Shown: positions 1 to 64,000, counted from the stretch's first letter. The stretch: 64,000 nucleotides of DNA from an uncultured Verrucomicrobiae bacterium (GCA_963719495.1 CAVRCI010000015.1:1-64000); one strand, 5' to 3'. Numbers and translations: made by a program. Notes: a model not told the origin generated them from the sequence alone.

Positions 1-89
1 GCTTTTTGTTGGAACTGCTCATCTATCCAGTCATCTACTACCTTGCTCGAAGAGTGAACATCGACAGAGAGGTGCGACAGAGAAGCTAG
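1..89 (+). CDS. 3' end of a CusA/CzcA-family heavy-metal RND efflux permease (partial)
   Basis: Frame from nt 3 reads FLLELLIYPVIYYLARRVNIDREVRQRS*, resembling the last TM helix of CusA-type proteins (SFLLELLxYPxIY). Confidence 0.6.
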   Translation, partial: FLLELLIYPVIYYLARRVNIDREVRQRS

Positions 90-350
90 GAATGGTCGAA
101 TAGAGAAATTGTTCAGGTGAGAATGCTTTGAAAATGCTGACCCGGTATCACGGAACGTGTAAATCTGCGGATCGCTACGCGAGCACGTCCGGAGCAAAAC
201 GCGGGAGCGGCGCCACGATTCCGAGTCAGTCTAAGCGAGGAAGAGCGAGGCAAGCTGATAGGGAGTTTTCAAAGATCAGAGTTCCTCGAGGACTCGAGAA
301 GTCAATATTTGTAGAAAAGTTGTAGAGAAACACCAGGCACTGAGTGTTTC

Positions 351-414
351 ACTCGACTCGAAATCGAGCGTGGCAGCGATGTCACCGTGGGTTCGAATCC
401 CACCCCATCCGCCA
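351..414 (+). pseudogene. 5'-truncated tRNA-Ser(CGA); probable att-site duplication
   Basis: Anticodon arm CTCGA-CTCGAAA-TCGAG, long variable arm, T-arm GTGGG-TTCGAAT-CCCAC and 3' CCCATCCGCCA are present; no GGATGGG 5' acceptor strand upstream. Confidence 0.85.
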
Positions 415-804
415 TATCTTTCTCTTACATAATGGCTTGCGACTTGTGGAAATCCCGGATTCCGAGACGCTCCGCTTTCTCCACCTGGCCAGTTTCGCCA
501 GATTCCACCACGTTTTTACCTAAATTTGGGCTACAGAGTGGCTACGAAATTCTGCTGATTTTCCAGGAGCCAGCCTGTGATCTTGAGGTGTCGGACTGCG
601 AGAACCCGAAAATTGGGTCTGCTTAGAATGGCACTGCTTTAAGCACACCGTCGGCAGCTTTTTACTCTTTTGAGCAAGGTTCGAGATCATGAGTTAGAGC
701 ATCCAGAGCAGCATGCACGGAGGGTATTCCTCGAAATGGTTGGAGTTCAAAGCCAATGGAATTTTGCACATTCTTACCGAAAACCCACTTAAAACAGTGG
801 CATT

Positions 805-899
805 CGAGTCAGTCCGTTCATTGGTTCAAAAAAACATTCTACGGGATCTCAGGGCCCTTTGAGCGGGCGATTCTGAACCAATGAACGGTCTGACCCCTC
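805..899. repeat. REPIN/MITE-like element with ~27-bp inverted arms ending in CTGACCCC
   Basis: 805-831 cgagtcagtccgttcattggttcaaaa matches the reverse complement of 871-897 ttctgaaccaatgaacggtctgacccc at 23/27; followed by stutter copies tgacccctcc. Confidence 0.75.
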
Positions 900-939
900 C
901 CATGACCCCTCCCACGCTGCCCCCTCGGCGAGATCGCCG

Positions 940-2187
940 TCACCGCCGAAAAACTTTCAGTTTCAAAACCTGAGATTGGTTTCCCGCCGCGTCGATGGCT
1001 CGGACGCGGATGACCGTCCTTCGTGAATCCTGGTTGGGCCGCACGATTGTCTTCCAGCTTTCATTCCCGCGAGCCGTGCGGGTGCCGCGTTGACCTGAAA
1101 CGCGATAAATCACGCGCGCCACGTCGGTGTCGTCCCCGGCCGTTCCGCGAAAGACGATGCGGTTGCGCTTCGAATCCACGCTCCGCCGTCCTTTAGCGCG
1201 GACCGATGGCCGCGTAACGTCGGGAACTGGCTCCGATTCCGCGCCAAACGAAGCGTCGACCCGGTAGCGAAGGTAACGATCGTTCCCTTGGTCGAGGATC
1301 ACGAGGATGTCGGGACCCGTCAGCGCGACATCGATTGGGCTCCCCGGCTGCCCCGGGCCCGTTCCCGGGAGCTGAAAGCCAAAGTTCAGATCGCCCGACG
1401 GATTAAATTGCTGAATCACTCCCGTCCCGCGATTCGTGACGAACACGTTCCCGTTCTTCCCAACCTGCAATCCGGCCGGGACGTTGAGATCATCGGGATC
1501 CGGGCCGGGCTGGCCCCATTGGAGCTGATAAATTCCACCAGCGCTGAAACGCTGAATCCGATTGCCACCCCGCTCGGAGACGTAAATCTGCCCCGTAACC
1601 TGGTTGATGCTCAATCCACCGGGCTGATTGAACTCGCCGTCTCCCGCGCCCGACGACCCCCACTGCGCCCGATACACGCCATCTGCCGAAAATCGCTGAA
1701 TCCGATCGTTTCCCGTGTCCGCCACGTAAACCTGACCGGAACTCTGGTTGATCGCGATGGCCGCAGGCTGCGTAAATTGCCCATTGCCAGTGCCCGGCCC
1801 GCCCCAGTTCCTGACGAATGCCCCGCCCGCGTCGAACTGCAGCACCCGCTCAGCGTCGCGATCGAGCACGTAAACGTCCCCGGTCGATTGCCGAATCGCT
1901 ACCCCCGCGATGATCTGAAACTTGTCCGGATTGGTCCCGACGGCGCCCCACTGACTCACGTAATTTCCCGCGCGATCAAACCGCTGAACGCGGAAGTTGT
2001 CCGCGTCCGCAACGTAGGTGTCGCCCGTCGTCGGGTTGCCCGCGATCGCGAGAGGCCCCCTGAATTCACCGTTTCCCGATCCGCTCATCCCAGTTTGGCC
2101 CAAGAACGTCACTGATTGCGCCACACTAGCACCGAGCGCAAGGAGGGTGAACGTCGGCACGAGGAAAAGCTGGTGGGAATGAAACAT
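940..2187 (-). CDS. Secreted NHL-repeat beta-propeller protein with basic Ig-like C-terminal domain
   Basis: Signal peptide; repeated GxGxGxFxxPxxIAI...YVADxxNxRIQRF units. Confidence 0.9.
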   Translation of the reverse strand: MFHSHQLFLVPTFTLLALGASVAQSVTFLGQTGMSGSGNGEFRGPLAIAGNPTTGDTYVADADNFRVQRFDRAGNYVSQWGAVGTNPDKFQIIAGVAIRQSTGDVYVLDRDAERVLQFDAGGAFVRNWGGPGTGNGQFTQPAAIAINQSSGQVYVADTGNDRIQRFSADGVYRAQWGSSGAGDGEFNQPGGLSINQVTGQIYVSERGGNRIQRFSAGGIYQLQWGQPGPDPDDLNVPAGLQVGKNGNVFVTNRGTGVIQQFNPSGDLNFGFQLPGTGPGQPGSPIDVALTGPDILVILDQGNDRYLRYRVDASFGAESEPVPDVTRPSVRAKGRRSVDSKRNRIVFRGTAGDDTDVARVIYRVSGQRGTRTARGNESWKTIVRPNQDSRRTVIRVRAIDAAGNQSQVLKLKVFRR

Positions 2188-2280
2188 ATTTTTGAAATGG
2201 GATTAGTCTTAGGACACGGATCGAGCGTCGTCGTTCAATATCGGCCATTACCCGGGTGGTCGCACCCAAGCTTAGCCACT

Positions 2281-3336
2281 GGGGTCAGTCCATACTATTG
2301 ACATGTCTGACTCCGGTCTGAAATGATCGGGAATGGCGAGACCGTTGCGGGTTGAATACGGAGGTGCGCGGTATTATTTGATGAGCCGCGGAGATCGAAG
2401 GGAGAGTATTTTTTGGGATGAGAGGGATCGCGAGCGGTTCATTGAGACGCTGGCGACGATTTGCAAGAAGTGTGGCTGGATCGTCGATGCCTACTGCCTG
2501 ATGCAGAATCATTTTCATTTGGTCGTTGAAACACCACAGCCGATTCTCGTGCTTGGGATGAAGTGGCTACTGGGCACCTACACCATCCGATTCAACGTTC
2601 GCCACAAGCAGAGCGGGCATTTGTTTGCCGGGAGGTATAAATCGATCCTGGTCGATGAAAGCAGCGATCATTATCTACGAGTGGTCTGCGACTACGTGCA
2701 TCTCAATCCAGATCGTGCGGGGCTAATTCCCGATGACGAGCGGTTGGATTCGTATTCGTGGAGCAGTTTTCCGAAGTATTTGGCAAATCCTGACCAGCGA
2801 CCGACGTGGCTGAGGGTGACGCGTCTGCTCGGCGAGCACGGAATTGAGAAAGATGATCGCCAGGGGCGGCGGGAGTTTTCTGCTCGAATGGAGGCAAGGC
2901 GCGCGGATGGAGAGTCGAGCGAATGGCGTCAGATTCGGACTGGATGGCGCTACGGGGCGGAGGATTTTCGGGATCGAATCGATGAGTGGATCTCCCGAGC
3001 GAAACCGTCGGCTCGGAACCACGCGGCCAGCGAGCGTCGTGAAAGCGATGAAGCTCGCGCAAAGACTCTCATCGATGGCGAGCTCGCTAAAGTGGGTTGG
3101 GTCGAGGCCCGTTTGAATCGGGAGAACAAGGGGCATCCGGTCAAAGCGGTGATTGCCGAGGTTCTTCGAGCGCAGACGCCGATGACGATCGACTGGATCG
3201 CGCGGGAATTGAAAATGGGGTCGTGGCGGACGGTGCGGAACCTCCTGCAAGCTCGGCGGAAAAGGCGCGAGATTGAATCGTAAAAATCCCGACACGCATC
3301 AAATTACGTGTCAAAAGTATGGACTGACCCCGTTCC
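2281..3336 (+). mobile_element. RAYT-like element bounded by 23-bp inverted repeats
   Basis: Left ggggtcagtccatactattgaca (2281-2303) vs right tgtcaaaagtatggactgacccc (3309-3331), 22/23 complementary. Confidence 0.85.
2333..3283 (+). CDS. REP-associated tyrosine transposase-like (Y1/HUH) protein with C-terminal HTH-like extension
   Basis: MARPLR start, SRG motif, YCLMxNHFHL (HUH), GHLFxGRYKS, YVHLNP (catalytic Tyr), YSWSS. Confidence 0.92.
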   Translation: MARPLRVEYGGARYYLMSRGDRRESIFWDERDRERFIETLATICKKCGWIVDAYCLMQNHFHLVVETPQPILVLGMKWLLGTYTIRFNVRHKQSGHLFAGRYKSILVDESSDHYLRVVCDYVHLNPDRAGLIPDDERLDSYSWSSFPKYLANPDQRPTWLRVTRLLGEHGIEKDDRQGRREFSARMEARRADGESSEWRQIRTGWRYGAEDFRDRIDEWISRAKPSARNHAASERRESDEARAKTLIDGELAKVGWVEARLNRENKGHPVKAVIAEVLRAQTPMTIDWIARELKMGSWRTVRNLLQARRKRREIES

Positions 3337-3398
3337 TTGAATCGTGAGATCCCGACACGGATCAGACTTCGTGTCAAAAGTATGGACTGACCCCGTTC
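3337..3398 (+). repeat. 5'-truncated copy 2 of the RAYT element (last codons plus right end)
   Basis: ttgaatcg...gacacg-N10-cgtgtcaaaagtatggactgaccccgttc. Confidence 0.9.
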
Positions 3399-3399
3399 T

Positions 3400-3625
3400 C
3401 GTTTGAATCGGGAGAACAAGGGGCATCCGGTCAAAGCGGTGATTGCCGAGGTTCTTCGAGCGCAGACGCCGATGACGATCGACTGGATCGCGCGGGAATT
3501 GAAAATGGGGTCGTGGCGGACGGTGCGGAACCTCCTGCAAGCTCGGCGGAAAAGGCGCGAGATTGAATCGTAAAAATCCCGACACGCATCAAATTACGTG
3601 TCAAAAGTATGGACTGACCCCGTTC
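3400..3625 (+). pseudogene. 5'-truncated copy 3 of the RAYT element
   Basis: Identical to 3110-3335 by eye. Confidence 0.92.
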
Positions 3626-4410
3626 CGTGCTTGGGATGAAGTGGCTACTGGGCACCTACACCATCCGATTCAACGTTCGCCACAAGCAGAGCGGGCATTT
3701 GTTTGCCGGGAGGTATAAATCGATCCTGGTCGATGAAAGCAGCGATCATTATCTACGAGTGGTCTGCGACTACGTGCATCTCAATCCAGATCATGCGGGG
3801 CTTATCCCCGATGACGAGAGGCTGGATTCGTATTCGTGGAGCAGTTTTCCGAAGTATTTGGCAAATCCTGACCAGCGACCGACGTGGCTGAGGGTGACGC
3901 GTCTGCTCGGCGAGCACGGAATTAAGAAAGATGATCGCCAGGGGCGGCGGGAGTTTTCTGCTCGAATGGAGGCCAGACGCGCGGATGGAGAGTCGACCGA
4001 ATCCAGTCAGATTCTGACTGGATGGCGCTTCGGGGCTGAGGATTTCCGGGATCGGATCGATGAATGGATCTCCCGAGCGAAACCGTCGGCTCGGAATCAC
4101 GTGGCCAGCGAGCGGCGTGAAAACGATGAGGCTCGCGCAAAAAATCTCATCGATGGCGAACTCGCAAAATCGGGTTGGGACGAGGCTCGCTTGAATCGGG
4201 AGAGGAAGGGTCATCCGGTCAAAGTAGAGATTGCCGAGGTTCTTCGAGCGCAGACGCCGATGACGATCGACTGGATCGCGCGGGAGTTGAAAATGGGGTC
4301 GTGGCGGACGGTGCGCAACCTCCTGCAAGCTCGGCGGAAAAGGCGTGAGATTGAATCGTGAAATTCCCCGACACGAATAAAATTACGCGTCAAAAGTATG
4401 GACTGACCCC
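3626..4410 (+). pseudogene. 5'-truncated copy 4 of RAYT (lacks HUH, keeps YVHLNP; divergent 3' half)
   Basis: Begins at the equivalent of 2548; ORF 3627-4361; ends gtcaaaagtatggactgacccc. Confidence 0.92.
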
Positions 4411-4423
4411 ATTCCCGGGGAAT

Positions 4424-4484
4424 GGGGTCAGGTGTCAAAACTTGAATATCTGTCGAAGCAGATTGACTTTTGACTCCTGACCCC
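4424..4484. repeat. 61-bp REPIN-like mini-element with GGGGTCAG...CTGACCCC ends
   Basis: ggggtcaggtgtcaaaa ... ttttgactcctgacccc inverted arms. Confidence 0.8.
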
Positions 4485-4490
4485 ATCTCC

Positions 4491-5110
4491 CGGGGCTAAT
4501 CCCCGATGACGAGAGGCTGGATTCGTATCCGTGGAGCAGTTTTCCGAAGTATTTGGCAAATCCTGACCAGCGACCGACGTGGCTGAGGGTGACGCGTCTG
4601 CTCGGCGAGCACGGAATCGAGAAAGATGATCGCCAAGGACGGCGGGAGTTTTCTGCTCGAATGGAGGCAAGGCGCGCGGATGGAGAATCGACCGAATCGA
4701 GTCAGATTCGGACTGGATGGCGCTACGGGGCGGAGGATTTCCGAGATCGAATCGATGAATGGATCTCCGGAGCGAAACCGTCGGCTCGAAATCACGTGGC
4801 CAGCGAGCGGCGTGAAAACGATGAGGCTCGCGCGAAAAATCTCATCGATGGCGAACTCGCAAAATCGGGTTGGGACGAGGCTCGCTTGAATCGGGAGAGG
4901 AAGGGTCATCCGGTCAAAGTAGAGATTGCCGAGGTTCTTCGAGCGCAGACGCCGATGACGATCGACTGGATCGCGCGGGAGTTGAAAATGGGGTCGTGGC
5001 GGACGGTGCGCAACCTTCTGCAAGCTCGGCGGAAAAGGCGTGAGATTGAATCATGAAATTCCCCGACACGAATAAAATTACGTGTCAAAAGTATGGACTG
5101 ACCCCGTTCC
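4491..5110 (+). pseudogene. 5'-truncated copy 5 of RAYT (lacks HUH and catalytic Tyr)
   Basis: Begins at the equivalent of 2718; ends tgtcaaaagtatggactgaccccgttcc, followed by stutter cgttcc / agaccccgttcc. Confidence 0.92.
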
Positions 5111-5144
5111 CGTTCCAGACCCCGTTCCAATTCACGTTTAATGA

Positions 5145-6842
5145 TCATAAGAGTTCAACCGCTACCGCATGAGGCTGCCCATCAAACTCGGAAGGGTAAA
5201 ATTGAACGCTCTTCCCGGATACAATCAGCTGCTCAGGGCCACCTTCCATGACGTCTCTAAAGAGGAACCAATACTCCTTTCCGCCCTCAACAACAATAAA
5301 TCCCGATTGCTTCGAGAGTAGCCCTATCCTACCTCTGATTTTCTTCAGCCACTTGGCGTGGATGACCATCTCTTCGGAAATTTGGGTTGTCCGCTGGATC
5401 CACTCACCCTGAACCGTAGATCTCAACTTGTCGATTCGCTCCGTTTCCTTTATGTAGTGTGTCGGCAGGTCGTGGTTGATGCAGTAAGCATAGTCGAATG
5501 CATAAGTTGCTTTTTTTCTTCCAGCTCCGGCATCGACGATATTCAAGAGATTCGACTCATCCAACTTGGAAGCATACTTAAGGAGAATTGGCGATTTGTA
5601 AGGAAACTGAAATCTAAAGGTTGACCTGCTTCGACATACTTTTGCGATGTCTTCGAGAAATTCCCGCTCGCCCACCGAATATATTCCCTCTGAGTGGTGT
5701 GATTGAGTCTTTAAAGCCGTTAAAACATTTTCGGCACTGACCTTCTCTCCACCGCGAGTTGCGTCAAATGCTGCTGACATGGATTGGTCTAATGTTTGAA
5801 CCAAGCGTCGCATGTTGCCTCCGGAAGCAAATATAATTTGCTCAAGAGCATCGGCACATCCGTCTTCATGGAGTTGGAAGATGCTCCTGGGAAGAAATTT
5901 GGTCTGCGCTGCTCTAGTCACATATCTTTCGATTAATGCTAAAGCTTTGCGGCGAAATTGCTCATATCCGACATTGTCGAATACGTTTTCGCTCAACTCT
6001 ACTACATCGCCATAACGCGTCTCAAAAAGAATATCAGCCGGAGTATTCGGATAAATCGCAATTTTGGTTCGAATAAACTCTGTCGTTCTAAGCTGATTCA
6101 TTAGAGTCTCGAAAAGCGATAGCCCTCCAGAATCTGCAAAGAATGATTTTGCTAATGACCCTGCCTCGTCTAGTAGAAGCAATATCTTCCCGCCAGATGC
6201 CTCCAGTAGGTGTGAATACGCATGCTGAATGTCGCTAATTCCTGGCTGAGCTTTCGATTTTATCTCCGTGACATGCTCTTTTTCGTATTGGAATGATGCC
6301 GCAATTATATCATAATTAAGGCCGCCTTGGCTGGAAAAATTCTTTGTTATGACCTGACGATACTCTTCTGCCGTTAGCTTTATAAGCTTTTCTACCATCG
6401 GGGACAAGTTTGCAGGTCCAAGGCATCCATCGGGAAGGGCCTGTATCCCTTGGTGAATATCCGCCATTCGCGAAGCATTACGGATGTCTTTATACGCTTG
6501 TATTATCCCCTCGATGATTCGAATGATTATACCATTGTATATCTTTATAGGCTCACGAATGTGCTGGAACTCGTTTAGTTTTATCGAAATGGGTATGATG
6601 GGTGGTTCTTCATTCAAGAGCGCGGGGACGATTCCGAACATATGATACGCGAAGTTAGCTCTCAGATACATTGTTTTACCTGATCCCATCCTTCCTTTTA
6701 TGATCGTATTTCCGAAACCGAATGGGTTGTCTAGTTCGCGGAGCGGATCGACGAAGAGATCGAGAATTTCTGACAAAGGGTAATCGTCAGCATTTCGACT
6801 TCGAAACGGTCTACTTTCAAACGCTGTTCGTATATCAGTCAT
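5145..6842 (-). CDS. P-loop ATPase (ORC/CDC6-like or STAND-like) with C-terminal cold-shock-like OB domain
   Basis: Walker A GRMGSGKT, Walker B LLLLDEAG, SGGNMRR; C-terminus GRI...SGFIVVEGGKEYWF...GKSVQF...AVAV; visibly AT-rich relative to flanks. Confidence 0.75.
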   Translation of the reverse strand: MTDIRTAFESRPFRSRNADDYPLSEILDLFVDPLRELDNPFGFGNTIIKGRMGSGKTMYLRANFAYHMFGIVPALLNEEPPIIPISIKLNEFQHIREPIKIYNGIIIRIIEGIIQAYKDIRNASRMADIHQGIQALPDGCLGPANLSPMVEKLIKLTAEEYRQVITKNFSSQGGLNYDIIAASFQYEKEHVTEIKSKAQPGISDIQHAYSHLLEASGGKILLLLDEAGSLAKSFFADSGGLSLFETLMNQLRTTEFIRTKIAIYPNTPADILFETRYGDVVELSENVFDNVGYEQFRRKALALIERYVTRAAQTKFLPRSIFQLHEDGCADALEQIIFASGGNMRRLVQTLDQSMSAAFDATRGGEKVSAENVLTALKTQSHHSEGIYSVGEREFLEDIAKVCRSRSTFRFQFPYKSPILLKYASKLDESNLLNIVDAGAGRKKATYAFDYAYCINHDLPTHYIKETERIDKLRSTVQGEWIQRTTQISEEMVIHAKWLKKIRGRIGLLSKQSGFIVVEGGKEYWFLFRDVMEGGPEQLIVSGKSVQFYPSEFDGQPHAVAVELL

Positions 6843-7108
6843 GTTGTTATTACTCCTATAGCAGATCGTCGAATTTTGTTGAATTAGGGGAGGGGGTTTG
6901 CGATCCGTAGGTGCAGCGATCAGGGTTTGTGATTCATTTTGACCCGCTGCCCATTTGAGTTGGCTGCTGGGTCAGGTAAATCCTATGTGAGAAAGTTTGG
7001 GAAGTGCGGCTTTGTCGTTGGGTTGGTTCGGCGACTGGAAGTCGCCGCTCCTTGAATTATCTCTCAACCATCAACTCTCAACTATGAACCGGGACCCTGG
7101 GTCACCAC

Positions 7109-10100
7109 TCACTGACAGGCCTCGCATTCCTCGCCGTTCCGCATGGCTTCGATGCTGCAGGTGGTCTTTTCCTGTTCGGTGAATTCTTTTTTTCCTCCGG
7201 TGATGCCGCGGACCTCTTTTTTCTGGGTCGTGGTGGCCTTTTCGATGTTCGAGGCTTGGAGGGTCCGGAGGTAGTAGGTCGTTTTGAGGCCGACGTGCCA
7301 GGCTCGGCGATACATGTGGCTGAGGGTTTTTAGGTCGGGCTCCGGGAGGAAGAGGTTGACCGATTGGCTTTGGTCGATCCACTTCTGGCGGCGGGCTGCC
7401 GCGTCGATGAGGTAGTTGAACTCGATGGCGAAGGCGGTCTGGTGTTTGGCCTTGATCGCTTCCGGGATGCCTTCGATGTCGGCGAGTTCGCCGTCGAAAT
7501 ACTTGAGCTGATTCGCCATGTCGGCGGTCCAGAGGTCGGCGGCTTTGAGGTCGCGGACGAGTTGGGTATTGAGGACCGTGAATTCGCCGGAGAGGTTGCT
7601 CTTCACGAAGAGGTTCTTGTAGTTCGGCTCGATGCAGGGGGTGGTGCCCATGATGTTGCTGATCGTGGCCGTGGGCGCGATGGCGAGGACGTTGCTGTTG
7701 CGCATGCCTTGCTTGCGGATCTTTTCGCGGACGGGGGTCCAATCCATTTTGCCGGTGCGGGGAACGTCGATCTTGAGTCCGCGCTCGGTTTCGAGGAGGT
7801 CGACGGTGTCCTGCGGGAGGAGACCGCGGTCCCACTTGCTGCCCTTGTAGGTGGTGTAGGGGGCGCGCTCGGCGGCGAGGTCGCTGGAGGCCGAGTAGGC
7901 GTAGTAGGCGATGGCTTCCATGAACTCGTCGTTGAAATCGACGGCGTCGGCGCTGGCGAAGTTGACGTTCTTGCGGAAGAGGGCGTTTTGGAGGCCCATG
8001 ACGCCGAGGCCGATGGGGCGGTGGCGGAGGTTGGAGCGCTTGGCGGGCTCGGTCGGGTAGTAGTTGATGTCGATGACGTTATCGAGGGCGCGGACGGCGA
8101 CCGTGACGGTCTCGCGGAGCATTTCGAGGTCGAGTTCGCCGTCGGCGCCGATGTGGGTGTCGAGGACGACGGACCCGAGGTTGCAGACGGCGGTCTCGTC
8201 CTCGCTCGTGTTGAGCGTGATCTCGGTGCAGAGGTTGGAACTGTGAATGACGCCGGCGTGGTCCTGCGGGCTGCGGACGTTGCAGGGGTCTTTGAAGGTG
8301 ATCCACGGGTGGCCGGTCTCGAAGATCATCTTGAGCATGGCCTTCCAGAGTTCGACGGCGGGGATCGATTTGCCGTAGATTTTGCCTTCGGCGGCGAGGG
8401 CTTCGTAGTGGAGGTAGCGTTCCTCGAACTTGCGACCGTAGGTCTCGTGGAGGTCGGGGGTTTGGTTGGAACGGAAGAGGGTCCAGTCCTGCCGGGCCTC
8501 GAGGCGCTTCATGAACAGGTCGGGAATCCAGTTCGCCGTGTTCATGTCGTGGGTGCGGCGGCGTTCGTCGCCGGTGTTCTTGCGGAGTTCGAGGAAGTCG
8601 AGGATGTCGTTGTGCCAGGTCTCGAGGTAGGCGCAGCCGGAGCCGCGGCGCTTGCCGCCCTGGTTCACGGCGACGAGCTGGCCGTTGTGGAGTTTGAGGA
8701 ACGGGATGACGCCTTGGGATTCGCCGTTGGTGCCTTGGATGTAGCTGCCGGTGCCGCGGACGGAGGTCCAGGAGCCGCCGAGGCCGCCGGCCCACTTGCT
8801 GAGGTAGGCGTTTTCGGCGATGCCGCGCTGCATGATCGACTCGATGGAGTCGTCGATCTTGTAGAGGTAGCAGGAGCTGAGTTGGCTGTGGGGCGTGCCG
8901 CTGTTGAAGAGGGTGGGGGTGCTGCTGCAGAAGCGGCGGCCCTTGTAGAGGGTGTAGAGGCGGATGACCCAGTCCTCGCGGTCGGTGGGTTCTTCGATGA
9001 AGAGGCCCATGGCGACGCGGATCCAGAAGAATTGCGGGACCTCGATGCGGCGCTGGGTGGCTCCCGTTTTGTCGACGATGAGGTAGCGGTCATACATCGT
9101 CTGGACGCCGAGGTAGTCGAAATCGAGGTCGGACGACGGGTCGAGGGCGTCGGCGAGTTTTTCCAGATTGTAGGTGAGGAGCTTGGGGCTGAGGCGCTGG
9201 ATGGCGACGCCGTTGCGGAGGTAGCGCTTGAAGGCGGCGACGTGGGCGTCCTTGAGGCCTTCGATGCCGTCGCGGGTGATGCGCCAGTCGAGCGTCTCCT
9301 CGTAAATGTAAGAGAGGAGGATGCGGCCGGCGAATTTCGCGAAGTCGGCGTCGCGCTCCATGAGGGAGCGGGCGTTCATGATGACCGTTTTTTGCAGGCC
9401 GTCGGCGGTGATTTCGGAGCCGATGGAGCGGCGGAGTTCGCGCTCGATTTCGTTGGCGTCGAGGCAGAGGTCGAGGCCGATGGAGGCGAACTGGATGCGT
9501 TTCTTCAGCTCGGCGCCGTCCCAGAATTGGCTTTGGCCGTCGGCGGTTTTGACGACGACGAGGGAGTCCTGCTGGGCCTCGTCGGCGGTCGGGGTGGCGG
9601 GCGCGTCCTCGCGGAGGCGGGCGCGGTGGGCGCGGTAGAGGATGTAGGCCTCGGCGCCCTTGAAGTGGCCGCGGCGCATGAGTTCTTCCTGCACGAGATC
9701 CTGGACGTCTTCGATGTGGACGAAGGAGGTGTCGCTGGTGCGGACGCGGTCGCTGACGGCGCGGGCAACGGTGACGGCGGGCGCGGCGTCTTCGCGGATG
9801 TCGAGGAAGGCCTTGCGGATGGCGATCTCGATCTTGTCCTCGTTCCACGGGACGACGTTGCCGTTGCGGCGGATGAGGCGGGCGGTGACGGGGCGCTCGG
9901 TGCTGATGGTGAGCGCGGCGGCGCCGTTGTCGCTGCGGGCGGAGCGGGAGAAGACGAGGGATTTGGCGACGTCGTGGGCGTCGTTTTCGATGAGGGCTTT
10001 CTCGATGAGGAGCGAGAGGTCGTTCTCGGAGAGCTTGAGGGCGCGGCCGTCGGCGACCTGTTCCATGAGGCGCTCGGCGACGGTGTGGGCGACGTCGGCG

Positions 10101-10369
10101 ACGAGGCCGCGGTTGTCGTCGTTGAAAATGTCCTCCTGGTCGCGGGAGAGGAGGAGGTCGGTGAGGGCGTTGCCGATCTCGTCGGCGACGTCGGCGAGGT
10201 TGAAGCTGTGCTCCTCTTTTCCGTGGGTGACGAGGACGCCGGGGGATTCGAAGCTCTCGTCGGCGGGGGCGAGGGCTTCGCGCCAGGCGAAATCGGGCTT
10301 CTCACCGCGGGGGGTGGTGACGAGGCGTTTGAGGGCGATGTCTTCGTCGAGGGTGATGCGGCGTTGCAT
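7109..10369 (-). CDS. nrdA: Class I ribonucleotide reductase alpha subunit with three N-terminal ATP-cone-like domains
   Basis: STPTLFNSG, SSCYL, NQGGKR, SNLCTEI, IAPTATIS, TYYLR, C-terminal CEAC. Confidence 0.97.
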   Translation of the reverse strand: MQRRITLDEDIALKRLVTTPRGEKPDFAWREALAPADESFESPGVLVTHGKEEHSFNLADVADEIGNALTDLLLSRDQEDIFNDDNRGLVADVAHTVAERLMEQVADGRALKLSENDLSLLIEKALIENDAHDVAKSLVFSRSARSDNGAAALTISTERPVTARLIRRNGNVVPWNEDKIEIAIRKAFLDIREDAAPAVTVARAVSDRVRTSDTSFVHIEDVQDLVQEELMRRGHFKGAEAYILYRAHRARLREDAPATPTADEAQQDSLVVVKTADGQSQFWDGAELKKRIQFASIGLDLCLDANEIERELRRSIGSEITADGLQKTVIMNARSLMERDADFAKFAGRILLSYIYEETLDWRITRDGIEGLKDAHVAAFKRYLRNGVAIQRLSPKLLTYNLEKLADALDPSSDLDFDYLGVQTMYDRYLIVDKTGATQRRIEVPQFFWIRVAMGLFIEEPTDREDWVIRLYTLYKGRRFCSSTPTLFNSGTPHSQLSSCYLYKIDDSIESIMQRGIAENAYLSKWAGGLGGSWTSVRGTGSYIQGTNGESQGVIPFLKLHNGQLVAVNQGGKRRGSGCAYLETWHNDILDFLELRKNTGDERRRTHDMNTANWIPDLFMKRLEARQDWTLFRSNQTPDLHETYGRKFEERYLHYEALAAEGKIYGKSIPAVELWKAMLKMIFETGHPWITFKDPCNVRSPQDHAGVIHSSNLCTEITLNTSEDETAVCNLGSVVLDTHIGADGELDLEMLRETVTVAVRALDNVIDINYYPTEPAKRSNLRHRPIGLGVMGLQNALFRKNVNFASADAVDFNDEFMEAIAYYAYSASSDLAAERAPYTTYKGSKWDRGLLPQDTVDLLETERGLKIDVPRTGKMDWTPVREKIRKQGMRNSNVLAIAPTATISNIMGTTPCIEPNYKNLFVKSNLSGEFTVLNTQLVRDLKAADLWTADMANQLKYFDGELADIEGIPEAIKAKHQTAFAIEFNYLIDAAARRQKWIDQSQSVNLFLPEPDLKTLSHMYRRAWHVGLKTTYYLRTLQASNIEKATTTQKKEVRGITGGKKEFTEQEKTTCSIEAMRNGEECEACQ

Positions 10370-10509
10370 GGGTGGATGAGTTTTAAGGGTTAAGTTTTAA
10401 GAATTAAGTTGGTGGTTTTGGCGGTTGTCGGTGGGAATTTTGGTTTTTGGATCAAGCGGGTGGCTGCATTGCTTAATTCTTCAAAACTTAATTCTTAAAA
10501 CTCCTCTCT

Positions 10510-11595
10510 CTAGAGGTCGTCGTCCGACACGGCGGCTAGCGAGGAGGCCTTGCGGTATTCCGTTACCCGGCCTTCGAAGAAGTTCTGCTCTTTTTTGATG
10601 TCCATCATTTCCGCCAGCCAGGGGAGGGGGTTCTGGATGGGTTCGTTGAGGGGTTCGAGGCCGCAGCCTTCGAGGCGGCGGTCGCCGATGTAGTCGATGT
10701 AGGTGGTGAACTCGTCGACGGTGAGGCCGACGGCTCCGACCGGGAGGCAGTCGGCGATGAAGTCTTTTTCCAGGCGAACGGCTTCAGCCATCGTGGCGCG
10801 GAGGTCTTCGCGGAAGTCCTCGGTCCAGATGTCGGGGTTCTCTTCGATGAGGTCCATGAAGAGGTTGCGGAAGACTTCGATGTGATTGGACTCGTCGCGG
10901 AGCGTGTAGCGGAACATCTCGCCAATGCCGCGGAATTTGTTCTGCCGGTAGAGGGCGAGGATCATGCCGAAGAGGCCGTAGAACTGCGTGCCTTCCATGC
11001 ACTGGCCGAAGAGGAAGATGTTCTTGGCGAGGGCCTGCTTGTTTTCGGTGACGGTGAGGTCGCTGTCGCGGCGGAGGGCGCGGGAATTCGAGACGACGAA
11101 ATCGGTCTTGCGCTTGATCGTGGCGACGTCCTCGAACATGGCCTCGCAGTCGTGCGGGTTGATGCCGAGGGAACTGATCATGTAAACGAGCGAGTCGGCG
11201 TGGATGTTTTCCTCGTGGGCGTGGCGGCCGAGGACGAGCTTCAATTCCGGGGCGGTGACCACCTCGCGGACGACGTGGAGGACGTTGTCACCGACGATGC
11301 CCTCGGCGGCGGAGAAGTAGCCGATGCCCATCTTGATGATCCATTTTTCGATCTCCGGGATCGCGGCGTCGCGCCACTGCTCGCAATCGCGCTGCATGGG
11401 GACGTCCTCGGGCTCCCAGTGGTTGGCGCCCATGTTTTTGTAGAGGTCGTAGGCCCACTGGTATTTGAGCGGGAGAATGTTGAAAAACATGGTCTCGCGG
11501 CCGTTGATGACGCGCTTGGCGTTGTAGGCGGCTTCGGCCTTGGCGCTGTCGAGGTTGAAGGTGCGATCGCCGAGTTTGATTGTCGTGGTGGCCAT
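10510..11595 (-). CDS. nrdB: Ribonucleotide reductase beta subunit, class Ic (R2c)-like
   Basis: Ferritin-like EENIH and DESNH motifs, C-terminal NFFEGRVTEY; upstream of nrdA. Confidence 0.95.
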   Translation of the reverse strand: MATTTIKLGDRTFNLDSAKAEAAYNAKRVINGRETMFFNILPLKYQWAYDLYKNMGANHWEPEDVPMQRDCEQWRDAAIPEIEKWIIKMGIGYFSAAEGIVGDNVLHVVREVVTAPELKLVLGRHAHEENIHADSLVYMISSLGINPHDCEAMFEDVATIKRKTDFVVSNSRALRRDSDLTVTENKQALAKNIFLFGQCMEGTQFYGLFGMILALYRQNKFRGIGEMFRYTLRDESNHIEVFRNLFMDLIEENPDIWTEDFREDLRATMAEAVRLEKDFIADCLPVGAVGLTVDEFTTYIDYIGDRRLEGCGLEPLNEPIQNPLPWLAEMMDIKKEQNFFEGRVTEYRKASSLAAVSDDDL

Positions 11596-11783
11596 GTTTT
11601 TTTTACGTGGATTGGGCGGTGGTTGGGCGCGATTTGGGCGTAGCTAGAGTGTCGTGAAGTGGTCTGAAACTGTCTCTGGGGGAGGCAATTCTAGAGAGAT
11701 TTTGCCCGGAACTTCCTGATGGGCGAGACTCTCGCGGTCGGTAGCGAAGATGCGTCAGGAAGGCGGGGAGCGTCAACGAAAAA

Positions 11784-11830
11784 TCACGATAGGTTGTGGT
11801 TTTTGCACGGGCGACCACTACAGGTTGTGG
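11784..11830 (-). promoter_or_regulatory. Tandem NrdR boxes upstream of nrdBA
   Basis: 16-mers tcacgataggttgtgg (11784-11799) and ccactacaggttgtgg (11815-11830), starts 31 bp apart. Confidence 0.8.
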
Positions 11831-11833
11831 TTT

Positions 11834-11842
11834 TGTGGATAA
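11834..11842 (-). promoter_or_regulatory. DnaA box
   Basis: Perfect TTATCCACA on the minus strand next to the NrdR boxes. Confidence 0.55.
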
Positions 11843-12119
11843 GTTGTGAATTGGCAGGGGTTTAGGGACTGTTGCCTAGGACGGGGGGATTTGAAACCTT
11901 TTCGGCCCAAGTGAAGGGGTGGCTGGGTTTGGCGCACGGGGAAGTGGTGACGGGTATCTTGGATGCTCCGCCGGAGGCTTGGATGGGAGGTAGGGAAGCC
12001 GCGCCGCCGGGTTCCCATTTTTGGGGTTCCCGGTTGTGAGGTTTTTGCGGTTAGGGTCCGGTGGGTCGCGGGGTGAGGGGGGGCTTGGCGGGGCGTTTGG
12101 GTGGGTTCGGGGGCGTGTT

Positions 12120-12158
12120 GTGAAAGTCACGGCACCCGGGGCCCGGCTGCCCTACCTT
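12120..12158. repeat. GTAG-type REP-like palindrome, also near 62472-62510 and 62772-62810
   Basis: tgaaagtcacggcacccggggcccggctgccct(a/g)cct, three near-identical copies. Confidence 0.8.
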
Positions 12159-12252
12159 TTTGGTCGAGGGGGTGGCTGGCGCCACCAGGATACGGAAAAT
12201 CCCGCGGGGCTGGGGGCCTCGCGGGATTCTCCGGGTTGAGCTTTTAGTCGTT

Positions 12253-12687
12253 TTAGTAGGGGGCGGGGACGCTTACGTAGCCGCGGGGATCTTTGCGGTA
12301 GTAGTTGCCGCCGGAGTAGTAGTAGTCCGAGCCGCGGTAGGTGCGGGTGGTGTAGCCGGGAGGGAGGGTGGAGACGTAACCGGAACCGCGTGGGTCGACG
12401 ACGGCGCTGGTTGTGACATCCGGTGAGGCGACGACGGTGTAACCGCTTGGGCTGCGCGTGTAGTAGGTATCGCCGACGACGTAGTATTGGCTGCCGGACA
12501 CGGTGCGCGTCGTGTAACCGGTGGGGAGCGAGGTGGTGGTGTAACCTGGCTCGTAGGTCGTGACGGTCGTCGAACTCGACGTCGTGCCGACGGGATTGGT
12601 CTCGACGATGCGCTCGGTGACGCAGGCGGTGAGGGAGAAAGCGGCGACCGTGGTCGCGGTGAGGATGAGGGTGGTTGGTTTTGTCAT
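12253..12687 (-). CDS. Small lipoprotein with two LPxGYTTRT...YY..G..YY repeats
   Basis: Lipobox LTAC after MTKPTTLILTAT; internal duplication; hairpin just downstream (~12197-12231). Confidence 0.8.
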   Translation of the reverse strand: MTKPTTLILTATTVAAFSLTACVTERIVETNPVGTTSSSTTVTTYEPGYTTTSLPTGYTTRTVSGSQYYVVGDTYYTRSPSGYTVVASPDVTTSAVVDPRGSGYVSTLPPGYTTRTYRGSDYYYSGGNYYRKDPRGYVSVPAPY

Positions 12688-12862
12688 GGTGTTATTAGGG
12701 TTCGGATGACGGGGGGAGATTGGTCGGGTCGGGCGGCTTGGGACCGGAGAATGAGAATGCGGTTTCGAACAGAAGGTCGCGAAGGTCGCAAAGAATACAG
12801 GAAGAAAGGAATTCAGAATTCTTTCACCTCTTTGCGAACTTTGCGTTCTTCTGTTCAAAAAC

Positions 12863-15800
12863 TCACCGGCTCAACGCTTCTTTGAGGAACGGGGCGGTGT
12901 GGGATCTTTTGGCGGTGGCGACTTGTTCGGGGGTTCCGGCGGCCAGGATTTCTCCGCCTTTGGCTCCGGCTTCGGGGCCGACGTCGACCAGATAGTCGGC
13001 TTCCGCTACCACGTCCATGTGGTGTTCGATGACGACGACGGTGCCGCCTTCGTCGACCAGGCGGTGGAGGACTTTGATGAGATTCACCACGTCGGCGGTG
13101 TGGAGGCCGATAGTGGGTTCCTCCAACACGTAAAGGGTGCTTTTGCCCATGCGGGTCGTGCGAAGGGCTTCGGCTTTGGGGGTGGCCCTTCGTGCCAATT
13201 GGGTGACGAGTTTGATGCGTTGGGCTTCGCCGCCGGAGAGGGTGGGGCTGGCTTGGCCGAGTTGGAGGTAGCCGAGGCCGGTTTCGACCAGGAGATCGAG
13301 GGAGCGCTTGATCTTGGGGATGCTGGCGAAGAATTCGGCGGCTTGGTCGACGGTCATGGACATGACGTCGCCGATGGATTTGTCGTCGTAGAGGACCTCG
13401 AGGGTTTGGGCGTTGTAGCGCGCGCCGTGGCATTCCTCGCAGGGCATGTAGGTGGTGGGGAGGAAGGTCATTTCCAGCTTGATGACGCCCTGGCCCTGGC
13501 AGTTTTCGCAGCGGCCGCCTTCGTTGTTGAACGAGAAGCGCGAGGCCGTGTAGCCGCGCATGCGGGCGTCGGGGAGCTGGGCGTAGACCTTGCGGATCTC
13601 GTCGAGGACCTTGATGTAGGTCGCTGGGGTGGAGCGGGAGGTCTTGCCGATGGGGGATTGGTCGACCTCGAGGACGGCCCCGATTTTGTCGACGCCGTGG
13701 ACGCTGTCCCAATCCTCGGATCGGAGTTTGCGCTTGCCGCGCGTGAGTTCGGCTCGGACGGCGGGGACGAGAACGCCTCGGACGAGGGTCGACTTGCCGG
13801 AACCGGAGATCCCGGAGACGACGGTGAGGCGGTGGAGGGGGATGCGGACGTCGATTTCCTTGAGGTTGTGGCGACAGGCTCCTTTGACGGTGATCCAATC
13901 CTTGACCGTGTCGAGGGGGCGGCGGGGGCCGATCATCGGGTGGACGATGGGTGTGCGGAGGTATTTGGCGGTTAGGGATTCCTCGTTGGCCATGATCTCC
14001 TCGACGGTTCCGGCGGTGATGATCTGACCGCCGTTGCGGCCGGCTCGGGGTCCGAGGTCGATGATGTGGTCGGCGCGGCGCATGGTGTCCTCGTCGTGCT
14101 CGACGATGACGAGGGAGTTGCCGTTGCCGGCGAGTTTTTCGAGGGCTTCGAGGAGGCGGTGGTTGTCGCGGGGGTGGAGGCCGATGGTGGGTTCGTCGAG
14201 GACGTAGAGGACGCCGCGGAGATTCGAACCGAGCTGGGCGGCCAGGCGGATGCGCTGGCTTTCGCCGCCGGAGAGGGTTTTGGCGGAGCGATCGAGGCTG
14301 AGGTAGTCGAGGCCGACGATTTTGAGGAATTCGAGGCGCTGGGAGATTTCGGCGAGGATATCCTTGGCGATGCGGGCGTCGTTGGCTTGGAAGTCGAGTT
14401 GGCCGATGAGGGTGAGGGCGTCTTCGGCGGCGACGTGGATGAAGTCGGCGAGCGTCTGGCCGCTGACGTGGACGGCGCGGGAGACGTCGTTGATGCGGGC
14501 GCCGTCGCACTCGGGGCAGGGGCGGGATTCGTCGGATTCGGCGCGTTCGAAGGAGCGTTCTTCGGCGAGGTCGGCTTCGAGTTGGCTTTCGAATTCCTTG
14601 GAATTGGTGACGTTGGATTTCCAGATCTCGCCGAAGCCGCGGCAGAATTCGCACCAGCCGTGGGGGCTGTTGAAGCTGAACATCCGGGGGTCGAGTTGCT
14701 CGAACGAGCGGCTGCAACTCGGGCAGTTCATTTCGGTGCTGAGGATGTGGAATTTCTTCTTCTGATCGAGGATGCGGGCGGTGCCTTTGCCGACCTTGAG
14801 GGCGCGGCGGACGAGTTCCTCGGCTTTGGCGGGGTCGCCGGTGGGGACTTCGCCGACGAGGACGTCGATGGTGTGCTCCTTGAATCGCTCGAGCTTTTCG
14901 AAGCCGTCGACGGCGGTCATTTTTCCGTCGACGAGGAGGGTGGTGTAACCCTGTTTTTCGGCCCATTTGGCGACGTCGGTGTGGAAGCCTTTGCGGGCTT
15001 TCACGAGGGGGGCGAAAATTTTGAGGTTGTCGCTGCCGGCCATTTCGCGGACCTGCGTGGTGATGGCGCTGAGGGTCTGGTTGGTGACCGGGACGTGGCA
15101 GTCGGGGCAATGCTGGACGCCGACCTTGGCGAAGAGGAGGCGGAGAAAGTGGTAGGTCTCGGTGACGGTGGCGACCGTGGATTTGCCGCCGCCGCGGGTG
15201 ACGCGCTGCTCGATGGCGACGGAGGGCGGGAGGCCTTCGATGGAGTCGACTTCGGGCTTCTCGAGCTGGTCGACGAACTGGCGCGCGTAGGGCGACATGC
15301 TGTCGAGGAAGCGGCGCTGGCCTTCGGCGAAGAGGATGTCGAAGGCGAGCGTGGATTTGCCGCTGCCGCTCATGCCGGTGACGACGACCATTTTGTCGCG
15401 GGGGATGTCCACTGAGATGTTTTTCAAGTTGTGCTCTCTCGCACCCCGGACGCGGATCGATTTAGCTTCGGTTGAATTAGAAATTTGAAATGGGGAATGA
15501 GAAATGGTGAGGGCTTCGTCCCCATCGGCGCTCTGGCCGCTCGTGATTTCTAATTTCTCATTTCTAATTAAACATTTCTTCAGAAAGCGGCCGGTGTGGC
15601 TGGCTTCGACCTGGGCGACTTGTTCGGGGGTGCCTTCGGCTACCAGCTTGCCGCCTTCGTCGCCGCCTTCGGGGCCCAGGTCGACGACCCAGTCGGCGCA
15701 TTTGATGACGTCGAGGTTGTGTTCGATGACGAGGAGGCTGTTGCCCTCTTCGACCAGGCGTTGAAAGACTCCGAGGAGGCCCGCGACGTCGTCGATGTGG

Positions 15801-18466
15801 AGGCCGGTGGTGGGTTCGTCGAAGATGAGGAGGGCGGTCTCGTCGCGCTGCTCGACGAGGTGCTTGACCAGCTTGAGGCGCTGGGACTCGCCGCCGGAAA
15901 GGATGTTGAGCGGCTGGCCGAGGCAAAGGTAGTCGAGGCCGACGTCGGCCATGAGCTTGAGCGGGTCGACGATGGCGGCGTGCGGGTGGGTCGGGGGGGC
16001 TCCGGCGCGGCCGCGGGGGGATTTTTTTCCGGTCGGGAGATCGGTGAAGAAGGCGATGGCTTCTTTCACGGTCATTTCGAGGACCTCGATGATCGTTTTG
16101 CCGCCGACGTGGATTTTGAGGACCTGGGGTTGGTAGCGTTTGCCGTCGCACTCGGGGCAGCGGAGGTAGAGGTCGGAGAGGAATTGCATCTCGACCTTCT
16201 CGAAGCCGAGGCCGGCGCAGCGTTCGCAGCGGCCGTTGCCGGAATTGAACGAGAACGTGGACGGCGAGAATCCGGCTTGGATGGCTTCTTCGGTGCCGCC
16301 GAACAGAGCGCGGATCGCGTCGAACGCGCCGAGGTAGACGGCGGGGGTGGAGCGCGGGCTGCGGGCGAGGGGCGACTGGTCGACCATGACGATCTCGTCG
16401 ATGTCCTCGGCTCCGTCGACGCCCTTGCACTGGCCGGCTTGCTCCTGGTCATCGACACCTTCGCCGGTGATCTGGCGGTAGAGGACGTCGTGGATGAGGG
16501 TGGATTTGCCGGAGCCGGAGACGCCGGTCACGCAGCAGAAGACGCCGAGTGGGAGGCGGACGTCGAGATTCTGGATGTTGTGGTAGGTGACGCCTTCGAT
16601 CTCGATGAATTCGAGGGGTTCGCGGCGTTCGGTGGGGACCGGGATCGACTTGCGGCCTTGGAGGTAGTCCGCGGTTAGGGAATTGCGGATTGCGGATTGC
16701 GGATTGCGGATTTCTGAGAGTGGGCCGCTGTAGGCGAGTTTTCCGCCTTCTTTTCCTCGGCCGGGGCCGATGTCGACGAGGTGGTCGGCGGCTCGGATGA
16801 TGGATTCCTCGTGCTCGACGACGAGGAGGGTGTTGCCCTTGTCGCGGAGGGCGTGGATAATTTTCACCAAGCGGCCGGTGTCGCGGGGGTGGAGGCCGAC
16901 GCTGGGTTCGTCCATGACGAAGAGGGCGTTGACGAGGGAGGCGCCGAGGCAGGTCGTGAGGTTGACGCGTTCGATCTCGCCGCCGGAGAGGGACTTGGTC
17001 GGGCGGTCGAGGGAGAGGTAGCCGAGGCCGACTTCGGCGAGGTAGCCGAGGCGGGACGCGATCTGGGCGCGGAGGAGCTCGGAGCTCGGGTCGCCGGGTG
17101 GCATGGTGACGTCGGCGAAGAGCGGGATGAGCTTGTCGACGGAGGTGCGGGCGACCTCGGGGAGGGTGAGCTTCGTGGGGTGGAGGCGGTAGTTGAGCGT
17201 CTCGGGCTGGAAGCGTCCGCCGTCGCAAGTCGGGCAGGGTTGGTAGCTGCGGTAGCGGGCGAGGAAGACGCGGACGTGCATCTTGTAGGCCTTGGATTCC
17301 ATCCACTTGAAGAAGCCTTGGATGCCATACCAATCGCCGGAATCCCAAATTTCCTCGGAGCTGGTGTCGACGTCGCCTTCGCCTTCGATGACCCAGCGCT
17401 GATCGGCTTCGGGGAGGTCTTCGAAGGGGACGTGGAGGTCGATGTCGTTGCGGGAGGCGGCGCGGATAAGGTCGGACTGGCAATTTTTCGAATGGCCGGT
17501 CTGAAAGGGTTTGATGACGCCTTGGGCGAGCGAGAGCGACCGGTCGGGCATGACGCGGTTGAGGTCGATGCCCATGACCCGACCGAAGCCGCGGCAGGCG
17601 GGGCAGGCACCGAGCGGGTTGTTGAAGGTGAAGAGGCCGGGGGACGGGGGGCGGATGTCGAGATCGCAGTGGGCGCAGTGCCAGGTGGAGGAGTAGGGGT
17701 GATTGGTGACTGGTGACTGGTGATTGGTGGGGTTTGCGGCTCCGCCGCCGGGCTGGTAGATCGTTAGGCGGTTTTTTCCGAAGCGGAGGGCGGTCTCGAT
17801 GGCTTCGTTGAGGCGCGTTTGGTTGGCCTTTTTGACTTCGATCCGGTCCTGGATGACGTCGACGATGGGGGGGAGTTTTTTCTTGGGCGGGGCTTCGTCG
17901 GTGCGGTGGATTTCGCCGTGGAGGTAGACGCGGAGGTAGCCCTGGCCATTGAGAAATTCGAAAAAATTCTTGGGCGTGGAGGATTTGGCGTCGCCGATCG
18001 GGACGGGGAAGGTGACGAGGACGGTTTGATCGGCGTAGTCCTTGGCGACGGCTCGAGCGATGGATTGCGGGGTTTCCGGGGAGACCGGGCGGGCGCATTC
18101 GGGGCAGGTGGCCTTGGACGCGCGGGCGAAGAAGAGTTTCAGGTAGTCGTTGATCTCGGTGATCGTGCCGACGGTCGAGCGGGTGCTCTTGACGTGGTTG
18201 GCCTGCTCGATGGCGATGGCGGGCGGGATGCCTTCGATGGAGTCGGCCTGGGGCTTGTCCATGCGGTCGAGGAACTGCCGCGTGTAGGGGCTGAACGTCT
18301 CGACGTAGCGGCGCTGGCCCTCGGCGTAGATCGTGTCGAAGGCGAGGGAGCTCTTGCCGCTGCCGGAGGGGCCGGTGAGGACGATGAATTGACCGAGCGG
18401 AAGGTCGAGGTCGATGCCCTGCAGGTTATTCTGACGGGCGCCGCGGATACGGATGGTGTTTGGCAC
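12863..18466 (-). CDS. uvrA: Excinuclease ABC subunit A, double-length (two fused UvrA units)
   Basis: Four GxSGSGKS Walker A and four LSGGE signatures, Zn fingers, two IRxRGARxxNL starts. Confidence 0.96.
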
Positions 18467-18633
18467 GGGAAGATACTACGCGCCTAGGCAAGGGGGCGGT
18501 TCGGGGAAATTTGAAATGCGGAATGGGGAATGTGAAATGGCGTGCGGCTTCGCCGGGCTTGGGGGTGGGGAGCGGTGAGGGAAGTGCGGCTTCGCCGGGT
18601 TGGTTGGTGATCGGCTGGAAGCCGATGCCACGG

Positions 18634-18939
18634 TTATTTCATGGTGTCGGTGAGCATGAGGACGCGTTGGCGCATGACTTTGCCGGCCTTGAATTTGACC
18701 GTGGCTCTGGCGGGGATGACGACGTCGTCTTCCGGCTTGTTGGGGTTGCGACCGACGCGGGACTTGGTGAGCTTGACCTCGAAGACTCCGAAGTTGCGGA
18801 GTTCGACGTTGTTTCCTTCGGCGAGGGCGTCGGTGATGTAGTCGAGGGTTTTTTGAACGACCGCGAAGACGTCTTGTTGAACCTGACCGGTTTCGTTGCT
18901 GATGCGGACGACGAGGTCGCGTTTGGTAAGATTGCCCAT
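18634..18939 (-). CDS. HU/IHF-family DNA-binding protein
   Basis: LTKRDLV, VELRNFGVF, GRNP, VKFKAGK. Confidence 0.93.
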   Translation of the reverse strand: MGNLTKRDLVVRISNETGQVQQDVFAVVQKTLDYITDALAEGNNVELRNFGVFEVKLTKSRVGRNPNKPEDDVVIPARATVKFKAGKVMRQRVLMLTDTMK

Positions 18940-18996
18940 TGGGTTCAGATAAAAGTGGTTACGCTGAGGGAGCAAATCCCGGACCGACTGGCGACC

Positions 18997-20709
18997 TCAT
19001 TCGTGTAACCGATTCGTTTCCTCGAGAGACTGGCGCAGAACGTTCATTTGTGTCGCGAATTGCGCGTCGAGTTCGGCGGTGGGGACGGGCAGGCGACAGG
19101 TCCAGTTTTCCATGCCGATGGCGCCGGGGACGTTGAAGCGTTCGGCGGTGCCGAGGATGTCGGTGATGAGTGGGACGACGAGCCAGGAATTCGACGCGAG
19201 GAGGGCGTGCTGGCTGGCCTGGTGGACGTCGGCGTTGAAGGGCTGGTCGGCGAGGTCGGGGCGGGCGGCGAAGCGCATGAGCTCGGACATTTCCCATTTG
19301 GCGTGGTTGGCGGTGTCGACATCGTCGCCCTGGGATTGCTCGAACCATTGGGTCCACATGGCGCGGAAGGGCGGGTGGTCGTGGGTGGCGTAGCAGGCGA
19401 GGGAGAGGCGCTCGTAGTCGGCGCCGAGGATGATCTGGCCGTCGGGATGGCGCTCCCACTGGGGGATCTTGAAGCCGGGGATCTCGAGGTCGATGAGGGA
19501 GGGGCGGCAGTAGGGGGGGACGGAGCCGAGGTCTTCGGCGACGAGGCGGTGCTGGCCGGTTTCTTCGAGCATCATGCGGAAGAGATTCTCGCCGTGGCGT
19601 TTGTTCATCGCCCGGTGCTCGGGCGTGTCGTCCTCGTGGGGGACGAAGCCGGGGAGGCGGCCGTCGGTGAGGGCTTTCGCTTCGGCGGGCGTGAGGTCGA
19701 GGAAGGTGTCGTTTTCCTCGGGCCGCCACGGGAAGCTGTAGATGCGGAAAAATCCGAGCGCGTGGTCGACGCGGACGAAGTCGAAGGTGTCGAACATGCC
19801 GCGGAGCCGCCGCCGCCACCACGCGTAGTCGTTGCGGGCCATGGCGTGCCAGTCGTAGAGCGGGAATCCCCAGTTCTGGCCCCATTGCATGACAAACGGG
19901 GCACTTTGAAAGACCGTCTCGGGTGGAGCGCCGGAGGAGCGGATGAGGTCGAACTCGTCGGGTTCGCTCCAGACGTCGCAGCTGTGAATGCTGACGCCGA
20001 CGGGGAGGTCGCCCATGATCGAGACGCCGAGGGTGGCGAGTCGCGCGCGGACGTCGGCCCATTGGGCGTAGGCGATCCACTGGACGTAGGTGAAATATTC
20101 GGCCAGCGCGTCGAGCCTGGCGCGTTCGTCGGTCGCGAGGGTGGTGAGCCATTTGCGAGCCTCGACGAGGGTGCGTTGACCGGCGTCCCAGAGGTGAGTG
20201 ACCTCGGAGCCGTCGTGGAGGGCGACGAGGGCTCGGTAGAGCGCGTAGGGTTCGAGCCAGTCGGCGTGCTGGGCGCGGAAGGCGGCGAAGTCTTTCCGTC
20301 GGGCGGCGGTGGCTTTCGTCGCGAAGCGTTCGTGAGCGACCTGGAGGAGTGCGGTCTTGAGCGCGCGGACGGCGGCGTAGTCGACGGGGCCGGAGCGGAG
20401 GGCGGCGAGGTCGTGGGTGGCGGTGATGCGCTTGAATTCGGTCTTGGTGAGGTCGGGGAGGGCGGGGGGCGTGGTGGCGATCGTGCTCGGGTCGAGGGCC
20501 ATCGAACTGATGACGTTGTAGGGCGAGTTGTCGCCGCCGCTTTCGTTGATCGGGAGGATTTGAATGATCCGGAGGCCGTGGTGGGCGGCCCAGGTGCCGA
20601 ATTCCAGCAGAGCGGCGGTGTCGCCGATGCCGAGATCGTCGGGACCGCGGAGGGCGAAGACCGGGGCGAGGACGCCGGCGATTTTTTGGTCGGGAGTGGG
20701 AATATACAC
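18997..20709 (-). CDS. malQ: 4-alpha-glucanotransferase (GH77)
   Basis: IQILPIN, SPY, MGDLP, GAPP, QNWGFP, RVDHALG, AEDLG, ATHD. Confidence 0.93.
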   Translation of the reverse strand: MYIPTPDQKIAGVLAPVFALRGPDDLGIGDTAALLEFGTWAAHHGLRIIQILPINESGGDNSPYNVISSMALDPSTIATTPPALPDLTKTEFKRITATHDLAALRSGPVDYAAVRALKTALLQVAHERFATKATAARRKDFAAFRAQHADWLEPYALYRALVALHDGSEVTHLWDAGQRTLVEARKWLTTLATDERARLDALAEYFTYVQWIAYAQWADVRARLATLGVSIMGDLPVGVSIHSCDVWSEPDEFDLIRSSGAPPETVFQSAPFVMQWGQNWGFPLYDWHAMARNDYAWWRRRLRGMFDTFDFVRVDHALGFFRIYSFPWRPEENDTFLDLTPAEAKALTDGRLPGFVPHEDDTPEHRAMNKRHGENLFRMMLEETGQHRLVAEDLGSVPPYCRPSLIDLEIPGFKIPQWERHPDGQIILGADYERLSLACYATHDHPPFRAMWTQWFEQSQGDDVDTANHAKWEMSELMRFAARPDLADQPFNADVHQASQHALLASNSWLVVPLITDILGTAERFNVPGAIGMENWTCRLPVPTAELDAQFATQMNVLRQSLEETNRLHE

Positions 20710-20823
20710 GCGGCGGCGTTCCTAGAGCGGTCCGGGGTGGGGCGCAAGTCGGCATCGCGTGGGGCGGTCGATTCGCGTGGGGCGTTGAAAGTTTTTCGAC
20801 CTCGGAATACGGTCCGCGGCTCG

Positions 20824-22119
20824 ATGAAGGTGAAAATTTCCCAGGTGTGTCTGTTTGCGGTGGTGGGCTTGGGAGTCGCGCTGACGGCGAGCCGGGCTAG
20901 GGAGTTGGACGGGGTCGTTCTGGTGATCGCGGACGGGACTTCGCAGGAATTGATCACGGCGACGCGGGTGTATTCGCTGGGGGTGCGGGGGAAGCTGGCT
21001 TTGGAGGATTTTCCAAATACGGCGGTGGTGCGAACGTTTTCGGCCAATGACGTGGTGACCGACTCGGCGGCGGCGGCGACGGCGATGGGGCGGGGGATCA
21101 AGACGGTGAATGGGTTTGTCGGGTTTTCGCCGCAGAGCCCGAAGCCGGCACCGGAGAGCATTCTCGACATCGCGCGGGCGGAGGGGTGGTCGACCGGCGT
21201 GGTGTCGGACGACGCGGTGGTCGGCGCGACGCCGGTGTCGTTCCTGGTCGAGCACCCGAAGCGCGGCGAATACGCGGCGATCGCGGCGAAGTTGATTCCG
21301 CAGATGGGTTGGCGGGCGGACATCGTGCTGGGCGGTGGGGATCAGTGGTTTTTCGACGGGGGCGAGGGGGTTGCGAGCGAATACCGGGAGGGGGAGCTCG
21401 AGATCGTCCGGCGGAACACGGAGGCGCTGGCCGCGGCGCCGGTGGAGGTTTTTCGGAAATGGGAGGATTTGCGGGCGGGGATCCGCGGTGACCAGCCGGT
21501 GCTCGGGCTCTTCGCGTCGAATACGCTTCCGTATTACGCGGATGGGACGCGGGAGTTGCGGTTGGTCGACATGACTCGGGCGGCGCTGGATTTTTTGAAG
21601 GCCAAGGGGCGGCCCTATTGTCTGGTCGTCGAAGCGGCTTTGCCGGACAAGGCGTCGCACGCCAACAACGCCAAGCGCGCGATGGTCGAGGTGCTCGAGT
21701 TGGACGCGACGTTGGCTTATCTGCGCAAGGCGGTCGGCGAAAACGCGCTCATCCTCGTGACGACGGACCACGGGACGGGCGGGATCGCGCTGAATGGTTA
21801 CCTGAAGAACACGGTGAAGGGAGACATCCTGCTGCGGACGAATCCGGGGACGGGCTCGAGCGCGCTGACGTTCGCGAGTGGGCCGGGTGGGAATCCGGAT
21901 GCGAATCGGCGCGGCGACACGATGCTGGACGCGGCGGATCCCGATTTTTCGCAGCCGGCGTTGGTGGCGAAGGATTCGGCTTATCACACGGGGGGTGACG
22001 TGTGGTTGCTGGGGAGCGGGCCGGGGAGCGAAGTCGTGCGGGGGTATCTCGATAATACCGACATCTTCCGGATTCTGCTGGCGGCGATCCGGGGGGAGGC
22101 GGTCGAGAAGGAGAACTAA
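20824..22119 (+). CDS. Alkaline phosphatase
   Basis: Signal peptide, IADG, VTDSAAAATA, DKASH, TTDH, HTGGDV. Confidence 0.9.
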   Translation: MKVKISQVCLFAVVGLGVALTASRARELDGVVLVIADGTSQELITATRVYSLGVRGKLALEDFPNTAVVRTFSANDVVTDSAAAATAMGRGIKTVNGFVGFSPQSPKPAPESILDIARAEGWSTGVVSDDAVVGATPVSFLVEHPKRGEYAAIAAKLIPQMGWRADIVLGGGDQWFFDGGEGVASEYREGELEIVRRNTEALAAAPVEVFRKWEDLRAGIRGDQPVLGLFASNTLPYYADGTRELRLVDMTRAALDFLKAKGRPYCLVVEAALPDKASHANNAKRAMVEVLELDATLAYLRKAVGENALILVTTDHGTGGIALNGYLKNTVKGDILLRTNPGTGSSALTFASGPGGNPDANRRGDTMLDAADPDFSQPALVAKDSAYHTGGDVWLLGSGPGSEVVRGYLDNTDIFRILLAAIRGEAVEKEN

Positions 22120-22212
22120 ACAGGATTATGCAGGATTTTCAGGATTAACTGGATTTTTAGGAAAAGGAGCCGGAGGCCGGATTTCTCAATCCTGTAAATC
22201 CAGTCAATCGAG

Positions 22213-23928
22213 TTAATCCCGTTTAGTTGGCTCAGCGCGTAGATCGTAGATGGTGAAGCCTTCGCCTCGGGCGATAACGGGGAGTTTGGTCGACCATTGC
22301 TTTTGGCCGCCAGTGTAGCGTTGGCGTTCGGGGCGGCCCCAGTAGAGGTAGTCAACGCCGAGGCGGTCGGCGTCTTTTCGCCAGCCGGGTTGTTGGGTCA
22401 TGAGGTTTTCGAGGGCGTCGTAGGTGGCGCGGTAGTCGAGGCCGTGGCTCCAGAGGTGGCCTTCGTAGCCGGCGGCGACCGGGCGTCCGGCGAGGATGAG
22501 GGGGTGATTGTATTCCGGCGCGGCCGCGAAGCGGGCGGTGGGCGGGAGGTCGCGGATGGCGGATGCCGTGAGATCGAGATCGGCGCGGTTGACGAGCGAA
22601 TAGCCGTGGCGGCCGTCGAGGCCGCCGACGAGCGAGAGGGCTCCGCTGAAAAAGAGGACGAAGAGGGCGGCCGACCGGCCCCAGAGTGGGAGGGGGCGCA
22701 GGGTTGATTCCCAGACGAAGGGGACGACGGCGAGCCAGCACCAGAGCATGATCTTCACGTTGTCCCACGGCCAGGGCGCGAACGAGACGAAGCAGCAGAG
22801 AAGGAAAAACGCGGTGGCGGGCGCGAGGATCGCGAGCGCGTTGCGGTCGCGGCGGAGGATGGCGAAAACGAGCGCGGCGATCCAGAGGACGGGGATGAGG
22901 CCGAAATTCCGCACCCAGAACCAGATCGGGTGATCGTCCTGGAGCCAACCAGCCTGCCAGTGAATGCCGCCGGCGGACGAGAAAATGCCGGTGACGAGAA
23001 CGACGCAGATCGTCGCGGGGAGGATGGAGAAAATGACGAATTGTCGGGCGGCGAGGCGGCTGGTGGCGAGCGGGGCGAGGAGGTAGACGCCGAGAAGGAC
23101 GACGCTGAGGAAAAGAAACGTGTGGACGCTGGCGAGCGGCATCGTGGCGTAGAGGAGGAGGGCGGCCCAGCGGGGGAGGGTGGTGCGGGGATCGTCGAGC
23201 AGCCAGCGGGCGCGCCAGTCGTCGAGGAGGAGGAGGCCGGCCGGGAGGGCGAGGAGGAGGCCGCGCTGGGTGACCAGCATGGTGAGGAAGAAATTTTTCC
23301 ACGGCCACTCGGCGTCGGCTTGAAAGTCGGTGAGGGTCGAGTTCCCGGTGCCGAACGCGACGAACGCGGCGAGGCCGCCGCTGAAGAGGAGCGCGGCGAC
23401 GGCGAATCCGCGGCCCCAGCGCCAGAGCGACCAGCCGGTGAGCAGCGCGCCGACAAAACCGACGGCGACGAGGCCGCGGTTGATCGGGACGCCGACGAGC
23501 AGGAGGAGGCTGTTGAAGAGATCGGTGCCGACCGGGTAACGCAGCGTCTCGCCCGCCAGGATCTGGGCTTCGGGCCAGAACGGGACGCCGGAGGCGAGGT
23601 AGTTGACGAGGCCGAGGTGGAGCGAGAGGTCGCCGAGGTTGTAGGGCGAGAGGACGAAGAGTTCGCCGTCCTTCGGATAGATGAGCCAGAGGAAGGCGCG
23701 GAGGCTCGCGAGGATGAAGGCTGCGATGACGAACCACTCGGCGGGTCGCGGTCGGAAGGGCGGATCGCGGTCGGACTGGATGGCGGTGATCGTTCCCGCG
23801 GCGACGCCGACGAGGAGCGCAAGCGTGGCGGTGACGGGGCCGAGACCACCCGAGACGATGCCGAGGAAAATGGCGGTGACGTTGGCCGCGGCGACACCGG
23901 TGAGCAGGCCGGAGCAGAGGCGCGTCAT
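22213..23928 (-). CDS. Polytopic membrane protein, probable GT-C-fold glycosyltransferase
   Basis: Many TM segments, GDLSLH and YP motifs, soluble C-terminal domain; ATGA overlap with the upstream gene. Confidence 0.6.
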   Translation of the reverse strand: MTRLCSGLLTGVAAANVTAIFLGIVSGGLGPVTATLALLVGVAAGTITAIQSDRDPPFRPRPAEWFVIAAFILASLRAFLWLIYPKDGELFVLSPYNLGDLSLHLGLVNYLASGVPFWPEAQILAGETLRYPVGTDLFNSLLLLVGVPINRGLVAVGFVGALLTGWSLWRWGRGFAVAALLFSGGLAAFVAFGTGNSTLTDFQADAEWPWKNFFLTMLVTQRGLLLALPAGLLLLDDWRARWLLDDPRTTLPRWAALLLYATMPLASVHTFLFLSVVLLGVYLLAPLATSRLAARQFVIFSILPATICVVLVTGIFSSAGGIHWQAGWLQDDHPIWFWVRNFGLIPVLWIAALVFAILRRDRNALAILAPATAFFLLCCFVSFAPWPWDNVKIMLWCWLAVVPFVWESTLRPLPLWGRSAALFVLFFSGALSLVGGLDGRHGYSLVNRADLDLTASAIRDLPPTARFAAAPEYNHPLILAGRPVAAGYEGHLWSHGLDYRATYDALENLMTQQPGWRKDADRLGVDYLYWGRPERQRYTGGQKQWSTKLPVIARGEGFTIYDLRAEPTKRD

Positions 23929-25430
23929 GGCGCGCCGACGGTGGGTTCGTTTTCGAGAAGGTCGCCGAAGACGGAAGCGCGGAAGTAGGCCACGCAATCC
24001 TCCTGGGCGTCGCGGAGGCGGAACGGGCGTTTGACGTAGGGCTCGCGGAGGGTGCGCTCGAAGTCGTCGGCCTGGCTGGCGGCGATGGCGATGAAGTCGG
24101 CCGATCCGGAGTTCGGTCGATCGTCCTTGTAATACCCGACGTTGTCGAAGTCGCCGAGCATCCAGGGGAGCGGGTAGTAGCTCTCGAGAATGATGTCGCC
24201 GCGGAGGTGGTAGGCGGCCGGGTCGCGGCGGGCGAGTGCGAGGAGCGGGTCGGTAAAACGGCGGATGGCGGGGAACGTCTGGACGTAGACGTAGGGTTCG
24301 CGGGGGTTCGCGAACTCGAGGGCGTTCAGGCGGAAGGACAGGAGGGACGAGATCCCGACGGCGACGGCGGCGACGCGGGGGACGGTCGCGTATTTCGAAA
24401 ACTCGGCGATGGTCGCGCCGAGGATGAGGCCGAAGGGCCAGAGCAGGGAGATGATGAGCCAGGGGGTTTTGTAGGGGATGAGGCTGTAGGCGAGAAGGGT
24501 GCCGCCGCCCGCGATGGCGAGGTAGCGAAGGATGGCGGGGGCGGGCCAGAGGAGTCGGACGCAGGCGAGGAGGCCGAGGAGGTGGAGGAATTCGTAGCGG
24601 GCCATGAGGGTCGGCCAGTAGAAGTTGAGCGGGCCGAACTGGTAGTCCGACTTGGCGTGGCCGCCGGCTTTGACGCCGGTTTCGAACCAAGCGAGGAAGG
24701 TTTCGTAGAGTCCGGTGAGGCCGCGCCAATCGAGGAATGTGCCGGAGTAGAAAAATACGATCACGCCCAGGGAGGCGGCGACGGCGGTCGCGATGTCGCG
24801 GCGGGATGCCTGTTGGGAGACGGAGGGGACGGCGGGCTCCGAGGGCGATCGGCGCTGCCAGAAGAACAGACAGGGGAAGGCGAGCGCGAGGCTGACGAGG
24901 TGAATGATGTAGGTCTCCTTGGTGAGGACCATTCCGGTGATCCCGGCTGCGAGGGCTACGAGACCGCGGCGCTCACCGGTGGTCCAGAGCGCGAGGATGC
25001 CCCAGGTGGTGAGCATCGTGAAAAAGACGAGGCCGGATTCGTGGATCGAGTAGCGCCCGTAGAAGACGAACGCGGGCGAGACGGCCATGATGATGGCGGC
25101 CCAGCGGGCGGCGGAGCGACCGATGAAACGGGCAAATTTGAGCGTCATCCAGACGGCGGCGACGCTGGCGAGAATGGCGGGGAGGCGGAGCGCCCAGAGG
25201 TTCCGGCCGAGGAGTTGCTGCGAAACGAACACCGCGTACATGTGCAGCGGGCCGTGGTAATTCGTGGGGTCGTAGTGGTAATAGCCTTGGGCGGCGATCC
25301 GGTCGGCGAACCAGCCGTTCACGCCTTCGTCGAAGTGCGCGGGCTTGAGGTCGAGCGCGGCGAGGCGCAGGACGACGGCGAGCAGGAGGATGAGGGTTTC
25401 TGGCCGCAGGACGCGGCGGCGGACGGTCAC
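23925..25430 (-). CDS. PMT/ArnT-like GT-C glycosyltransferase (TIGR03663/Agl23-like)
   Basis: HFDEGVN, YHYDPTNYHGPL, YGRYSIHE, TKET, YKTPW. Confidence 0.78.
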   Translation of the reverse strand: MTVRRRVLRPETLILLLAVVLRLAALDLKPAHFDEGVNGWFADRIAAQGYYHYDPTNYHGPLHMYAVFVSQQLLGRNLWALRLPAILASVAAVWMTLKFARFIGRSAARWAAIIMAVSPAFVFYGRYSIHESGLVFFTMLTTWGILALWTTGERRGLVALAAGITGMVLTKETYIIHLVSLALAFPCLFFWQRRSPSEPAVPSVSQQASRRDIATAVAASLGVIVFFYSGTFLDWRGLTGLYETFLAWFETGVKAGGHAKSDYQFGPLNFYWPTLMARYEFLHLLGLLACVRLLWPAPAILRYLAIAGGGTLLAYSLIPYKTPWLIISLLWPFGLILGATIAEFSKYATVPRVAAVAVGISSLLSFRLNALEFANPREPYVYVQTFPAIRRFTDPLLALARRDPAAYHLRGDIILESYYPLPWMLGDFDNVGYYKDDRPNSGSADFIAIAASQADDFERTLREPYVKRPFRLRDAQEDCVAYFRASVFGDLLENEPTVGAP

Positions 25431-25581
25431 GGGTGGGAATTAGCGGGAAACGGCGGGGAGGGGCAAGGGGGAACGTGAGTGGTGATTGGTGAGGGGTGAA
25501 TGGTGATTGGTGGGTGAGAGTTGTGTGCGGGGCTGGGGGTGGGTTTGGGGCGTTTGGCTGGTTTGCGGTGAAGTGTAAGCC

Positions 25582-25690
25582 AGAGATCTTTCACTTCGTT
25601 CAAGATGACAGTGGTTGGACGAGGGGTTGCTTCGCAACGGCAATGCTGCCCCCCAAACCTGTCATCCTGAGCGGAGCGAAGAGCCGTCGA
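25582..25690. repeat. TGTCA-type REP pair; also 31032-31172 and 52961-53057
   Basis: tgtcat(c/t)(c/t)tgagcg(g/a)agcgaa arms in inverted pairs at three intergenic sites. Confidence 0.8.
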
Positions 25691-25764
25691 CAGCCTCTCA
25701 TTTCGGACTCAGCTAAAAGAGGCAATCTCTGGCGTCTCACCGTTGGTCGTGCCTTTTGCGAATG

Positions 25765-27063
25765 TCAGTCCGGGCTTGCGAGCACCCCGCAGGTTCGGTC
25801 GGTGGCTCCGATGTGGCGGTCGAGGACGGCGCGGCCGTTCGCTACCAATGCCTCGGCGCGTGACGGGTCGCTTTGGAGAGCGAGGATCGTCGGGGCGAGG
25901 TCGGAGTCGGTCTGGACTTGGATGGCTCCTTCGTGGCGGATGAGGTCGCGGGTGAGGACCTGAAAGTTCTGCATGTTGGGGCCGAAGAGGACGGGGACTC
26001 CTGCTTGAATCGCTTCGGCGGGGTTCTGGCCGCCCTTCGACAGGAAACTTTTGCCGACGACGACGACCGTGGCGCAGCGATACCAGTCGCGGAGCTCGCC
26101 GGTGGAATCGACGACGAGAACGGCGGGATTTCGGATTTCGGATTTCGGATTTCGGATTTTTGAGCGGAGGGCGGTTTGTAGGCCGAGGGACTCGAGGTCT
26201 TTGGTGATTTCGGGGGTTCTTTCGACGTGGCGGGGGACGGCCAGGTAGATCCAGGTTGGGTCGGTTTTTCGGAGCTCGATGAGGGTTTGGGCCAGGAGCT
26301 TTTCCTCTCCCGGGTGGGTGCTGGCTCCGAGGAGGATGGGGGTGGTTTTTGCGATGCCCAGTTCGTCGAGGAGGGGGCGGAAGTCGTTCTCCGGTGGCTT
26401 GGCGGGGTTGTCGAATTTGATGCTGCCGGTGAGGTGAAGGATCGACTTGCGGACGCCGAGGGTCTGCCAGCGGTCGATGTCCTCGGGGTCGGGGACGCAG
26501 ATGGCGTCGAGGGTGTTGAAGATGGGGCCGGTGATCCAACGGGCTCGGCGGTAGCGGGATTCGGAGCGGGGGGAGAGTCGGGCGTTGACGAGGATGGCGC
26601 GGCCTCCTTTGGCGCGGACGCCGGCGACGAGATTCGGCCAAACTTCGGCTTCGACGAGGATGAGCTGGGGCGGGCGGATGAGCGCGATGGCGCGGCGGGT
26701 GAAGAGGATGAAGTCGAGCGGGTTGTAAATCGGCTCGAGCCAGTCGGAGCGGTGGCTGTTGGCGAGGGCGAAGCCGGTCGATGTGGTGGTCGAGAGGACG
26801 AAGGCGCGGTCGGGTTCGCGCTCGCGGAGGCGATCGATGAGCTTGAGGGCGATGAGGACTTCGCCGACGCTCACGGCGTGGACCCAGGTGCGGGGGCGGG
26901 CGGAGAGGCGGGTGCGGACGTTCGTCGAATAGACGGCGAAGCGCTGGCCGAACTTGTGCCGGTATTTTCCGCGGCGGAGCATTTTCCAAATCAGGCCCGG
27001 GAGCATGATGAGGGCGATCAAGGGGTAGGCCGCGTTGTAGAGGAGGCGGACGAGGGCGGTCAC
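25765..27063 (-). CDS. waaA: 3-deoxy-D-manno-octulosonic acid (Kdo) transferase
   Basis: WVHAVSVGE, EAEVWPN, NARLS, ASTHPGEE, VPRH, DSTGEL, GGQNPAEA, FGPNMQNF. Confidence 0.93.
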   Translation of the reverse strand: MTALVRLLYNAAYPLIALIMLPGLIWKMLRRGKYRHKFGQRFAVYSTNVRTRLSARPRTWVHAVSVGEVLIALKLIDRLREREPDRAFVLSTTTSTGFALANSHRSDWLEPIYNPLDFILFTRRAIALIRPPQLILVEAEVWPNLVAGVRAKGGRAILVNARLSPRSESRYRRARWITGPIFNTLDAICVPDPEDIDRWQTLGVRKSILHLTGSIKFDNPAKPPENDFRPLLDELGIAKTTPILLGASTHPGEEKLLAQTLIELRKTDPTWIYLAVPRHVERTPEITKDLESLGLQTALRSKIRNPKSEIRNPAVLVVDSTGELRDWYRCATVVVVGKSFLSKGGQNPAEAIQAGVPVLFGPNMQNFQVLTRDLIRHEGAIQVQTDSDLAPTILALQSDPSRAEALVANGRAVLDRHIGATDRTCGVLASPD

Positions 27064-27617
27064 CGGGGAATCAGGAAGGCGACGGCGGATTCGCCGTAGG
27101 ACTTGGTGCGGATGGCTTGCCAGGCCGTGGTCTGGAGGTCGGGGAGGGGGCGGTGGGAAACGCTTTCGAGGATGAAGGTGCCGCCGGGTGCGAGGGCGGC
27201 GGGGAGGTGCGGGTCGGCGAGGAGGTCGGCGACGAAATCGCGGTCGGCGTCGTTCTTCCGGTAGGGCGGGTCGGCGAAGATGAGGTCGAAGGTCGCTGGC
27301 GTCGAATGGATCGAGAGGTAGCGGAAGACGTCCGTCGCCAGGACGCTGCCGGTGAGCTTGGTGCGGGCGAGATTTTTGCGGGCGATGGCGGCGGCGGCGG
27401 GGTCCGCGTCGACGAAGGTGGCGGTGGTGGCGCCACGGCTGAGGGCCTCGATGCCGAGGGCGCCGGAGCCGGCGAAGAGGTCGAGGACGCGGGTGCCGGG
27501 GACGGCGTCGGCGAGGCTGGAAAAGATGGCGGCCCGGACTTTGTCCATGGTGGGCCGGGTCGTGCGGGGGGGCGGGGCGAGCGGGAGGCCTCCCGCGATG
27601 CCGGCGATGACGCGCAT
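27060..27617 (-). CDS. rsmD: 16S rRNA m2G966 methyltransferase
   Basis: MRVIAG, RPT, LDLFAGSGALGIEALSRGA, DPPY. Confidence 0.93.
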   Translation of the reverse strand: MRVIAGIAGGLPLAPPPRTTRPTMDKVRAAIFSSLADAVPGTRVLDLFAGSGALGIEALSRGATTATFVDADPAAAAIARKNLARTKLTGSVLATDVFRYLSIHSTPATFDLIFADPPYRKNDADRDFVADLLADPHLPAALAPGGTFILESVSHRPLPDLQTTAWQAIRTKSYGESAVAFLIPR

Positions 27618-27629
27618 CGGCGGGTGACC

Positions 27630-29153
27630 CTAGAGGCCGTCCGGCGCGGGCGTCGCCGGGCGGGTCGGGTTGCTGGCCTCGCGGACGGAGTCGTCGTCGG
27701 GGGCGCGGGTTTCGGGTTTGTTCTTTTTCTTCTTCTTGGGTTCCGGCTGTTTGAACATGCCTTTGAGAAATCCACCGAGGTATTTGCCGACGGTATCGCC
27801 GAGGACGCGTTCGGCGAGATCGGTTTCGGGTCGGGACGTTTGGCCGTAGATCTTGAAGGCGACCTGCTTGTAGTCGGCGTTCTCGGACGGGGTGAAGTTG
27901 TCGTTGAGGAGGCCGCGGAGACCGCGCTGGATTTTTTCGTTCACGAGGAGGCGGCCGTCGAGATCGAGTTCGCCGTCGAAGTCGATCGGGCCGGTGGCGT
28001 TGATGATGAGGTTCTCGGTCTGGAGGGTGAGGTCGGTGAGGTGGACCCGCTCGTCGCGGACGTCGAGTCGGAGCTCGGCCCGCTCGAGGTCGAGGGTCTG
28101 AAGTTCGTCGATGCGCAGGACCTTGCCGATCTGGCGGATGAAATCGAGCGGCTTCAAGCGGCCGTCCACGAGGTCGAATTGGCCGCGACCGGTGAACGTC
28201 TCGGGCTTCCCGGCTGTGCCTTTGAGCCGGAACTCGCCGAGGAGCGTGCCCTCGGCTCCGTTGCCGTCGCCGTGAGCCTCGTCGATGATTTCGGGGACGG
28301 AGACGTCGTCGAGGCGGAGACGAAGGTCGAACTGGGGTTGGCCTCGGGCGGGCGTGCGGGCGTGAAATTCGCCGCGAATCGCGCCGCCGGCGAGGGCGCT
28401 CTTGATTTCGGTGACCGAAAGCTGCGGGCCGTCCTGGGTGAATTCGGCGCGAAGTTTGCGCGGATGAAGGCGGTCGCCGAAGGCGAGCTCGTCGATGCGG
28501 ATGCTGCCGGCGACGGTGCCGTCGGGCTTCATCTCGCCTTCGATGCGGACGTTTTCGAGGACGACGACGGGGCGACCGCGCCGGTCGGTCATGAGGACGG
28601 AGCCGCGGCGGATGGAGAACTTGCGCAGTTCGACTTTGTAGGGTGGCGCGGCGTCGGCGGTGCGTCGGCCGGTTCCGGCGCCGCCCGGGGCGGGGGCGGT
28701 GGTCGTCGATTGGTTCGGCCGCGGCGTGGCGGCTGGGGTTCTCCGCGGTTCGACGGGGAGGAGTTCGCTCGGCGGGACGACGACCCACTGTTCGTCGTCG
28801 GTCTGGCGGAGCACGAAGCGCGGGTCGGTGAGGTTGATTTCGCTGATGACGAAACGGCGCTGGAGGAGCGGGAAGAACTCGAATTTCACCGAGAAGCGGG
28901 TGGCTTCCATCATCTTGGTGTCGGGAAGAATCGGGTCGGCAACGGAGAGGCCGGAGAGGCTCAGGCCGCTCCACGGGGTGTAGAGCGTGCGGCTGACTTT
29001 GACCGGCGATCCGAAGGCCTGGGCCGTCGCCTGGCCGATGCGCGACTGCACGTTCGCGGACTGCAGGTAGAGATTGATCCCGATGAGAAGGAGGATCAGG
29101 ACTGCCAGAAGACCCGCGAAAACGCCTAGAAAAACCTTGGCAATTCGCTTCAC
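27630..29153 (-). CDS. AsmA-like protein
   Basis: N-terminal anchor followed by repeated beta-strand pattern typical of the AsmA family. Confidence 0.7.
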   Translation of the reverse strand: MKRIAKVFLGVFAGLLAVLILLLIGINLYLQSANVQSRIGQATAQAFGSPVKVSRTLYTPWSGLSLSGLSVADPILPDTKMMEATRFSVKFEFFPLLQRRFVISEINLTDPRFVLRQTDDEQWVVVPPSELLPVEPRRTPAATPRPNQSTTTAPAPGGAGTGRRTADAAPPYKVELRKFSIRRGSVLMTDRRGRPVVVLENVRIEGEMKPDGTVAGSIRIDELAFGDRLHPRKLRAEFTQDGPQLSVTEIKSALAGGAIRGEFHARTPARGQPQFDLRLRLDDVSVPEIIDEAHGDGNGAEGTLLGEFRLKGTAGKPETFTGRGQFDLVDGRLKPLDFIRQIGKVLRIDELQTLDLERAELRLDVRDERVHLTDLTLQTENLIINATGPIDFDGELDLDGRLLVNEKIQRGLRGLLNDNFTPSENADYKQVAFKIYGQTSRPETDLAERVLGDTVGKYLGGFLKGMFKQPEPKKKKKNKPETRAPDDDSVREASNPTRPATPAPDGL

Positions 29154-29189
29154 GCCCGCAACCTACGCATCCACCCACGTTTGTGAAGC

Positions 29190-30080
29190 TTGAATAAAAT
29201 CCTGGTCATTCTGAACCCGGCGGCCCGCGGAGACCGGGCGAAATCGCTGCGACAGACCATCGAAAAGCTGTCTCCAAAGGTGATCGTCGTTCGCGAGACC
29301 AAGGCCATTGGCGACGCCGAAGCCATCGCCGAGCGGGCGGTCGAGCAGGGTTACGAGACGATCGTCGCGGCGGGTGGGGACGGGACGATCAACGAGGTCG
29401 TCAACGGGATCGGCGAGGCGGACGTGACGTTTGGGATTCTGCCGGTCGGGACGATGAACGTCTTCGCGCTGGAGCTGGGGATCCCGGGGAACAACCTCGA
29501 AAAGGCGTGGGCGGTGATCGAGGCGGGGGAAACGCGGCGGATCGATCTGCCGCGGGCGAACGACGAATATTTTGTGCAATTGGCGGGCGTGGGGCTGGAC
29601 GCGGACGTCGTGCAACGGACGTCGCCGGATTTCAAGAAGGTGCTCGGGCCGGTGAGTTACGTGTTGTCGTTGGCGCAGGCGGCGGCGGGCAAGCCGCCGA
29701 AGATCCGGGTCGAGGCGGCGGACGGGACGGTGCGCGAAGGGTGTTTTCTGCTGGCGGGGAATGGGCGGCATTACGGCGGGCCGGTGGTGTTGTTCAAGGA
29801 TGCGACCCTGGATGACGGGTTGCTGGACGTGGTGTTGTTCAAGAATCAGAGTCATTGGGACGTGGTGCGTTACCTGCACGCGATCGCGTTTGGTGCGCAC
29901 GCGGAGCTGCCGGACGTCGAATACTTTCAAACGACGGGCCTGAAAGTGTCCTCGGACACCGACGTGCCGGTCGAGCTGGACGGCGAGATTTCCGGCACGA
30001 CGCCGTTCGAATTCGGCTTCGCCGAGCGGAAGTTGCGGGTGCTCGTGCCGCCCGTGGACAAGCGCCGGAAGCGCGGGTAG
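29190..30080 (+). CDS. Diacylglycerol/lipid kinase (YegS/DagK family)
   Basis: NPAA, GGDGTINEV, GTMN, GVGLDA, LDGE. Confidence 0.92.
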   Translation: MNKILVILNPAARGDRAKSLRQTIEKLSPKVIVVRETKAIGDAEAIAERAVEQGYETIVAAGGDGTINEVVNGIGEADVTFGILPVGTMNVFALELGIPGNNLEKAWAVIEAGETRRIDLPRANDEYFVQLAGVGLDADVVQRTSPDFKKVLGPVSYVLSLAQAAAGKPPKIRVEAADGTVREGCFLLAGNGRHYGGPVVLFKDATLDDGLLDVVLFKNQSHWDVVRYLHAIAFGAHAELPDVEYFQTTGLKVSSDTDVPVELDGEISGTTPFEFGFAERKLRVLVPPVDKRRKRG

Positions 30081-30091
30081 TGTCCGCCGGA

Positions 30092-30967
30092 ATGTTACCG
30101 GATTTTCGAGCGGACGACGCGCGGGCCACGCGGACGTTGGTGCTGATCAACGTGGGGATTTTCGTGCTGATGTCGCTGATGCCGCAGCGGGCTCAATATC
30201 TGGTCGAAGTGCGCTACGGGCTGAGTGGGGCGGGGCTGGCGGCGGGTGCGTGGTGGCAGCTGGTGACGCACCAATTTCTGCACGGGAGCGTGCTGCACAT
30301 CGTGATGAACATGGTGGGGCTGTGGTTCGCGGGGCGCGAGTTGGAGCGGGTGATCGGGACGCGGACGTTCCTCGGGCTCTACTTCGCCGGCGGGATCGTC
30401 GGCGGGCTGGCGCAGATTTTTTTCGTGCCGTCGACGCCGCTGCTCATCGGCGCGTCGGGGGCGGTTTACGCGGTGCTGATCGCGCTCACGGCGATGTTCC
30501 CGAATCTGCCGATCACGGCGCTGATCTTCTTCGTTCTGCCTCTGCGCATGAGGGCGAAGTATCTGGGAATGGGGATCGTCGCGGCGACGGTCGTGATGTG
30601 GGTGACTGGATTCGAGGCAAACGTCGGGCACGCGGCGCATTTGGGCGGGGCGTTCGTGGGCTTCCTGTTTGGTCGGTGGTATGCGAAGAAGGAACTGCGG
30701 GACCCCGCGAGTTTCGCGGCCGCGACGCCGGTCTTCGGCGTGGCGCGACGGATGGGGGATTCCGCGGAGGGCGGTCGGCGTTACCGCGGCGGCGCAGGAT
30801 TCGGGCGGACGGTCTTCGAGGTGGTGGATCCGGCGGGGGCGTCGGGGGCGCGAGGGGTGGACGAGATCCTAGACAAGGTGTTGCGGGAGGGGATCGATTC
30901 GCTGACTCGGGAGGAACGGGAGGTTCTGGAGCGAGCGCGAGGGCAGCGGCCGAAGCGGTGGGGGTGA
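30092..30967 (+). CDS. Rhomboid intramembrane serine protease
   Basis: FLHGSxxHxxxN, GASGA, AHLGG; C-terminal VDEILDK..GIDSLT domain. Confidence 0.92.
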   Translation: MLPDFRADDARATRTLVLINVGIFVLMSLMPQRAQYLVEVRYGLSGAGLAAGAWWQLVTHQFLHGSVLHIVMNMVGLWFAGRELERVIGTRTFLGLYFAGGIVGGLAQIFFVPSTPLLIGASGAVYAVLIALTAMFPNLPITALIFFVLPLRMRAKYLGMGIVAATVVMWVTGFEANVGHAAHLGGAFVGFLFGRWYAKKELRDPASFAAATPVFGVARRMGDSAEGGRRYRGGAGFGRTVFEVVDPAGASGARGVDEILDKVLREGIDSLTREEREVLERARGQRPKRWG

Positions 30968-31187
30968 GGTGAGTTTTTGACAGGATTCACGGGATTTTCA
31001 GGATTGGGGGTGAGGGTCGCTTTTCCCCTTCTGTCATTCTGAGCGAAGCGAAGAATCTCTGGCTTCTCAGGCGTGACGGGCGGTGAGTAGTGCAAAGCAG
31101 TGATTACCTTTTTGTTTCTGAACTTCGGAAGTGAAAGGCGGTCGATGGCTCTTCGCTTCGCTCAGAATGACAGGTTTTGAAGGAAAT

Positions 31188-32831
31188 TTACTGCGTCGAC
31201 GGTTCCCATGACCAGAGCTGGATGTGGGGTTGGAGGTATTGGAGTTGGCCCGGGGGGGAGTCCAAGAGGAGGGTTCCCGAGTCGAAGAGCTCTTCGTAGA
31301 AGGCTTTGCGGCGGGCGAATTCGGCGGCTCCGGCGTCGGTGGGCTTGAGCTTATCGCGGAAGAATCGGCCGTAATCGCCTTCCGCGACGGCGATCAATGT
31401 GATTTCGCGGTCGCGGAGCTCGGCGAGGGTGCCGACGTCGGCGGCGAAGAGTTTTCCTGCGATCGGATTGGGGAGGTCGAGTTCGCGGAGGTTGACGCGT
31501 TTGTCGGAGATGATCGTGGCGGTCGGATCGATGTTGGCTCGGATGTAGCGGGCAATTTTCGAGCGTCCGTCGTTCGAGAATCCGTCGAAGTAGCGCCAGA
31601 AGTGGGGTGCCTGGACGGCCAACGCGACGACGAGGGCGGCGGCCATGATGAGGCCAGCCAGCGTCCGCGAGATCGGAGGATTCGTCCGAAGGAGCGACCA
31701 CGGCATCTGCCGAATGGGAATGCCGCGATAAGTCAGGTAGAGCCGGGCGCGCGCGACTGCTTCGTGAATCAATGGGGGAAGAAGAACGATCGCGGCTCCG
31801 GCCATCGCGAGGAGGAGGCCGGTGGCGGGGAGGAAGTAGCGGTGGTGGGTCTTCGGCGAAAAGGACAGGACGAGAGCGAAGATGAGCGGGAACGTTGCGA
31901 GCAGCCATTCGACGGGGCGGGCGGTGCGCCAGCGGACGAGGAGGCTGATCGCGAACACGATGAGGAGAGCCCAGATCGCGGGGTTTATGGATTCGCGGAA
32001 GACGGCTCCGTAGACGCCGTGCGGGATGGCGCGGGTGATGCCTTTGTGACCGTGGACGGCGAAGTCGAGCTCCCGGTCGAAGCCGGCGGCGAAGGCGGTT
32101 GGGTTGAGGAAAATCGGGAGGTTCGCGAGGGCGAACGTGGCGACGGCGGCGAGGAACCAGAGCGAGAGGGTGGTCATCCAGCGTGGTCCGGAATGCGCGG
32201 CGGCGGGGACGCCGCCGCTCGCACGCGGGGACGCGCGCGCTCCCCAGACGAGTGAGACGAGCGCGACCGGGATGACGAGGGCGCCGACGTATTTGCCGGA
32301 GATGGCCAGGCCGGTGCCGATGCCGAGGAGGGCGGCGGTTTTGTTGCCGGGGTTGCGGTCGAAGGCGGCGAGCGCGAGGAAGAACGCGCTCACGCCGAGC
32401 AGGACGGCGGGGTCTTCTTTGAAATAGTGCGCCAGCTCGAAGAGGTGGTGGTTCGTGACGAGGAGCGCACCCGCGAAGGCTCCGGCGAGGTGGCCGTAGA
32501 GGAGGATCGTGAGGAGGACGAGGCAGAAGACCGCCCCGGCCGTGAACGTGGCGGAGACCCAACGGCCGACTTCGGTGACGCGTTGGACGTCGTCGCTGGC
32601 TCCGGTGATCGCGACCGCGACCTTGGCCGCCGAGAGCATCAGCATCGGGTGGTGAAAATTGAATTCGCCCTCGATGATTTGGCGGGCCTTGCTCGGCTCG
32701 TCGGGGTGGTAGCTGGCGGGGAAGGTGTTCGCCTGCGTGTAGGACCAGAGGGCGAGGAGGGCGAAGGCGAGGGAGAGGCCCAGGGCGGTCTTGTGATTGG
32801 TGAATGGTGAATGGTGAATGGTGGGATTCAT
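31188..32831 (-). CDS. ArnT/PMT-like GT-C glycosyltransferase
   Basis: YHPDE, FHHP, HYFKED, GKY, RYFLP; many TMs. Confidence 0.78.
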   Translation of the reverse strand: MNPTIHHSPFTNHKTALGLSLAFALLALWSYTQANTFPASYHPDEPSKARQIIEGEFNFHHPMLMLSAAKVAVAITGASDDVQRVTEVGRWVSATFTAGAVFCLVLLTILLYGHLAGAFAGALLVTNHHLFELAHYFKEDPAVLLGVSAFFLALAAFDRNPGNKTAALLGIGTGLAISGKYVGALVIPVALVSLVWGARASPRASGGVPAAAHSGPRWMTTLSLWFLAAVATFALANLPIFLNPTAFAAGFDRELDFAVHGHKGITRAIPHGVYGAVFRESINPAIWALLIVFAISLLVRWRTARPVEWLLATFPLIFALVLSFSPKTHHRYFLPATGLLLAMAGAAIVLLPPLIHEAVARARLYLTYRGIPIRQMPWSLLRTNPPISRTLAGLIMAAALVVALAVQAPHFWRYFDGFSNDGRSKIARYIRANIDPTATIISDKRVNLRELDLPNPIAGKLFAADVGTLAELRDREITLIAVAEGDYGRFFRDKLKPTDAGAAEFARRKAFYEELFDSGTLLLDSPPGQLQYLQPHIQLWSWEPSTQ

Positions 32832-34552
32832 TCCTGCGGCGTGATCCAAGCTTCGACGACTTTGGCTTCGGGATCGTAGACGGTGAGGTCGACTTCGAGG
32901 GTGAGGCCTTTGGGGATCGGAACGGCGATGGCGCTGCCGGCGTGGACGACTCCGGGATCCTCCGCGAGATTCTCGCCGGTCGCGGTGTCGCGGGCGTGAA
33001 CGATGGCGAAGCGCTGGCGGACCGGGCGGTCGAAAAGGATGACGAGCGCGTGGCCGTCCTTCGCGGTGAAGGTGAGATCTTCGGGCTCGATGCCCGTTTC
33101 AGCGGAGCGGTCGGCTAGCTCGGATGGAAGGTCCGCGATGCGGTGATTTTCGGGAAGTTGAAACGTCAGCGAAATGTCGCGGATCGAGCCTGGGACGGTG
33201 ACGACGGCGGTGCCGGGTTCGTTGGCCGGACGGGTGAAGCGGCGGTCGTCGGCCCATTTGTTGGGGGCGGAGGCGACGATGAGGTTGCCGGCGAGGAAGG
33301 CGCGCTCGTCGAAGTCGGTGGTGCGGCTCGCGGAGTCGGCGAGAGTTTGCCGGAGGTATTTGGCGCGTTCTTCGAAGTCGACTTTGACGTCCGGCGGGAA
33401 GGCGGCGTCGATCCAGTTGGCGGCGCGGGTCCAATCCTCGGCGGGAACGAAATTCACCGCGCGCAGCGCGGGGACCGACGTGGCGACGAGGGCGGTGCCG
33501 ACGCAGGCGACGACGAGGGCACGGAGCGAAAAGGGCGCGAAATCGCGGAGCAATGCGCCGGCCGCGAAGACGCCGGCGAAGGCGAACGGGATCGTCATGA
33601 ACGCGGCGACGCGGACGGGCGGGGATTCGAGAACGAGTAGAATCGAGAAGGCGGCGAGGGCGGCGGCGGAAACCGTCGCGAGGGCTCGGGCCGAGGGGTC
33701 GCGGCGATTCGCGAGCACCAGCGCGAACGGGGTGACTGCGACCGCGGCGAAGAATGCGGCGGTCGCGAGGTTGCTCGCGCTGAAGAGGTAAAGTTTGATG
33801 GCGCGGAGGATGCCTTCCCACGTCTCGAAGTCGTTCTCGGCGTCGCCGCGGAAGTCCGTGTAGGCGGTGATGAGCTGGGTGAGGACGGGCGCGTAAAGGA
33901 TAAGCGTGACACCCGCCGAGATCGACCCGGCGACGAAGACGTCACGGCGGCGAGTGGTCGCCCACAGGAGAAGGAGTAGCGGGCCGCCGAAGAAAACGAA
34001 CGACGGGACGGTGTAGATCCCGAGGACGATCGTGGCCGCAATCACTCCCAGCCAGAATCGATGATCGGTCCGGCAGTAGGCGAGGGTGCCGATGGATGCG
34101 AGGAGAGCGAAGAGGGCCAGGAATCCGTAGCCACGCGCCTCCATCGAGAGTGTCAACATCTGGGGTGCAAAACTCCACAGCGCCAGAAACACACCGGCCT
34201 CGAGAAACCGCCCCAGCGCCATGGCGAGGAGCAGCATGACGACCGGGATGGCGGCCGTCGCGAAGATCGCGAGGACGCGGACGCGGGCGGGGTTCAGCGA
34301 TTCGCGACCCGGGAGGATGCTGTTGAGGAGATTGAAGAAGATGTGGTTTTTCGGCGCGCGGTAGTCGGTGATCACCCGCACCGGTCCCTTGCCGCTGAAG
34401 GTCCCAATCGTGCCGAATTCGTCGGTCGAAAGCGACGTGCTCGCCATGGCGCCCATGACCTGCCCGGACTGGAAGAGGGCCAGGATCATGAGAAGAACGC
34501 CGAGCACGACCTCGACGCGCAGCCACGCGCGGACCCAGAGCGGGACGGTCAT
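32828..34552 (-). CDS. GT-C-like membrane glycosyltransferase
   Basis: TDE, PKNH, EARGY motifs; many TMs. Confidence 0.7.
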   Translation of the reverse strand: MTVPLWVRAWLRVEVVLGVLLMILALFQSGQVMGAMASTSLSTDEFGTIGTFSGKGPVRVITDYRAPKNHIFFNLLNSILPGRESLNPARVRVLAIFATAAIPVVMLLLAMALGRFLEAGVFLALWSFAPQMLTLSMEARGYGFLALFALLASIGTLAYCRTDHRFWLGVIAATIVLGIYTVPSFVFFGGPLLLLLWATTRRRDVFVAGSISAGVTLILYAPVLTQLITAYTDFRGDAENDFETWEGILRAIKLYLFSASNLATAAFFAAVAVTPFALVLANRRDPSARALATVSAAALAAFSILLVLESPPVRVAAFMTIPFAFAGVFAAGALLRDFAPFSLRALVVACVGTALVATSVPALRAVNFVPAEDWTRAANWIDAAFPPDVKVDFEERAKYLRQTLADSASRTTDFDERAFLAGNLIVASAPNKWADDRRFTRPANEPGTAVVTVPGSIRDISLTFQLPENHRIADLPSELADRSAETGIEPEDLTFTAKDGHALVILFDRPVRQRFAIVHARDTATGENLAEDPGVVHAGSAIAVPIPKGLTLEVDLTVYDPEAKVVEAWITPQE

Positions 34553-34890
34553 CGGCGGAAGGAAATGGCGCGGGTTTTCAAGGTCGCCCGACGTTACCGA
34601 AGACGAATCGGCCCGCGAGAATTTCTTTTGCGGCGAGACCGGCGGTCGGGTCCCCGGATCTCACCGGTTTGGCGGCGAATCCCGCGAATTTTTCGTCGGC
34701 TGATTGCTGCTCCCAAGTCAATGGGTTGGCGCTCCTCGATTCCACCGATTCTCGGTGCCGTCCGACATCTCGGTGCTGGTGAGGGTGGATAACCGGACCG
34801 AAGGGCGAGGAGAGCGCAAAGGGGTGGGAGAATTCAAACAAAGCTCTGGCTTTTGAATTCCCCTTCTTTGCGATTTTCGCGTTCTTCTGT

Positions 34891-35973
34891 TCAAACACCT
34901 TGCGCTGCGAGTCTTCCGGCGGCTTCGCCGGTGGCGAGGGCGGTGCCGATGACGCGGAGGGCGGCCTGGGCTTCGTGGGTGGCGCTGAGGCAGCGGCCGG
35001 CGGTGAGGAGATTGGGGACCGTGGCGGAGCGGAGGGCTCGAGCGGGGATTTGGCAGGGGCCGGTGGGGTAGCGGAACTTGGGGCCACGGATGGTTTCGCG
35101 AAGTTCGATCGGCCACGTGGACACGGCGACGGCGTCGGGGAAAGTGGCTCCGGTGAGAATGTCGTCGGCGGTGAGCTGGTATCGACCGCGAACGAGGTGG
35201 CTTTCGCGGACGCCAAGTTGGGTGGACAGGGTCTTGCGGGTTGCGCGCTCGAAACCGGGAAGGGTGCGGAGATGGGAGACGACGCGGGCGGTCAGGTCGA
35301 GGGCTTGGTCGAAATCTTCGTGGGGGAGGTCGATGGTGACGTAGGTCTCTCCGACGCTTTCGCGGAGGGCGGCACCGGGGGCGACTCGGCGGAGGTGGTT
35401 GGCGATTTGGAGGCGGAGGTTGGGCGTGAGGGGAACTGCGTCCGCCAGGGTGAAGATGATGGCGGGGCGCTGGCGGGTGGGGGCGAGGTCGGCGGATTCC
35501 CGGGCGAGGTTGGCTTCGCCGGTCGTGTCGATGACGACGGTGGGTTCGAGTATGACGTCCCCGGAGATCCAAGACCGCGTGATTTCTGAACCAATGAACG
35601 GCCTGACCCCTCGGCTGAGGTGAGTGGTGAGGTTTTTGGTTTCGGCGGTGAGGGTGGTGGCGAGTTGGGCGAAGGCGGCGGGCTTGGTCGGGAGGACGTC
35701 GAGGCGGCCCATTCTCACGGGCGGGGCGGCTCCGCCGATGGCGAGGAGGCGCTCGGCGATTTCCTTCGGGAAGCCTTCGTGGGCGTATTCGGCTCCGGGC
35801 TTTTCCCGGATGTGGTAGAGGCCGCAAATGGTGTGGACGAGGGCGGCGGTGACGTTGCCGCCGAGCTGGGGGTTGCGCTCGACGAGGTGCGTGTTGGCTC
35901 CGGCGCGGGCGGCGGTGATGGCGGCGGCAATGCCGGCGGGGCCTCCGCCGACGACGAGGACGTCACACCGCAT
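34891..35973 (-). CDS. FAD-dependent oxidoreductase
   Basis: DVLVVGGGPAG, IDTTG, GVRES, AGRCLS, ALRV..T..ATGEAAG. Confidence 0.88.
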   Translation of the reverse strand: MRCDVLVVGGGPAGIAAAITAARAGANTHLVERNPQLGGNVTAALVHTICGLYHIREKPGAEYAHEGFPKEIAERLLAIGGAAPPVRMGRLDVLPTKPAAFAQLATTLTAETKNLTTHLSRGVRPFIGSEITRSWISGDVILEPTVVIDTTGEANLARESADLAPTRQRPAIIFTLADAVPLTPNLRLQIANHLRRVAPGAALRESVGETYVTIDLPHEDFDQALDLTARVVSHLRTLPGFERATRKTLSTQLGVRESHLVRGRYQLTADDILTGATFPDAVAVSTWPIELRETIRGPKFRYPTGPCQIPARALRSATVPNLLTAGRCLSATHEAQAALRVIGTALATGEAAGRLAAQGV

Positions 35974-37258
35974 GCGCGGGGACGGTGGCGGGGCGGCCGA
36001 GGAGGTCTTCGCAGGTGTGGGCGAGGAGTTTCTTGGCCTCGGCTTCGGTGACGCTGCCTTCGCGCCAGGTGGTGACGACGGTGAGGCGGCCCTGGTTTTC
36101 GTTGCAGAAGATGCCGGAGCCGGGTGGGTTGCAGAGGGACGGGACGTGGTAGGCGTTGGTGACTTTGGCCCCGTGAAGTTCGGTGAGATTGGGGGCGAAG
36201 GGGCCGGTGTGGGAGTGGAAGAAGCTGGTGATCTCGCCGTTGAATTGCCAGCGAACCTGCCCCATGTAGGGCCGGGCGGGGAGGCGGCGCATGAGCTGCA
36301 TCATGGCTCCGAAGGCAACTTCGAGTTTCTGCCGCGTCATGTCGGCAAATTGCTGGTGGGCGGCTTTGGTGGCGTGTTCGACGGTGTCGAGGGTGTCTTT
36401 TTCCAAGCCGAAGAACATGATGCTCATTCGGTTCTGAAAGAAATCGGCTTTCGCTCCCTTGCGGCGGACCTGGATCGGGACGCTCACGACGTAGCGGTCG
36501 GGGTCCTGGCCGCGGTCGAGGAAGATGGCGCGGTGGGCGCGGGCGGCGCAGGCGAGGAAGTAGCCGAGGTTGAAGAGGGGGCCGGTGAGGGCGCGGGCGC
36601 GGGCGTGGATGGTCGCGGTGTCGGCGGGGTCGAAGGTGACGTGGGCGGCGCGGATGCGGCCGGGTTTGGCCGTAGGCCCGGCAAGGGATTGAAAACCGAG
36701 GCGGGAGAAGCGGTTGAGCCGATCCATGATGACGACCGCTTTTTTGAGGTTGTCGATGATCGAGGGTGCCGGGCTGGCGTTGGGGGCCGGGAGGTCGATG
36801 TCGGCGGCGGGCTCGGAGGGATTGGCGAGCTCGGTGGCGAAGTATTCCGCGCCCTTGCCGTCGAAGAGCAGGTGCGACCAGGAGAGGATGAGGACGGCGG
36901 TGCCGTCGGCTCGGAGGTAAAGGTCGAGGCGGAGATTGACCGTGCGGTCGGGGCGCGGGGTGTTGAGCAGGTCCTCGGCCCAGGTGTCGAACTCGGCGGC
37001 GGGTTGGAAGGAGTGCCCGCCGGGCGGCGAGGTGTCGTCTTCGGCCCAAAGGTGGATCGGTAGTCCGCGCTCGGAGTGGGGGAGGGGGTGCCAGCGGGCT
37101 TCGGAAGTGAGAAGGTTCCGCGAGATGCGGGCGTGGAGGAGGGGGTGGCTTCCGGCGAGGCGGTTGGCGGCGGCCTGGAGGTCGGTGAGGTCGGGGAGGC
37201 GGTCGAGCTCGATCCGGCTTTGGCTGACGAGCTCGTCCTGGCCGCTGCGGCGCATCAT
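35963..37258 (-). CDS. Condensation-domain/CoA-dependent acyltransferase-like protein (true start may lie upstream)
   Basis: HPLL and SHLLFDGKG (HxxxDG) motif; adjacent to ACP. Confidence 0.75.
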   Translation of the reverse strand: MMRRSGQDELVSQSRIELDRLPDLTDLQAAANRLAGSHPLLHARISRNLLTSEARWHPLPHSERGLPIHLWAEDDTSPPGGHSFQPAAEFDTWAEDLLNTPRPDRTVNLRLDLYLRADGTAVLILSWSHLLFDGKGAEYFATELANPSEPAADIDLPAPNASPAPSIIDNLKKAVVIMDRLNRFSRLGFQSLAGPTAKPGRIRAAHVTFDPADTATIHARARALTGPLFNLGYFLACAARAHRAIFLDRGQDPDRYVVSVPIQVRRKGAKADFFQNRMSIMFFGLEKDTLDTVEHATKAAHQQFADMTRQKLEVAFGAMMQLMRRLPARPYMGQVRWQFNGEITSFFHSHTGPFAPNLTELHGAKVTNAYHVPSLCNPPGSGIFCNENQGRLTVVTTWREGSVTEAEAKKLLAHTCEDLLGRPATVPAHAV

Positions 37259-37373
37259 CTCGTTGACGGAGAGGACGAAGGCGTCGGCTCCGGTGAGCGG
37301 GATGGTGCGGGGCGGAGTTTTCAGATTTAGGAACTATGTTTTAAGAATTGATTCGTCTCGGCGCTGGTGAGGA

Positions 37374-37637
37374 TCAAGTCGCGTATTTCTGGACGAGCGG
37401 GACGATGGTCTTGATGGTGCCAAATTTTTCGGTGGTCATTTCCTCGGGCGGGATGGCGGCTCCGAAGCGGTCTTCGACCATGACGAGGAGCTGCATGATG
37501 GCCATGGAGTCGAGTCCGGCGGCGAAGAGATCGTCGTCGGCTCCGAAGCCGGGGGGAGTCTCGAGCAGGTTGCCGACGATCATCTCCAGGAGGGCGGCTT
37601 CAATCTGATCAGGGGAGGGATTGTCGCCGGGATTCAT
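37374..37637 (-). CDS. Acyl/peptidyl carrier protein
   Basis: GLDSMA phosphopantetheine motif; acidic, 87 aa. Confidence 0.9.
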   Translation of the reverse strand: MNPGDNPSPDQIEAALLEMIVGNLLETPPGFGADDDLFAAGLDSMAIMQLLVMVEDRFGAAIPPEEMTTEKFGTIKTIVPLVQKYAT

Positions 37638-37709
37638 GGCGGGGATTGATGAAATTCGGGTGTGGGTTGTCAAGCTTGGGGGCGGGGAGGATTGGCGCTT
37701 CGCGCTTGG

Positions 37710-38597
37710 TTAACGTGGCTCGGGCTGGAAGCCCTCGCCCGCGGGCTGGAAGCCCGCGCTCCCCAGAAACTGCTTCGCAGTTTGCGCTCCAACGTCGATG
37801 AGTTGCTGGCGGTCGGAGTGGTCGCCGAACTTGGGGCGGCGGTGGTTGGATCGGCAGTGGATGATGCGTTTGCCGCGCTCGACGGCGAGAGCGGCCACGA
37901 GATCGTGCACGCGGTGCTGGATGATGTGGTGGGCGACGTTGATGCCGTCGGAGATGGTGAGGTGGGCTCCGTGGCCAGCCAGATCGGTGTGCTCGGGGTG
38001 GTCGGCGGTGTGGAGGATGATCGTGTCGATGGCGGGGTCGTCGAGGAATTGGGCAACGGGGTTGCTGTCGGCGATGCCGCCGTCCCAGTAGAGGTTGTCG
38101 TCGATCCGGACCCCGGCGAAGAGCCCGGGCACGGCCCAGCTGGCGGTGATGAAGTCGGCGAGCGGGCCGCGGCGGATCATTTCGGCGCGGCCCTGGGTGA
38201 GGTTCGAGACGCTGATCGAGAGGTCGGCGGTGGGGCAATCCTCGATTCGCTGATCGCCGACGATGTTGCGGAGATGCGCGAGGGCGTGACGTCCGCTGAG
38301 GAAGCCGGTGAAGCCCCGCCAGTTGACCAGCATTGGGAAACCGCGCAGGACGCTCGGCCAATCCCAGAACGCTTTGACCATTCGTTGATCGAGGATGATT
38401 TCGCGGATGCGCTCGGGCGGGATGCCCGCCGCGTAGAGTCCGGCGACGTAGGCCCCGGCGGAGGCTCCGCTGATACGGGCGGGCGCGACGCCGGCGTCGA
38501 CGAGGCCTTGCAGAAATCCGGTGTGCACGAAGAAACCGAGGAAGGAGGCCCCGAGGCAGACGGCAATCCGGTCGTTGGGGGGGAGCGGTTCGGTCAC
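37710..38597 (-). CDS. Patatin-like phospholipase
   Basis: GASAG nucleophile motif, SWAVPGLF, DGG. Confidence 0.88.
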   Translation of the reverse strand: MTEPLPPNDRIAVCLGASFLGFFVHTGFLQGLVDAGVAPARISGASAGAYVAGLYAAGIPPERIREIILDQRMVKAFWDWPSVLRGFPMLVNWRGFTGFLSGRHALAHLRNIVGDQRIEDCPTADLSISVSNLTQGRAEMIRRGPLADFITASWAVPGLFAGVRIDDNLYWDGGIADSNPVAQFLDDPAIDTIILHTADHPEHTDLAGHGAHLTISDGINVAHHIIQHRVHDLVAALAVERGKRIIHCRSNHRRPKFGDHSDRQQLIDVGAQTAKQFLGSAGFQPAGEGFQPEPR

Positions 38598-39649
38598 GGC
38601 TTGGATTCCGACCGACGGTAAAGTGCGAAGACGACGCCGCCCAAAAAGTTCCACACGCTCCAACAGGCAAAGCCGCCGAGCGAGACGAGGACGGCGCTTT
38701 CCATCGGGATGTCGGCGAGGGCTTCGAGGAGGTATTCGAAGGTCTTCTCCCGGACGCCCAGACCGGCGACGGAGATCGGCAGGGAAATGAGCGCTTCGAC
38801 GACGGGCATGGCGGACAGGAAGGACGGCAGGGAAATCGAGACCGCGAGGGCGCGGGCGGCGGCGAAAAACGTGAAGTAGTAAGCGAAGAGCGCGACGAAC
38901 GAGACGGCGACGGCGGAGAGACTGGCCCGCCACTGGCTCCGCATCTCCGTGAAGGCGGCGTGCATGTCGTCGGCGACTTTTCCGAGGCTGGCGGGGATGG
39001 GGGCCCAAGGGGGAATCGGAAATTTCGACACCAGGATGCACAGCGCGATGCCGACGAAGGCAAGGGTGACGTAACCGATGACGAACCAGAACATCGTGGC
39101 GGTCACGGGGTTGGTCAGGAGAAGATCGGCGCGCGAAACGGTGAAGATGGCCGTCGCCGCGAGCAGGGCCCCGAGTCCGCTCATGTGGTCCATTGCCAGG
39201 CTCATGAAGGCAGTGGTCTTGCGGTGCGGGTATTCGCGCATGACGCAGACGGCCTTGGCGGCGTCGCCACCCGTGGCCCCGAGCAGAAAAAGGTCGAAGA
39301 AGCCGCCGATGAGGTAGATCGCGGTGACTCGTCGCCACGACAGGTGAAGGGCGAGCATTTCGAGAAAAATCCGCCAGCGGACGATTCCGGCGACCACGGC
39401 CACGCCCGCACTCGCGACGGCGACGGCGATCCAGATCGGATTCGCTCCGGACAGCAGTCGGGTCATCGTGCCATTTCCGCTCAGGTCGGAAAAAATCCAG
39501 TAGAGCAGCCCGCCGGAAATCGCGATCTGGATGAGCGAGACGAAAGTCCGGCGCGCCCGGGACGGGGCCGGCGTCTCGGTGGGATCGCTCGCAGGGACCG
39601 CCGCTTCGGTCGGGGCCTGGGTCGGAGGATCAACTGGCGGGCTCGTCAT
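38594..39649 (-). CDS. LPG-synthase-TM/UPF0104 flippase-like membrane protein
   Basis: RW, GGDAAK, LPISVAGLGVRE motifs. Confidence 0.85.
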   Translation of the reverse strand: MTSPPVDPPTQAPTEAAVPASDPTETPAPSRARRTFVSLIQIAISGGLLYWIFSDLSGNGTMTRLLSGANPIWIAVAVASAGVAVVAGIVRWRIFLEMLALHLSWRRVTAIYLIGGFFDLFLLGATGGDAAKAVCVMREYPHRKTTAFMSLAMDHMSGLGALLAATAIFTVSRADLLLTNPVTATMFWFVIGYVTLAFVGIALCILVSKFPIPPWAPIPASLGKVADDMHAAFTEMRSQWRASLSAVAVSFVALFAYYFTFFAAARALAVSISLPSFLSAMPVVEALISLPISVAGLGVREKTFEYLLEALADIPMESAVLVSLGGFACWSVWNFLGGVVFALYRRSESKP

Positions 39650-39741
39650 CGTTGGGAAGGTAGACAAATGAAACGACCCTTCGCGTGGGAGCGAGAGATA
39701 TTTTGTTTGCGTGAAACAATGTACCGATTGCATTTGCTTTC

Positions 39742-40100
39742 ATGAAGTTTCCGATCGCACTGGCACTTTGTCTATCCGGCGCGAGCGTCTGGGCGGGGGA
39801 CTGGGTGTATCAGATCCGGAAGCCGAATCCGCGGGCGCTTGCCCGGGCGGGAAGTATCTCCGGACGATCACGGGGTTCGGGGTGGAAGATCGGTTTTACG
39901 ACGAGACGAATCGTCAGTCGCGGGGCGATACGATTGACCGGCTCGCCAGCTTGAAGCGGGCCGTTCGTAAGAATAGGACCGGGCTGCGCGTGGATTACAT
40001 CGATTCAAGACCAGTTGGGCGGGCGTCGAGTGGCTCTGGGACGACCGACGTGGCAGTGGAGGGAGCGCGAGATCGTGTTGCCGAACCAGCCACTGAGAAT
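39742..40100 (+). pseudogene. Possible frameshifted secreted-protein gene
   Basis: Signal-peptide-like MKFPIALALCLSGASVWA, with coding-looking continuation in other frames. Confidence 0.3.
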
Positions 40101-40123
40101 GAAGAGGAGGCGGGGGATTTGGT

Positions 40124-41122
40124 TCATCGGAGAGCGGCGGTGCGTTGGTCGGCGGGGGCGATTGGATGGAAGACGGCGGTCTTGCCGCCGGGGAGATTGG
40201 TGTCGGTGGCGTTGAGCGTCTGAAGGCGGGTCAGGAGCGCGGAGACCTCCGCGGCGGGCGCGAGGGCGAGCAGGGATCGGTCGGCGCGGCGGTTGATGGC
40301 GCGGTTGAGGGTCGGCCAGACGAAGAGGGCGAGGAAGCACCAGGTGGTGACGATCGCGGGACCGAGGAAGGCGGATTGGATGGGAAACGGTGACGGGAAG
40401 CGGAGCGCGAGGGCGACGCCTCCGAGGATCCAGAGGGCGGCGATGGCCGTCGTCACGAGGCTGGCGCCGGAGCGGACGAACCAGTTCTCGCGCGCGACGA
40501 GGAGCGCGGCTTCGCGGGGCTTCAGCTGGCTTGCAACCGTGGTGGAGAGGCAGAGGTGGCGCGGTGGGAGCGGGCGGACGTAGCCGTTGACGGTCGTCGT
40601 CTCGGCGTTGTCGAACCAACGGATGGGGCGGGTGGGATGATCGAGCTTGGTCAGCTCGGCGGCGAGTTTGGTTTCGTAGGCGGCTTCCGGGGCGTCGGGT
40701 GGGGCGTGGAAACCGCTCGGTAGGCGGAGGAGGGCGACGGCGACGATGATCGCCGCGAGCGCGAAGAACGGCCCGGCCAGACCGGAACTGGCGGCGACGT
40801 AGAAGAACGTGAAAGCGATGACGAGGGCGAGGGCGTTGAGCGCTGAGGCACGGAGCCAGTCCGCGAGCCAGCCTTTGAGAGGCTGGGTGGTGCGGTCGAA
40901 GGCGGTTTCGGTCGTGTGGCCGACGAGGATCTCGAACGGCAGGTTGGCGAGCGGCCAGAGGATCGCGATGAGGGCGAAGACGGCGACGATCGGAAAATGG
41001 GCGGGAATGAGTGGAGCCCACCCGACGGCGGTGAGCGCGAGGACCCAGATCGCGCCGAGGTTGGTGCCGATGGAGGTGATCCCGGACCAGAGGCGGACGC
41101 GTTGGTAGGCGGTGGAATTCAT
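40124..41122 (-). CDS. Membrane protein resembling M48 (Ste24/HtpX) peptidases but lacking HExxH
   Basis: NGY, L.PREAALLVAREN, RRAD, L.RLQ.LN...HP...R pattern. Confidence 0.55.
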   Translation of the reverse strand: MNSTAYQRVRLWSGITSIGTNLGAIWVLALTAVGWAPLIPAHFPIVAVFALIAILWPLANLPFEILVGHTTETAFDRTTQPLKGWLADWLRASALNALALVIAFTFFYVAASSGLAGPFFALAAIIVAVALLRLPSGFHAPPDAPEAAYETKLAAELTKLDHPTRPIRWFDNAETTTVNGYVRPLPPRHLCLSTTVASQLKPREAALLVARENWFVRSGASLVTTAIAALWILGGVALALRFPSPFPIQSAFLGPAIVTTWCFLALFVWPTLNRAINRRADRSLLALAPAAEVSALLTRLQTLNATDTNLPGGKTAVFHPIAPADQRTAALR

Positions 41123-41188
41123 GGGAGTTTGAGGCTTCGCCTTCGGGCTGGTGATCGGCTGGAAGCCGATGGCACGAGCGTTAAATCC

Positions 41189-42514
41189 TCAGCCGTCGCC
41201 GATGGCCTCGTCGAGGACTTCGAGCATGAAGTCGACGTCGTCGGCGTTGACGCACATCGGGGGTTTGATTCGGAGGATATTGCCGTCCAATCCGCCCTTG
41301 CCGATGAGGAGTCCGAGGTCCTTGCAGCGCTCGAAGACTTCGAGGCACAGGGCTTTTGCGGGGGCTTTCGTCTCGCGGTCCTCGACGAGTTCGACGCCGA
41401 TCATGAGGCCGAGTCCGCGGACCTGGCCGATGGCGGGGTGGCGGTCCTGGAGCTTACGCAGTCCGGTGAGGAGGCGTTCGCCCATGGCCAGAGCGTTGGC
41501 TTGGAGACCGTCTTCTTCGATGACTTCGAGGACGGCTTTGCCCTGGGCGCAGGCCATAGGGTTGCCGCCGTAGGTGTTGAAGTGGACGCGGGCGGCGATG
41601 GTTTTCGCGATTTCGGGCGTGGTGACGACGGCTCCGAGCGGGAAGCCGTTGCCGATGCCTTTGGCCATTGTGACGATGTCGGGGATGACGCCCTGGGTCT
41701 CGAAGCCCCAGTAGTGACTGCCCGTGCGGCCGAAGCCGGATTGGACTTCGTCGGCGACGCAGAGGCCGCCCGCGTCGCGGACGTGGCGGTAGGCCTCCTT
41801 GAGGTAGTTTTCGGGGAAAACGACGGCCCCGCCGACGCCCTGGATCGACTCGGCGATGAAGCCGGCGATCTTCCCGGAGGTCGCGAAGCGGATGGTCTCG
41901 CGGATGTCTTCGGCGTAGAGCAGGCCCGAGCCGGGGTCGGTCCAGCGGCCGCGGTAGAGGTCGGGCGCAATGGCGTGGTGGATGCCGAAGGAGTGCGGGA
42001 CGTTGAACTTCCACGTGTGGTGGGAGGTGAGGCCCATCGTGGATTGCGAGCCGCCGTGGTAGCAGTTGCGCAGCGCGAGGAAATCGAAGCTCTCGGTGTA
42101 GGCGCGGGCCATGAGGAGCGCGAGGTCGTTGGCCTCGGAGCCGGAATTGGTGAAGTAGACGACCTTGAGATCACCCGGGAGCGTGGCCGCGAGCTTGGCG
42201 GCGTATTCCGAGATGTTCGGGTGCAGGTAAATGGTGGTGGTGTGCTGGAGGAGTTCGTTCTGGCGGTTGAGGGCGGCGACGACCTTGGGGTGGCAATGCC
42301 CAACGCTGACCGTGACGATGCCGCCGAACGCGTCGAGGAAACGGCGTCCCGTCTCGTCGTAGAGGTATTGCATCTTCCCTTCCACGATCATGATCGGCTC
42401 TTTGTAGAACATGAAAATGCCCGGGTTGACGTGCTGGGCGCGGAGGGCGCGGACCTCGGCTTTCGTCGGGCCGGTGTAGGGAGTGGGCGTGTGATCGAAG
42501 GGCGGAAGAGTCAT
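41189..42514 (-). CDS. Class III aminotransferase (AGXT2/PydD-like)
   Basis: GHCHP, NSGSEAND, YHG, DEVQSGFGRTG, MAKGIGNG; coupled to NCS1. Confidence 0.9.
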   Translation of the reverse strand: MTLPPFDHTPTPYTGPTKAEVRALRAQHVNPGIFMFYKEPIMIVEGKMQYLYDETGRRFLDAFGGIVTVSVGHCHPKVVAALNRQNELLQHTTTIYLHPNISEYAAKLAATLPGDLKVVYFTNSGSEANDLALLMARAYTESFDFLALRNCYHGGSQSTMGLTSHHTWKFNVPHSFGIHHAIAPDLYRGRWTDPGSGLLYAEDIRETIRFATSGKIAGFIAESIQGVGGAVVFPENYLKEAYRHVRDAGGLCVADEVQSGFGRTGSHYWGFETQGVIPDIVTMAKGIGNGFPLGAVVTTPEIAKTIAARVHFNTYGGNPMACAQGKAVLEVIEEDGLQANALAMGERLLTGLRKLQDRHPAIGQVRGLGLMIGVELVEDRETKAPAKALCLEVFERCKDLGLLIGKGGLDGNILRIKPPMCVNADDVDFMLEVLDEAIGDG

Positions 42515-43989
42515 GAATTGCGGATTGCGGATTGCGGATTGCGGATTTTTGAAAGTGCGAGGTGGAGGGCGAAGGCGATTCCGAAGCCGGAGAACCAACT
42601 GTAGCTGTAGAGGGATACGAAGAAAGTCGGGACCTGGTTGGTGGTGAGGGCGTTGATTGCGACGAGGAAGCCGGGGACGTGCGGGGCGATCGCGAGGAAG
42701 AGGGCGGCGAGGGCGCGGAGGTTGAAGCCGCGGGTGAAGGTGTAGATGCCGTCGGGTTGGTAGAGCGCGTCGGCGTCGAGGCTTTGTTTTCGGACGAGGA
42801 AGTAGTCAGCGATCATGATGCCGCCGATGGGACCTAGCAGGGCGCTGTAGCCAATGAGCCACGCGAAAATGGTGCCCTCGGCGACGAGTTTCCACGGGAA
42901 GACGAGGATGCCGAGCGCCCCGGTGATGAGGCCGCCGATTTTGAAACTGATGTGGCGGGGGAGAAGGTTGGAGAAATCGTTGGCGGGCGAGACGACGTTG
43001 GCGGCGATGTTGGTCGTGAGGGTCGCGATGACGAGGGCGATCAGGCCGGGGACGACGATCCACGGGCTGTCGAAGCGGCCGAGCAGCGCGACGGGGTCGG
43101 CGATGGCTTCGCCGAAGACGACGACCGTGGCGCTGGTGGTCGCGATGCCGATGAAGGCGTAGAGCGCCATGGTGCCGGGCATGCCGATGCCCTGGCCGAG
43201 GACCTGATCGCGCTGGCTTTTCGCGAAGCGGGAGAAGTCGGGGATGTTGAGCGAGAGGGTGGCCCAGTAACCGACCATCGCGGTGAGGCCGGGGATGAAG
43301 ACGGGCCAGAACTCGCCGACGGTCGCGAATTTCGACGGTTGACTCAACATCGGTCCGAACCCGTCGGCGGCGAACCACGCCCACCCGAGGAGGCCGAAGC
43401 CGACGGCGAGGAGGAAGGGCGCGCCGAGCGCTTCGAGCCAACGGATGCAGTCGATGCCGCGCACGACGACGGCCATGTTGATGACCCAGAAGATCATGAA
43501 GCACGTGAACTGGCCGCCGGAGATGCCGAGGATCGGGAGCGGCGTCGCGGCGGCGGCGTCGAATCCGGCGACGATGGCGGTCATCTGGTAGATCGCGCTG
43601 CCGCCGATCCACGTCTGGATGCCGAACCACCCGCAGGCGACGATGGCGCGCATGAGGGCAGGGATGTTAGACCCGAAAACGCCGAAGGACGAGCGGAGGA
43701 GGACCGGGAAGGGGATGCCGTAGGCGGTGCCGGCGCGGGCGTTGAGCGCGAGCGGGACGAGGACGATGAGGTTGCCGAGGAGGACGGTGAGGGTGGCCTG
43801 CCACCAATTCATGCCGGCGTCGATGAGGCCGCCGGCGATCATGTAGGTCGGAATGCAGACGGCCATGCCGACCCAGAGAGCGGCGATGTGCCACTTGCCC
43901 CAGGTGCGCTCGGTCAGCGGGACCGGGGCGAGGTCGGGATTCCAGAGGGAGGTAGCGGGAGCGGTGGCGGGGGGCGGAACGGACGGCAT
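42511..43989 (-). CDS. NCS1 nucleobase:cation symporter
   Basis: LWNPDLAP, GIPFPV, CGWFGIQTW, LNIPDFSRF, NIAANVVSP. Confidence 0.93.
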   Translation of the reverse strand: MPSVPPPATAPATSLWNPDLAPVPLTERTWGKWHIAALWVGMAVCIPTYMIAGGLIDAGMNWWQATLTVLLGNLIVLVPLALNARAGTAYGIPFPVLLRSSFGVFGSNIPALMRAIVACGWFGIQTWIGGSAIYQMTAIVAGFDAAAATPLPILGISGGQFTCFMIFWVINMAVVVRGIDCIRWLEALGAPFLLAVGFGLLGWAWFAADGFGPMLSQPSKFATVGEFWPVFIPGLTAMVGYWATLSLNIPDFSRFAKSQRDQVLGQGIGMPGTMALYAFIGIATTSATVVVFGEAIADPVALLGRFDSPWIVVPGLIALVIATLTTNIAANVVSPANDFSNLLPRHISFKIGGLITGALGILVFPWKLVAEGTIFAWLIGYSALLGPIGGIMIADYFLVRKQSLDADALYQPDGIYTFTRGFNLRALAALFLAIAPHVPGFLVAINALTTNQVPTFFVSLYSYSWFSGFGIAFALHLALSKIRNPQSAIRNS

Positions 43990-44048
43990 GGGGACGGCTG
44001 GGATTGTGGGAAGCAATTCGGGTGCCGGGTGGGGGTAGGGCAGCGTTT

Positions 44049-44084
44049 ACCGATAAAACGTAACGGCCGTTACGTTTTATCGGT
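44049..44084. promoter_or_regulatory. Perfect 36-bp palindrome upstream of the NCS1 operon
   Basis: accgataaaacgtaacgg|ccgttacgttttatcggt. Confidence 0.6.
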
Positions 44085-44193
44085 TGATTCGAGACGGCAG
44101 ATTTCCCGCGGTCGCGGGGGGGGCAGCTTGGCGGGAGGTTGGCGTTGCCCGCGGCTCGCGAGGGCGCTCGCTCTCCCGGGCGGGAGCGTGGGT

Positions 44194-45129
44194 TCAGCGA
44201 GGCTCGGTGACGAGGTCGCGTTCGGGGAACTGGAAATCCTTCAGGTCGATGCTGCTCGAGGGGTAGGCGTCGGCAACGGCGGTGGTGGCGTTGCCGAAAA
44301 CGATGATGGCGGTCTTCCAGCGGTTGGCTCCGCGGTCGATTTCCTCCGGGATCGGGAAATAGATTTCGAAGTCCTCACCGTCGGACCAGCGGGCGGGGAG
44401 GGCGGCGTAGGTGCCGCCGCGGTTGACCTCGACCTGGGGTGGCTTCTTCCACTCCAAGAGCTTGGAGCCCGATCCGTCGTAGAAGTAGGCGCGGGCGTAG
44501 AAGCCGCCAGCTTCGCTGCCGGAATCGATCCGGGCGACGACTTTGAGCGTGTTGAGGCCGTTCTTCCATTCCTTGCCGACCCAGGCGTTCATGCCGTTGC
44601 GGAAGCGGGAGATTCGCTTGATGACCGGGACGGCGGTGACGCTGGGATCGCCCTCGCGTTTTTTGGTCGCGGTGAGTTCGAAGTTTTCGGCTTTCGCCGA
44701 GGAGGGGTAGGCGGAGAGGGCGGTGGAGCCGCCGTTGGAGATTTCGACGACGAACGTTTTCCAGCGCGATCCGGAATCGGTGGCGGATGGCGGGACCGCG
44801 AAAAAGACTTCGTAGGTTTTGCCAGCGGCGAGGTTGGACGGAAGCGATTGGTAATTGCCGGACGTCACTTCCGTGCGGGGCGGCTTGTCGAACGTGGCGA
44901 GCGGTTGGCCGTCGGAATCGAAGAAGCCGGCTTTGAAGGCGGGCGTGCCGGGAATGGGTTCGTCGACGGTGAAGCGGACGCGCATCGTGTCGAGTCCGGT
45001 GTGCCAGCCGTTGTCGACGAAGGACCAACCGGCGGAGCGGCCGCGATCGATGGTGCGGACGTTGATCGGATCGGCGACCGCGAGCGAGATGGTGACGAGC
45101 AGGGCGGCGAGGGAGATTGGGAGGCGCAT
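44194..45129 (-). CDS. Secreted hypothetical protein with two tandem homologous domains
   Basis: Signal peptide; W..GL.T...A.F(F/Y)D..G..L....KPP..EV...Y..LP...RWKT occurs twice. Confidence 0.8.
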   Translation of the reverse strand: MRLPISLAALLVTISLAVADPINVRTIDRGRSAGWSFVDNGWHTGLDTMRVRFTVDEPIPGTPAFKAGFFDSDGQPLATFDKPPRTEVTSGNYQSLPSNLAAGKTYEVFFAVPPSATDSGSRWKTFVVEISNGGSTALSAYPSSAKAENFELTATKKREGDPSVTAVPVIKRISRFRNGMNAWVGKEWKNGLNTLKVVARIDSGSEAGGFYARAYFYDGSGSKLLEWKKPPQVEVNRGGTYAALPARWSDGEDFEIYFPIPEEIDRGANRWKTAIIVFGNATTAVADAYPSSSIDLKDFQFPERDLVTEPR

Positions 45130-45183
45130 CGGTTGGCTGGATACCGAATCACGCGAAGGTCGGGAAGCAGGAAAACCGGGGCG

Positions 45184-47370
45184 TCAGCGGGCGCGGCTCT
45201 GGAGGAACATGCGGGCCTGCTCGATGTTTTCGAGGCTGAGGAGGCGGTCGCGGTTCTTTTGGTCGCCGCAGAAGCGGGCGATCTCGGCCAGGGTGGCCAG
45301 GTGGCCTTCGGGGTCGCCGGCTGGGCTGATGAGGAAGAAGACGAGGCGGATGGGCTCGTTTTCGCCGGGGAGGGCGAGGCCCTCCGGGAGGCGGGCGAAG
45401 ATGCAGAGTCGGTTCGGATTGCTGCGATTGTAGATGTGGGGGATCGCGATGCCGTGGCCGATGATGTTGGGGACGAGCTTCCCGGGTTGGGTGATCTCGC
45501 TGAGGCTCTCGTCCTTCGAGATGGAGGGGATGAGCTCGACGGCGATTTCGAGGATTTGCTCGTAGAGGTGGTGGAGGTCGGTGGCGGCGAGATCGACGGC
45601 GGATCCGGCCTGGAGGCTGCGGGAGAGGAAGCCGGCGTCGCGCTCGAGGACGAGGACGCGGTCGCCCTTCTGCACGACGTCGCTGTCCTTGCGATTGGTG
45701 ACGGGGCGGGCGAGGCCCTTGCGGGCGATGACAAGTGGGAATCCGCCGATGTCGGAGCCGTCGGATGTGGCGCTCCAGACGCGGGCTTCGCCGTCGACGA
45801 GCTCGGCGGAGATGACGGTGGGGCGGGCGAGGCCGGGAAAGGCGATGTCGCCCACCTGGCCGCGGTCGTCGGAGGTGAGGTCGCGGTTGCCGCTCCAGCG
45901 GTAGACGGATTCGTGGATGTCGAGGGCGTCGCCCCAGCGCTGGCAGAGGAGTTCGTTGAGTTCGGTGTTGTCGGTGAGCGCGAGGAGGTGGCCGACTTTG
46001 AGAAATTCGCCGCGTTCCTCAATGAGGTCGACGTTGCGGGCGTCCTCGCAGATGGCGGGGAGGCCGCCGCGCTTGGCTTCGGCGATCAGGCGGGAGTTCG
46101 TGTCGATGAGGAGGACATCGAGCTTCGCTTCGTCGCGGAGGAATCGGGCGATGCGGCGGTTGATCGCGCTGGCTCCGGCGATCATCCAACCGGTCGGGTC
46201 GGGCCGCTTGAGGCCGAGGAGTCGGGCGACCCAGCCGGCGGAGAAGCCCTGGAGAATGACCGTCGCGACGATCGTCGAATAGGTGAGGGTTTCGATGAGT
46301 TCCGGGTTGCCGGAAAGGCTTTCGTCGCCCTCCAACCCGAGGGCAAACAGGGAGGCCATCGAGGCGGCGACGATGCCGCGGGGGGCAACCCAGGAGAGGA
46401 AGAGGCGCTCCTTGAACGTGAGATCGGTGCCCCACGTCGAGACGATGATGTTGAGCGGTCGGATGATGAAGACGATGGCGGCGACGACGAGGACGCCCTC
46501 CCAGCCGGCGTCGGCGAACTGGCTGAGCTCGAGACGTCCCGCGAGGACGATGAAGAGGAGGCCGATGAGGAGGTCGGTGATCTCGGCTTTGAACTGGCGG
46601 ATCTGCTTGAGCTCGGCGGGCTGGAGCACGCCGACGACGAATCCGGCGACGGTCACCGCGAGCAGGCCCGCCTCGGAGATAATGAACTCGGCCACTCCGA
46701 AAATCGCCATCGCGCCACCGAGCGCGAAGGCGTTTGCGAGGTTGCGGGGGACGAGTTGCCAGCGGAAGGCCTGCACGATGCCCCAACCTCCGATGACGCC
46801 CAGGATGATGCCGGACGCGGAACGCAGCGCGAAATTTCCGAAGACGCGCCCGCCGTCGTGACCCACGATCCACTCGTAGCAGAGCAGGGCGATGAAAACG
46901 CCGATCGGATCGATCATGACACCTTCCCAGTGGAGGATATCGTGGAGGCGCTGCTTGACCTTGATTCGTTTGAGGAGGGGCGCGATGACCGTTGGTCCCG
47001 TCACGATGACGAGACTGCCCGCGAGGAGCGAAAAGGCCCAACTGACGTTGAAAAGAACGCCGACGCACAGCGACACGCCCAGCCACGTCGTGATGACGCC
47101 CACGGTGAGAAGCCGCGGAATGACCTTCGATCCGGCCGTGTAACCGCGCAGATCGAGGGTGAGTCCGCCTTCGAAGAGAATGAGTCCGACGGCCAGCGAG
47201 ACGATCACCGAGAGGATTGGGCCGAGGCTCTCCGGGTCCGTGACGCCAAGGCACTCGGGTCCGAGAACGACTCCGCCGAGCAGCAGCAGCACGATGCCGG
47301 GGAAATTTAATTGCCGCGCGATGACGATGAAAAAAATCCCCGCCGCGATGGCGACCGCCAGCGTTTGCAT
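45184..47370 (-). CDS. CPA1 cation:proton antiporter fused to TrkA-N-like and PTS EIIA-like domains
   Basis: LFEGGL, TGPTV, WEGVMIDP, APRGIVAAS; C-terminal GIAIPH. Confidence 0.88.
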   Translation of the reverse strand: MQTLAVAIAAGIFFIVIARQLNFPGIVLLLLGGVVLGPECLGVTDPESLGPILSVIVSLAVGLILFEGGLTLDLRGYTAGSKVIPRLLTVGVITTWLGVSLCVGVLFNVSWAFSLLAGSLVIVTGPTVIAPLLKRIKVKQRLHDILHWEGVMIDPIGVFIALLCYEWIVGHDGGRVFGNFALRSASGIILGVIGGWGIVQAFRWQLVPRNLANAFALGGAMAIFGVAEFIISEAGLLAVTVAGFVVGVLQPAELKQIRQFKAEITDLLIGLLFIVLAGRLELSQFADAGWEGVLVVAAIVFIIRPLNIIVSTWGTDLTFKERLFLSWVAPRGIVAASMASLFALGLEGDESLSGNPELIETLTYSTIVATVILQGFSAGWVARLLGLKRPDPTGWMIAGASAINRRIARFLRDEAKLDVLLIDTNSRLIAEAKRGGLPAICEDARNVDLIEERGEFLKVGHLLALTDNTELNELLCQRWGDALDIHESVYRWSGNRDLTSDDRGQVGDIAFPGLARPTVISAELVDGEARVWSATSDGSDIGGFPLVIARKGLARPVTNRKDSDVVQKGDRVLVLERDAGFLSRSLQAGSAVDLAATDLHHLYEQILEIAVELIPSISKDESLSEITQPGKLVPNIIGHGIAIPHIYNRSNPNRLCIFARLPEGLALPGENEPIRLVFFLISPAGDPEGHLATLAEIARFCGDQKNRDRLLSLENIEQARMFLQSRAR

Positions 47371-47565
47371 GGCGGCGTGGGAGACGGGCAGATTCAAATC
47401 CGCCGCGGCCAGAAAGGGTGCAAAAGATCCGATCACGCTTCGAAAAAGTGGCTTCGCTGGTAGGTCGTTTTCGGCATCGGCGGGGAGTGTCGGCGAAGGT
47501 TTTCGGAATAGCCAGTGCGGATCCACGTGTCGGCGCGGGCGTTTTTTTGGTAAAGCCGTCGGGGT

Positions 47566-47922
47566 ATGTTGCGGATTTACGTTCTTGAAAATTGCGACAC
47601 GTGCCGTCGGGCCGTGAGGTATCTCAACGATCGCGGAGTGGCCTTCGAAGCGGTGCCGATCCGGGATCAGGCACCGACGCTTGAGGAGTTGAAGCTCGTC
47701 CTGCGGGACATGGGCGGGGAGATCCGGGGACTCTTCAACGTGTCGGGGCGGGCTTACCGCGAGGCCGGGCTCGCCGCGCGGTTGCCGACGCTTTCGGTCG
47801 ACGAGGCGTTCGCGGAATTGGCGGCGGATGGGAATCTGGTGAAACGACCTTTCGCGGTCGACGGGACGCGGGGTATGGCCGGATTCGACCCGGATCGGTG
47901 GGGGGAATTGTTCGTCCCGTAA
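47566..47922 (+). CDS. ArsC/Spx (YffB-like) family protein
   Basis: NCDTCRRA, FNVSG..YR, LVKRP. Confidence 0.88.
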   Translation: MLRIYVLENCDTCRRAVRYLNDRGVAFEAVPIRDQAPTLEELKLVLRDMGGEIRGLFNVSGRAYREAGLAARLPTLSVDEAFAELAADGNLVKRPFAVDGTRGMAGFDPDRWGELFVP

Positions 47923-48039
47923 GCGGGTTTGGCTCACGCCAACCTTCCGAAGAAATCAGACTCTGGCGGCTGAATATGAATCGGCTTTCAGCCGATTTTG
48001 GTTTGGCGATCGGCTGGAAGCCGATTCCACGGGCGTTGG

Positions 48040-48660
48040 TCATTCGGCGGGTTTTGGGGTGGGTTCTGTCGACCCACGCATCCAATCGGCGACACCCGCC
48101 GTCGGGTCAGCCTGCGCTTTGACCTGAGTGAGGATGCCACGGGCGTTGGCGGCGTTCGGGCTGGTCGGGAAGCGGCGCAGGTAATCCTCGAGCAGCTCGG
48201 CGGCGCGGGGAGCGTCACCGAGTTTTTCCATCTGGATCGTGGCGGCGTTGAAGAAACTGATCTCGTGCCGGGGATCCTGGCGCTGGGCGATCTCGTATTG
48301 GGCGATGGCGTCGTTCGGCTGGTTGCTGAAGCGGTAGCAATTCCCGAGGTCGGTGCGGACGTCGGCGTTGTCGAGGCCGAGGGCGATCGTGCGCTGGTAG
48401 AGCTCGATGGCGCGGGGCCACTCCTGGCGGTCGTAGGCCTGGTTGGCGGCGGTGAGGGTCTCGGCGGGAGATTGGGGCGACGTCGTCGGGGCCGACGTGG
48501 TGGGAATCGGCGGGAGCGCGTGCGTCGCGGTGGATGGGGCGGGCGGCGGGAGCGGGGTGGAATCTTGGCGGAGAACGAGCCAGGTCGTCAGCACGCCGGC
48601 GGCGAAGGCGACGACGGCCGTGAGTAGGATGGACGGGAGCGTGACGGAAGGTGCGGCCAT
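48040..48660 (-). CDS. Membrane-anchored TPR protein
   Basis: N-terminal TM, TPR-like helices (NADVRTDLGNCY). Confidence 0.8.
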   Translation of the reverse strand: MAAPSVTLPSILLTAVVAFAAGVLTTWLVLRQDSTPLPPPAPSTATHALPPIPTTSAPTTSPQSPAETLTAANQAYDRQEWPRAIELYQRTIALGLDNADVRTDLGNCYRFSNQPNDAIAQYEIAQRQDPRHEISFFNAATIQMEKLGDAPRAAELLEDYLRRFPTSPNAANARGILTQVKAQADPTAGVADWMRGSTEPTPKPAE

Positions 48661-48736
48661 GGGTGGGAAAGTGTCACCCGAACCGGACGCGGCGCAAGTC
48701 GGGGGTGGGGCGGCGGCGGATTCTTGCGAATTTTGT

Positions 48737-48762
48737 GAGGGATCGGTGGTATTGAATCGTTT
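48737..48762 (+). promoter_or_regulatory. Putative ECF-sigma promoter 1
   Basis: GAGGGA-N15-CGTTT, 8 nt before ATG 48771. Confidence 0.75.
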
Positions 48763-48770
48763 TACCGACG

Positions 48771-49103
48771 ATGAAGACCGAACTCGACGCCCTGCTTGCC
48801 GCCTCGCGGAACCGCGCGATGCCCGATCTGCCGGGCGCGTTCTCGGCGGACGTCCTGCGCGAGATTCGGTTGCGCCGAGCGGACGGAGCGGCTCACCATC
48901 CGTGGTGGGTCGATCTGCTGGATCTCGCGCGGCGGCCGGCGCTCGTCGCCGCCGGTGTCGGATTTGCTTTGGTCGTCGGGATCCTCACTCCGATGATCGC
49001 GGGAACTTCGGTCGCGGCGGACGGGCGGCAATTTTCGGAATTCAGCATCTTCTCCAGCGCCGCGCCGAACCTCCCCTCCGGCCTGCTGGCTCGAGCGCGA
49101 TGA
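48771..49103 (+). CDS. Single-TM putative anti-sigma factor (CnrY-like position)
   Basis: Small, one TM, first gene of the sensor-ECF operon. Confidence 0.65.
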   Translation: MKTELDALLAASRNRAMPDLPGAFSADVLREIRLRRADGAAHHPWWVDLLDLARRPALVAAGVGFALVVGILTPMIAGTSVAADGRQFSEFSIFSSAAPNLPSGLLARAR

Positions 49104-49573
49104 AACGCATTCCATCGCTCATCCTGTTTTTCGGCCTCGTCGTCGTCGTTGCGGCGTGCGCGGCCGGGGTCTGCGCGTGGGTTTGTTCCCAGTCGCAGCG
49201 GCCCGCTCCGATGATGTCGGCCCATGATCTGATTCACACTCAGCTGGGATTGACCGACGAACAAACGGCCGCGCTGGAGCCCATCGAGGAATCTTACGCC
49301 GAGCGGCGCGGGGGCCTCGAGCGGGCGCTCGACGAAGCGAATGGCGCGCTCGCCGATGCGATCGTCGCCGACGGGCGCGACTCGGAGGGCGTGCATCGGG
49401 CGATCGAGGAGATCCATTCGCGGATGGGTGATTTGCAGAAGGAAACCATCGGTCACGTCTTCGCGATGCGGGCCGTGCTGACTCCGGATCAATACGACCA
49501 GCTCATCGCGCTGACCGCCGAGGCGCTCCGCGGGGCCGACACCGACACCGGGGAGCATGCCCACTCCCACTGA
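49100..49573 (+). CDS. Periplasmic heavy-metal sensor (CnrX/NccX-like)
   Basis: TM anchor, HxxxH (HDLIH), Glu, and HxxxM (HVFAM), matching the CnrX ligand pattern. Confidence 0.85.
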   Translation: MKRIPSLILFFGLVVVVAACAAGVCAWVCSQSQRPAPMMSAHDLIHTQLGLTDEQTAALEPIEESYAERRGGLERALDEANGALADAIVADGRDSEGVHRAIEEIHSRMGDLQKETIGHVFAMRAVLTPDQYDQLIALTAEALRGADTDTGEHAHSH

Positions 49574-50159
49574 GCCGGAGGAGGTCGATGACTGGGAACT
49601 CGCCGCCCTCGCGCGCAGCGGCGACGAGTCGGCTTACGAGGTTCTCATTAGTCGGCACCAACGGGGGATTCACGCGTTCATTTTCCGCTCGGTCGGTGAC
49701 CACGAGACCGCGGCGGATCTGGCGCAGGAGGTGTTCGTGCGGGCGTGGTTCGCGCTCGAGCGCGTCGTGCCGAAGGCAAAGTTCAGCACGTGGCTCTTCC
49801 AGATCGCGATCAACCTCTGCCGCGATCAGGCGAAGTCCAAGGCCGGTCGCCAGGCGCGACTGAACGATCCGCTCGTGCGCCGCGGCGGCGACGGCGAGGA
49901 GATCGAACGCGACCTCCCGCACCCCGGGTCGTCACCCGCCGCCGAGGCGCAGCACGCCGAGCTCGTCGCCGCCCTCGACGCAGAAATCGCCCGCCTCCCG
50001 CCCGACCAGCGCGAGGCGTTCGTGCTCGGGGTCCTCACCGGCCACTCGCACAAGGAGATCGCCGAAATGCTCCGCCTCACCCCCAAAGCCGTCGAAGTCC
50101 GCATCTACCGAGCGCGCCAGACCCTCGCCGCCCGCCTCGAACTCCGCGGCATTCGGTGA
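49557..50159 (+). CDS. ECF sigma factor (CnrH/NccH-like)
   Basis: DLAQEVF, FSTWLFQIAINLCRD, SHKEIAEML...VEVRIYRAR. Confidence 0.92.
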   Translation: MPTPTEPEEVDDWELAALARSGDESAYEVLISRHQRGIHAFIFRSVGDHETAADLAQEVFVRAWFALERVVPKAKFSTWLFQIAINLCRDQAKSKAGRQARLNDPLVRRGGDGEEIERDLPHPGSSPAAEAQHAELVAALDAEIARLPPDQREAFVLGVLTGHSHKEIAEMLRLTPKAVEVRIYRARQTLAARLELRGIR

Positions 50160-50414
50160 CGTCGGACGTCACGAATCGGGACCGAGGGACGGAAAGGGTG
50201 TCGCAATTGAAGCGGTCGGCCAGATTTGGAGTCACGAAGCTGAAACGCTACCGACCCCGCTGATCGCTACCGGGGCGGCTCGGCTGATTGCAACCCAATG
50301 CCGCGGCAGATTGCTACCTTGCTACCGCGAACATCGTTGGTGTCGATTGCTCCAGCTCGCGCGTCTTCCGCTGCTAGTTCGTGTCAGTCGCGAGTCAATC
50401 TGCCGGCCAGTAGA

Positions 50415-50560
50415 TTAAATTTTCCGACTTTCCTTCTTTGCTCGTTTTTCGAGTGCTGAAATGATTTTGAGATAGTCCCATTCGACACGATCCAACGTGA
50501 GGGCTTGGTGTCTCTTCAGTTCCTGCGTGGTCTTCGCTTTGGCCTGATCGAGCAAGGGGC
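50415..50560 (-). pseudogene. Possible remnant of a RhuM-family gene C-terminus
   Basis: AKAK..QE......LDRVEWDYLK.I.ALEK recalls RhuM C-termini; AT-richer patch. Confidence 0.35.
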
Positions 50561-50798
50561 CTCGCTTGCGCTCTTTTCGAACTGTCAACTGCTGGTTGAC
50601 ACTTGCCTGCTCAGTCGGTTCTTGATCCCTGAAAATCACGCCGGTCATGCCTGGCCTCCTTCCAGCTTTTGACGCGGATTGCGCGGATCATACGGAATGC
50701 ATGAATCCGTGTGCGTGATCCGCGACGTCTGCGGTTGAAACCTCACTTCAGGGAATTCCTTCGCGCTCTCCGCGTTCCTTGCGGTTCGAAGTATTTTC

Positions 50799-50824
50799 GA
50801 GGGATTCGGCGGTGGGGGTCGTTT
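50799..50824 (+). promoter_or_regulatory. Putative ECF-sigma promoter 2
   Basis: GAGGGA-N15-CGTTT, 11 nt before ATG 50836. Confidence 0.75.
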
Positions 50825-50835
50825 GATCACTCGAT

Positions 50836-51129
50836 ATGAAAAAACTCACCCTCCTACTCGCCACCGTCGTCCTCGGAATCGCCAACGTCTCGCACGCTGA
50901 AGACGCCGTCGAAACCCAGTCCACCTACCCGCTGACGACCTGCATCGTGTCCGGTGAAGCTCTCGATTCCATGGGGAAACCTTACGTTCTCAACTACGAA
51001 GGCGAAGAGGTTCAGCTCTGCTGCAAGATGTGCCGGAAGGAATTCGAAAAGAGCCCCGAAGAGTTCATGACCAAACTCGAGGCAGCCAAAGCGACCGCGG
51101 CGACCGGCGGCGAGGCTTCGCAGGAATGA
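50836..51129 (+). CDS. Secreted YHS/TRASH-like metal-binding protein
   Basis: Signal peptide, CIVSG...YEG..V.LCCKMC..EF. Confidence 0.8.
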   Translation: MKKLTLLLATVVLGIANVSHAEDAVETQSTYPLTTCIVSGEALDSMGKPYVLNYEGEEVQLCCKMCRKEFEKSPEEFMTKLEAAKATAATGGEASQE

Positions 51130-51206
51130 GCGCTCGCGACTCCGATCAACCGATCCGAGACCCGTCCAGCTTGCGATGAAAGCCGTCGATTGAACGTGAA
51201 CACCGA

Positions 51207-51944
51207 ATGAAAAAACGAGCGAGCATCACCCGAATGGTGACCCCTGAGCACGTGTGCCCGTGGGGGATCAAGGCCATCGATCTGCTTCGGCGGAACGATT
51301 TCGAGATCGAGGACAACCTCCTCGAATCGATGGACGCCAACGCCGCCTACAAGAAGCAGAACGGCTACGATGAGACGCCGCAGATCTTCATCGAGGGCGA
51401 ACGCGTCGGCGGCTACGACGCCCTGCGTGAGCACCTCGGTCTGGGACCCGATCCGAAGGAGGGGAAGACCTACCAACCGGTCCTTGCCGTCTTCGCCGTC
51501 ACGTTCCTCATGGCGCTCACGACGTGTTGGGCCATGCCGGGCGGGCTGTCCGTCATCCGCGTGCTGGAGCTTTTCATCGCCTTCAGCATGTGCGTTCTCG
51601 GGATTCTCAAGCTCCAGGATCTTCTCTCCTTTGCCACGGGGTTCGTCCAATACGACGTGATCGCGCGGCGCTACGTGCCGTATTCCTACGTGTATCCGTT
51701 CGTCGAGGCGGGGGCGGGCATTCTCATGATCGCCGGGATCGCCACGTGGATCGCCGCACCGGCGGCGTTGTTCGTGAGCACGGTGGGAGCGTTCTCGGTG
51801 ATCAAGGCGGTTTACGTCGAGAAGCGCGACGTGAATTGCGCCTGCGTCGGCGGCGGCAGCAGCGTGCCGCTCGGTGCCATCTCGCTCACCGAGAATCTCA
51901 TGATGATCGCGATGTCGGTGTGGATGATCGTAAAAGCGATCTGA
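51207..51944 (+). CDS. Glutaredoxin-MauE/DoxX fusion membrane protein
   Basis: CPWG, TPQIFI...GGYD, YPFVE, CACVGG. Confidence 0.88.
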   Translation: MKKRASITRMVTPEHVCPWGIKAIDLLRRNDFEIEDNLLESMDANAAYKKQNGYDETPQIFIEGERVGGYDALREHLGLGPDPKEGKTYQPVLAVFAVTFLMALTTCWAMPGGLSVIRVLELFIAFSMCVLGILKLQDLLSFATGFVQYDVIARRYVPYSYVYPFVEAGAGILMIAGIATWIAAPAALFVSTVGAFSVIKAVYVEKRDVNCACVGGGSSVPLGAISLTENLMMIAMSVWMIVKAI

Positions 51945-52065
51945 ATTTGTGGAGGGCGAGGCTCCTGCCGAGCCGTTGTTCCCGTGGCGCGGAGATCCTG
52001 GGTGAAGGTCACGGCTCGGCGGGAGCCTCGCTCCGGGGGGGTGGGGTGGAGCTTCGCATTCGCGT

Positions 52066-52091
52066 GAGGGAATTGCTCGGATTTACCGTTT
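52066..52091 (+). promoter_or_regulatory. Putative ECF-sigma promoter 3
   Basis: GAGGGA-N15-CGTTT, 8 nt before GTG 52100. Confidence 0.75.
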
Positions 52092-52099
52092 CATCGGAT

Positions 52100-52531
52100 G
52101 TGAAAACTTTTTGTCTGACTTTCGTTGCTCTTGGTCTCTTGTCTTTTGCCGGGTCCGCTTCGGCGGGGAGCATTTCGTCGGCGTCGCTGGTGACCGCTTT
52201 GCGGCTCGAGAACGTGACCGTCGATGCCCACTCCGGGGTGATTCGTGGTCGGACTCGATTGAATTTCGGCTACGCCGTGCCGCGTTCGACGCACGTTCAC
52301 GTCGAGCTGGTCAACGGTGCTGGGCGGGTGGTGGTCGTGGGTTGTCAGCGGGTGAATCCGGCGCTTCTCAGTGGGCATCCGCGGTTGCCGAGTAGTCGGA
52401 ATCGGGCGGAGGCTTTCGCGTTCCGATTGCCGGATTCGTCGGGGGATGCGGGGGACTTGCGCGTGGTGCTGGAAAGCGGATCGTGCTCCGGCGTGGCTGA
52501 GGTTCACCATCACGCTGGCGCTTCGGCGTGA
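52100..52531 (+). CDS. Secreted hypothetical protein with His-rich C-terminus
   Basis: Signal peptide VKTFCLTFVALGLLSFAGSASA; HVH and HHH; directly after promoter 3. Confidence 0.6.
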   Translation: MKTFCLTFVALGLLSFAGSASAGSISSASLVTALRLENVTVDAHSGVIRGRTRLNFGYAVPRSTHVHVELVNGAGRVVVVGCQRVNPALLSGHPRLPSSRNRAEAFAFRLPDSSGDAGDLRVVLESGSCSGVAEVHHHAGASA

Positions 52532-52930
52532 GCAATTGCCGCCAGGGCGAGGTTCCGGTGGTAGGATTGCCGGCGGATCGCCCAGCGAAGGGGAGGCTCT
52601 ACACCTGCCCGATGCACCCGGAGATCGAGCAGGATCAGCCGGGCGAGTGCCCGATTTACGGGATGGCACTCGAGTCGAAGGGAGCCCAGGGTGGGTGGCG
52701 GGGAGGACGAGGGGAAATCGGAACTCGACGACCTGACGCGGCGGCTGTGGGTCGCCGCGCCGCTGGGGCTCGTGGTGATAACGCTCTCGATGGGCGGGAT
52801 GATCCCCGGCGCGGGATTTTTGCACTGGGAGAGCGGACTGTTGCTGGGTCCGATCATCGCGGCGGCGGCGATGAGCTTGAGTTCGGTGTCGGTGATCACG
52901 AACGCGTTGCGGCTGCGGTCGGGGCGGTGA
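52528..52930 (+). pseudogene. Cu(I) P1B-ATPase remnant (frameshift plus large internal deletion)
   Basis: YTCPMHPEI..PGECP.YGMALE, first TM, then directly the terminal IAAAAMSLSSVSVITNALRLR. Confidence 0.85.
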
Positions 52931-53107
52931 CTTGGTGGCGGGTGGGGGCTTTTCCAGACCTGTCATCTTGAGCGGAGCGAAAGATCTCTGGCTTCTTCGG
53001 GGCGGCGGTATGGGATGCAGTGTCAGTCAGAGATGCTTAGCTTCGCTCAGCATGACAGGAATTAGTCGGGCCGCTTCGCGGTGGTTGGCACTGCGGGACG
53101 TGGGCAC

Positions 53108-53140
53108 AAAAAAGAGGGGCCACTTTCGTGTCCCCCCTTT
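53108..53140 (-). terminator. Intrinsic terminator of the SWIB gene
   Basis: aaaaaagaggggccac-tttc-gtgtccccccttt imperfect hairpin with T-run on the minus strand. Confidence 0.6.
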
Positions 53141-53182
53141 GAGATTCGTTCGCGCCGGGTGGCGCGCTTGGTCATCCGCGAT

Positions 53183-53509
53183 CTATTCGACGTTGGCGCC
53201 GACGACTGCGGCCATCTGCATCATGTCGATGGTCTGGCCTTCCTTGAGCTTGGTGAGGTCGGTGACCTTGCCGGACTTGCTGGTCGACTTCGTCTTGTTG
53301 AAGATCGGGAGGAGCTTGGCGTCGGCGACGATGTATTTGCCGGCGTTCTCGGGCTTCCCGTTTTCCTTGGTGGTCTGGAGCTTGTTCGCCTTGATGTAGT
53401 CCCAAAGCTTCTTGGTGACTTCGGTGCGGGGAAGCTCTTTCGCGCCCGCCAGAGCGGCGAGTTCGCTTTTGAGTTTCACCGGTTTCTTGAGTCCTTTTTC
53501 TTCTGCCAT
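53183..53509 (-). CDS. SWIB/MDM2-domain protein
   Basis: LAAL.G...LPRTEVTKKLWDYIKANKLQ...I.AD.KL..IF. Confidence 0.9.
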   Translation of the reverse strand: MAEEKGLKKPVKLKSELAALAGAKELPRTEVTKKLWDYIKANKLQTTKENGKPENAGKYIVADAKLLPIFNKTKSTSKSGKVTDLTKLKEGQTIDMMQMAAVVGANVE

Positions 53510-53747
53510 AATCGTGTGGAGGTTTTTTTAGTTTGGTTTGTGAGTTGCGGCTTCCCGCTCTGGGTTTTCTCCAGACGGTAGTGCCGGGAGCGTGTCGCCC
53601 GCGATCAGGACCGCGGGTGAGCCGAGCAGAGTGTTCGAAGTCTCCCCAAGCGTCAACACTGCGGGAAGGGCTGTCTGAGAGTTGCATCGAATCAAGAATG
53701 AGGAATCGCCGGTTGTCGGGCCGGATCGTCCGGTCTACCGTCCAGAC

Positions 53748-54812
53748 ATGTCCCGGATCATTTACTCCCTCATCCTATGTCTATTTCTTCCGGTCGCCCT
53801 CCGTGCGCAGGGGTTGGATGCGGCGGTCGACCGAATTCTCGCCGGGAAGCTCGTTCCGAATGGGCCGGGCGTCGCGATCCTGGTCATGAAGGACGGGCGT
53901 CCGCTGCTCCAGAAGACGGTCGGATTCGCCGACGTCGCGACGAAACGTCCGATCAACCGCCAGACCGTTTTCGATCTCGCTTCGGTCTCGAAACCCATCA
54001 CGGGACTCGCGATTGCGTCGCTGGTCGAGGACGGCAAGCTCCGATTGGAGGATAGCGTTGAGAGCGTGTTGCCGGACTTCCGGGTGCCGCGGCGCGGGAG
54101 GGCGATCACGATCCGCGATCTGCTGCAGCACACTTCGGGGTTGGCCGATTACACGAGCGGTTACCCGGGGAACGACGAGAAGTTTGCCGCGATCACGACC
54201 GAGCTGCATTTGGAGTGGCTCAATTCGACGCGGCCCCGCCTGCCGTCGGGCCGTCGGTTTCAATACAATAATTCGAACTACACCCTCCTGGCGCTCATCG
54301 CCGAGCGGGTGTCCGGGCTGTCGTTTGCCGAGTATTGCCGGAGAAATGTCCTGCGTCCGGCGCGGATGAAGGGAAGTTTCGTTTACGACGGCAGCCGGAA
54401 GCTGCCCCGCCGGGCGGCGTCGGGTTATCTCGTCCGCGGCCGCCAGGTGAAGTCGTCGCAGCTGCTCACCAACATCACGGGCGACGGCAACGTCTACACG
54501 TCGATCAAGGACCTCGTGGCGTTCGTCCGCGCGATTCGGCGCAATCGAATTCTGAAAGCCGCGACGCTCGAGGAGGTTTGGACCAATGGGAAAATGGACA
54601 ACGGCGCTCCGATTCGCGACCAGGGTTACGGTTACGGACTGGGGTGGGAAATCCGCGGTTCCGAGCGGGGTCACACGGGATCGTGGTCCGGGACTTCGAC
54701 GTTTCTGGTGATCGATCCGGTGAAAGACGTGGCCGTGGCCGTGATGAGCAACGACGAGCGATTCGACACCTTGCGGGTGGGCGAGGCGATCATGCGGCTG
54801 GTGACGGACTGA
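53748..54812 (+). CDS. Serine hydrolase, beta-lactamase/AmpC family
   Basis: Signal peptide, SVSK, LLQHTSG, YNN, HTG. Confidence 0.9.
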   Translation: MSRIIYSLILCLFLPVALRAQGLDAAVDRILAGKLVPNGPGVAILVMKDGRPLLQKTVGFADVATKRPINRQTVFDLASVSKPITGLAIASLVEDGKLRLEDSVESVLPDFRVPRRGRAITIRDLLQHTSGLADYTSGYPGNDEKFAAITTELHLEWLNSTRPRLPSGRRFQYNNSNYTLLALIAERVSGLSFAEYCRRNVLRPARMKGSFVYDGSRKLPRRAASGYLVRGRQVKSSQLLTNITGDGNVYTSIKDLVAFVRAIRRNRILKAATLEEVWTNGKMDNGAPIRDQGYGYGLGWEIRGSERGHTGSWSGTSTFLVIDPVKDVAVAVMSNDERFDTLRVGEAIMRLVTD

Positions 54813-55231
54813 GCGATTGCCGCGCTCAGGAACGAAGCCGGAAGAAGGTCGTGCTCGCCGCGGAGAGGGTGACCCGCTCGCGCGATCCGTCCGGCAGATC
54901 GAGCGTGCGGTGGCCGCTTTTGGCGATGTGGACCGACGGCCAACCTCCGCCGCCGGCGATCATTTCGGCAAACGGGATGGGCTGCCAGCCGACCGAGGCG
55001 TCCGGCCCGTGGAGGGCTTGCCGAGCGCTGGCGGATTGGCAGGAAGGAGGTCGTGATGATCGAGAGCGGGGTGGGTTTTTTTATAAATCGGTGGCGAAAA
55101 GTGTTTGGGGCGGATGAAATTCTGGCTTGGGGGCGAATACCCGGAGCATTTTCAAAGTCTCCGGAAAGGCGCCGAAAAAAGGGGGAGGGATACCCTTTCC
55201 CGTAATCGCTGATCGGATCAGCCAGTTGGGA

Positions 55232-56101
55232 TCAGCCAGTTGATTTCAAAGCGGTCTCACTCGGGACGAGTTCGGTCCAGATCGACTGGATGTCTTTTCC
55301 GAGGACGATCGCGTCGTCCCAGCTCTTTGGAAAACAGCTGAGGCCGTAGCCTGGTTTTGGTCCCAGCTCCGGCATGACCCACAGTTCGTTGTTCGGGCGT
55401 GGGCCGGCGAGCCAATGCTGGAGGGCGGTCCGGATGAAGGGGCGCATCTCCTCGTATTCCGGGGAGAAACTACCGTTTCCGTCGGTGACCGGGACCATGC
55501 AGTGGTGGCCGTTGAACGGGCGCATGTGCCACAGAGTCGACTTCTGAAAGAGCGCAAGATCCTCGAATAGACGCTCGGCGTAGTTGCTGGCGTCGAGGTG
55601 CTTGATGATGGCGGGGTGGGAGAAGTCGAAGTTCACGCGCGGATCTTTACCGGTCGCCTTCCGCACGCCTTCGACGATGGCGTAGGTTTTTTCCGGCGTC
55701 TCGGTGCAGGTGTCGCGGTGCATCTCGAGGTGCACGGCGGCGTTCTGTTTTTCGGCCTCCGCCATGAGCGCGATGGTCAGTTCGGTCGCGCGGTCGACCG
55801 GCGTGTCGTGATCGCCCAGCTGGCAGTTGATCGGGCCGTCGCCGATCTCGAGGATCGCGCGAATTTGGGGCTCGAATTGCTCCTCCGAGCCGGCGTCGAA
55901 CGCTCCGCCGAAAAGCAGGCCACGGGCGGCGAGCGCTTCCGCGAGTGCGGGCTCGTCCGCGGCGGCGCAGAACGCGTCGAAGCCGGCGGCTTTGACGGCG
56001 TCGAGGCGCTGGTCGAGCGACCACTCGGCGTCGGGGGACGGGTGACCCCAGAAGGTCCAGTGGTTGATCGTGATGACGAGGCGGGGATTGGATTCTGGCA
56101 T
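55232..56101 (-). CDS. Sugar-phosphate isomerase/epimerase (xylose-isomerase-like TIM barrel)
   Basis: EMHR, DFSH, PELGP. Confidence 0.8.
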   Translation of the reverse strand: MPESNPRLVITINHWTFWGHPSPDAEWSLDQRLDAVKAAGFDAFCAAADEPALAEALAARGLLFGGAFDAGSEEQFEPQIRAILEIGDGPINCQLGDHDTPVDRATELTIALMAEAEKQNAAVHLEMHRDTCTETPEKTYAIVEGVRKATGKDPRVNFDFSHPAIIKHLDASNYAERLFEDLALFQKSTLWHMRPFNGHHCMVPVTDGNGSFSPEYEEMRPFIRTALQHWLAGPRPNNELWVMPELGPKPGYGLSCFPKSWDDAIVLGKDIQSIWTELVPSETALKSTG

Positions 56102-56346
56102 GGAAATCGTTGGGAGAATTGGGTTGGGAGGTGAGGGGGAAGGGCGGCCGCCCGGCTCGAGCGGGTGCCGCTCGCCGACGGCAGCTTCAACGTCAAGGCG
56201 GTGGGCTGCGCCGCCGGATTCTCGGCGGGCCGCAGCGGTTCGTCGAAGCACACCGGCGGGCAATCGGCGTGACGCCGGGCCGGGGGCGGAAGGCGAAATG
56301 AAGGTCTTGCCGAGCCCCGGACCCCGGATTGGGACCGGGAATGGTT

Positions 56347-57117
56347 TCAGCCGCAGAGGTGATTGGTCAGGTATTCGAAGCTCTGCTGGAGCGAATCGAC
56401 GGGATCGCCGGGGGTGGTGTCCTGCTCGACGATGAACCACTGGCACCCGGCGGCCTCGGCGGCGGGGATGATGGCGGCGAAGTCGAGGGTGCCGGAGCCG
56501 ATCTCGCAGTAGGTCGGCTGGTTCTCGATGGTGAATTTGTAGTCCTTGAGGTGGATCATCGGCAGACGGCCGGCGAGCTTGTTGCACCACGCGACGTTAT
56601 CTCCGCCGCCGTAGTGGATCCAGTAGGTGTCGGGCTCGCCCTGAAGGTGGGCGGGATTCGTTTCGTTGTAGATTCGGTCGAGGGCGGTGACGCCGTCGAT
56701 TTGGACGAATTCGATCCCGTGATTGTGGTAGGTGAGGGTGATGCCCTCGGCGGCCATGAGCTTGCCGGCGGCGTCGAGGTCGGCGATGAGCCGACCGAGG
56801 CTGTCGGGGTCGGCCAAGTCGATTCCCCCGGGATAGGGGTAGGCGGTGAGGTTGCAGCGGAGTTTCTCGAGCCGCTCGATCACCTTGGTGGTCTCGCGGA
56901 GAATGGCGTCACTGGCCTCGTGAGTCGCGCAGCAGGTCAAGCCCTCACCGTCGAGGATGGTGTTGAGCTCGTCCTCCGCGATGGGGCACATGCCGCTGAT
57001 TTGGACGGCGGTGTAGCCGGCGGCGCGGACGCGTTTGAGGGTGGAGGCGACGTCGGCGGGTGTCTGGAGGAGGTCCCGGCAGGTGTAAAGTTGGGCGGCG
57101 ATCTGGCTGGCTTTCAT
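56347..57117 (-). CDS. Sugar-phosphate isomerase/epimerase (IolE-like fold)
   Basis: QLYT.R, YHNH..EF, DTYW, HLKD, VEQD. Confidence 0.88.
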   Translation of the reverse strand: MKASQIAAQLYTCRDLLQTPADVASTLKRVRAAGYTAVQISGMCPIAEDELNTILDGEGLTCCATHEASDAILRETTKVIERLEKLRCNLTAYPYPGGIDLADPDSLGRLIADLDAAGKLMAAEGITLTYHNHGIEFVQIDGVTALDRIYNETNPAHLQGEPDTYWIHYGGGDNVAWCNKLAGRLPMIHLKDYKFTIENQPTYCEIGSGTLDFAAIIPAAEAAGCQWFIVEQDTTPGDPVDSLQQSFEYLTNHLCG

Positions 57118-57444
57118 GGTCGTGGGAGGGTGAAGGGCTGGTGGGAAAAGGTCAACTTTTCCAACACTTTTGCGGCTGCGTTCGTGAGGCTGCATGATCG
57201 AAAAACGAGGCAAAGCGGATTGCCACCCGTCGTTGCAACGGGTGATTGGGAAAGCTGGAGCGGCCTACGCGGCTTTCGATCCGCGGGAGGCGGGCCGGGT
57301 CGCGGGTGCCAGAGCGGCGTGGAGGATGATGTTGGCGCGGGTGGAGTCCCGCTCGTTGCGGGTCGCCAGGTAACTCGGGCACGCGGTGCCTGAGCGCACC
57401 GCGGAGGCGGCCGTCGCCGTGTTCGCCGGAGAGCGAGCCGCGGT

Positions 57445-58170
57445 TCAGGGTTTCGGTTTTTCCACGTTGCCATCACCGCGTCGCGTCGCGGTGTAGATCG
57501 TCACGATGCCGAGCCAGAGCGGGCGGGCTTCGGCGAGGCTGAAGCCGGCTTGCTCGATGCGGTCGAGCATTCCGCGCCCGCGGGGGAAGGCTTCGATGGA
57601 TTCGCCTAGGTAGGCGTAAGCTTCCGGGCGGCCGGTGGCGAGGCCCGCGATCTTCGGGAGGACGTGGTGGAGGTAAAGGCGGTAGGCGGCGCGGAGAGGC
57701 GGCGCGGTGGGGAGCGAAAAATCGAGGACGAGGACGTGGCCGCCGGGGCGGATCACGCGGGCCATTTCGGCCAGAGCGCCGTCGTAGGTCGCCATGTTGC
57801 GCAGGCCGAAGGCGACGGTGAGGGCGTCGAAGGCGGCGGTGGCGAAAGGGAGGCGGGTGCCGTCGGCGGCGACGAGGTTCGGGACGGATTTGCGCTGCGC
57901 TTCGCGGAGCATCGGCTCGCAGAAATCAGCGGCAACGACGCGGGCGGCGGGACATTTTTTCGCAAGGACGAGGGCGAGGTCGCCGCTCCCTGTTGCGAGG
58001 TCGAGAACGACGCGGGGACTCCAGGACCGGACGATTCGCGCGGCGAGTCCGCGCCAGAGAAAGTCGGCACCACCGCTCAGCGCATGATTCGCGAAGTCGT
58101 ATCGCCCGGCGATCGAGCTGAAGGTGCCGCGAATGAAGTCGGGGTCTTGTTGGGATCGTGCGCTGATCAC
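57445..58170 (-). CDS. menG: UbiE/MenG quinone-biosynthesis C-methyltransferase
   Basis: F.SIA.RYD..N..LS, LDLATGSGD, AFGLRN, Y.YL.ESI..FP. Confidence 0.85.
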   Translation of the reverse strand: MISARSQQDPDFIRGTFSSIAGRYDFANHALSGGADFLWRGLAARIVRSWSPRVVLDLATGSGDLALVLAKKCPAARVVAADFCEPMLREAQRKSVPNLVAADGTRLPFATAAFDALTVAFGLRNMATYDGALAEMARVIRPGGHVLVLDFSLPTAPPLRAAYRLYLHHVLPKIAGLATGRPEAYAYLGESIEAFPRGRGMLDRIEQAGFSLAEARPLWLGIVTIYTATRRGDGNVEKPKP

Positions 58171-58217
58171 GCGACCATGGATTCGAAAACTGAGATTCGA
58201 AACTCGAAAATAAAAAA

Positions 58218-58298
58218 TGCTCACGAGAGGAGTCGAACCTCCACGAGTTGCCTCACTAGATCCTGAATCTAGCGCGTCTGCCATTCCGCCACGTGAGC
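58218..58298 (-). tRNA. tRNA-Leu(CAG)
   Basis: GCTCACGTGGCGGAATGGCAGACGCG-CTAGA-TTCAGGA-TCTAG...GGTTCGACTCC...CGTGAGCA; CCA not encoded. Confidence 0.96.
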
Positions 58299-58414
58299 TA
58301 CGGGACGAAGAGAATGGCGGGAGTTCTGACGTTTGTAAATGCCGGATCGCGGGAGTTTGCACTGGCATTCGCCCGAGGGTCGTGCGAACGCTTGGGTTCT
58401 TAAACCCATCATCT

Positions 58415-59554
58415 ATGACTCGTTTCTCACTTCCCCAATGGCTCACCGGTTCTCTGCTGGGCATCGCCGTGATCGCCCCATCTTTCGCTCAGGATACGCC
58501 TCCTGCCGCTGACCCGACACCAGCCGCCGAGGCCGCGCCTGCCGCCGACGCGGCTCCCGAAGTTGCGCCCGCTCCAGCCGCGACGCCCGCCGGGCCCGCT
58601 TTGGAGATCCCCGATCCCGTGGCCACCGTGAACGGCGAGCCGATCGCCAAGTCCGAGCTCGAGACCATGTTCAACAACGCAGTCTCTTCGCAGGGCATCG
58701 ACCCCGCCACGCTCTCGAACGAACAGAAGCTGGCCGGCTACCAGCAACTCGTTCAGGACATGATCACCGAGAAGCTCGTCAAGGCCGCCGCCAAGGACGT
58801 GACCGCGACCGACGAGGAAGTGGACGCCGAGATCGCCAAGATCAAGGAGCAATTCCCATCCCAGGAAGCCTTCGAAGAGCAGCTGAAGACCAGCGGCCAG
58901 ACCGAGGAGAAGCTCAAGGTTCTCATCAAGGAAGGCCTGTCCCAGCGCAAGTGGGTCGAGAGCCAGACCGGCGAGATCAAGATCTCCGACGAAGAGGCGA
59001 AGAAATTCTACGACGAGAATTCCGCCGAGTTCGAGCAGCCCGAGACGGTTCGCGCGAGCCACATCCTCTTCATGGTGCCCGAGGGTTCCGGTGAGGAAGT
59101 CGCGAAGGAGAAGGAAGCCGCTGCGACGAAAGCCGCCGAGCAGGCCAAGGAGAAGGACGCCGACTTCAACGAACTCGCCAAGAAGCTCTCCGAGGAGCCC
59201 GGTGCCGCCGAGAGCGGTGGCGATCTGAATTTCTTCACGAAAGACCAAATGGTTCCCGCGTTCGCCGAAGCTGCCTTCGGAATGGAGCCGGGTGACATCA
59301 GCGATCCGATCAAGACCGAGTTTGGCTACCACGTCATCAAGGTGACCGAGAAGAAATCCGCCGGCACGACGCCGTTCGAAGAGGTTAAGCCTCAGCTCGT
59401 CGCCTTCCTGGAGAGCCAGAAGGGTCAGGAGGAAGTCGGCAAGGTCCTCGAAAAACTTCGCGCCGACGCCGAGATCGACGTGAAACTCCCCGAGCCAGTT
59501 GCCGCTCCCGCCCCGGCGTCCGCGCCGATGGGCGAGGAACCGGCCGCCAACTAA
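58415..59554 (+). CDS. Parvulin-type PPIase/foldase (SurA/PrsA-like)
   Basis: Signal peptide, VATVNGEPI, ASHIL, GGDL.FF, MVP.F, T.FGYHVIKV. Confidence 0.92.
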   Translation: MTRFSLPQWLTGSLLGIAVIAPSFAQDTPPAADPTPAAEAAPAADAAPEVAPAPAATPAGPALEIPDPVATVNGEPIAKSELETMFNNAVSSQGIDPATLSNEQKLAGYQQLVQDMITEKLVKAAAKDVTATDEEVDAEIAKIKEQFPSQEAFEEQLKTSGQTEEKLKVLIKEGLSQRKWVESQTGEIKISDEEAKKFYDENSAEFEQPETVRASHILFMVPEGSGEEVAKEKEAAATKAAEQAKEKDADFNELAKKLSEEPGAAESGGDLNFFTKDQMVPAFAEAAFGMEPGDISDPIKTEFGYHVIKVTEKKSAGTTPFEEVKPQLVAFLESQKGQEEVGKVLEKLRADAEIDVKLPEPVAAPAPASAPMGEEPAAN

Positions 59555-59564
59555 GCAGGCCCGG

Positions 59565-60494
59565 ATGGCGCGTAAGAAGCAATCGATCGGCGTCATCGGA
59601 CTCGGGATCATCGGATCCCGGGTCGCGGCGAACCTCCGCCGAGCCGGCTACGAAGTCTGGGTCTGGAATCGCTCGCCGAAGGCCGAGCCGAACTTCCTCT
59701 CCTCGGCGGCGGAAGTCGCCGAGACGGCGGACGTTCTGCTCACCTTCGTGGCGGATGGCCCGGCTCTCATCGAGGTGATGCGGTCGCTGGAAGGCGTTCT
59801 CGCCGCCCGGCACGTCGTCGTCAACCATGCCACCGTGGGGCCGGACGAGATCGCCGAAGCCGCGGCGCTGGTGGGAAAAAATAGCGCGACGCTGCTCGAT
59901 GCTCCTTTTACCGGCAGCCTCGCGGCCGCTGAAGCCAACGAGCTTGTCTATTACGTCGGCGGATCTCCGGACGTCCTCGCACGGGTCCGCCCCGTGTTGG
60001 AAGTCTCGTCCAAGGCAATCCTCGAGGTCGGCGAGATCGGTCAGGCCAGCCTCGTCAAGATTGCGACCAACCTCGTGTCCGCCACCATCGTCGAAGCTCT
60101 GGCTGAAGCGATGGCTTTGATGGAGAAAAATGGTGTGCCGCTGGAAAAATTCGCGCAAGCCATCGAGCTTAACGCCGCGCGCTCCGGAGTTTCCGCGGCC
60201 AAGGTCCCGGTGATGTTGGAGGGCAAATTCGACCCGCATTTCTCGCTCAAGCACATGTTCAAGGACGTTCAGCTCGTTCTGGCGGCCGCCGACCGGGCGG
60301 GACTGCAAATGCCGGCCGCAAACGCCGCGGCGGGTGCTTTGATGTCGGGGATCGAGCACGGATGGGCCGACCTGGATTTCTCCGCGATTTCGAAGCACTA
60401 CGGATTTCCCGGCAAAGAGCCGCTGGCCGTCGAGCCCGCCCTCGCGGCGAGCGAAGCCGGAAAGCCGAAAAAGCGTTCGGGGTTCTTCGGTTGA
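59565..60494 (+). CDS. 3-hydroxyisobutyrate-dehydrogenase-family oxidoreductase
   Basis: GLGIIG, WNRS, DAPFTG, K...N, F.L.HM.KD. Confidence 0.9.
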   Translation: MARKKQSIGVIGLGIIGSRVAANLRRAGYEVWVWNRSPKAEPNFLSSAAEVAETADVLLTFVADGPALIEVMRSLEGVLAARHVVVNHATVGPDEIAEAAALVGKNSATLLDAPFTGSLAAAEANELVYYVGGSPDVLARVRPVLEVSSKAILEVGEIGQASLVKIATNLVSATIVEALAEAMALMEKNGVPLEKFAQAIELNAARSGVSAAKVPVMLEGKFDPHFSLKHMFKDVQLVLAAADRAGLQMPAANAAAGALMSGIEHGWADLDFSAISKHYGFPGKEPLAVEPALAASEAGKPKKRSGFFG

Positions 60495-61390
60495 GCGAAT
60501 CTGCGGGAATAGACGGGGGTGGCGTGCTCGCGACCGCTCGCGACCGCGGCGGATTTTTTAAGCTTCCGCGTCGCACGATCCTTGCGCTCAGCGGAGCCGA
60601 TCGCGAACGCTACCTCAACGGCCAGGTCACGAACGACGTCCGCAAATTGGCGCCCGGTCACGCTCTCTCCGCTTGCGTCGTTTCAGCGAAGGGAAAGCTC
60701 GACGGTGTGGTGGTGATCTGGAGCGACGAGACGCGGCTGCTCGTCGAGGTCGACTCGACGCTCGCCGAATCCATGGCGGCGCGACTCGACCGTTACCTTG
60801 TCGCCGACGACGTGGAGATCACTGAGTTAGAGGGAAGCGAGACGGAATATCACGCTTTCGGGCCCGCCGCAGAGCGGCTGGCGGCTGCCGGGGTCGGCCT
60901 CCGACGGGTCGATCGACTTGCCGCCGCGGGGATTGACTTTGCGGAGTCTGATCTGAAAGAGCTGACCAATTGGACCGAACTCGAGGCGGCTGAGCTCGAA
61001 GTCCTGCGAATCGAACGAAAGATTCCGCGCTGGGGCGCGGAGCTGAGCCCCGACACGCTCCCCGCCGAGGCGGGACTTGACCGGACGGCGGTGGATTTTC
61101 ACAAGGGTTGCTACATCGGGCAGGAGGTCATTTCGCGGATTCAAAGCGTTGGGCGGACGAACCGGACGCTCGTTTCGTTCGTTGTTACCGAAGGCGAGGC
61201 TCCGGAGATCGGCTCGGAACTGTTCGCGGAAGACGACTCCGCCAAAGCGGTCGGGATGGTCACATCGGTGGCGAGCCACTTTGAATTGGCGCGCCCGGTG
61301 GGACTCTGTTACATCAAGCGCGGTCGCGAGGGGTCGTTTGTCACCGGCTCGGGCACCCGAGTAAATCTGTGCGAACTGCCATGCGAATAA
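60491..61390 (+). CDS. ygfZ: Folate-binding protein YgfZ/GcvT family
   Basis: YLNGQVTNDV, KGCYIGQE. Confidence 0.9.
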   Translation: MSESAGIDGGGVLATARDRGGFFKLPRRTILALSGADRERYLNGQVTNDVRKLAPGHALSACVVSAKGKLDGVVVIWSDETRLLVEVDSTLAESMAARLDRYLVADDVEITELEGSETEYHAFGPAAERLAAAGVGLRRVDRLAAAGIDFAESDLKELTNWTELEAAELEVLRIERKIPRWGAELSPDTLPAEAGLDRTAVDFHKGCYIGQEVISRIQSVGRTNRTLVSFVVTEGEAPEIGSELFAEDDSAKAVGMVTSVASHFELARPVGLCYIKRGREGSFVTGSGTRVNLCELPCE

Positions 61391-62010
61391 TCCCCGTCCT
61401 CTCCCTGCTCGCGGCCGTCTTGATGACCGGCTGCGCGTCCCGCCAGCCCGCCTACACCGGCCCGGTCTACGCCGAGATATTGATCAAGGTCAAAAAAGAG
61501 AAGGAATTGCGCCGCGTCGTCATCGACCTCGACGAGATCGCCGCACCGCAAACCTCGGCAAATTTCGAGCAGCTCGCCCGGGATGGCTATTACGACGGCA
61601 TGCGCTTCCACCGGATCTTCCCCGATCTGCTCGTTCAGACCGGCGATCCCTACAGCAAGCGCGGCGACTCCGAGCGATCCGGCACGGGTGGTCCCGGCTA
61701 CACGATCCCCGCCGAGATCAAGCTCTCGCACGTTCGCGGCGCGTTGGCGGCCTCGCGACTGCCGGACCGGGTGAACCCGACCCGCGCGTCGAACGGCAGT
61801 CAATTCTACGTCTGCCTGACGCCGATGCCGCAGCTCGACGGCGATTACACCGTGTTTGGCCGGGTGATCGAGGGGATCGAGGTTTTGGATGAAATCAGCA
61901 AAATGCCGACGAACAGCAACGATTTCCCTTTGGATAAAGTCGTCATTCGCAGTATAACGCTCATCCCGCAAACGCCGGTCACGGTGGTTGCGGCACCCGA
62001 ACAGGGTTAG
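61381..62010 (+). CDS. Cyclophilin-type PPIase lipoprotein
   Basis: Lipobox MTGC, FHR, QTGDP, GPGY, SNGSQFY, YTVFG. Confidence 0.93.
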   Translation: MRIIPVLSLLAAVLMTGCASRQPAYTGPVYAEILIKVKKEKELRRVVIDLDEIAAPQTSANFEQLARDGYYDGMRFHRIFPDLLVQTGDPYSKRGDSERSGTGGPGYTIPAEIKLSHVRGALAASRLPDRVNPTRASNGSQFYVCLTPMPQLDGDYTVFGRVIEGIEVLDEISKMPTNSNDFPLDKVVIRSITLIPQTPVTVVAAPEQG

Positions 62011-62025
62011 AAAATTTTCTCAAAC

Positions 62026-62107
62026 GGGTAGGTTCCGGAGTGGCCAAACGGGGTAGACTGTAAATCTACTGGAATTTCCTTCACAGGTTCGAATCCTGTC
62101 CTGCCCA
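62026..62107 (+). tRNA. tRNA-Tyr(GTA)
   Basis: GGGTAGG...GTAGA-CTGTAAA-TCTAC...ACAGGTTCGAATCCTGT-CCTGCCCA. Confidence 0.96.
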
Positions 62108-62325
62108 TTTTTGAGCGAAGCGAACTGAAAAGAAGTCCGACAGGATGAAGAACGGAGTTCGACCGCCGCCTCGCGAAGCGCGGTGGTTTCAAAAGGCTGA
62201 GACCACCCAGCGGAGCCGAGGGTAATCCCGAGGCAATCCTGTCCTGCCCAATTTTGAGCGAAGCGAACTGAAACGGAGTCCGACGGGATGAAGGACGGAG
62301 TTTGATCGCCTTGCCCTCGCGCGGA
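62092..62325 (+). repeat. tRNA-linked direct repeat (tRNA 3' end plus downstream sequence, 143-bp period)
   Basis: aatcctgtcctgccca.ttttgagcgaagcgaactgaaa..gtccgac.ggatgaag.acggagtt at 62092 and 62235. Confidence 0.85.
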
Positions 62326-62332
62326 GCGCTTC

Positions 62333-62810
62333 ATTTGAGCTGATGTAGCCGTCTCGCTGTGCGAGGCGCCGCACGCCGTTTTCGGCTGCGAATGGAATCG
62401 GTGGTTCGTCGACACGGTGCGGCTGCGGGCGTTTGGCTCGGAGGCGTTTTCTCGGACTTGCGTTGCTCCCGTGTGAAAGTCACGGCACCCGGGGCCCGGC
62501 TGCCCTGCCTTGGTTTGGGGCTCGCTTCGCTCGGTCGCGGAATTAGCCGGCGTTGGATGATGAGTTCTCTCTGACGGCGAACCCCACTGGGAGGAGCCAA
62601 GCGGAAGCCAGCCCGCCCTCGCGCCACGTTTGATTTGAGCTGATGTAGCCATCTCGCTGTGCGAGGCGCCGCACGCCGTTTTCGGCTGCGAATGGAATCG
62701 GCGGGTCGTCGACACGGTGCGGCTGCGGGCGTTTGGCTCGGAGGCGTTTTCTCGGACTTGCGTTGCTCCCGTGTGAAAGTCACGGCACCCGGGGCCCGGC
62801 TGCCCTACCT
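62333..62810. repeat. ~180-bp near-identical direct repeat, 300-bp period
   Basis: 62333-62510 vs 62633-62810, each ending in the GTAG-type REP. Confidence 0.9.
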
Positions 62811-62834
62811 CGGTTCCGATCCCGCCGCGCTCGG

Positions 62835-64000
62835 TTACTGGCGGCGGATGATGAGCTTTTTTGTGCTCGAGGTGCGGCCTTCGAGGTCGGTGGCTCGGAG
62901 GTAGAGGCGGTTTTTGCCGGGACGGAGCGGGCGGACGTTGATGTTCCACCGGCCGTTGGCGCGGACGGGTTGCGAGCGGAAATTGCCGCCATTGGTGCGC
63001 CATTCGATGGCGGTGGCGTTGCTGGCCGATCCTTTGACGAGGCGGGAGGCGGTGCCGGTCTTGCGCTTGCGGCTGCCGAAGTAACGGAAGGTTGGCTTGT
63101 CGGGAGCGGTCGGAACAACGGCTGGGGAAATTGGAGTGAAGGTGACTTCGAAGATGTAGTTCGAGGCGGCGGTGGAACCTCGGTTGGGTTTTTCGGCGAT
63201 GATGCCGCCGTAGACGTATCCGAGGACGGTCGGCTCGGTGAGGGTGTCGAGGTCGAGGACGCCGTTGTCGAAATTCGCGATGCCGGGGAGGGGGAAGAAG
63301 TCGGCTTCGGCCCCGAAGAGGAAGGGTGCGTTGGCGTTGGCGGGGTTGGGGATGGTGGGGTATTCGCCGAGGTAGGTCTGGGAATAGGCTCCGTTCGCGC
63401 TCCGGACCAGCGAGGTGATGCCGCTGATGAAAGGGATGTTGTTGTCGGCGACGATGGTGCCGGTGGCGGGGTCGAAGTAATCGACGCTGATGCCGCCGAG
63501 GAGGACGTTGTGCGTCTGGCCGAGGGTCGGTGAGAAGAGGCTGATCGTGGCGGAGCGGTAGGAGTTCATGCCCTGACGGAAGGTGGCGGCGTCGAGTGGG
63601 TTTCCGGTGAAGGTCGAGCCGTTGGCGGTGATTTCGACCGGGACGTTCCAGATGCCGAAGGAGGGGGTGAAAACGCCGGAGAGGGCGACCAGGCCGGTGT
63701 CGAAGCCGGTGGCGGCGGTGCCTTGCATGATGGGGACGACGTTGAGGTCGCGGCGGCGGTATTCCGGCCGCGGGGCCTCGGCGGCAGGCAGCGAAATCGA
63801 CACGCTGGCGGCGGTGTCGTTGATCTGGAAGGTGCGGACCTGCTGGGTGTAGTCGCCGTTGGACCCGGGGGTGTAGCCGCCGGCGAAGTTCTGGCCGAAA
63901 ACGAGCTGCGCGCGACCGGCGAGCAGGAAGAGCTCGCCGCCGGTGACACGGAGGAATTCGTCCGTGGTCTGGCGGATCGCGGTCGTCAGGGACGGGGTGC
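62835..64000 (-). CDS. Probable extracellular beta-rich protein with basic Ig-like C-terminal domain (5' end beyond window)
   Basis: Frame stays open to the window edge (RVTGGEL...RRRDLN...SGVF...GGIS...GAEADF); C-terminus resembles that of 940-2187. Confidence 0.85.
   Translation of the reverse strand, partial: TPSLTTAIRQTTDEFLRVTGGELFLLAGRAQLVFGQNFAGGYTPGSNGDYTQQVRTFQINDTAASVSISLPAAEAPRPEYRRRDLNVVPIMQGTAATGFDTGLVALSGVFTPSFGIWNVPVEITANGSTFTGNPLDAATFRQGMNSYRSATISLFSPTLGQTHNVLLGGISVDYFDPATGTIVADNNIPFISGITSLVRSANGAYSQTYLGEYPTIPNPANANAPFLFGAEADFFPLPGIANFDNGVLDLDTLTEPTVLGYVYGGIIAEKPNRGSTAASNYIFEVTFTPISPAVVPTAPDKPTFRYFGSRKRKTGTASRLVKGSASNATAIEWRTNGGNFRSQPVRANGRWNINVRPLRPGKNRLYLRATDLEGRTSSTKKLIIRRQ

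Follow-up and report, generated by a model that had tools for sequence, protein, structure and literature searches.

A RAYT-like Y1-HUH transposase gene trailed by an array of end-anchored partial copies in an uncultured Verrucomicrobiae bacterium

RAYT genes of groups 2 and 3 are described as single-copy, vertically inherited and domesticated, and what is known of the way in which RAYT enzymes spread or amplify REP, BIME and REPIN sequences comes solely from models and in-vitro cleavage. One-ended rolling-circle transposition yields products whose variable end extends past the element and which land at a new site. Head-to-tail arrays of 5'-truncated copies with a constant 3' end are formed by the non-LTR retrotransposons HeT-A and TART at Drosophila telomeres. 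Section 25 of Ton-Hoang et al. 2012 (PMC3333891) calls the mechanism and frequency of REP/BIME spread and amplification unknown, mentions tnpAREP genes or fragments "sequestered" in BIMEs and describes no rows of 5'-truncated copies. It offers two models, namely excision-integration (Fig. 7A) and an amplification of BIMEs by nick, extension and a second 3'-OH, which yields an extra unit (Fig. 7B). According to PMC8266576, TnpAREP cleavage yields a 3'-OH and a tyrosine-5'-phosphate link that can be resolved by the 3'-OH of any oligonucleotide supplied, and the enzyme cuts 5' or 3' of the REP and also at some distant sites in vitro. Nunvar et al. 2010 (PMC2817692) suggested that replication could be primed into the rayt gene. 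PMC3333891 also describes IS200/IS605 elements as having ends that are not inverted repeats and transposases of ~130-150 aa, and IS91, ISCR and Helitron elements as able to pick up neighbouring DNA. Among the open-literature titles and abstracts listed for RAYT/REPIN or HUH/IS605 tandem copies, no prior description of rows of truncated RAYT genes was found, and the combination of Y1 transposase and Verrucomicrobia had no match in that literature.

The locus described here lies in a 64,000-nt stretch of DNA (the window; GCA_963719495.1, CAVRCI010000015.1:1-64000) from an uncultured Verrucomicrobiae bacterium. The original prediction, made from the sequence alone, had proposed an intact Y1-HUH gene between inverted repeats, followed by partial copies that share one terminus and differ in their 5' breakpoints. 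The array of a Y1-HUH gene and trailing end-anchored partial copies is real, and so are the fixed terminus and the variable breakpoints. The master copy, within 2281-3336, contains an intact 316-aa transposase ORF (2333-3283, plus strand; PF01797) between repeats at 2281-2306 and 3306-3331 that were found by the repeat finder to be inverted, 26 nt long and 92% complementary. The left repeat (2281-2306, minus strand, GGGGTCAGTCCATACTATTGACATGT; pair I2) is equivalent in type to the right end when read along its own strand, and shows no stutter inside the window. The right end, GTCAAAAGTATGGACTGACCCC, together with the 5-nt flank GTTCC, occupies 3310-3336 on the plus strand, as seen in the sequence and by the repeat finder. 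No tnpB gene is found inside the element. A small hairpin, GACACG-N10-CGTGTC, is predicted in the 3' untranslated part (3291-3312, plus strand) with a z of only -1.2; it is present in each longer unit of the array and missing from the second genomic copy on contig C13, whose 3' tail differs from that of the window master.

On the 3' side of the master lie 5'-truncated copies of 63, 227, 790 and 620 nt and then two tiny ones, with boundaries given here so as to include the short flank. Every partial copy closes with ...GGACTGACCCC and the same flank of 5-6 nt, and a 53-nt terminus is found in five copies (repeat family D4: 3288-3340, 3351-3403, 3578-3630, 4367-4419, and 5062-5114). All units are on the plus strand. 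Unit 1 (3337-3399) consists of 58 nt of the right end plus GTTCT and is 77% identical to the master over 62 nt (blastn, 3337-3410: 85% over 75 nt). Unit 2 (3400-3626; repeat family D1, 100%) is made up of the terminal ~222 nt of the element and the flank GTTCC; no difference separates 3400-3629 from master positions 3110-3339 (blastn, 99.6% over 230 nt), while the bases that precede it (TCT, 3397-3399) differ from those of the present master (CCC, 3107-3109), which points to gene conversion. Unit 3 (3627-4416) comprises the terminal ~784 nt of the element, from codon ~73 to codon 316, plus ATTCCC, matches the master at 93.9% over 790 nt (3626-4415, blastn), and retains an open frame of 244 aa (3627-4361) without in-frame stop. 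Unit 4 (4492-5110), the last ~614 nt (codons ~128-316) plus GTTCC, matches at 92.4% over 620 nt (4491-5110, blastn) and is likewise open. The closing stutter copies are as predicted: C+GTTCC (cgttcc, 5111-5116) and AGACCCC+GTTCC (agaccccgttcc, 5117-5128; repeat family D7, both within 5111-5128), after which the true right flank (AATTCACG...) begins. The claim that each unit starts shortly after a terminus holds at a distance of 5-6 nt past the preceding CTGACCCC, with the exception of the step from unit 3 to unit 4, where it fails. A palindromic mini-element of 75 nt, GGGAATGGGGTCAGG...CCTGACCCC, with its own flank ATCTCCC, sits there (4418-4491, no strand assigned; inverted-repeat pairs I1 and I7) and was absent from the first description. 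As single-stranded DNA it folds at -27.2 kcal/mol (z -7.7), with 0 of 200 shuffles equally good.

The 316-aa protein matches PF01797 (Y1_Tnp) with E 1.3e-11, its score of 45.2 bits exceeding the cut-off of 23, and this is its only Pfam match; no IS91/Y2 or RepHel-type domain was returned by the scan. The HUH residues H60 and H62 and the motif Y121-x-H123-L124-N125, with the catalytic tyrosine, are invariant across 34 aligned homologues. The predicted model (pLDDT 88.8) suggests a RAYT-like N-terminal part of ~155 residues and an all-helical extension (~160-316) outside any assigned family. The nearest PDB match of this predicted fold is 4ER8, TnpAREP bound to a REP hairpin (E 6.5e-6, TM 0.74 on the target, rmsd 2.6), followed by the IS200, ISDra2, and IS608 transposases, all matches of the predicted fold being of IS200/RAYT type. 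Searched by sequence, the solved structures yielded no informative hit, the one match being a LOV protein at E 0.16. The protein scores 41.2 bits with the NCBIfam RAYT model NF047646 (cut-off 80) and 17.9 bits with the IS200 model NF033573 (cut-off 55), and some relatives are named "REP element-mobilizing transposase RayT" by their sources. The predicted fold comes nearest to that of E. coli TnpAREP, a RAYT, and we take the locus to be a RAYT-like Y1-HUH element.

This kinship extends to the arrangement of the locus, which resembles a REPtron in having a Y1-HUH enzyme with a predicted fold nearest 4ER8, a gene bracketed by a short repeat in inverted orientation, which recurs dispersed and in tandem clusters across the genome, and tandem units added beside an existing copy, for which the published model predicts an enzyme-defined boundary and a second 3'-OH. 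It differs from RAYTs in that the protein is twice as long, with a helical C-terminal extension of ~160 aa, falls below the NCBIfam RAYT cut-off (41 vs 80 bits), is encoded by a multi-copy gene, and is accompanied by ends whose consensus carries no GTAG tag. Unlike RAYT groups 2 and 3 it is multi-copy, yet the window copy stands at a locus orthologous to that in a congeneric genome (G001). The expectation of a single-copy, immobile RAYT does not agree with this genome, which holds six long Y1 paralogues, two of them, at different loci, 95.8% alike. The units also differ from REP and BIME amplification products: they are variable and contain up to 790 nt of the transposase gene instead of whole REP or BIME units. 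With IS200/IS605 elements the locus shares Y1-HUH chemistry, a putative cut a few nucleotides from a terminal structure, the absence of target duplication around whole elements, and the placement of all six long Y1 genes on the G-rich strand, the lagging-strand template; it differs in its 26-nt inverted-repeat ends, its 316-aa protein, and the lack of tnpB. An analogy with IS91, ISCR, and Helitrons had been drawn in the original prediction, and an HUH enzyme with one fixed and one variable end is indeed common to both, as is the ability to pick up neighbouring DNA. The analogy breaks down in that the protein carries PF01797 only and has a predicted fold nearest TnpAREP, and in that the partial copies seen are shorter than the element and stay beside its own end, on both sides. 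HeT-A and TART differ as well, since no reverse transcriptase is seen here and left-end arrays and units of 6-8 nt misfit target-primed reverse transcription.

The pattern recurs throughout the genome. The 11-mer GGACTGACCCC occurs 73 times in 34 clusters in 4.54 Mb, against 5.6 expected from base composition and 3.7 under a first-order Markov model. Each of the six long Y1 paralogues is stuttered at one end or both, and dozens of miniature non-coding elements with the 11-mer end also carry stutter. With the true end motif, our parser found 62 junctions of the type "partial end + flank" in 37 arrays of this genome, compared with 1, 1, 3, and 1 for four control motifs of like composition. The carried flank measures 4 nt in 24 and 5 nt in 26 of these 62 junctions, and flanks of up to 10-12 nt also occur, the cut distance not being strictly fixed. 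A cut a few nucleotides outside ...GACCCC, as originally proposed, would be the simplest reading. When loci from other genomes are added, the total is 115 junctions, of which 74 carry units of 6-8 nt and the remainder trail off to 83 nt; the script used allowed unit spacings of <=130 nt, and 17 of the 115 are plain tandem repeats. Microhomology is 0 nt in 42 of the 115 and <=2 nt in 85. A CT rule (C before and T after the boundary), as for TnpAREP, was sought, and no consistent dinucleotide was found at either boundary. In the 42 unambiguous junctions, to which some arrays contribute more than once, the unit is preceded by C in 18 cases, T in 13, A in 7, and G in 4, and the flank closes with A in 22.

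The family-wide consensus of 136 ends is TGTCAATAGTNAGGACTGAC[C/A]CC, with a conserved 22-nt end ...GTCAAT-N8-CTGAC[C/A]CC and neither a GTAG nor a CGTC tag. Of the end hairpin only the 4-bp GTCA/TGAC stem is constant, the next pair being a conserved T-C mismatch in most ends; the stem, of 4-6 bp at most, has no covariation support in the 136 ends, and the two ends in the window fold no better than shuffled sequences (z -1.2 to -0.07). Outside the ends the flanks are T-rich, with T at +1 in 103 of 136. Flanks are uniform within an array, and whole elements are not surrounded by a target duplication. No fixed target word emerged, and no empty site was found among relatives that were too distant for the comparison; the left flank (1300-2280) matches a single relative, at 69%, elsewhere in its contig.

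Among homologous ends in other Verrucomicrobiota assemblies, 21 of 135 are stuttered (60 of 3200 for random 8-mers), 11 on the left and 10 on the right. Long arrays occur in two congeneric genomes. In G001, at the orthologous locus, which a ribonucleotide reductase gene adjoins, the master gene encodes a protein with 93% aa identity to that of the window and is followed by units of 793, 160, 407, 234, and ~30 nt with the same terminus, the 407-nt unit standing outside the 160-nt unit without containing it. This array also contains the mini-element seen in the window and a PDC-M07A-like ATPase cassette. The two masters are 92.0% identical at the nucleotide level, compared with 93.0% for the neighbouring host gene. 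In G005 the arrangement is mirrored at the left end, where aaaa+GGGGTCGGTCC precedes interior stretches of 24, 25, and 710 nt, after which comes the full gene. The recurrence at homologous elements that had been anticipated is thus found, whereas the restriction to the element's "own end", also part of the prediction, is contradicted by the mirror-image arrays and the stuttered miniature elements. Partial copies of at least 35 nt elsewhere are end-anchored in 8 of 8 cases, in 7 of the 63 loci having both ends, and arrays of 7-16 tiny units occur, for example at L055 and L014. A protein-level search for long gene fragments gave a second match in 1 of 80 loci of other genomes; long arrays may collapse in short-read assemblies, so this count is no evidence of absence. 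The family is very large (4780 clusters at E <= 1e-10 among 6365 candidates scored), multi-copy in Verrucomicrobiota and apparently active.

One may ask whether an assembler misjoined repeats. Reads of one run (share of words 0.23) gave a single 762-nt contig over 2575-3336, whose end coincides with the final base of the first flank (3336), at the first junction. Nothing in these reads or in those of two further runs of the same study bridges any junction, the only additional piece being one of 33 nt on the mini-element. Even so, an artefact is hardly credible: the units differ by 0-23% among themselves and have distinct and precise junctions, and the architecture recurs within this genome at another locus (C13), in two further members of the genus, and in contigs from many unrelated MAG projects.

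Starting from the anatomy, recurrence, boundary statistics, and protein kinship established above, we give roughly even odds (about 0.5) to the reading that the array is a by-product of the enzyme acting at the element end through a nick, primed synthesis and rejoining, with later reshaping. The enzyme would nick a single strand at a more or less constant position, usually 4-6 nt beyond the end; the cut strand would read 5'-flank-GGGGTCAG... into the element, and the enzyme, as HUH chemistry suggests, would stay tyrosine-linked to its 5' end. The free 3'-OH of the outside flank could then prime host DNA synthesis back into the element. After a variable distance the 3'-OH of the new strand would attack the tyrosine-DNA bond, leaving the old strand resealed after one additional "flank + end + variable interior" copy. 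Repetition of these steps, at either end and on opposite strands, would give head-to-tail units with one boundary fixed and the other variable, and the array might later be reshaped by gene conversion, mini-element insertion, and recombination with diverged alleles of the locus. The fixed outer boundary 4-6 nt outside the end, the free inner boundary, and the scarcity of microhomology fit such a model, and the array polarity fits HUH chemistry without further assumptions. The cut strand, the exact cut site and the involvement of synthesis are the parts that we infer. Since a mechanism of this type is already in print for REP/BIME amplification (PMC3333891), the locus does not represent an undescribed system, as had been supposed.

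Plain cis copying from the present master does not explain the order and identity of the units, nor the units from diverged variants. Unit 1, which adjoins the master, is 77% identical to it, and unit 2, farther out, 100%. Unit 3 is 98.4% identical to the G001 master (561 nt) versus 92.9% to its own, and unit 4 96.6% versus 92.5%, at odds with the earlier view that all units were copied from the present master; both look imported. Between units 3 and 4 there are 15 synonymous and 5 non-synonymous differences, and the changes unique to truncated copies number 8 synonymous versus 1 non-synonymous (P = 1.4e-4 under neutrality), a predominance that would not be expected of dead copies decaying in place. 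The misfit of order and identity obliges the model to take on extra assumptions, namely master turnover, gene conversion, and allelic recombination. Order and identity were also considered as an arbiter between models and dropped, given gene conversion at unit 2 and the seemingly imported units 3 and 4. Foreign pieces within arrays, that is, the mini-element of the window and G001 and, at C13:500679, a unit that belongs to another end type and bears the local flank, count against the plain model. So do the cut distance that varies, the want of a common dinucleotide at the boundaries, and the weak stem of the end.

These same features would be accounted for if truncated pieces were cut or copied and pasted, a second, loosely specified upstream cut freeing a single-stranded piece or circle [X...end+flank], and if the array were a landing pad at "end + flank" sites for pieces possibly derived from another unit, lineage, or element. 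The published excision-integration model is of this kind. It would cover unit 2 beyond the divergent unit 1, the diverged variants with their synonymous-dominated differences, and the heterologous pieces; the near-coincident starts in the window and G001 (785/793 and 226/234 nt from the end) would be preferred second sites, in keeping with the distant cuts made by TnpAREP in vitro. The inner boundaries, however, lack a consistent dinucleotide or motif, the prevalent units of 6-8 nt would place the second cut within the very end that the enzyme should hold, and pieces from other loci should bring foreign flanks, whereas flanks are uniform within arrays. Units 3 and 4 may instead have come by homologous recombination with a G001-like allele, which is possible because the locus is orthologous, beside the ribonucleotide reductase gene. 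We consider the pasting of pieces, and the landing pad with it, less likely than primed synthesis.

Units from functional, diverged variants and whole foreign mini-elements would also be left behind if complete elements inserted head to tail and were then trimmed by end-anchored adjacent deletion or imprecise excision, the units being footprints of these losses; the ends do attract other end-bearing DNA. That history asks for one full insertion and one deletion per unit, hence for 7-16 whole insertions at one spot in the arrays of as many tiny units, and none of the 80 + 30 loci examined contained two full-length copies in tandem; we judge it quite improbable. A purely host-caused origin has a similarly small chance in our estimation. 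Here an end-bound protein or DNA structure would stall the fork and the nascent strand would switch template backwards, with no transposase catalysis, so that one boundary is fixed and the other variable. Microhomology of 1-2 nt in slight excess of chance (the chance level being an estimate) and the very strong GC skew of the genome, in which the strand reading ...end-flank is G-rich at 32 of 46 ends (p = 0.011), would suit it. Yet 42 of 115 junctions have no microhomology, arrays are no commoner in one orientation than in the other (12/32 vs 6/14, Fisher p = 0.75), the end forms at best a weak hairpin, and the polarity is already met by HUH chemistry.

In practice, the array pattern explains why these genes sit on short metagenome contigs and why truncated "transposase" ORFs pile up beside intact ones. 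The arrays look like a natural record of reaction polarity, with one boundary 4-6 nt outside the 22-nt end and the other free, on both strands, and in a large, apparently active family the published model gives testable predictions on the strand, the distance, and the need for synthesis. A wider reading, which we consider unlikely in its joint form, makes the arrays a working part of a phylum-wide RAYT-like system that combines nick-primed, end-anchored copying, purifying selection on open longer copies, and ends serving as landing pads. The longer copies would then encode HUH-less, C-terminal helical proteins that could regulate or inhibit the transposase, and the repeated ends would capture mini-elements and defence genes, of which the PDC-M07A-like cassette in G001 may be an example.

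The array of partial copies that follows the transposase gene in the window is real. The intact element, here called the master (2281-3336), carries 26-nt inverted repeats at 2281-2306 and 3306-3331 that are 92% complementary, and contains an intact open reading frame of 316 aa (2333-3283) with a Pfam Y1_Tnp match (PF01797, E 1.3e-11). It is followed by unit 1 (3337-3399; 85% identity to the master over 75 nt), unit 2 (3400-3626; 99.6% over 230 nt), unit 3 (3627-4416; 93.9% over 790 nt) and unit 4 (4492-5110; 92.4% over 620 nt). The 5′ starts of the four units are unequal, and all share the terminus ...GTCAAAAGTATGGACTGACCCC followed by GTTCC, GTTCT or ATTCCC; the row closes with two tiny units, C+GTTCC and AGACCCC+GTTCC, at 5111-5128. 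The original prediction of an intact Y1-HUH gene and four partial copies with a fixed terminus stands; what it overlooked is a 75-nt palindromic mini-element between units 3 and 4 (4418-4491; fold -27.2 kcal/mol, z -7.7).

We also noticed a decayed sequence at 2213-2262, just upstream of the left inverted repeat, with similarity to the hairpin and end of unit 1 (GACACGGATC...; 79% over 19 nt). An older end, next to the present master, may have left it behind. A second member of the system is found at 775-915, where a GGCATTC-type end lies against a miniature element of ~100 nt (GAGTCAGTCCGTTCATTGGTTCA...TTCTGAACCAATGAACGGTCTGACCCC) that has a stutter of its own, that is, a short partial element end repeated with local flank (tccca|tgacccc|tccca).

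The same pattern extends through the 4.54-Mb, 16-contig source genome, in which the window belongs to contig C15. A second full copy of the element (C13:435481-436530) is 95.8% identical and carries short additional termini of its own on either side. Six of the 12 PF01797 matches are long genes (311-354 aa), and all six have stutters on at least one end, composed of end pieces of variable length, each with the same local 4-6 nt. There are 73 instances of the outer 11-mer GGACTGACCCC, grouped into 34 clusters, where 3.7-5.6 would be expected; it terminates at least three kinds of end, mostly on miniature non-coding elements of ~100-400 nt, many of which are stuttered as well. Given the true end motif, a parser for junctions of flank plus partial end returned 62 junctions in 37 arrays; given four control motifs, it returned 1, 1, 3 and 1.

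Several other features of this genome were observed along the way. An element of ~391 nt with its own inverted repeats (GAATGGCACTGC...GCAGCGCCATTCC) is present at C6:139150-139720, C6:142796-143186 and C13:500600-501420, with one side directly against GGACTGACCC and the other side followed by GGACTGACCCC; perhaps this is a separate element whose target is the 11-mer, or else one by which the 11-mer is duplicated. Nested miniature elements, stuttered on both sides, are located at C13:501034-501340. GC skew is very pronounced (about +/-0.2 in 50-kb bins), with all six long Y1 genes on the G-rich strand, and the strand reading from end into flank is the G-rich one in 32 of 46 GGACTGACCC-type ends (p = 0.011, uncorrected for general gene-orientation bias).

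Within the 62 junctions, the flank carried per unit is 4 nt in 24 and 5 nt in 26. Flanks as long as 10-12 nt are also seen among the arrays. Addition of the fetched loci to the source genome, with a spacing limit of 130 nt, gave 115 junctions, a count that takes in 17 plain tandem repeats without flank. Unit length in this set peaks at 6-8 nt (74 junctions), which corresponds to the start of ...TGACCCC, with lesser groups near 12-13, 23-26 and 32-38 nt, and no constant dinucleotide was found at either boundary. Whole elements lack a target duplication, and their two flanks differ. Read on the strand 5′-flank-GGGGTCAG... into the element, the unit start is constant and the unit stop is variable; left and right ends share this polarity, on opposite strands.

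Scanning one genome per species confirmed 459 relatives, of which the best 80 loci (50-57% amino acid identity) lie on contigs labelled Verrucomicrobiota almost throughout. Their end consensus, from 136 ends, is TGTCAATAGTNAGGACTGAC[C/A]CC followed by a T-rich flank. The 8-mer made of the last 3 nt of the end and the first 5 nt of the flank recurs within 300 nt at 21 of 135 ends (20 of 74 loci), compared with 60 of 3200 random 8-mers from the same loci. Some three of these 21 appear coincidental, counts that pool kin or several arrays from one locus are non-independent, and the relatives are assemblies of unchecked accuracy; the flagged unpublished genome G016 underlies none of the claims. The stuttered ends are divided almost equally between left (11) and right (10). 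Every one of the eight partial copies of at least 35 nt (35-113 nt), which come from 7 of the 63 loci where both ends are present, is anchored at an element end. Long gene-containing units were not seen in the best 80 loci, where a second protein match occurs once; long arrays may have collapsed there because these are mostly short-read assemblies. Contigs of two further genomes (G007 and G009) carry many fragments of only the first ~80-108 residues of the Y1 family (e.g., 1-96, 1-108, 1-93, 2-96 and 1-104). These could reflect a preferred stopping point of left-end units or a non-autonomous derivative, or they may be cut by contig ends, as several are on short contigs.

In the congeneric genome G001, a master with 93% amino acid identity is followed by units of 793, 160, 407, 234 and ~30 nt with the same terminus as in the window, the flank GTTC[C/T] and the same palindromic mini-element inside the array. 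The two loci are orthologous, since a class II ribonucleotide reductase gene adjoins both. A second congeneric genome, G005, shows the mirror image at a left end: aaaa+GGGGTCGGTCC, then 24, 25 and 710 nt of interior, then the full gene. The original prediction, which was open to refutation by homologous loci with random ends or without arrays, therefore survives this comparison.

The slot between array and reductase gene in the window (5145-6842, minus strand) holds an ORC/CDC6-like ATPase (PF24389, E 2e-9) without a PADLOC match, and the corresponding G001 slot (C11:278500-287500) holds a different gene of 368 aa. Inside the G001 array are an AAA_21 ATPase matching the candidate defence family PDC-M07A (E 4.8e-65) and a 206-aa partner. 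The locus resembles a hotspot of variable defence-gene content. The G001 reductase gene (C11:274800-279400) matches the window protein in three pieces in different frames; these apparent frameshifts may be indel errors of a long-read assembly.

Across 34 aligned homologues of the transposase, H60, H62 and Y121-x-H-L-N do not vary. The AlphaFold model is confident (pLDDT 88.8). Of the solved structures, it best matches 4ER8 (TM 0.74 on target, rmsd 2.6, 155 columns), in which E. coli TnpAREP holds a REP hairpin; the IS200, ISDra2 and IS608 transposases come next. The protein misses the NCBIfam cut-offs for RAYT (41 vs 80 bits) and IS200 (18 vs 55 bits). Residues ~160-316 are helical and match no assigned family, the sole hint being a weak HTH-like match at 271-310 (E 0.013). 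The family comprises 4780 clusters at E <= 1e-10 among 6365 candidates scored, with members variously named "transposase" or "RayT" at source.

After cleavage, HUH enzymes stay attached to the 5′ phosphate, and a 3′-OH is left. Any oligonucleotide 3′-OH can resolve the TnpAREP link in vitro and become fused to the cut 5′ end (PMC8266576), such 3′-OH groups were suggested by Nunvar et al. to prime replication into the rayt gene (PMC2817692), and nick, primed synthesis and rejoining form the published model of BIME amplification (Ton-Hoang et al. 2012, PMC3333891, Fig. 7B). The arrays look like products of this reaction with a second boundary that would be free instead of fixed, a reading to which we give a probability of about 0.5. 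Truncated pieces might instead be excised or copied and then pasted beside an end, which is a possible but doubtful route. Whole elements inserted in tandem and then trimmed by end-anchored deletion are an unlikely source, and equally so is fork stalling with template switching without any catalysis; of the 115 junctions, 42 have no microhomology, 23 have 1 nt and 20 have 2 nt. Misassembly is very improbable. Reads of one run gave a contig of 762 nt over the master (2575-3336) that ends exactly on the last base of the first flank and bridges no junction.

The unit identities argue against simple copying in cis. Unit 1, which adjoins the master, is 77% identical to it and unit 2 is 100% identical, while the bases just before unit 2 (TCT, 3397-3399) mismatch the corresponding place in the master (CCC, 3107-3109), where units 3 and 4 have CTCG; an identical body behind mismatched bases suggests gene conversion. 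Both unit 3 and unit 4 are closer to the G001 master (98.4% and 96.6%) than to their own (92.9% and 92.5%). The two masters differ by 8.0%, similar to the neighbouring reductase gene (7.0%, dS 0.28), which suggests vertical inheritance of the masters and import of units 3 and 4, most likely through recombination between this locus and a G001-like allele of it.

None of the seven truncated copies examined has lost the reading frame. In the window these frames stay open for 244, 167 and 56 aa (3627-4361, 4553-5056 and 3403-3573), without the HUH motif but still with the helical C-terminal domain. Between units 3 and 4 there are 15 synonymous and 5 non-synonymous differences (dN/dS 0.10), and changes unique to truncated copies are 8 synonymous and 1 non-synonymous (P = 1.4e-4 under neutrality). 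Judged from these substitutions, either the units would be snapshots of functional variants or the truncated frames would themselves be constrained. Foreign pieces lie within the arrays, which shows that the ends also attract insertions.

The system resembles REPtrons: it has a Y1 fold and inverted repeats on its flanks, occurs in dispersed as well as tandem copies, and grows in tandem. Unlike the described RAYT groups, the present family falls below the curated model cut-off, is not single copy and has no GTAG tag. The element also lacks defining features of IS200/IS605 and of IS91/Helitron, and the likeness to the latter that was originally proposed is not upheld. Related cases, such as tnpAREP fragments in BIME arrays, may be contained in the supplementary figures of PMC3333891 and PMC2817692. 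As far as our search of titles and abstracts reaches, what is new is the family itself with its long C-terminal extension, the end-anchored units of variable length that take in the greater part of the transposase gene, the mirror symmetry between left and right ends, and the recurrence across a phylum.
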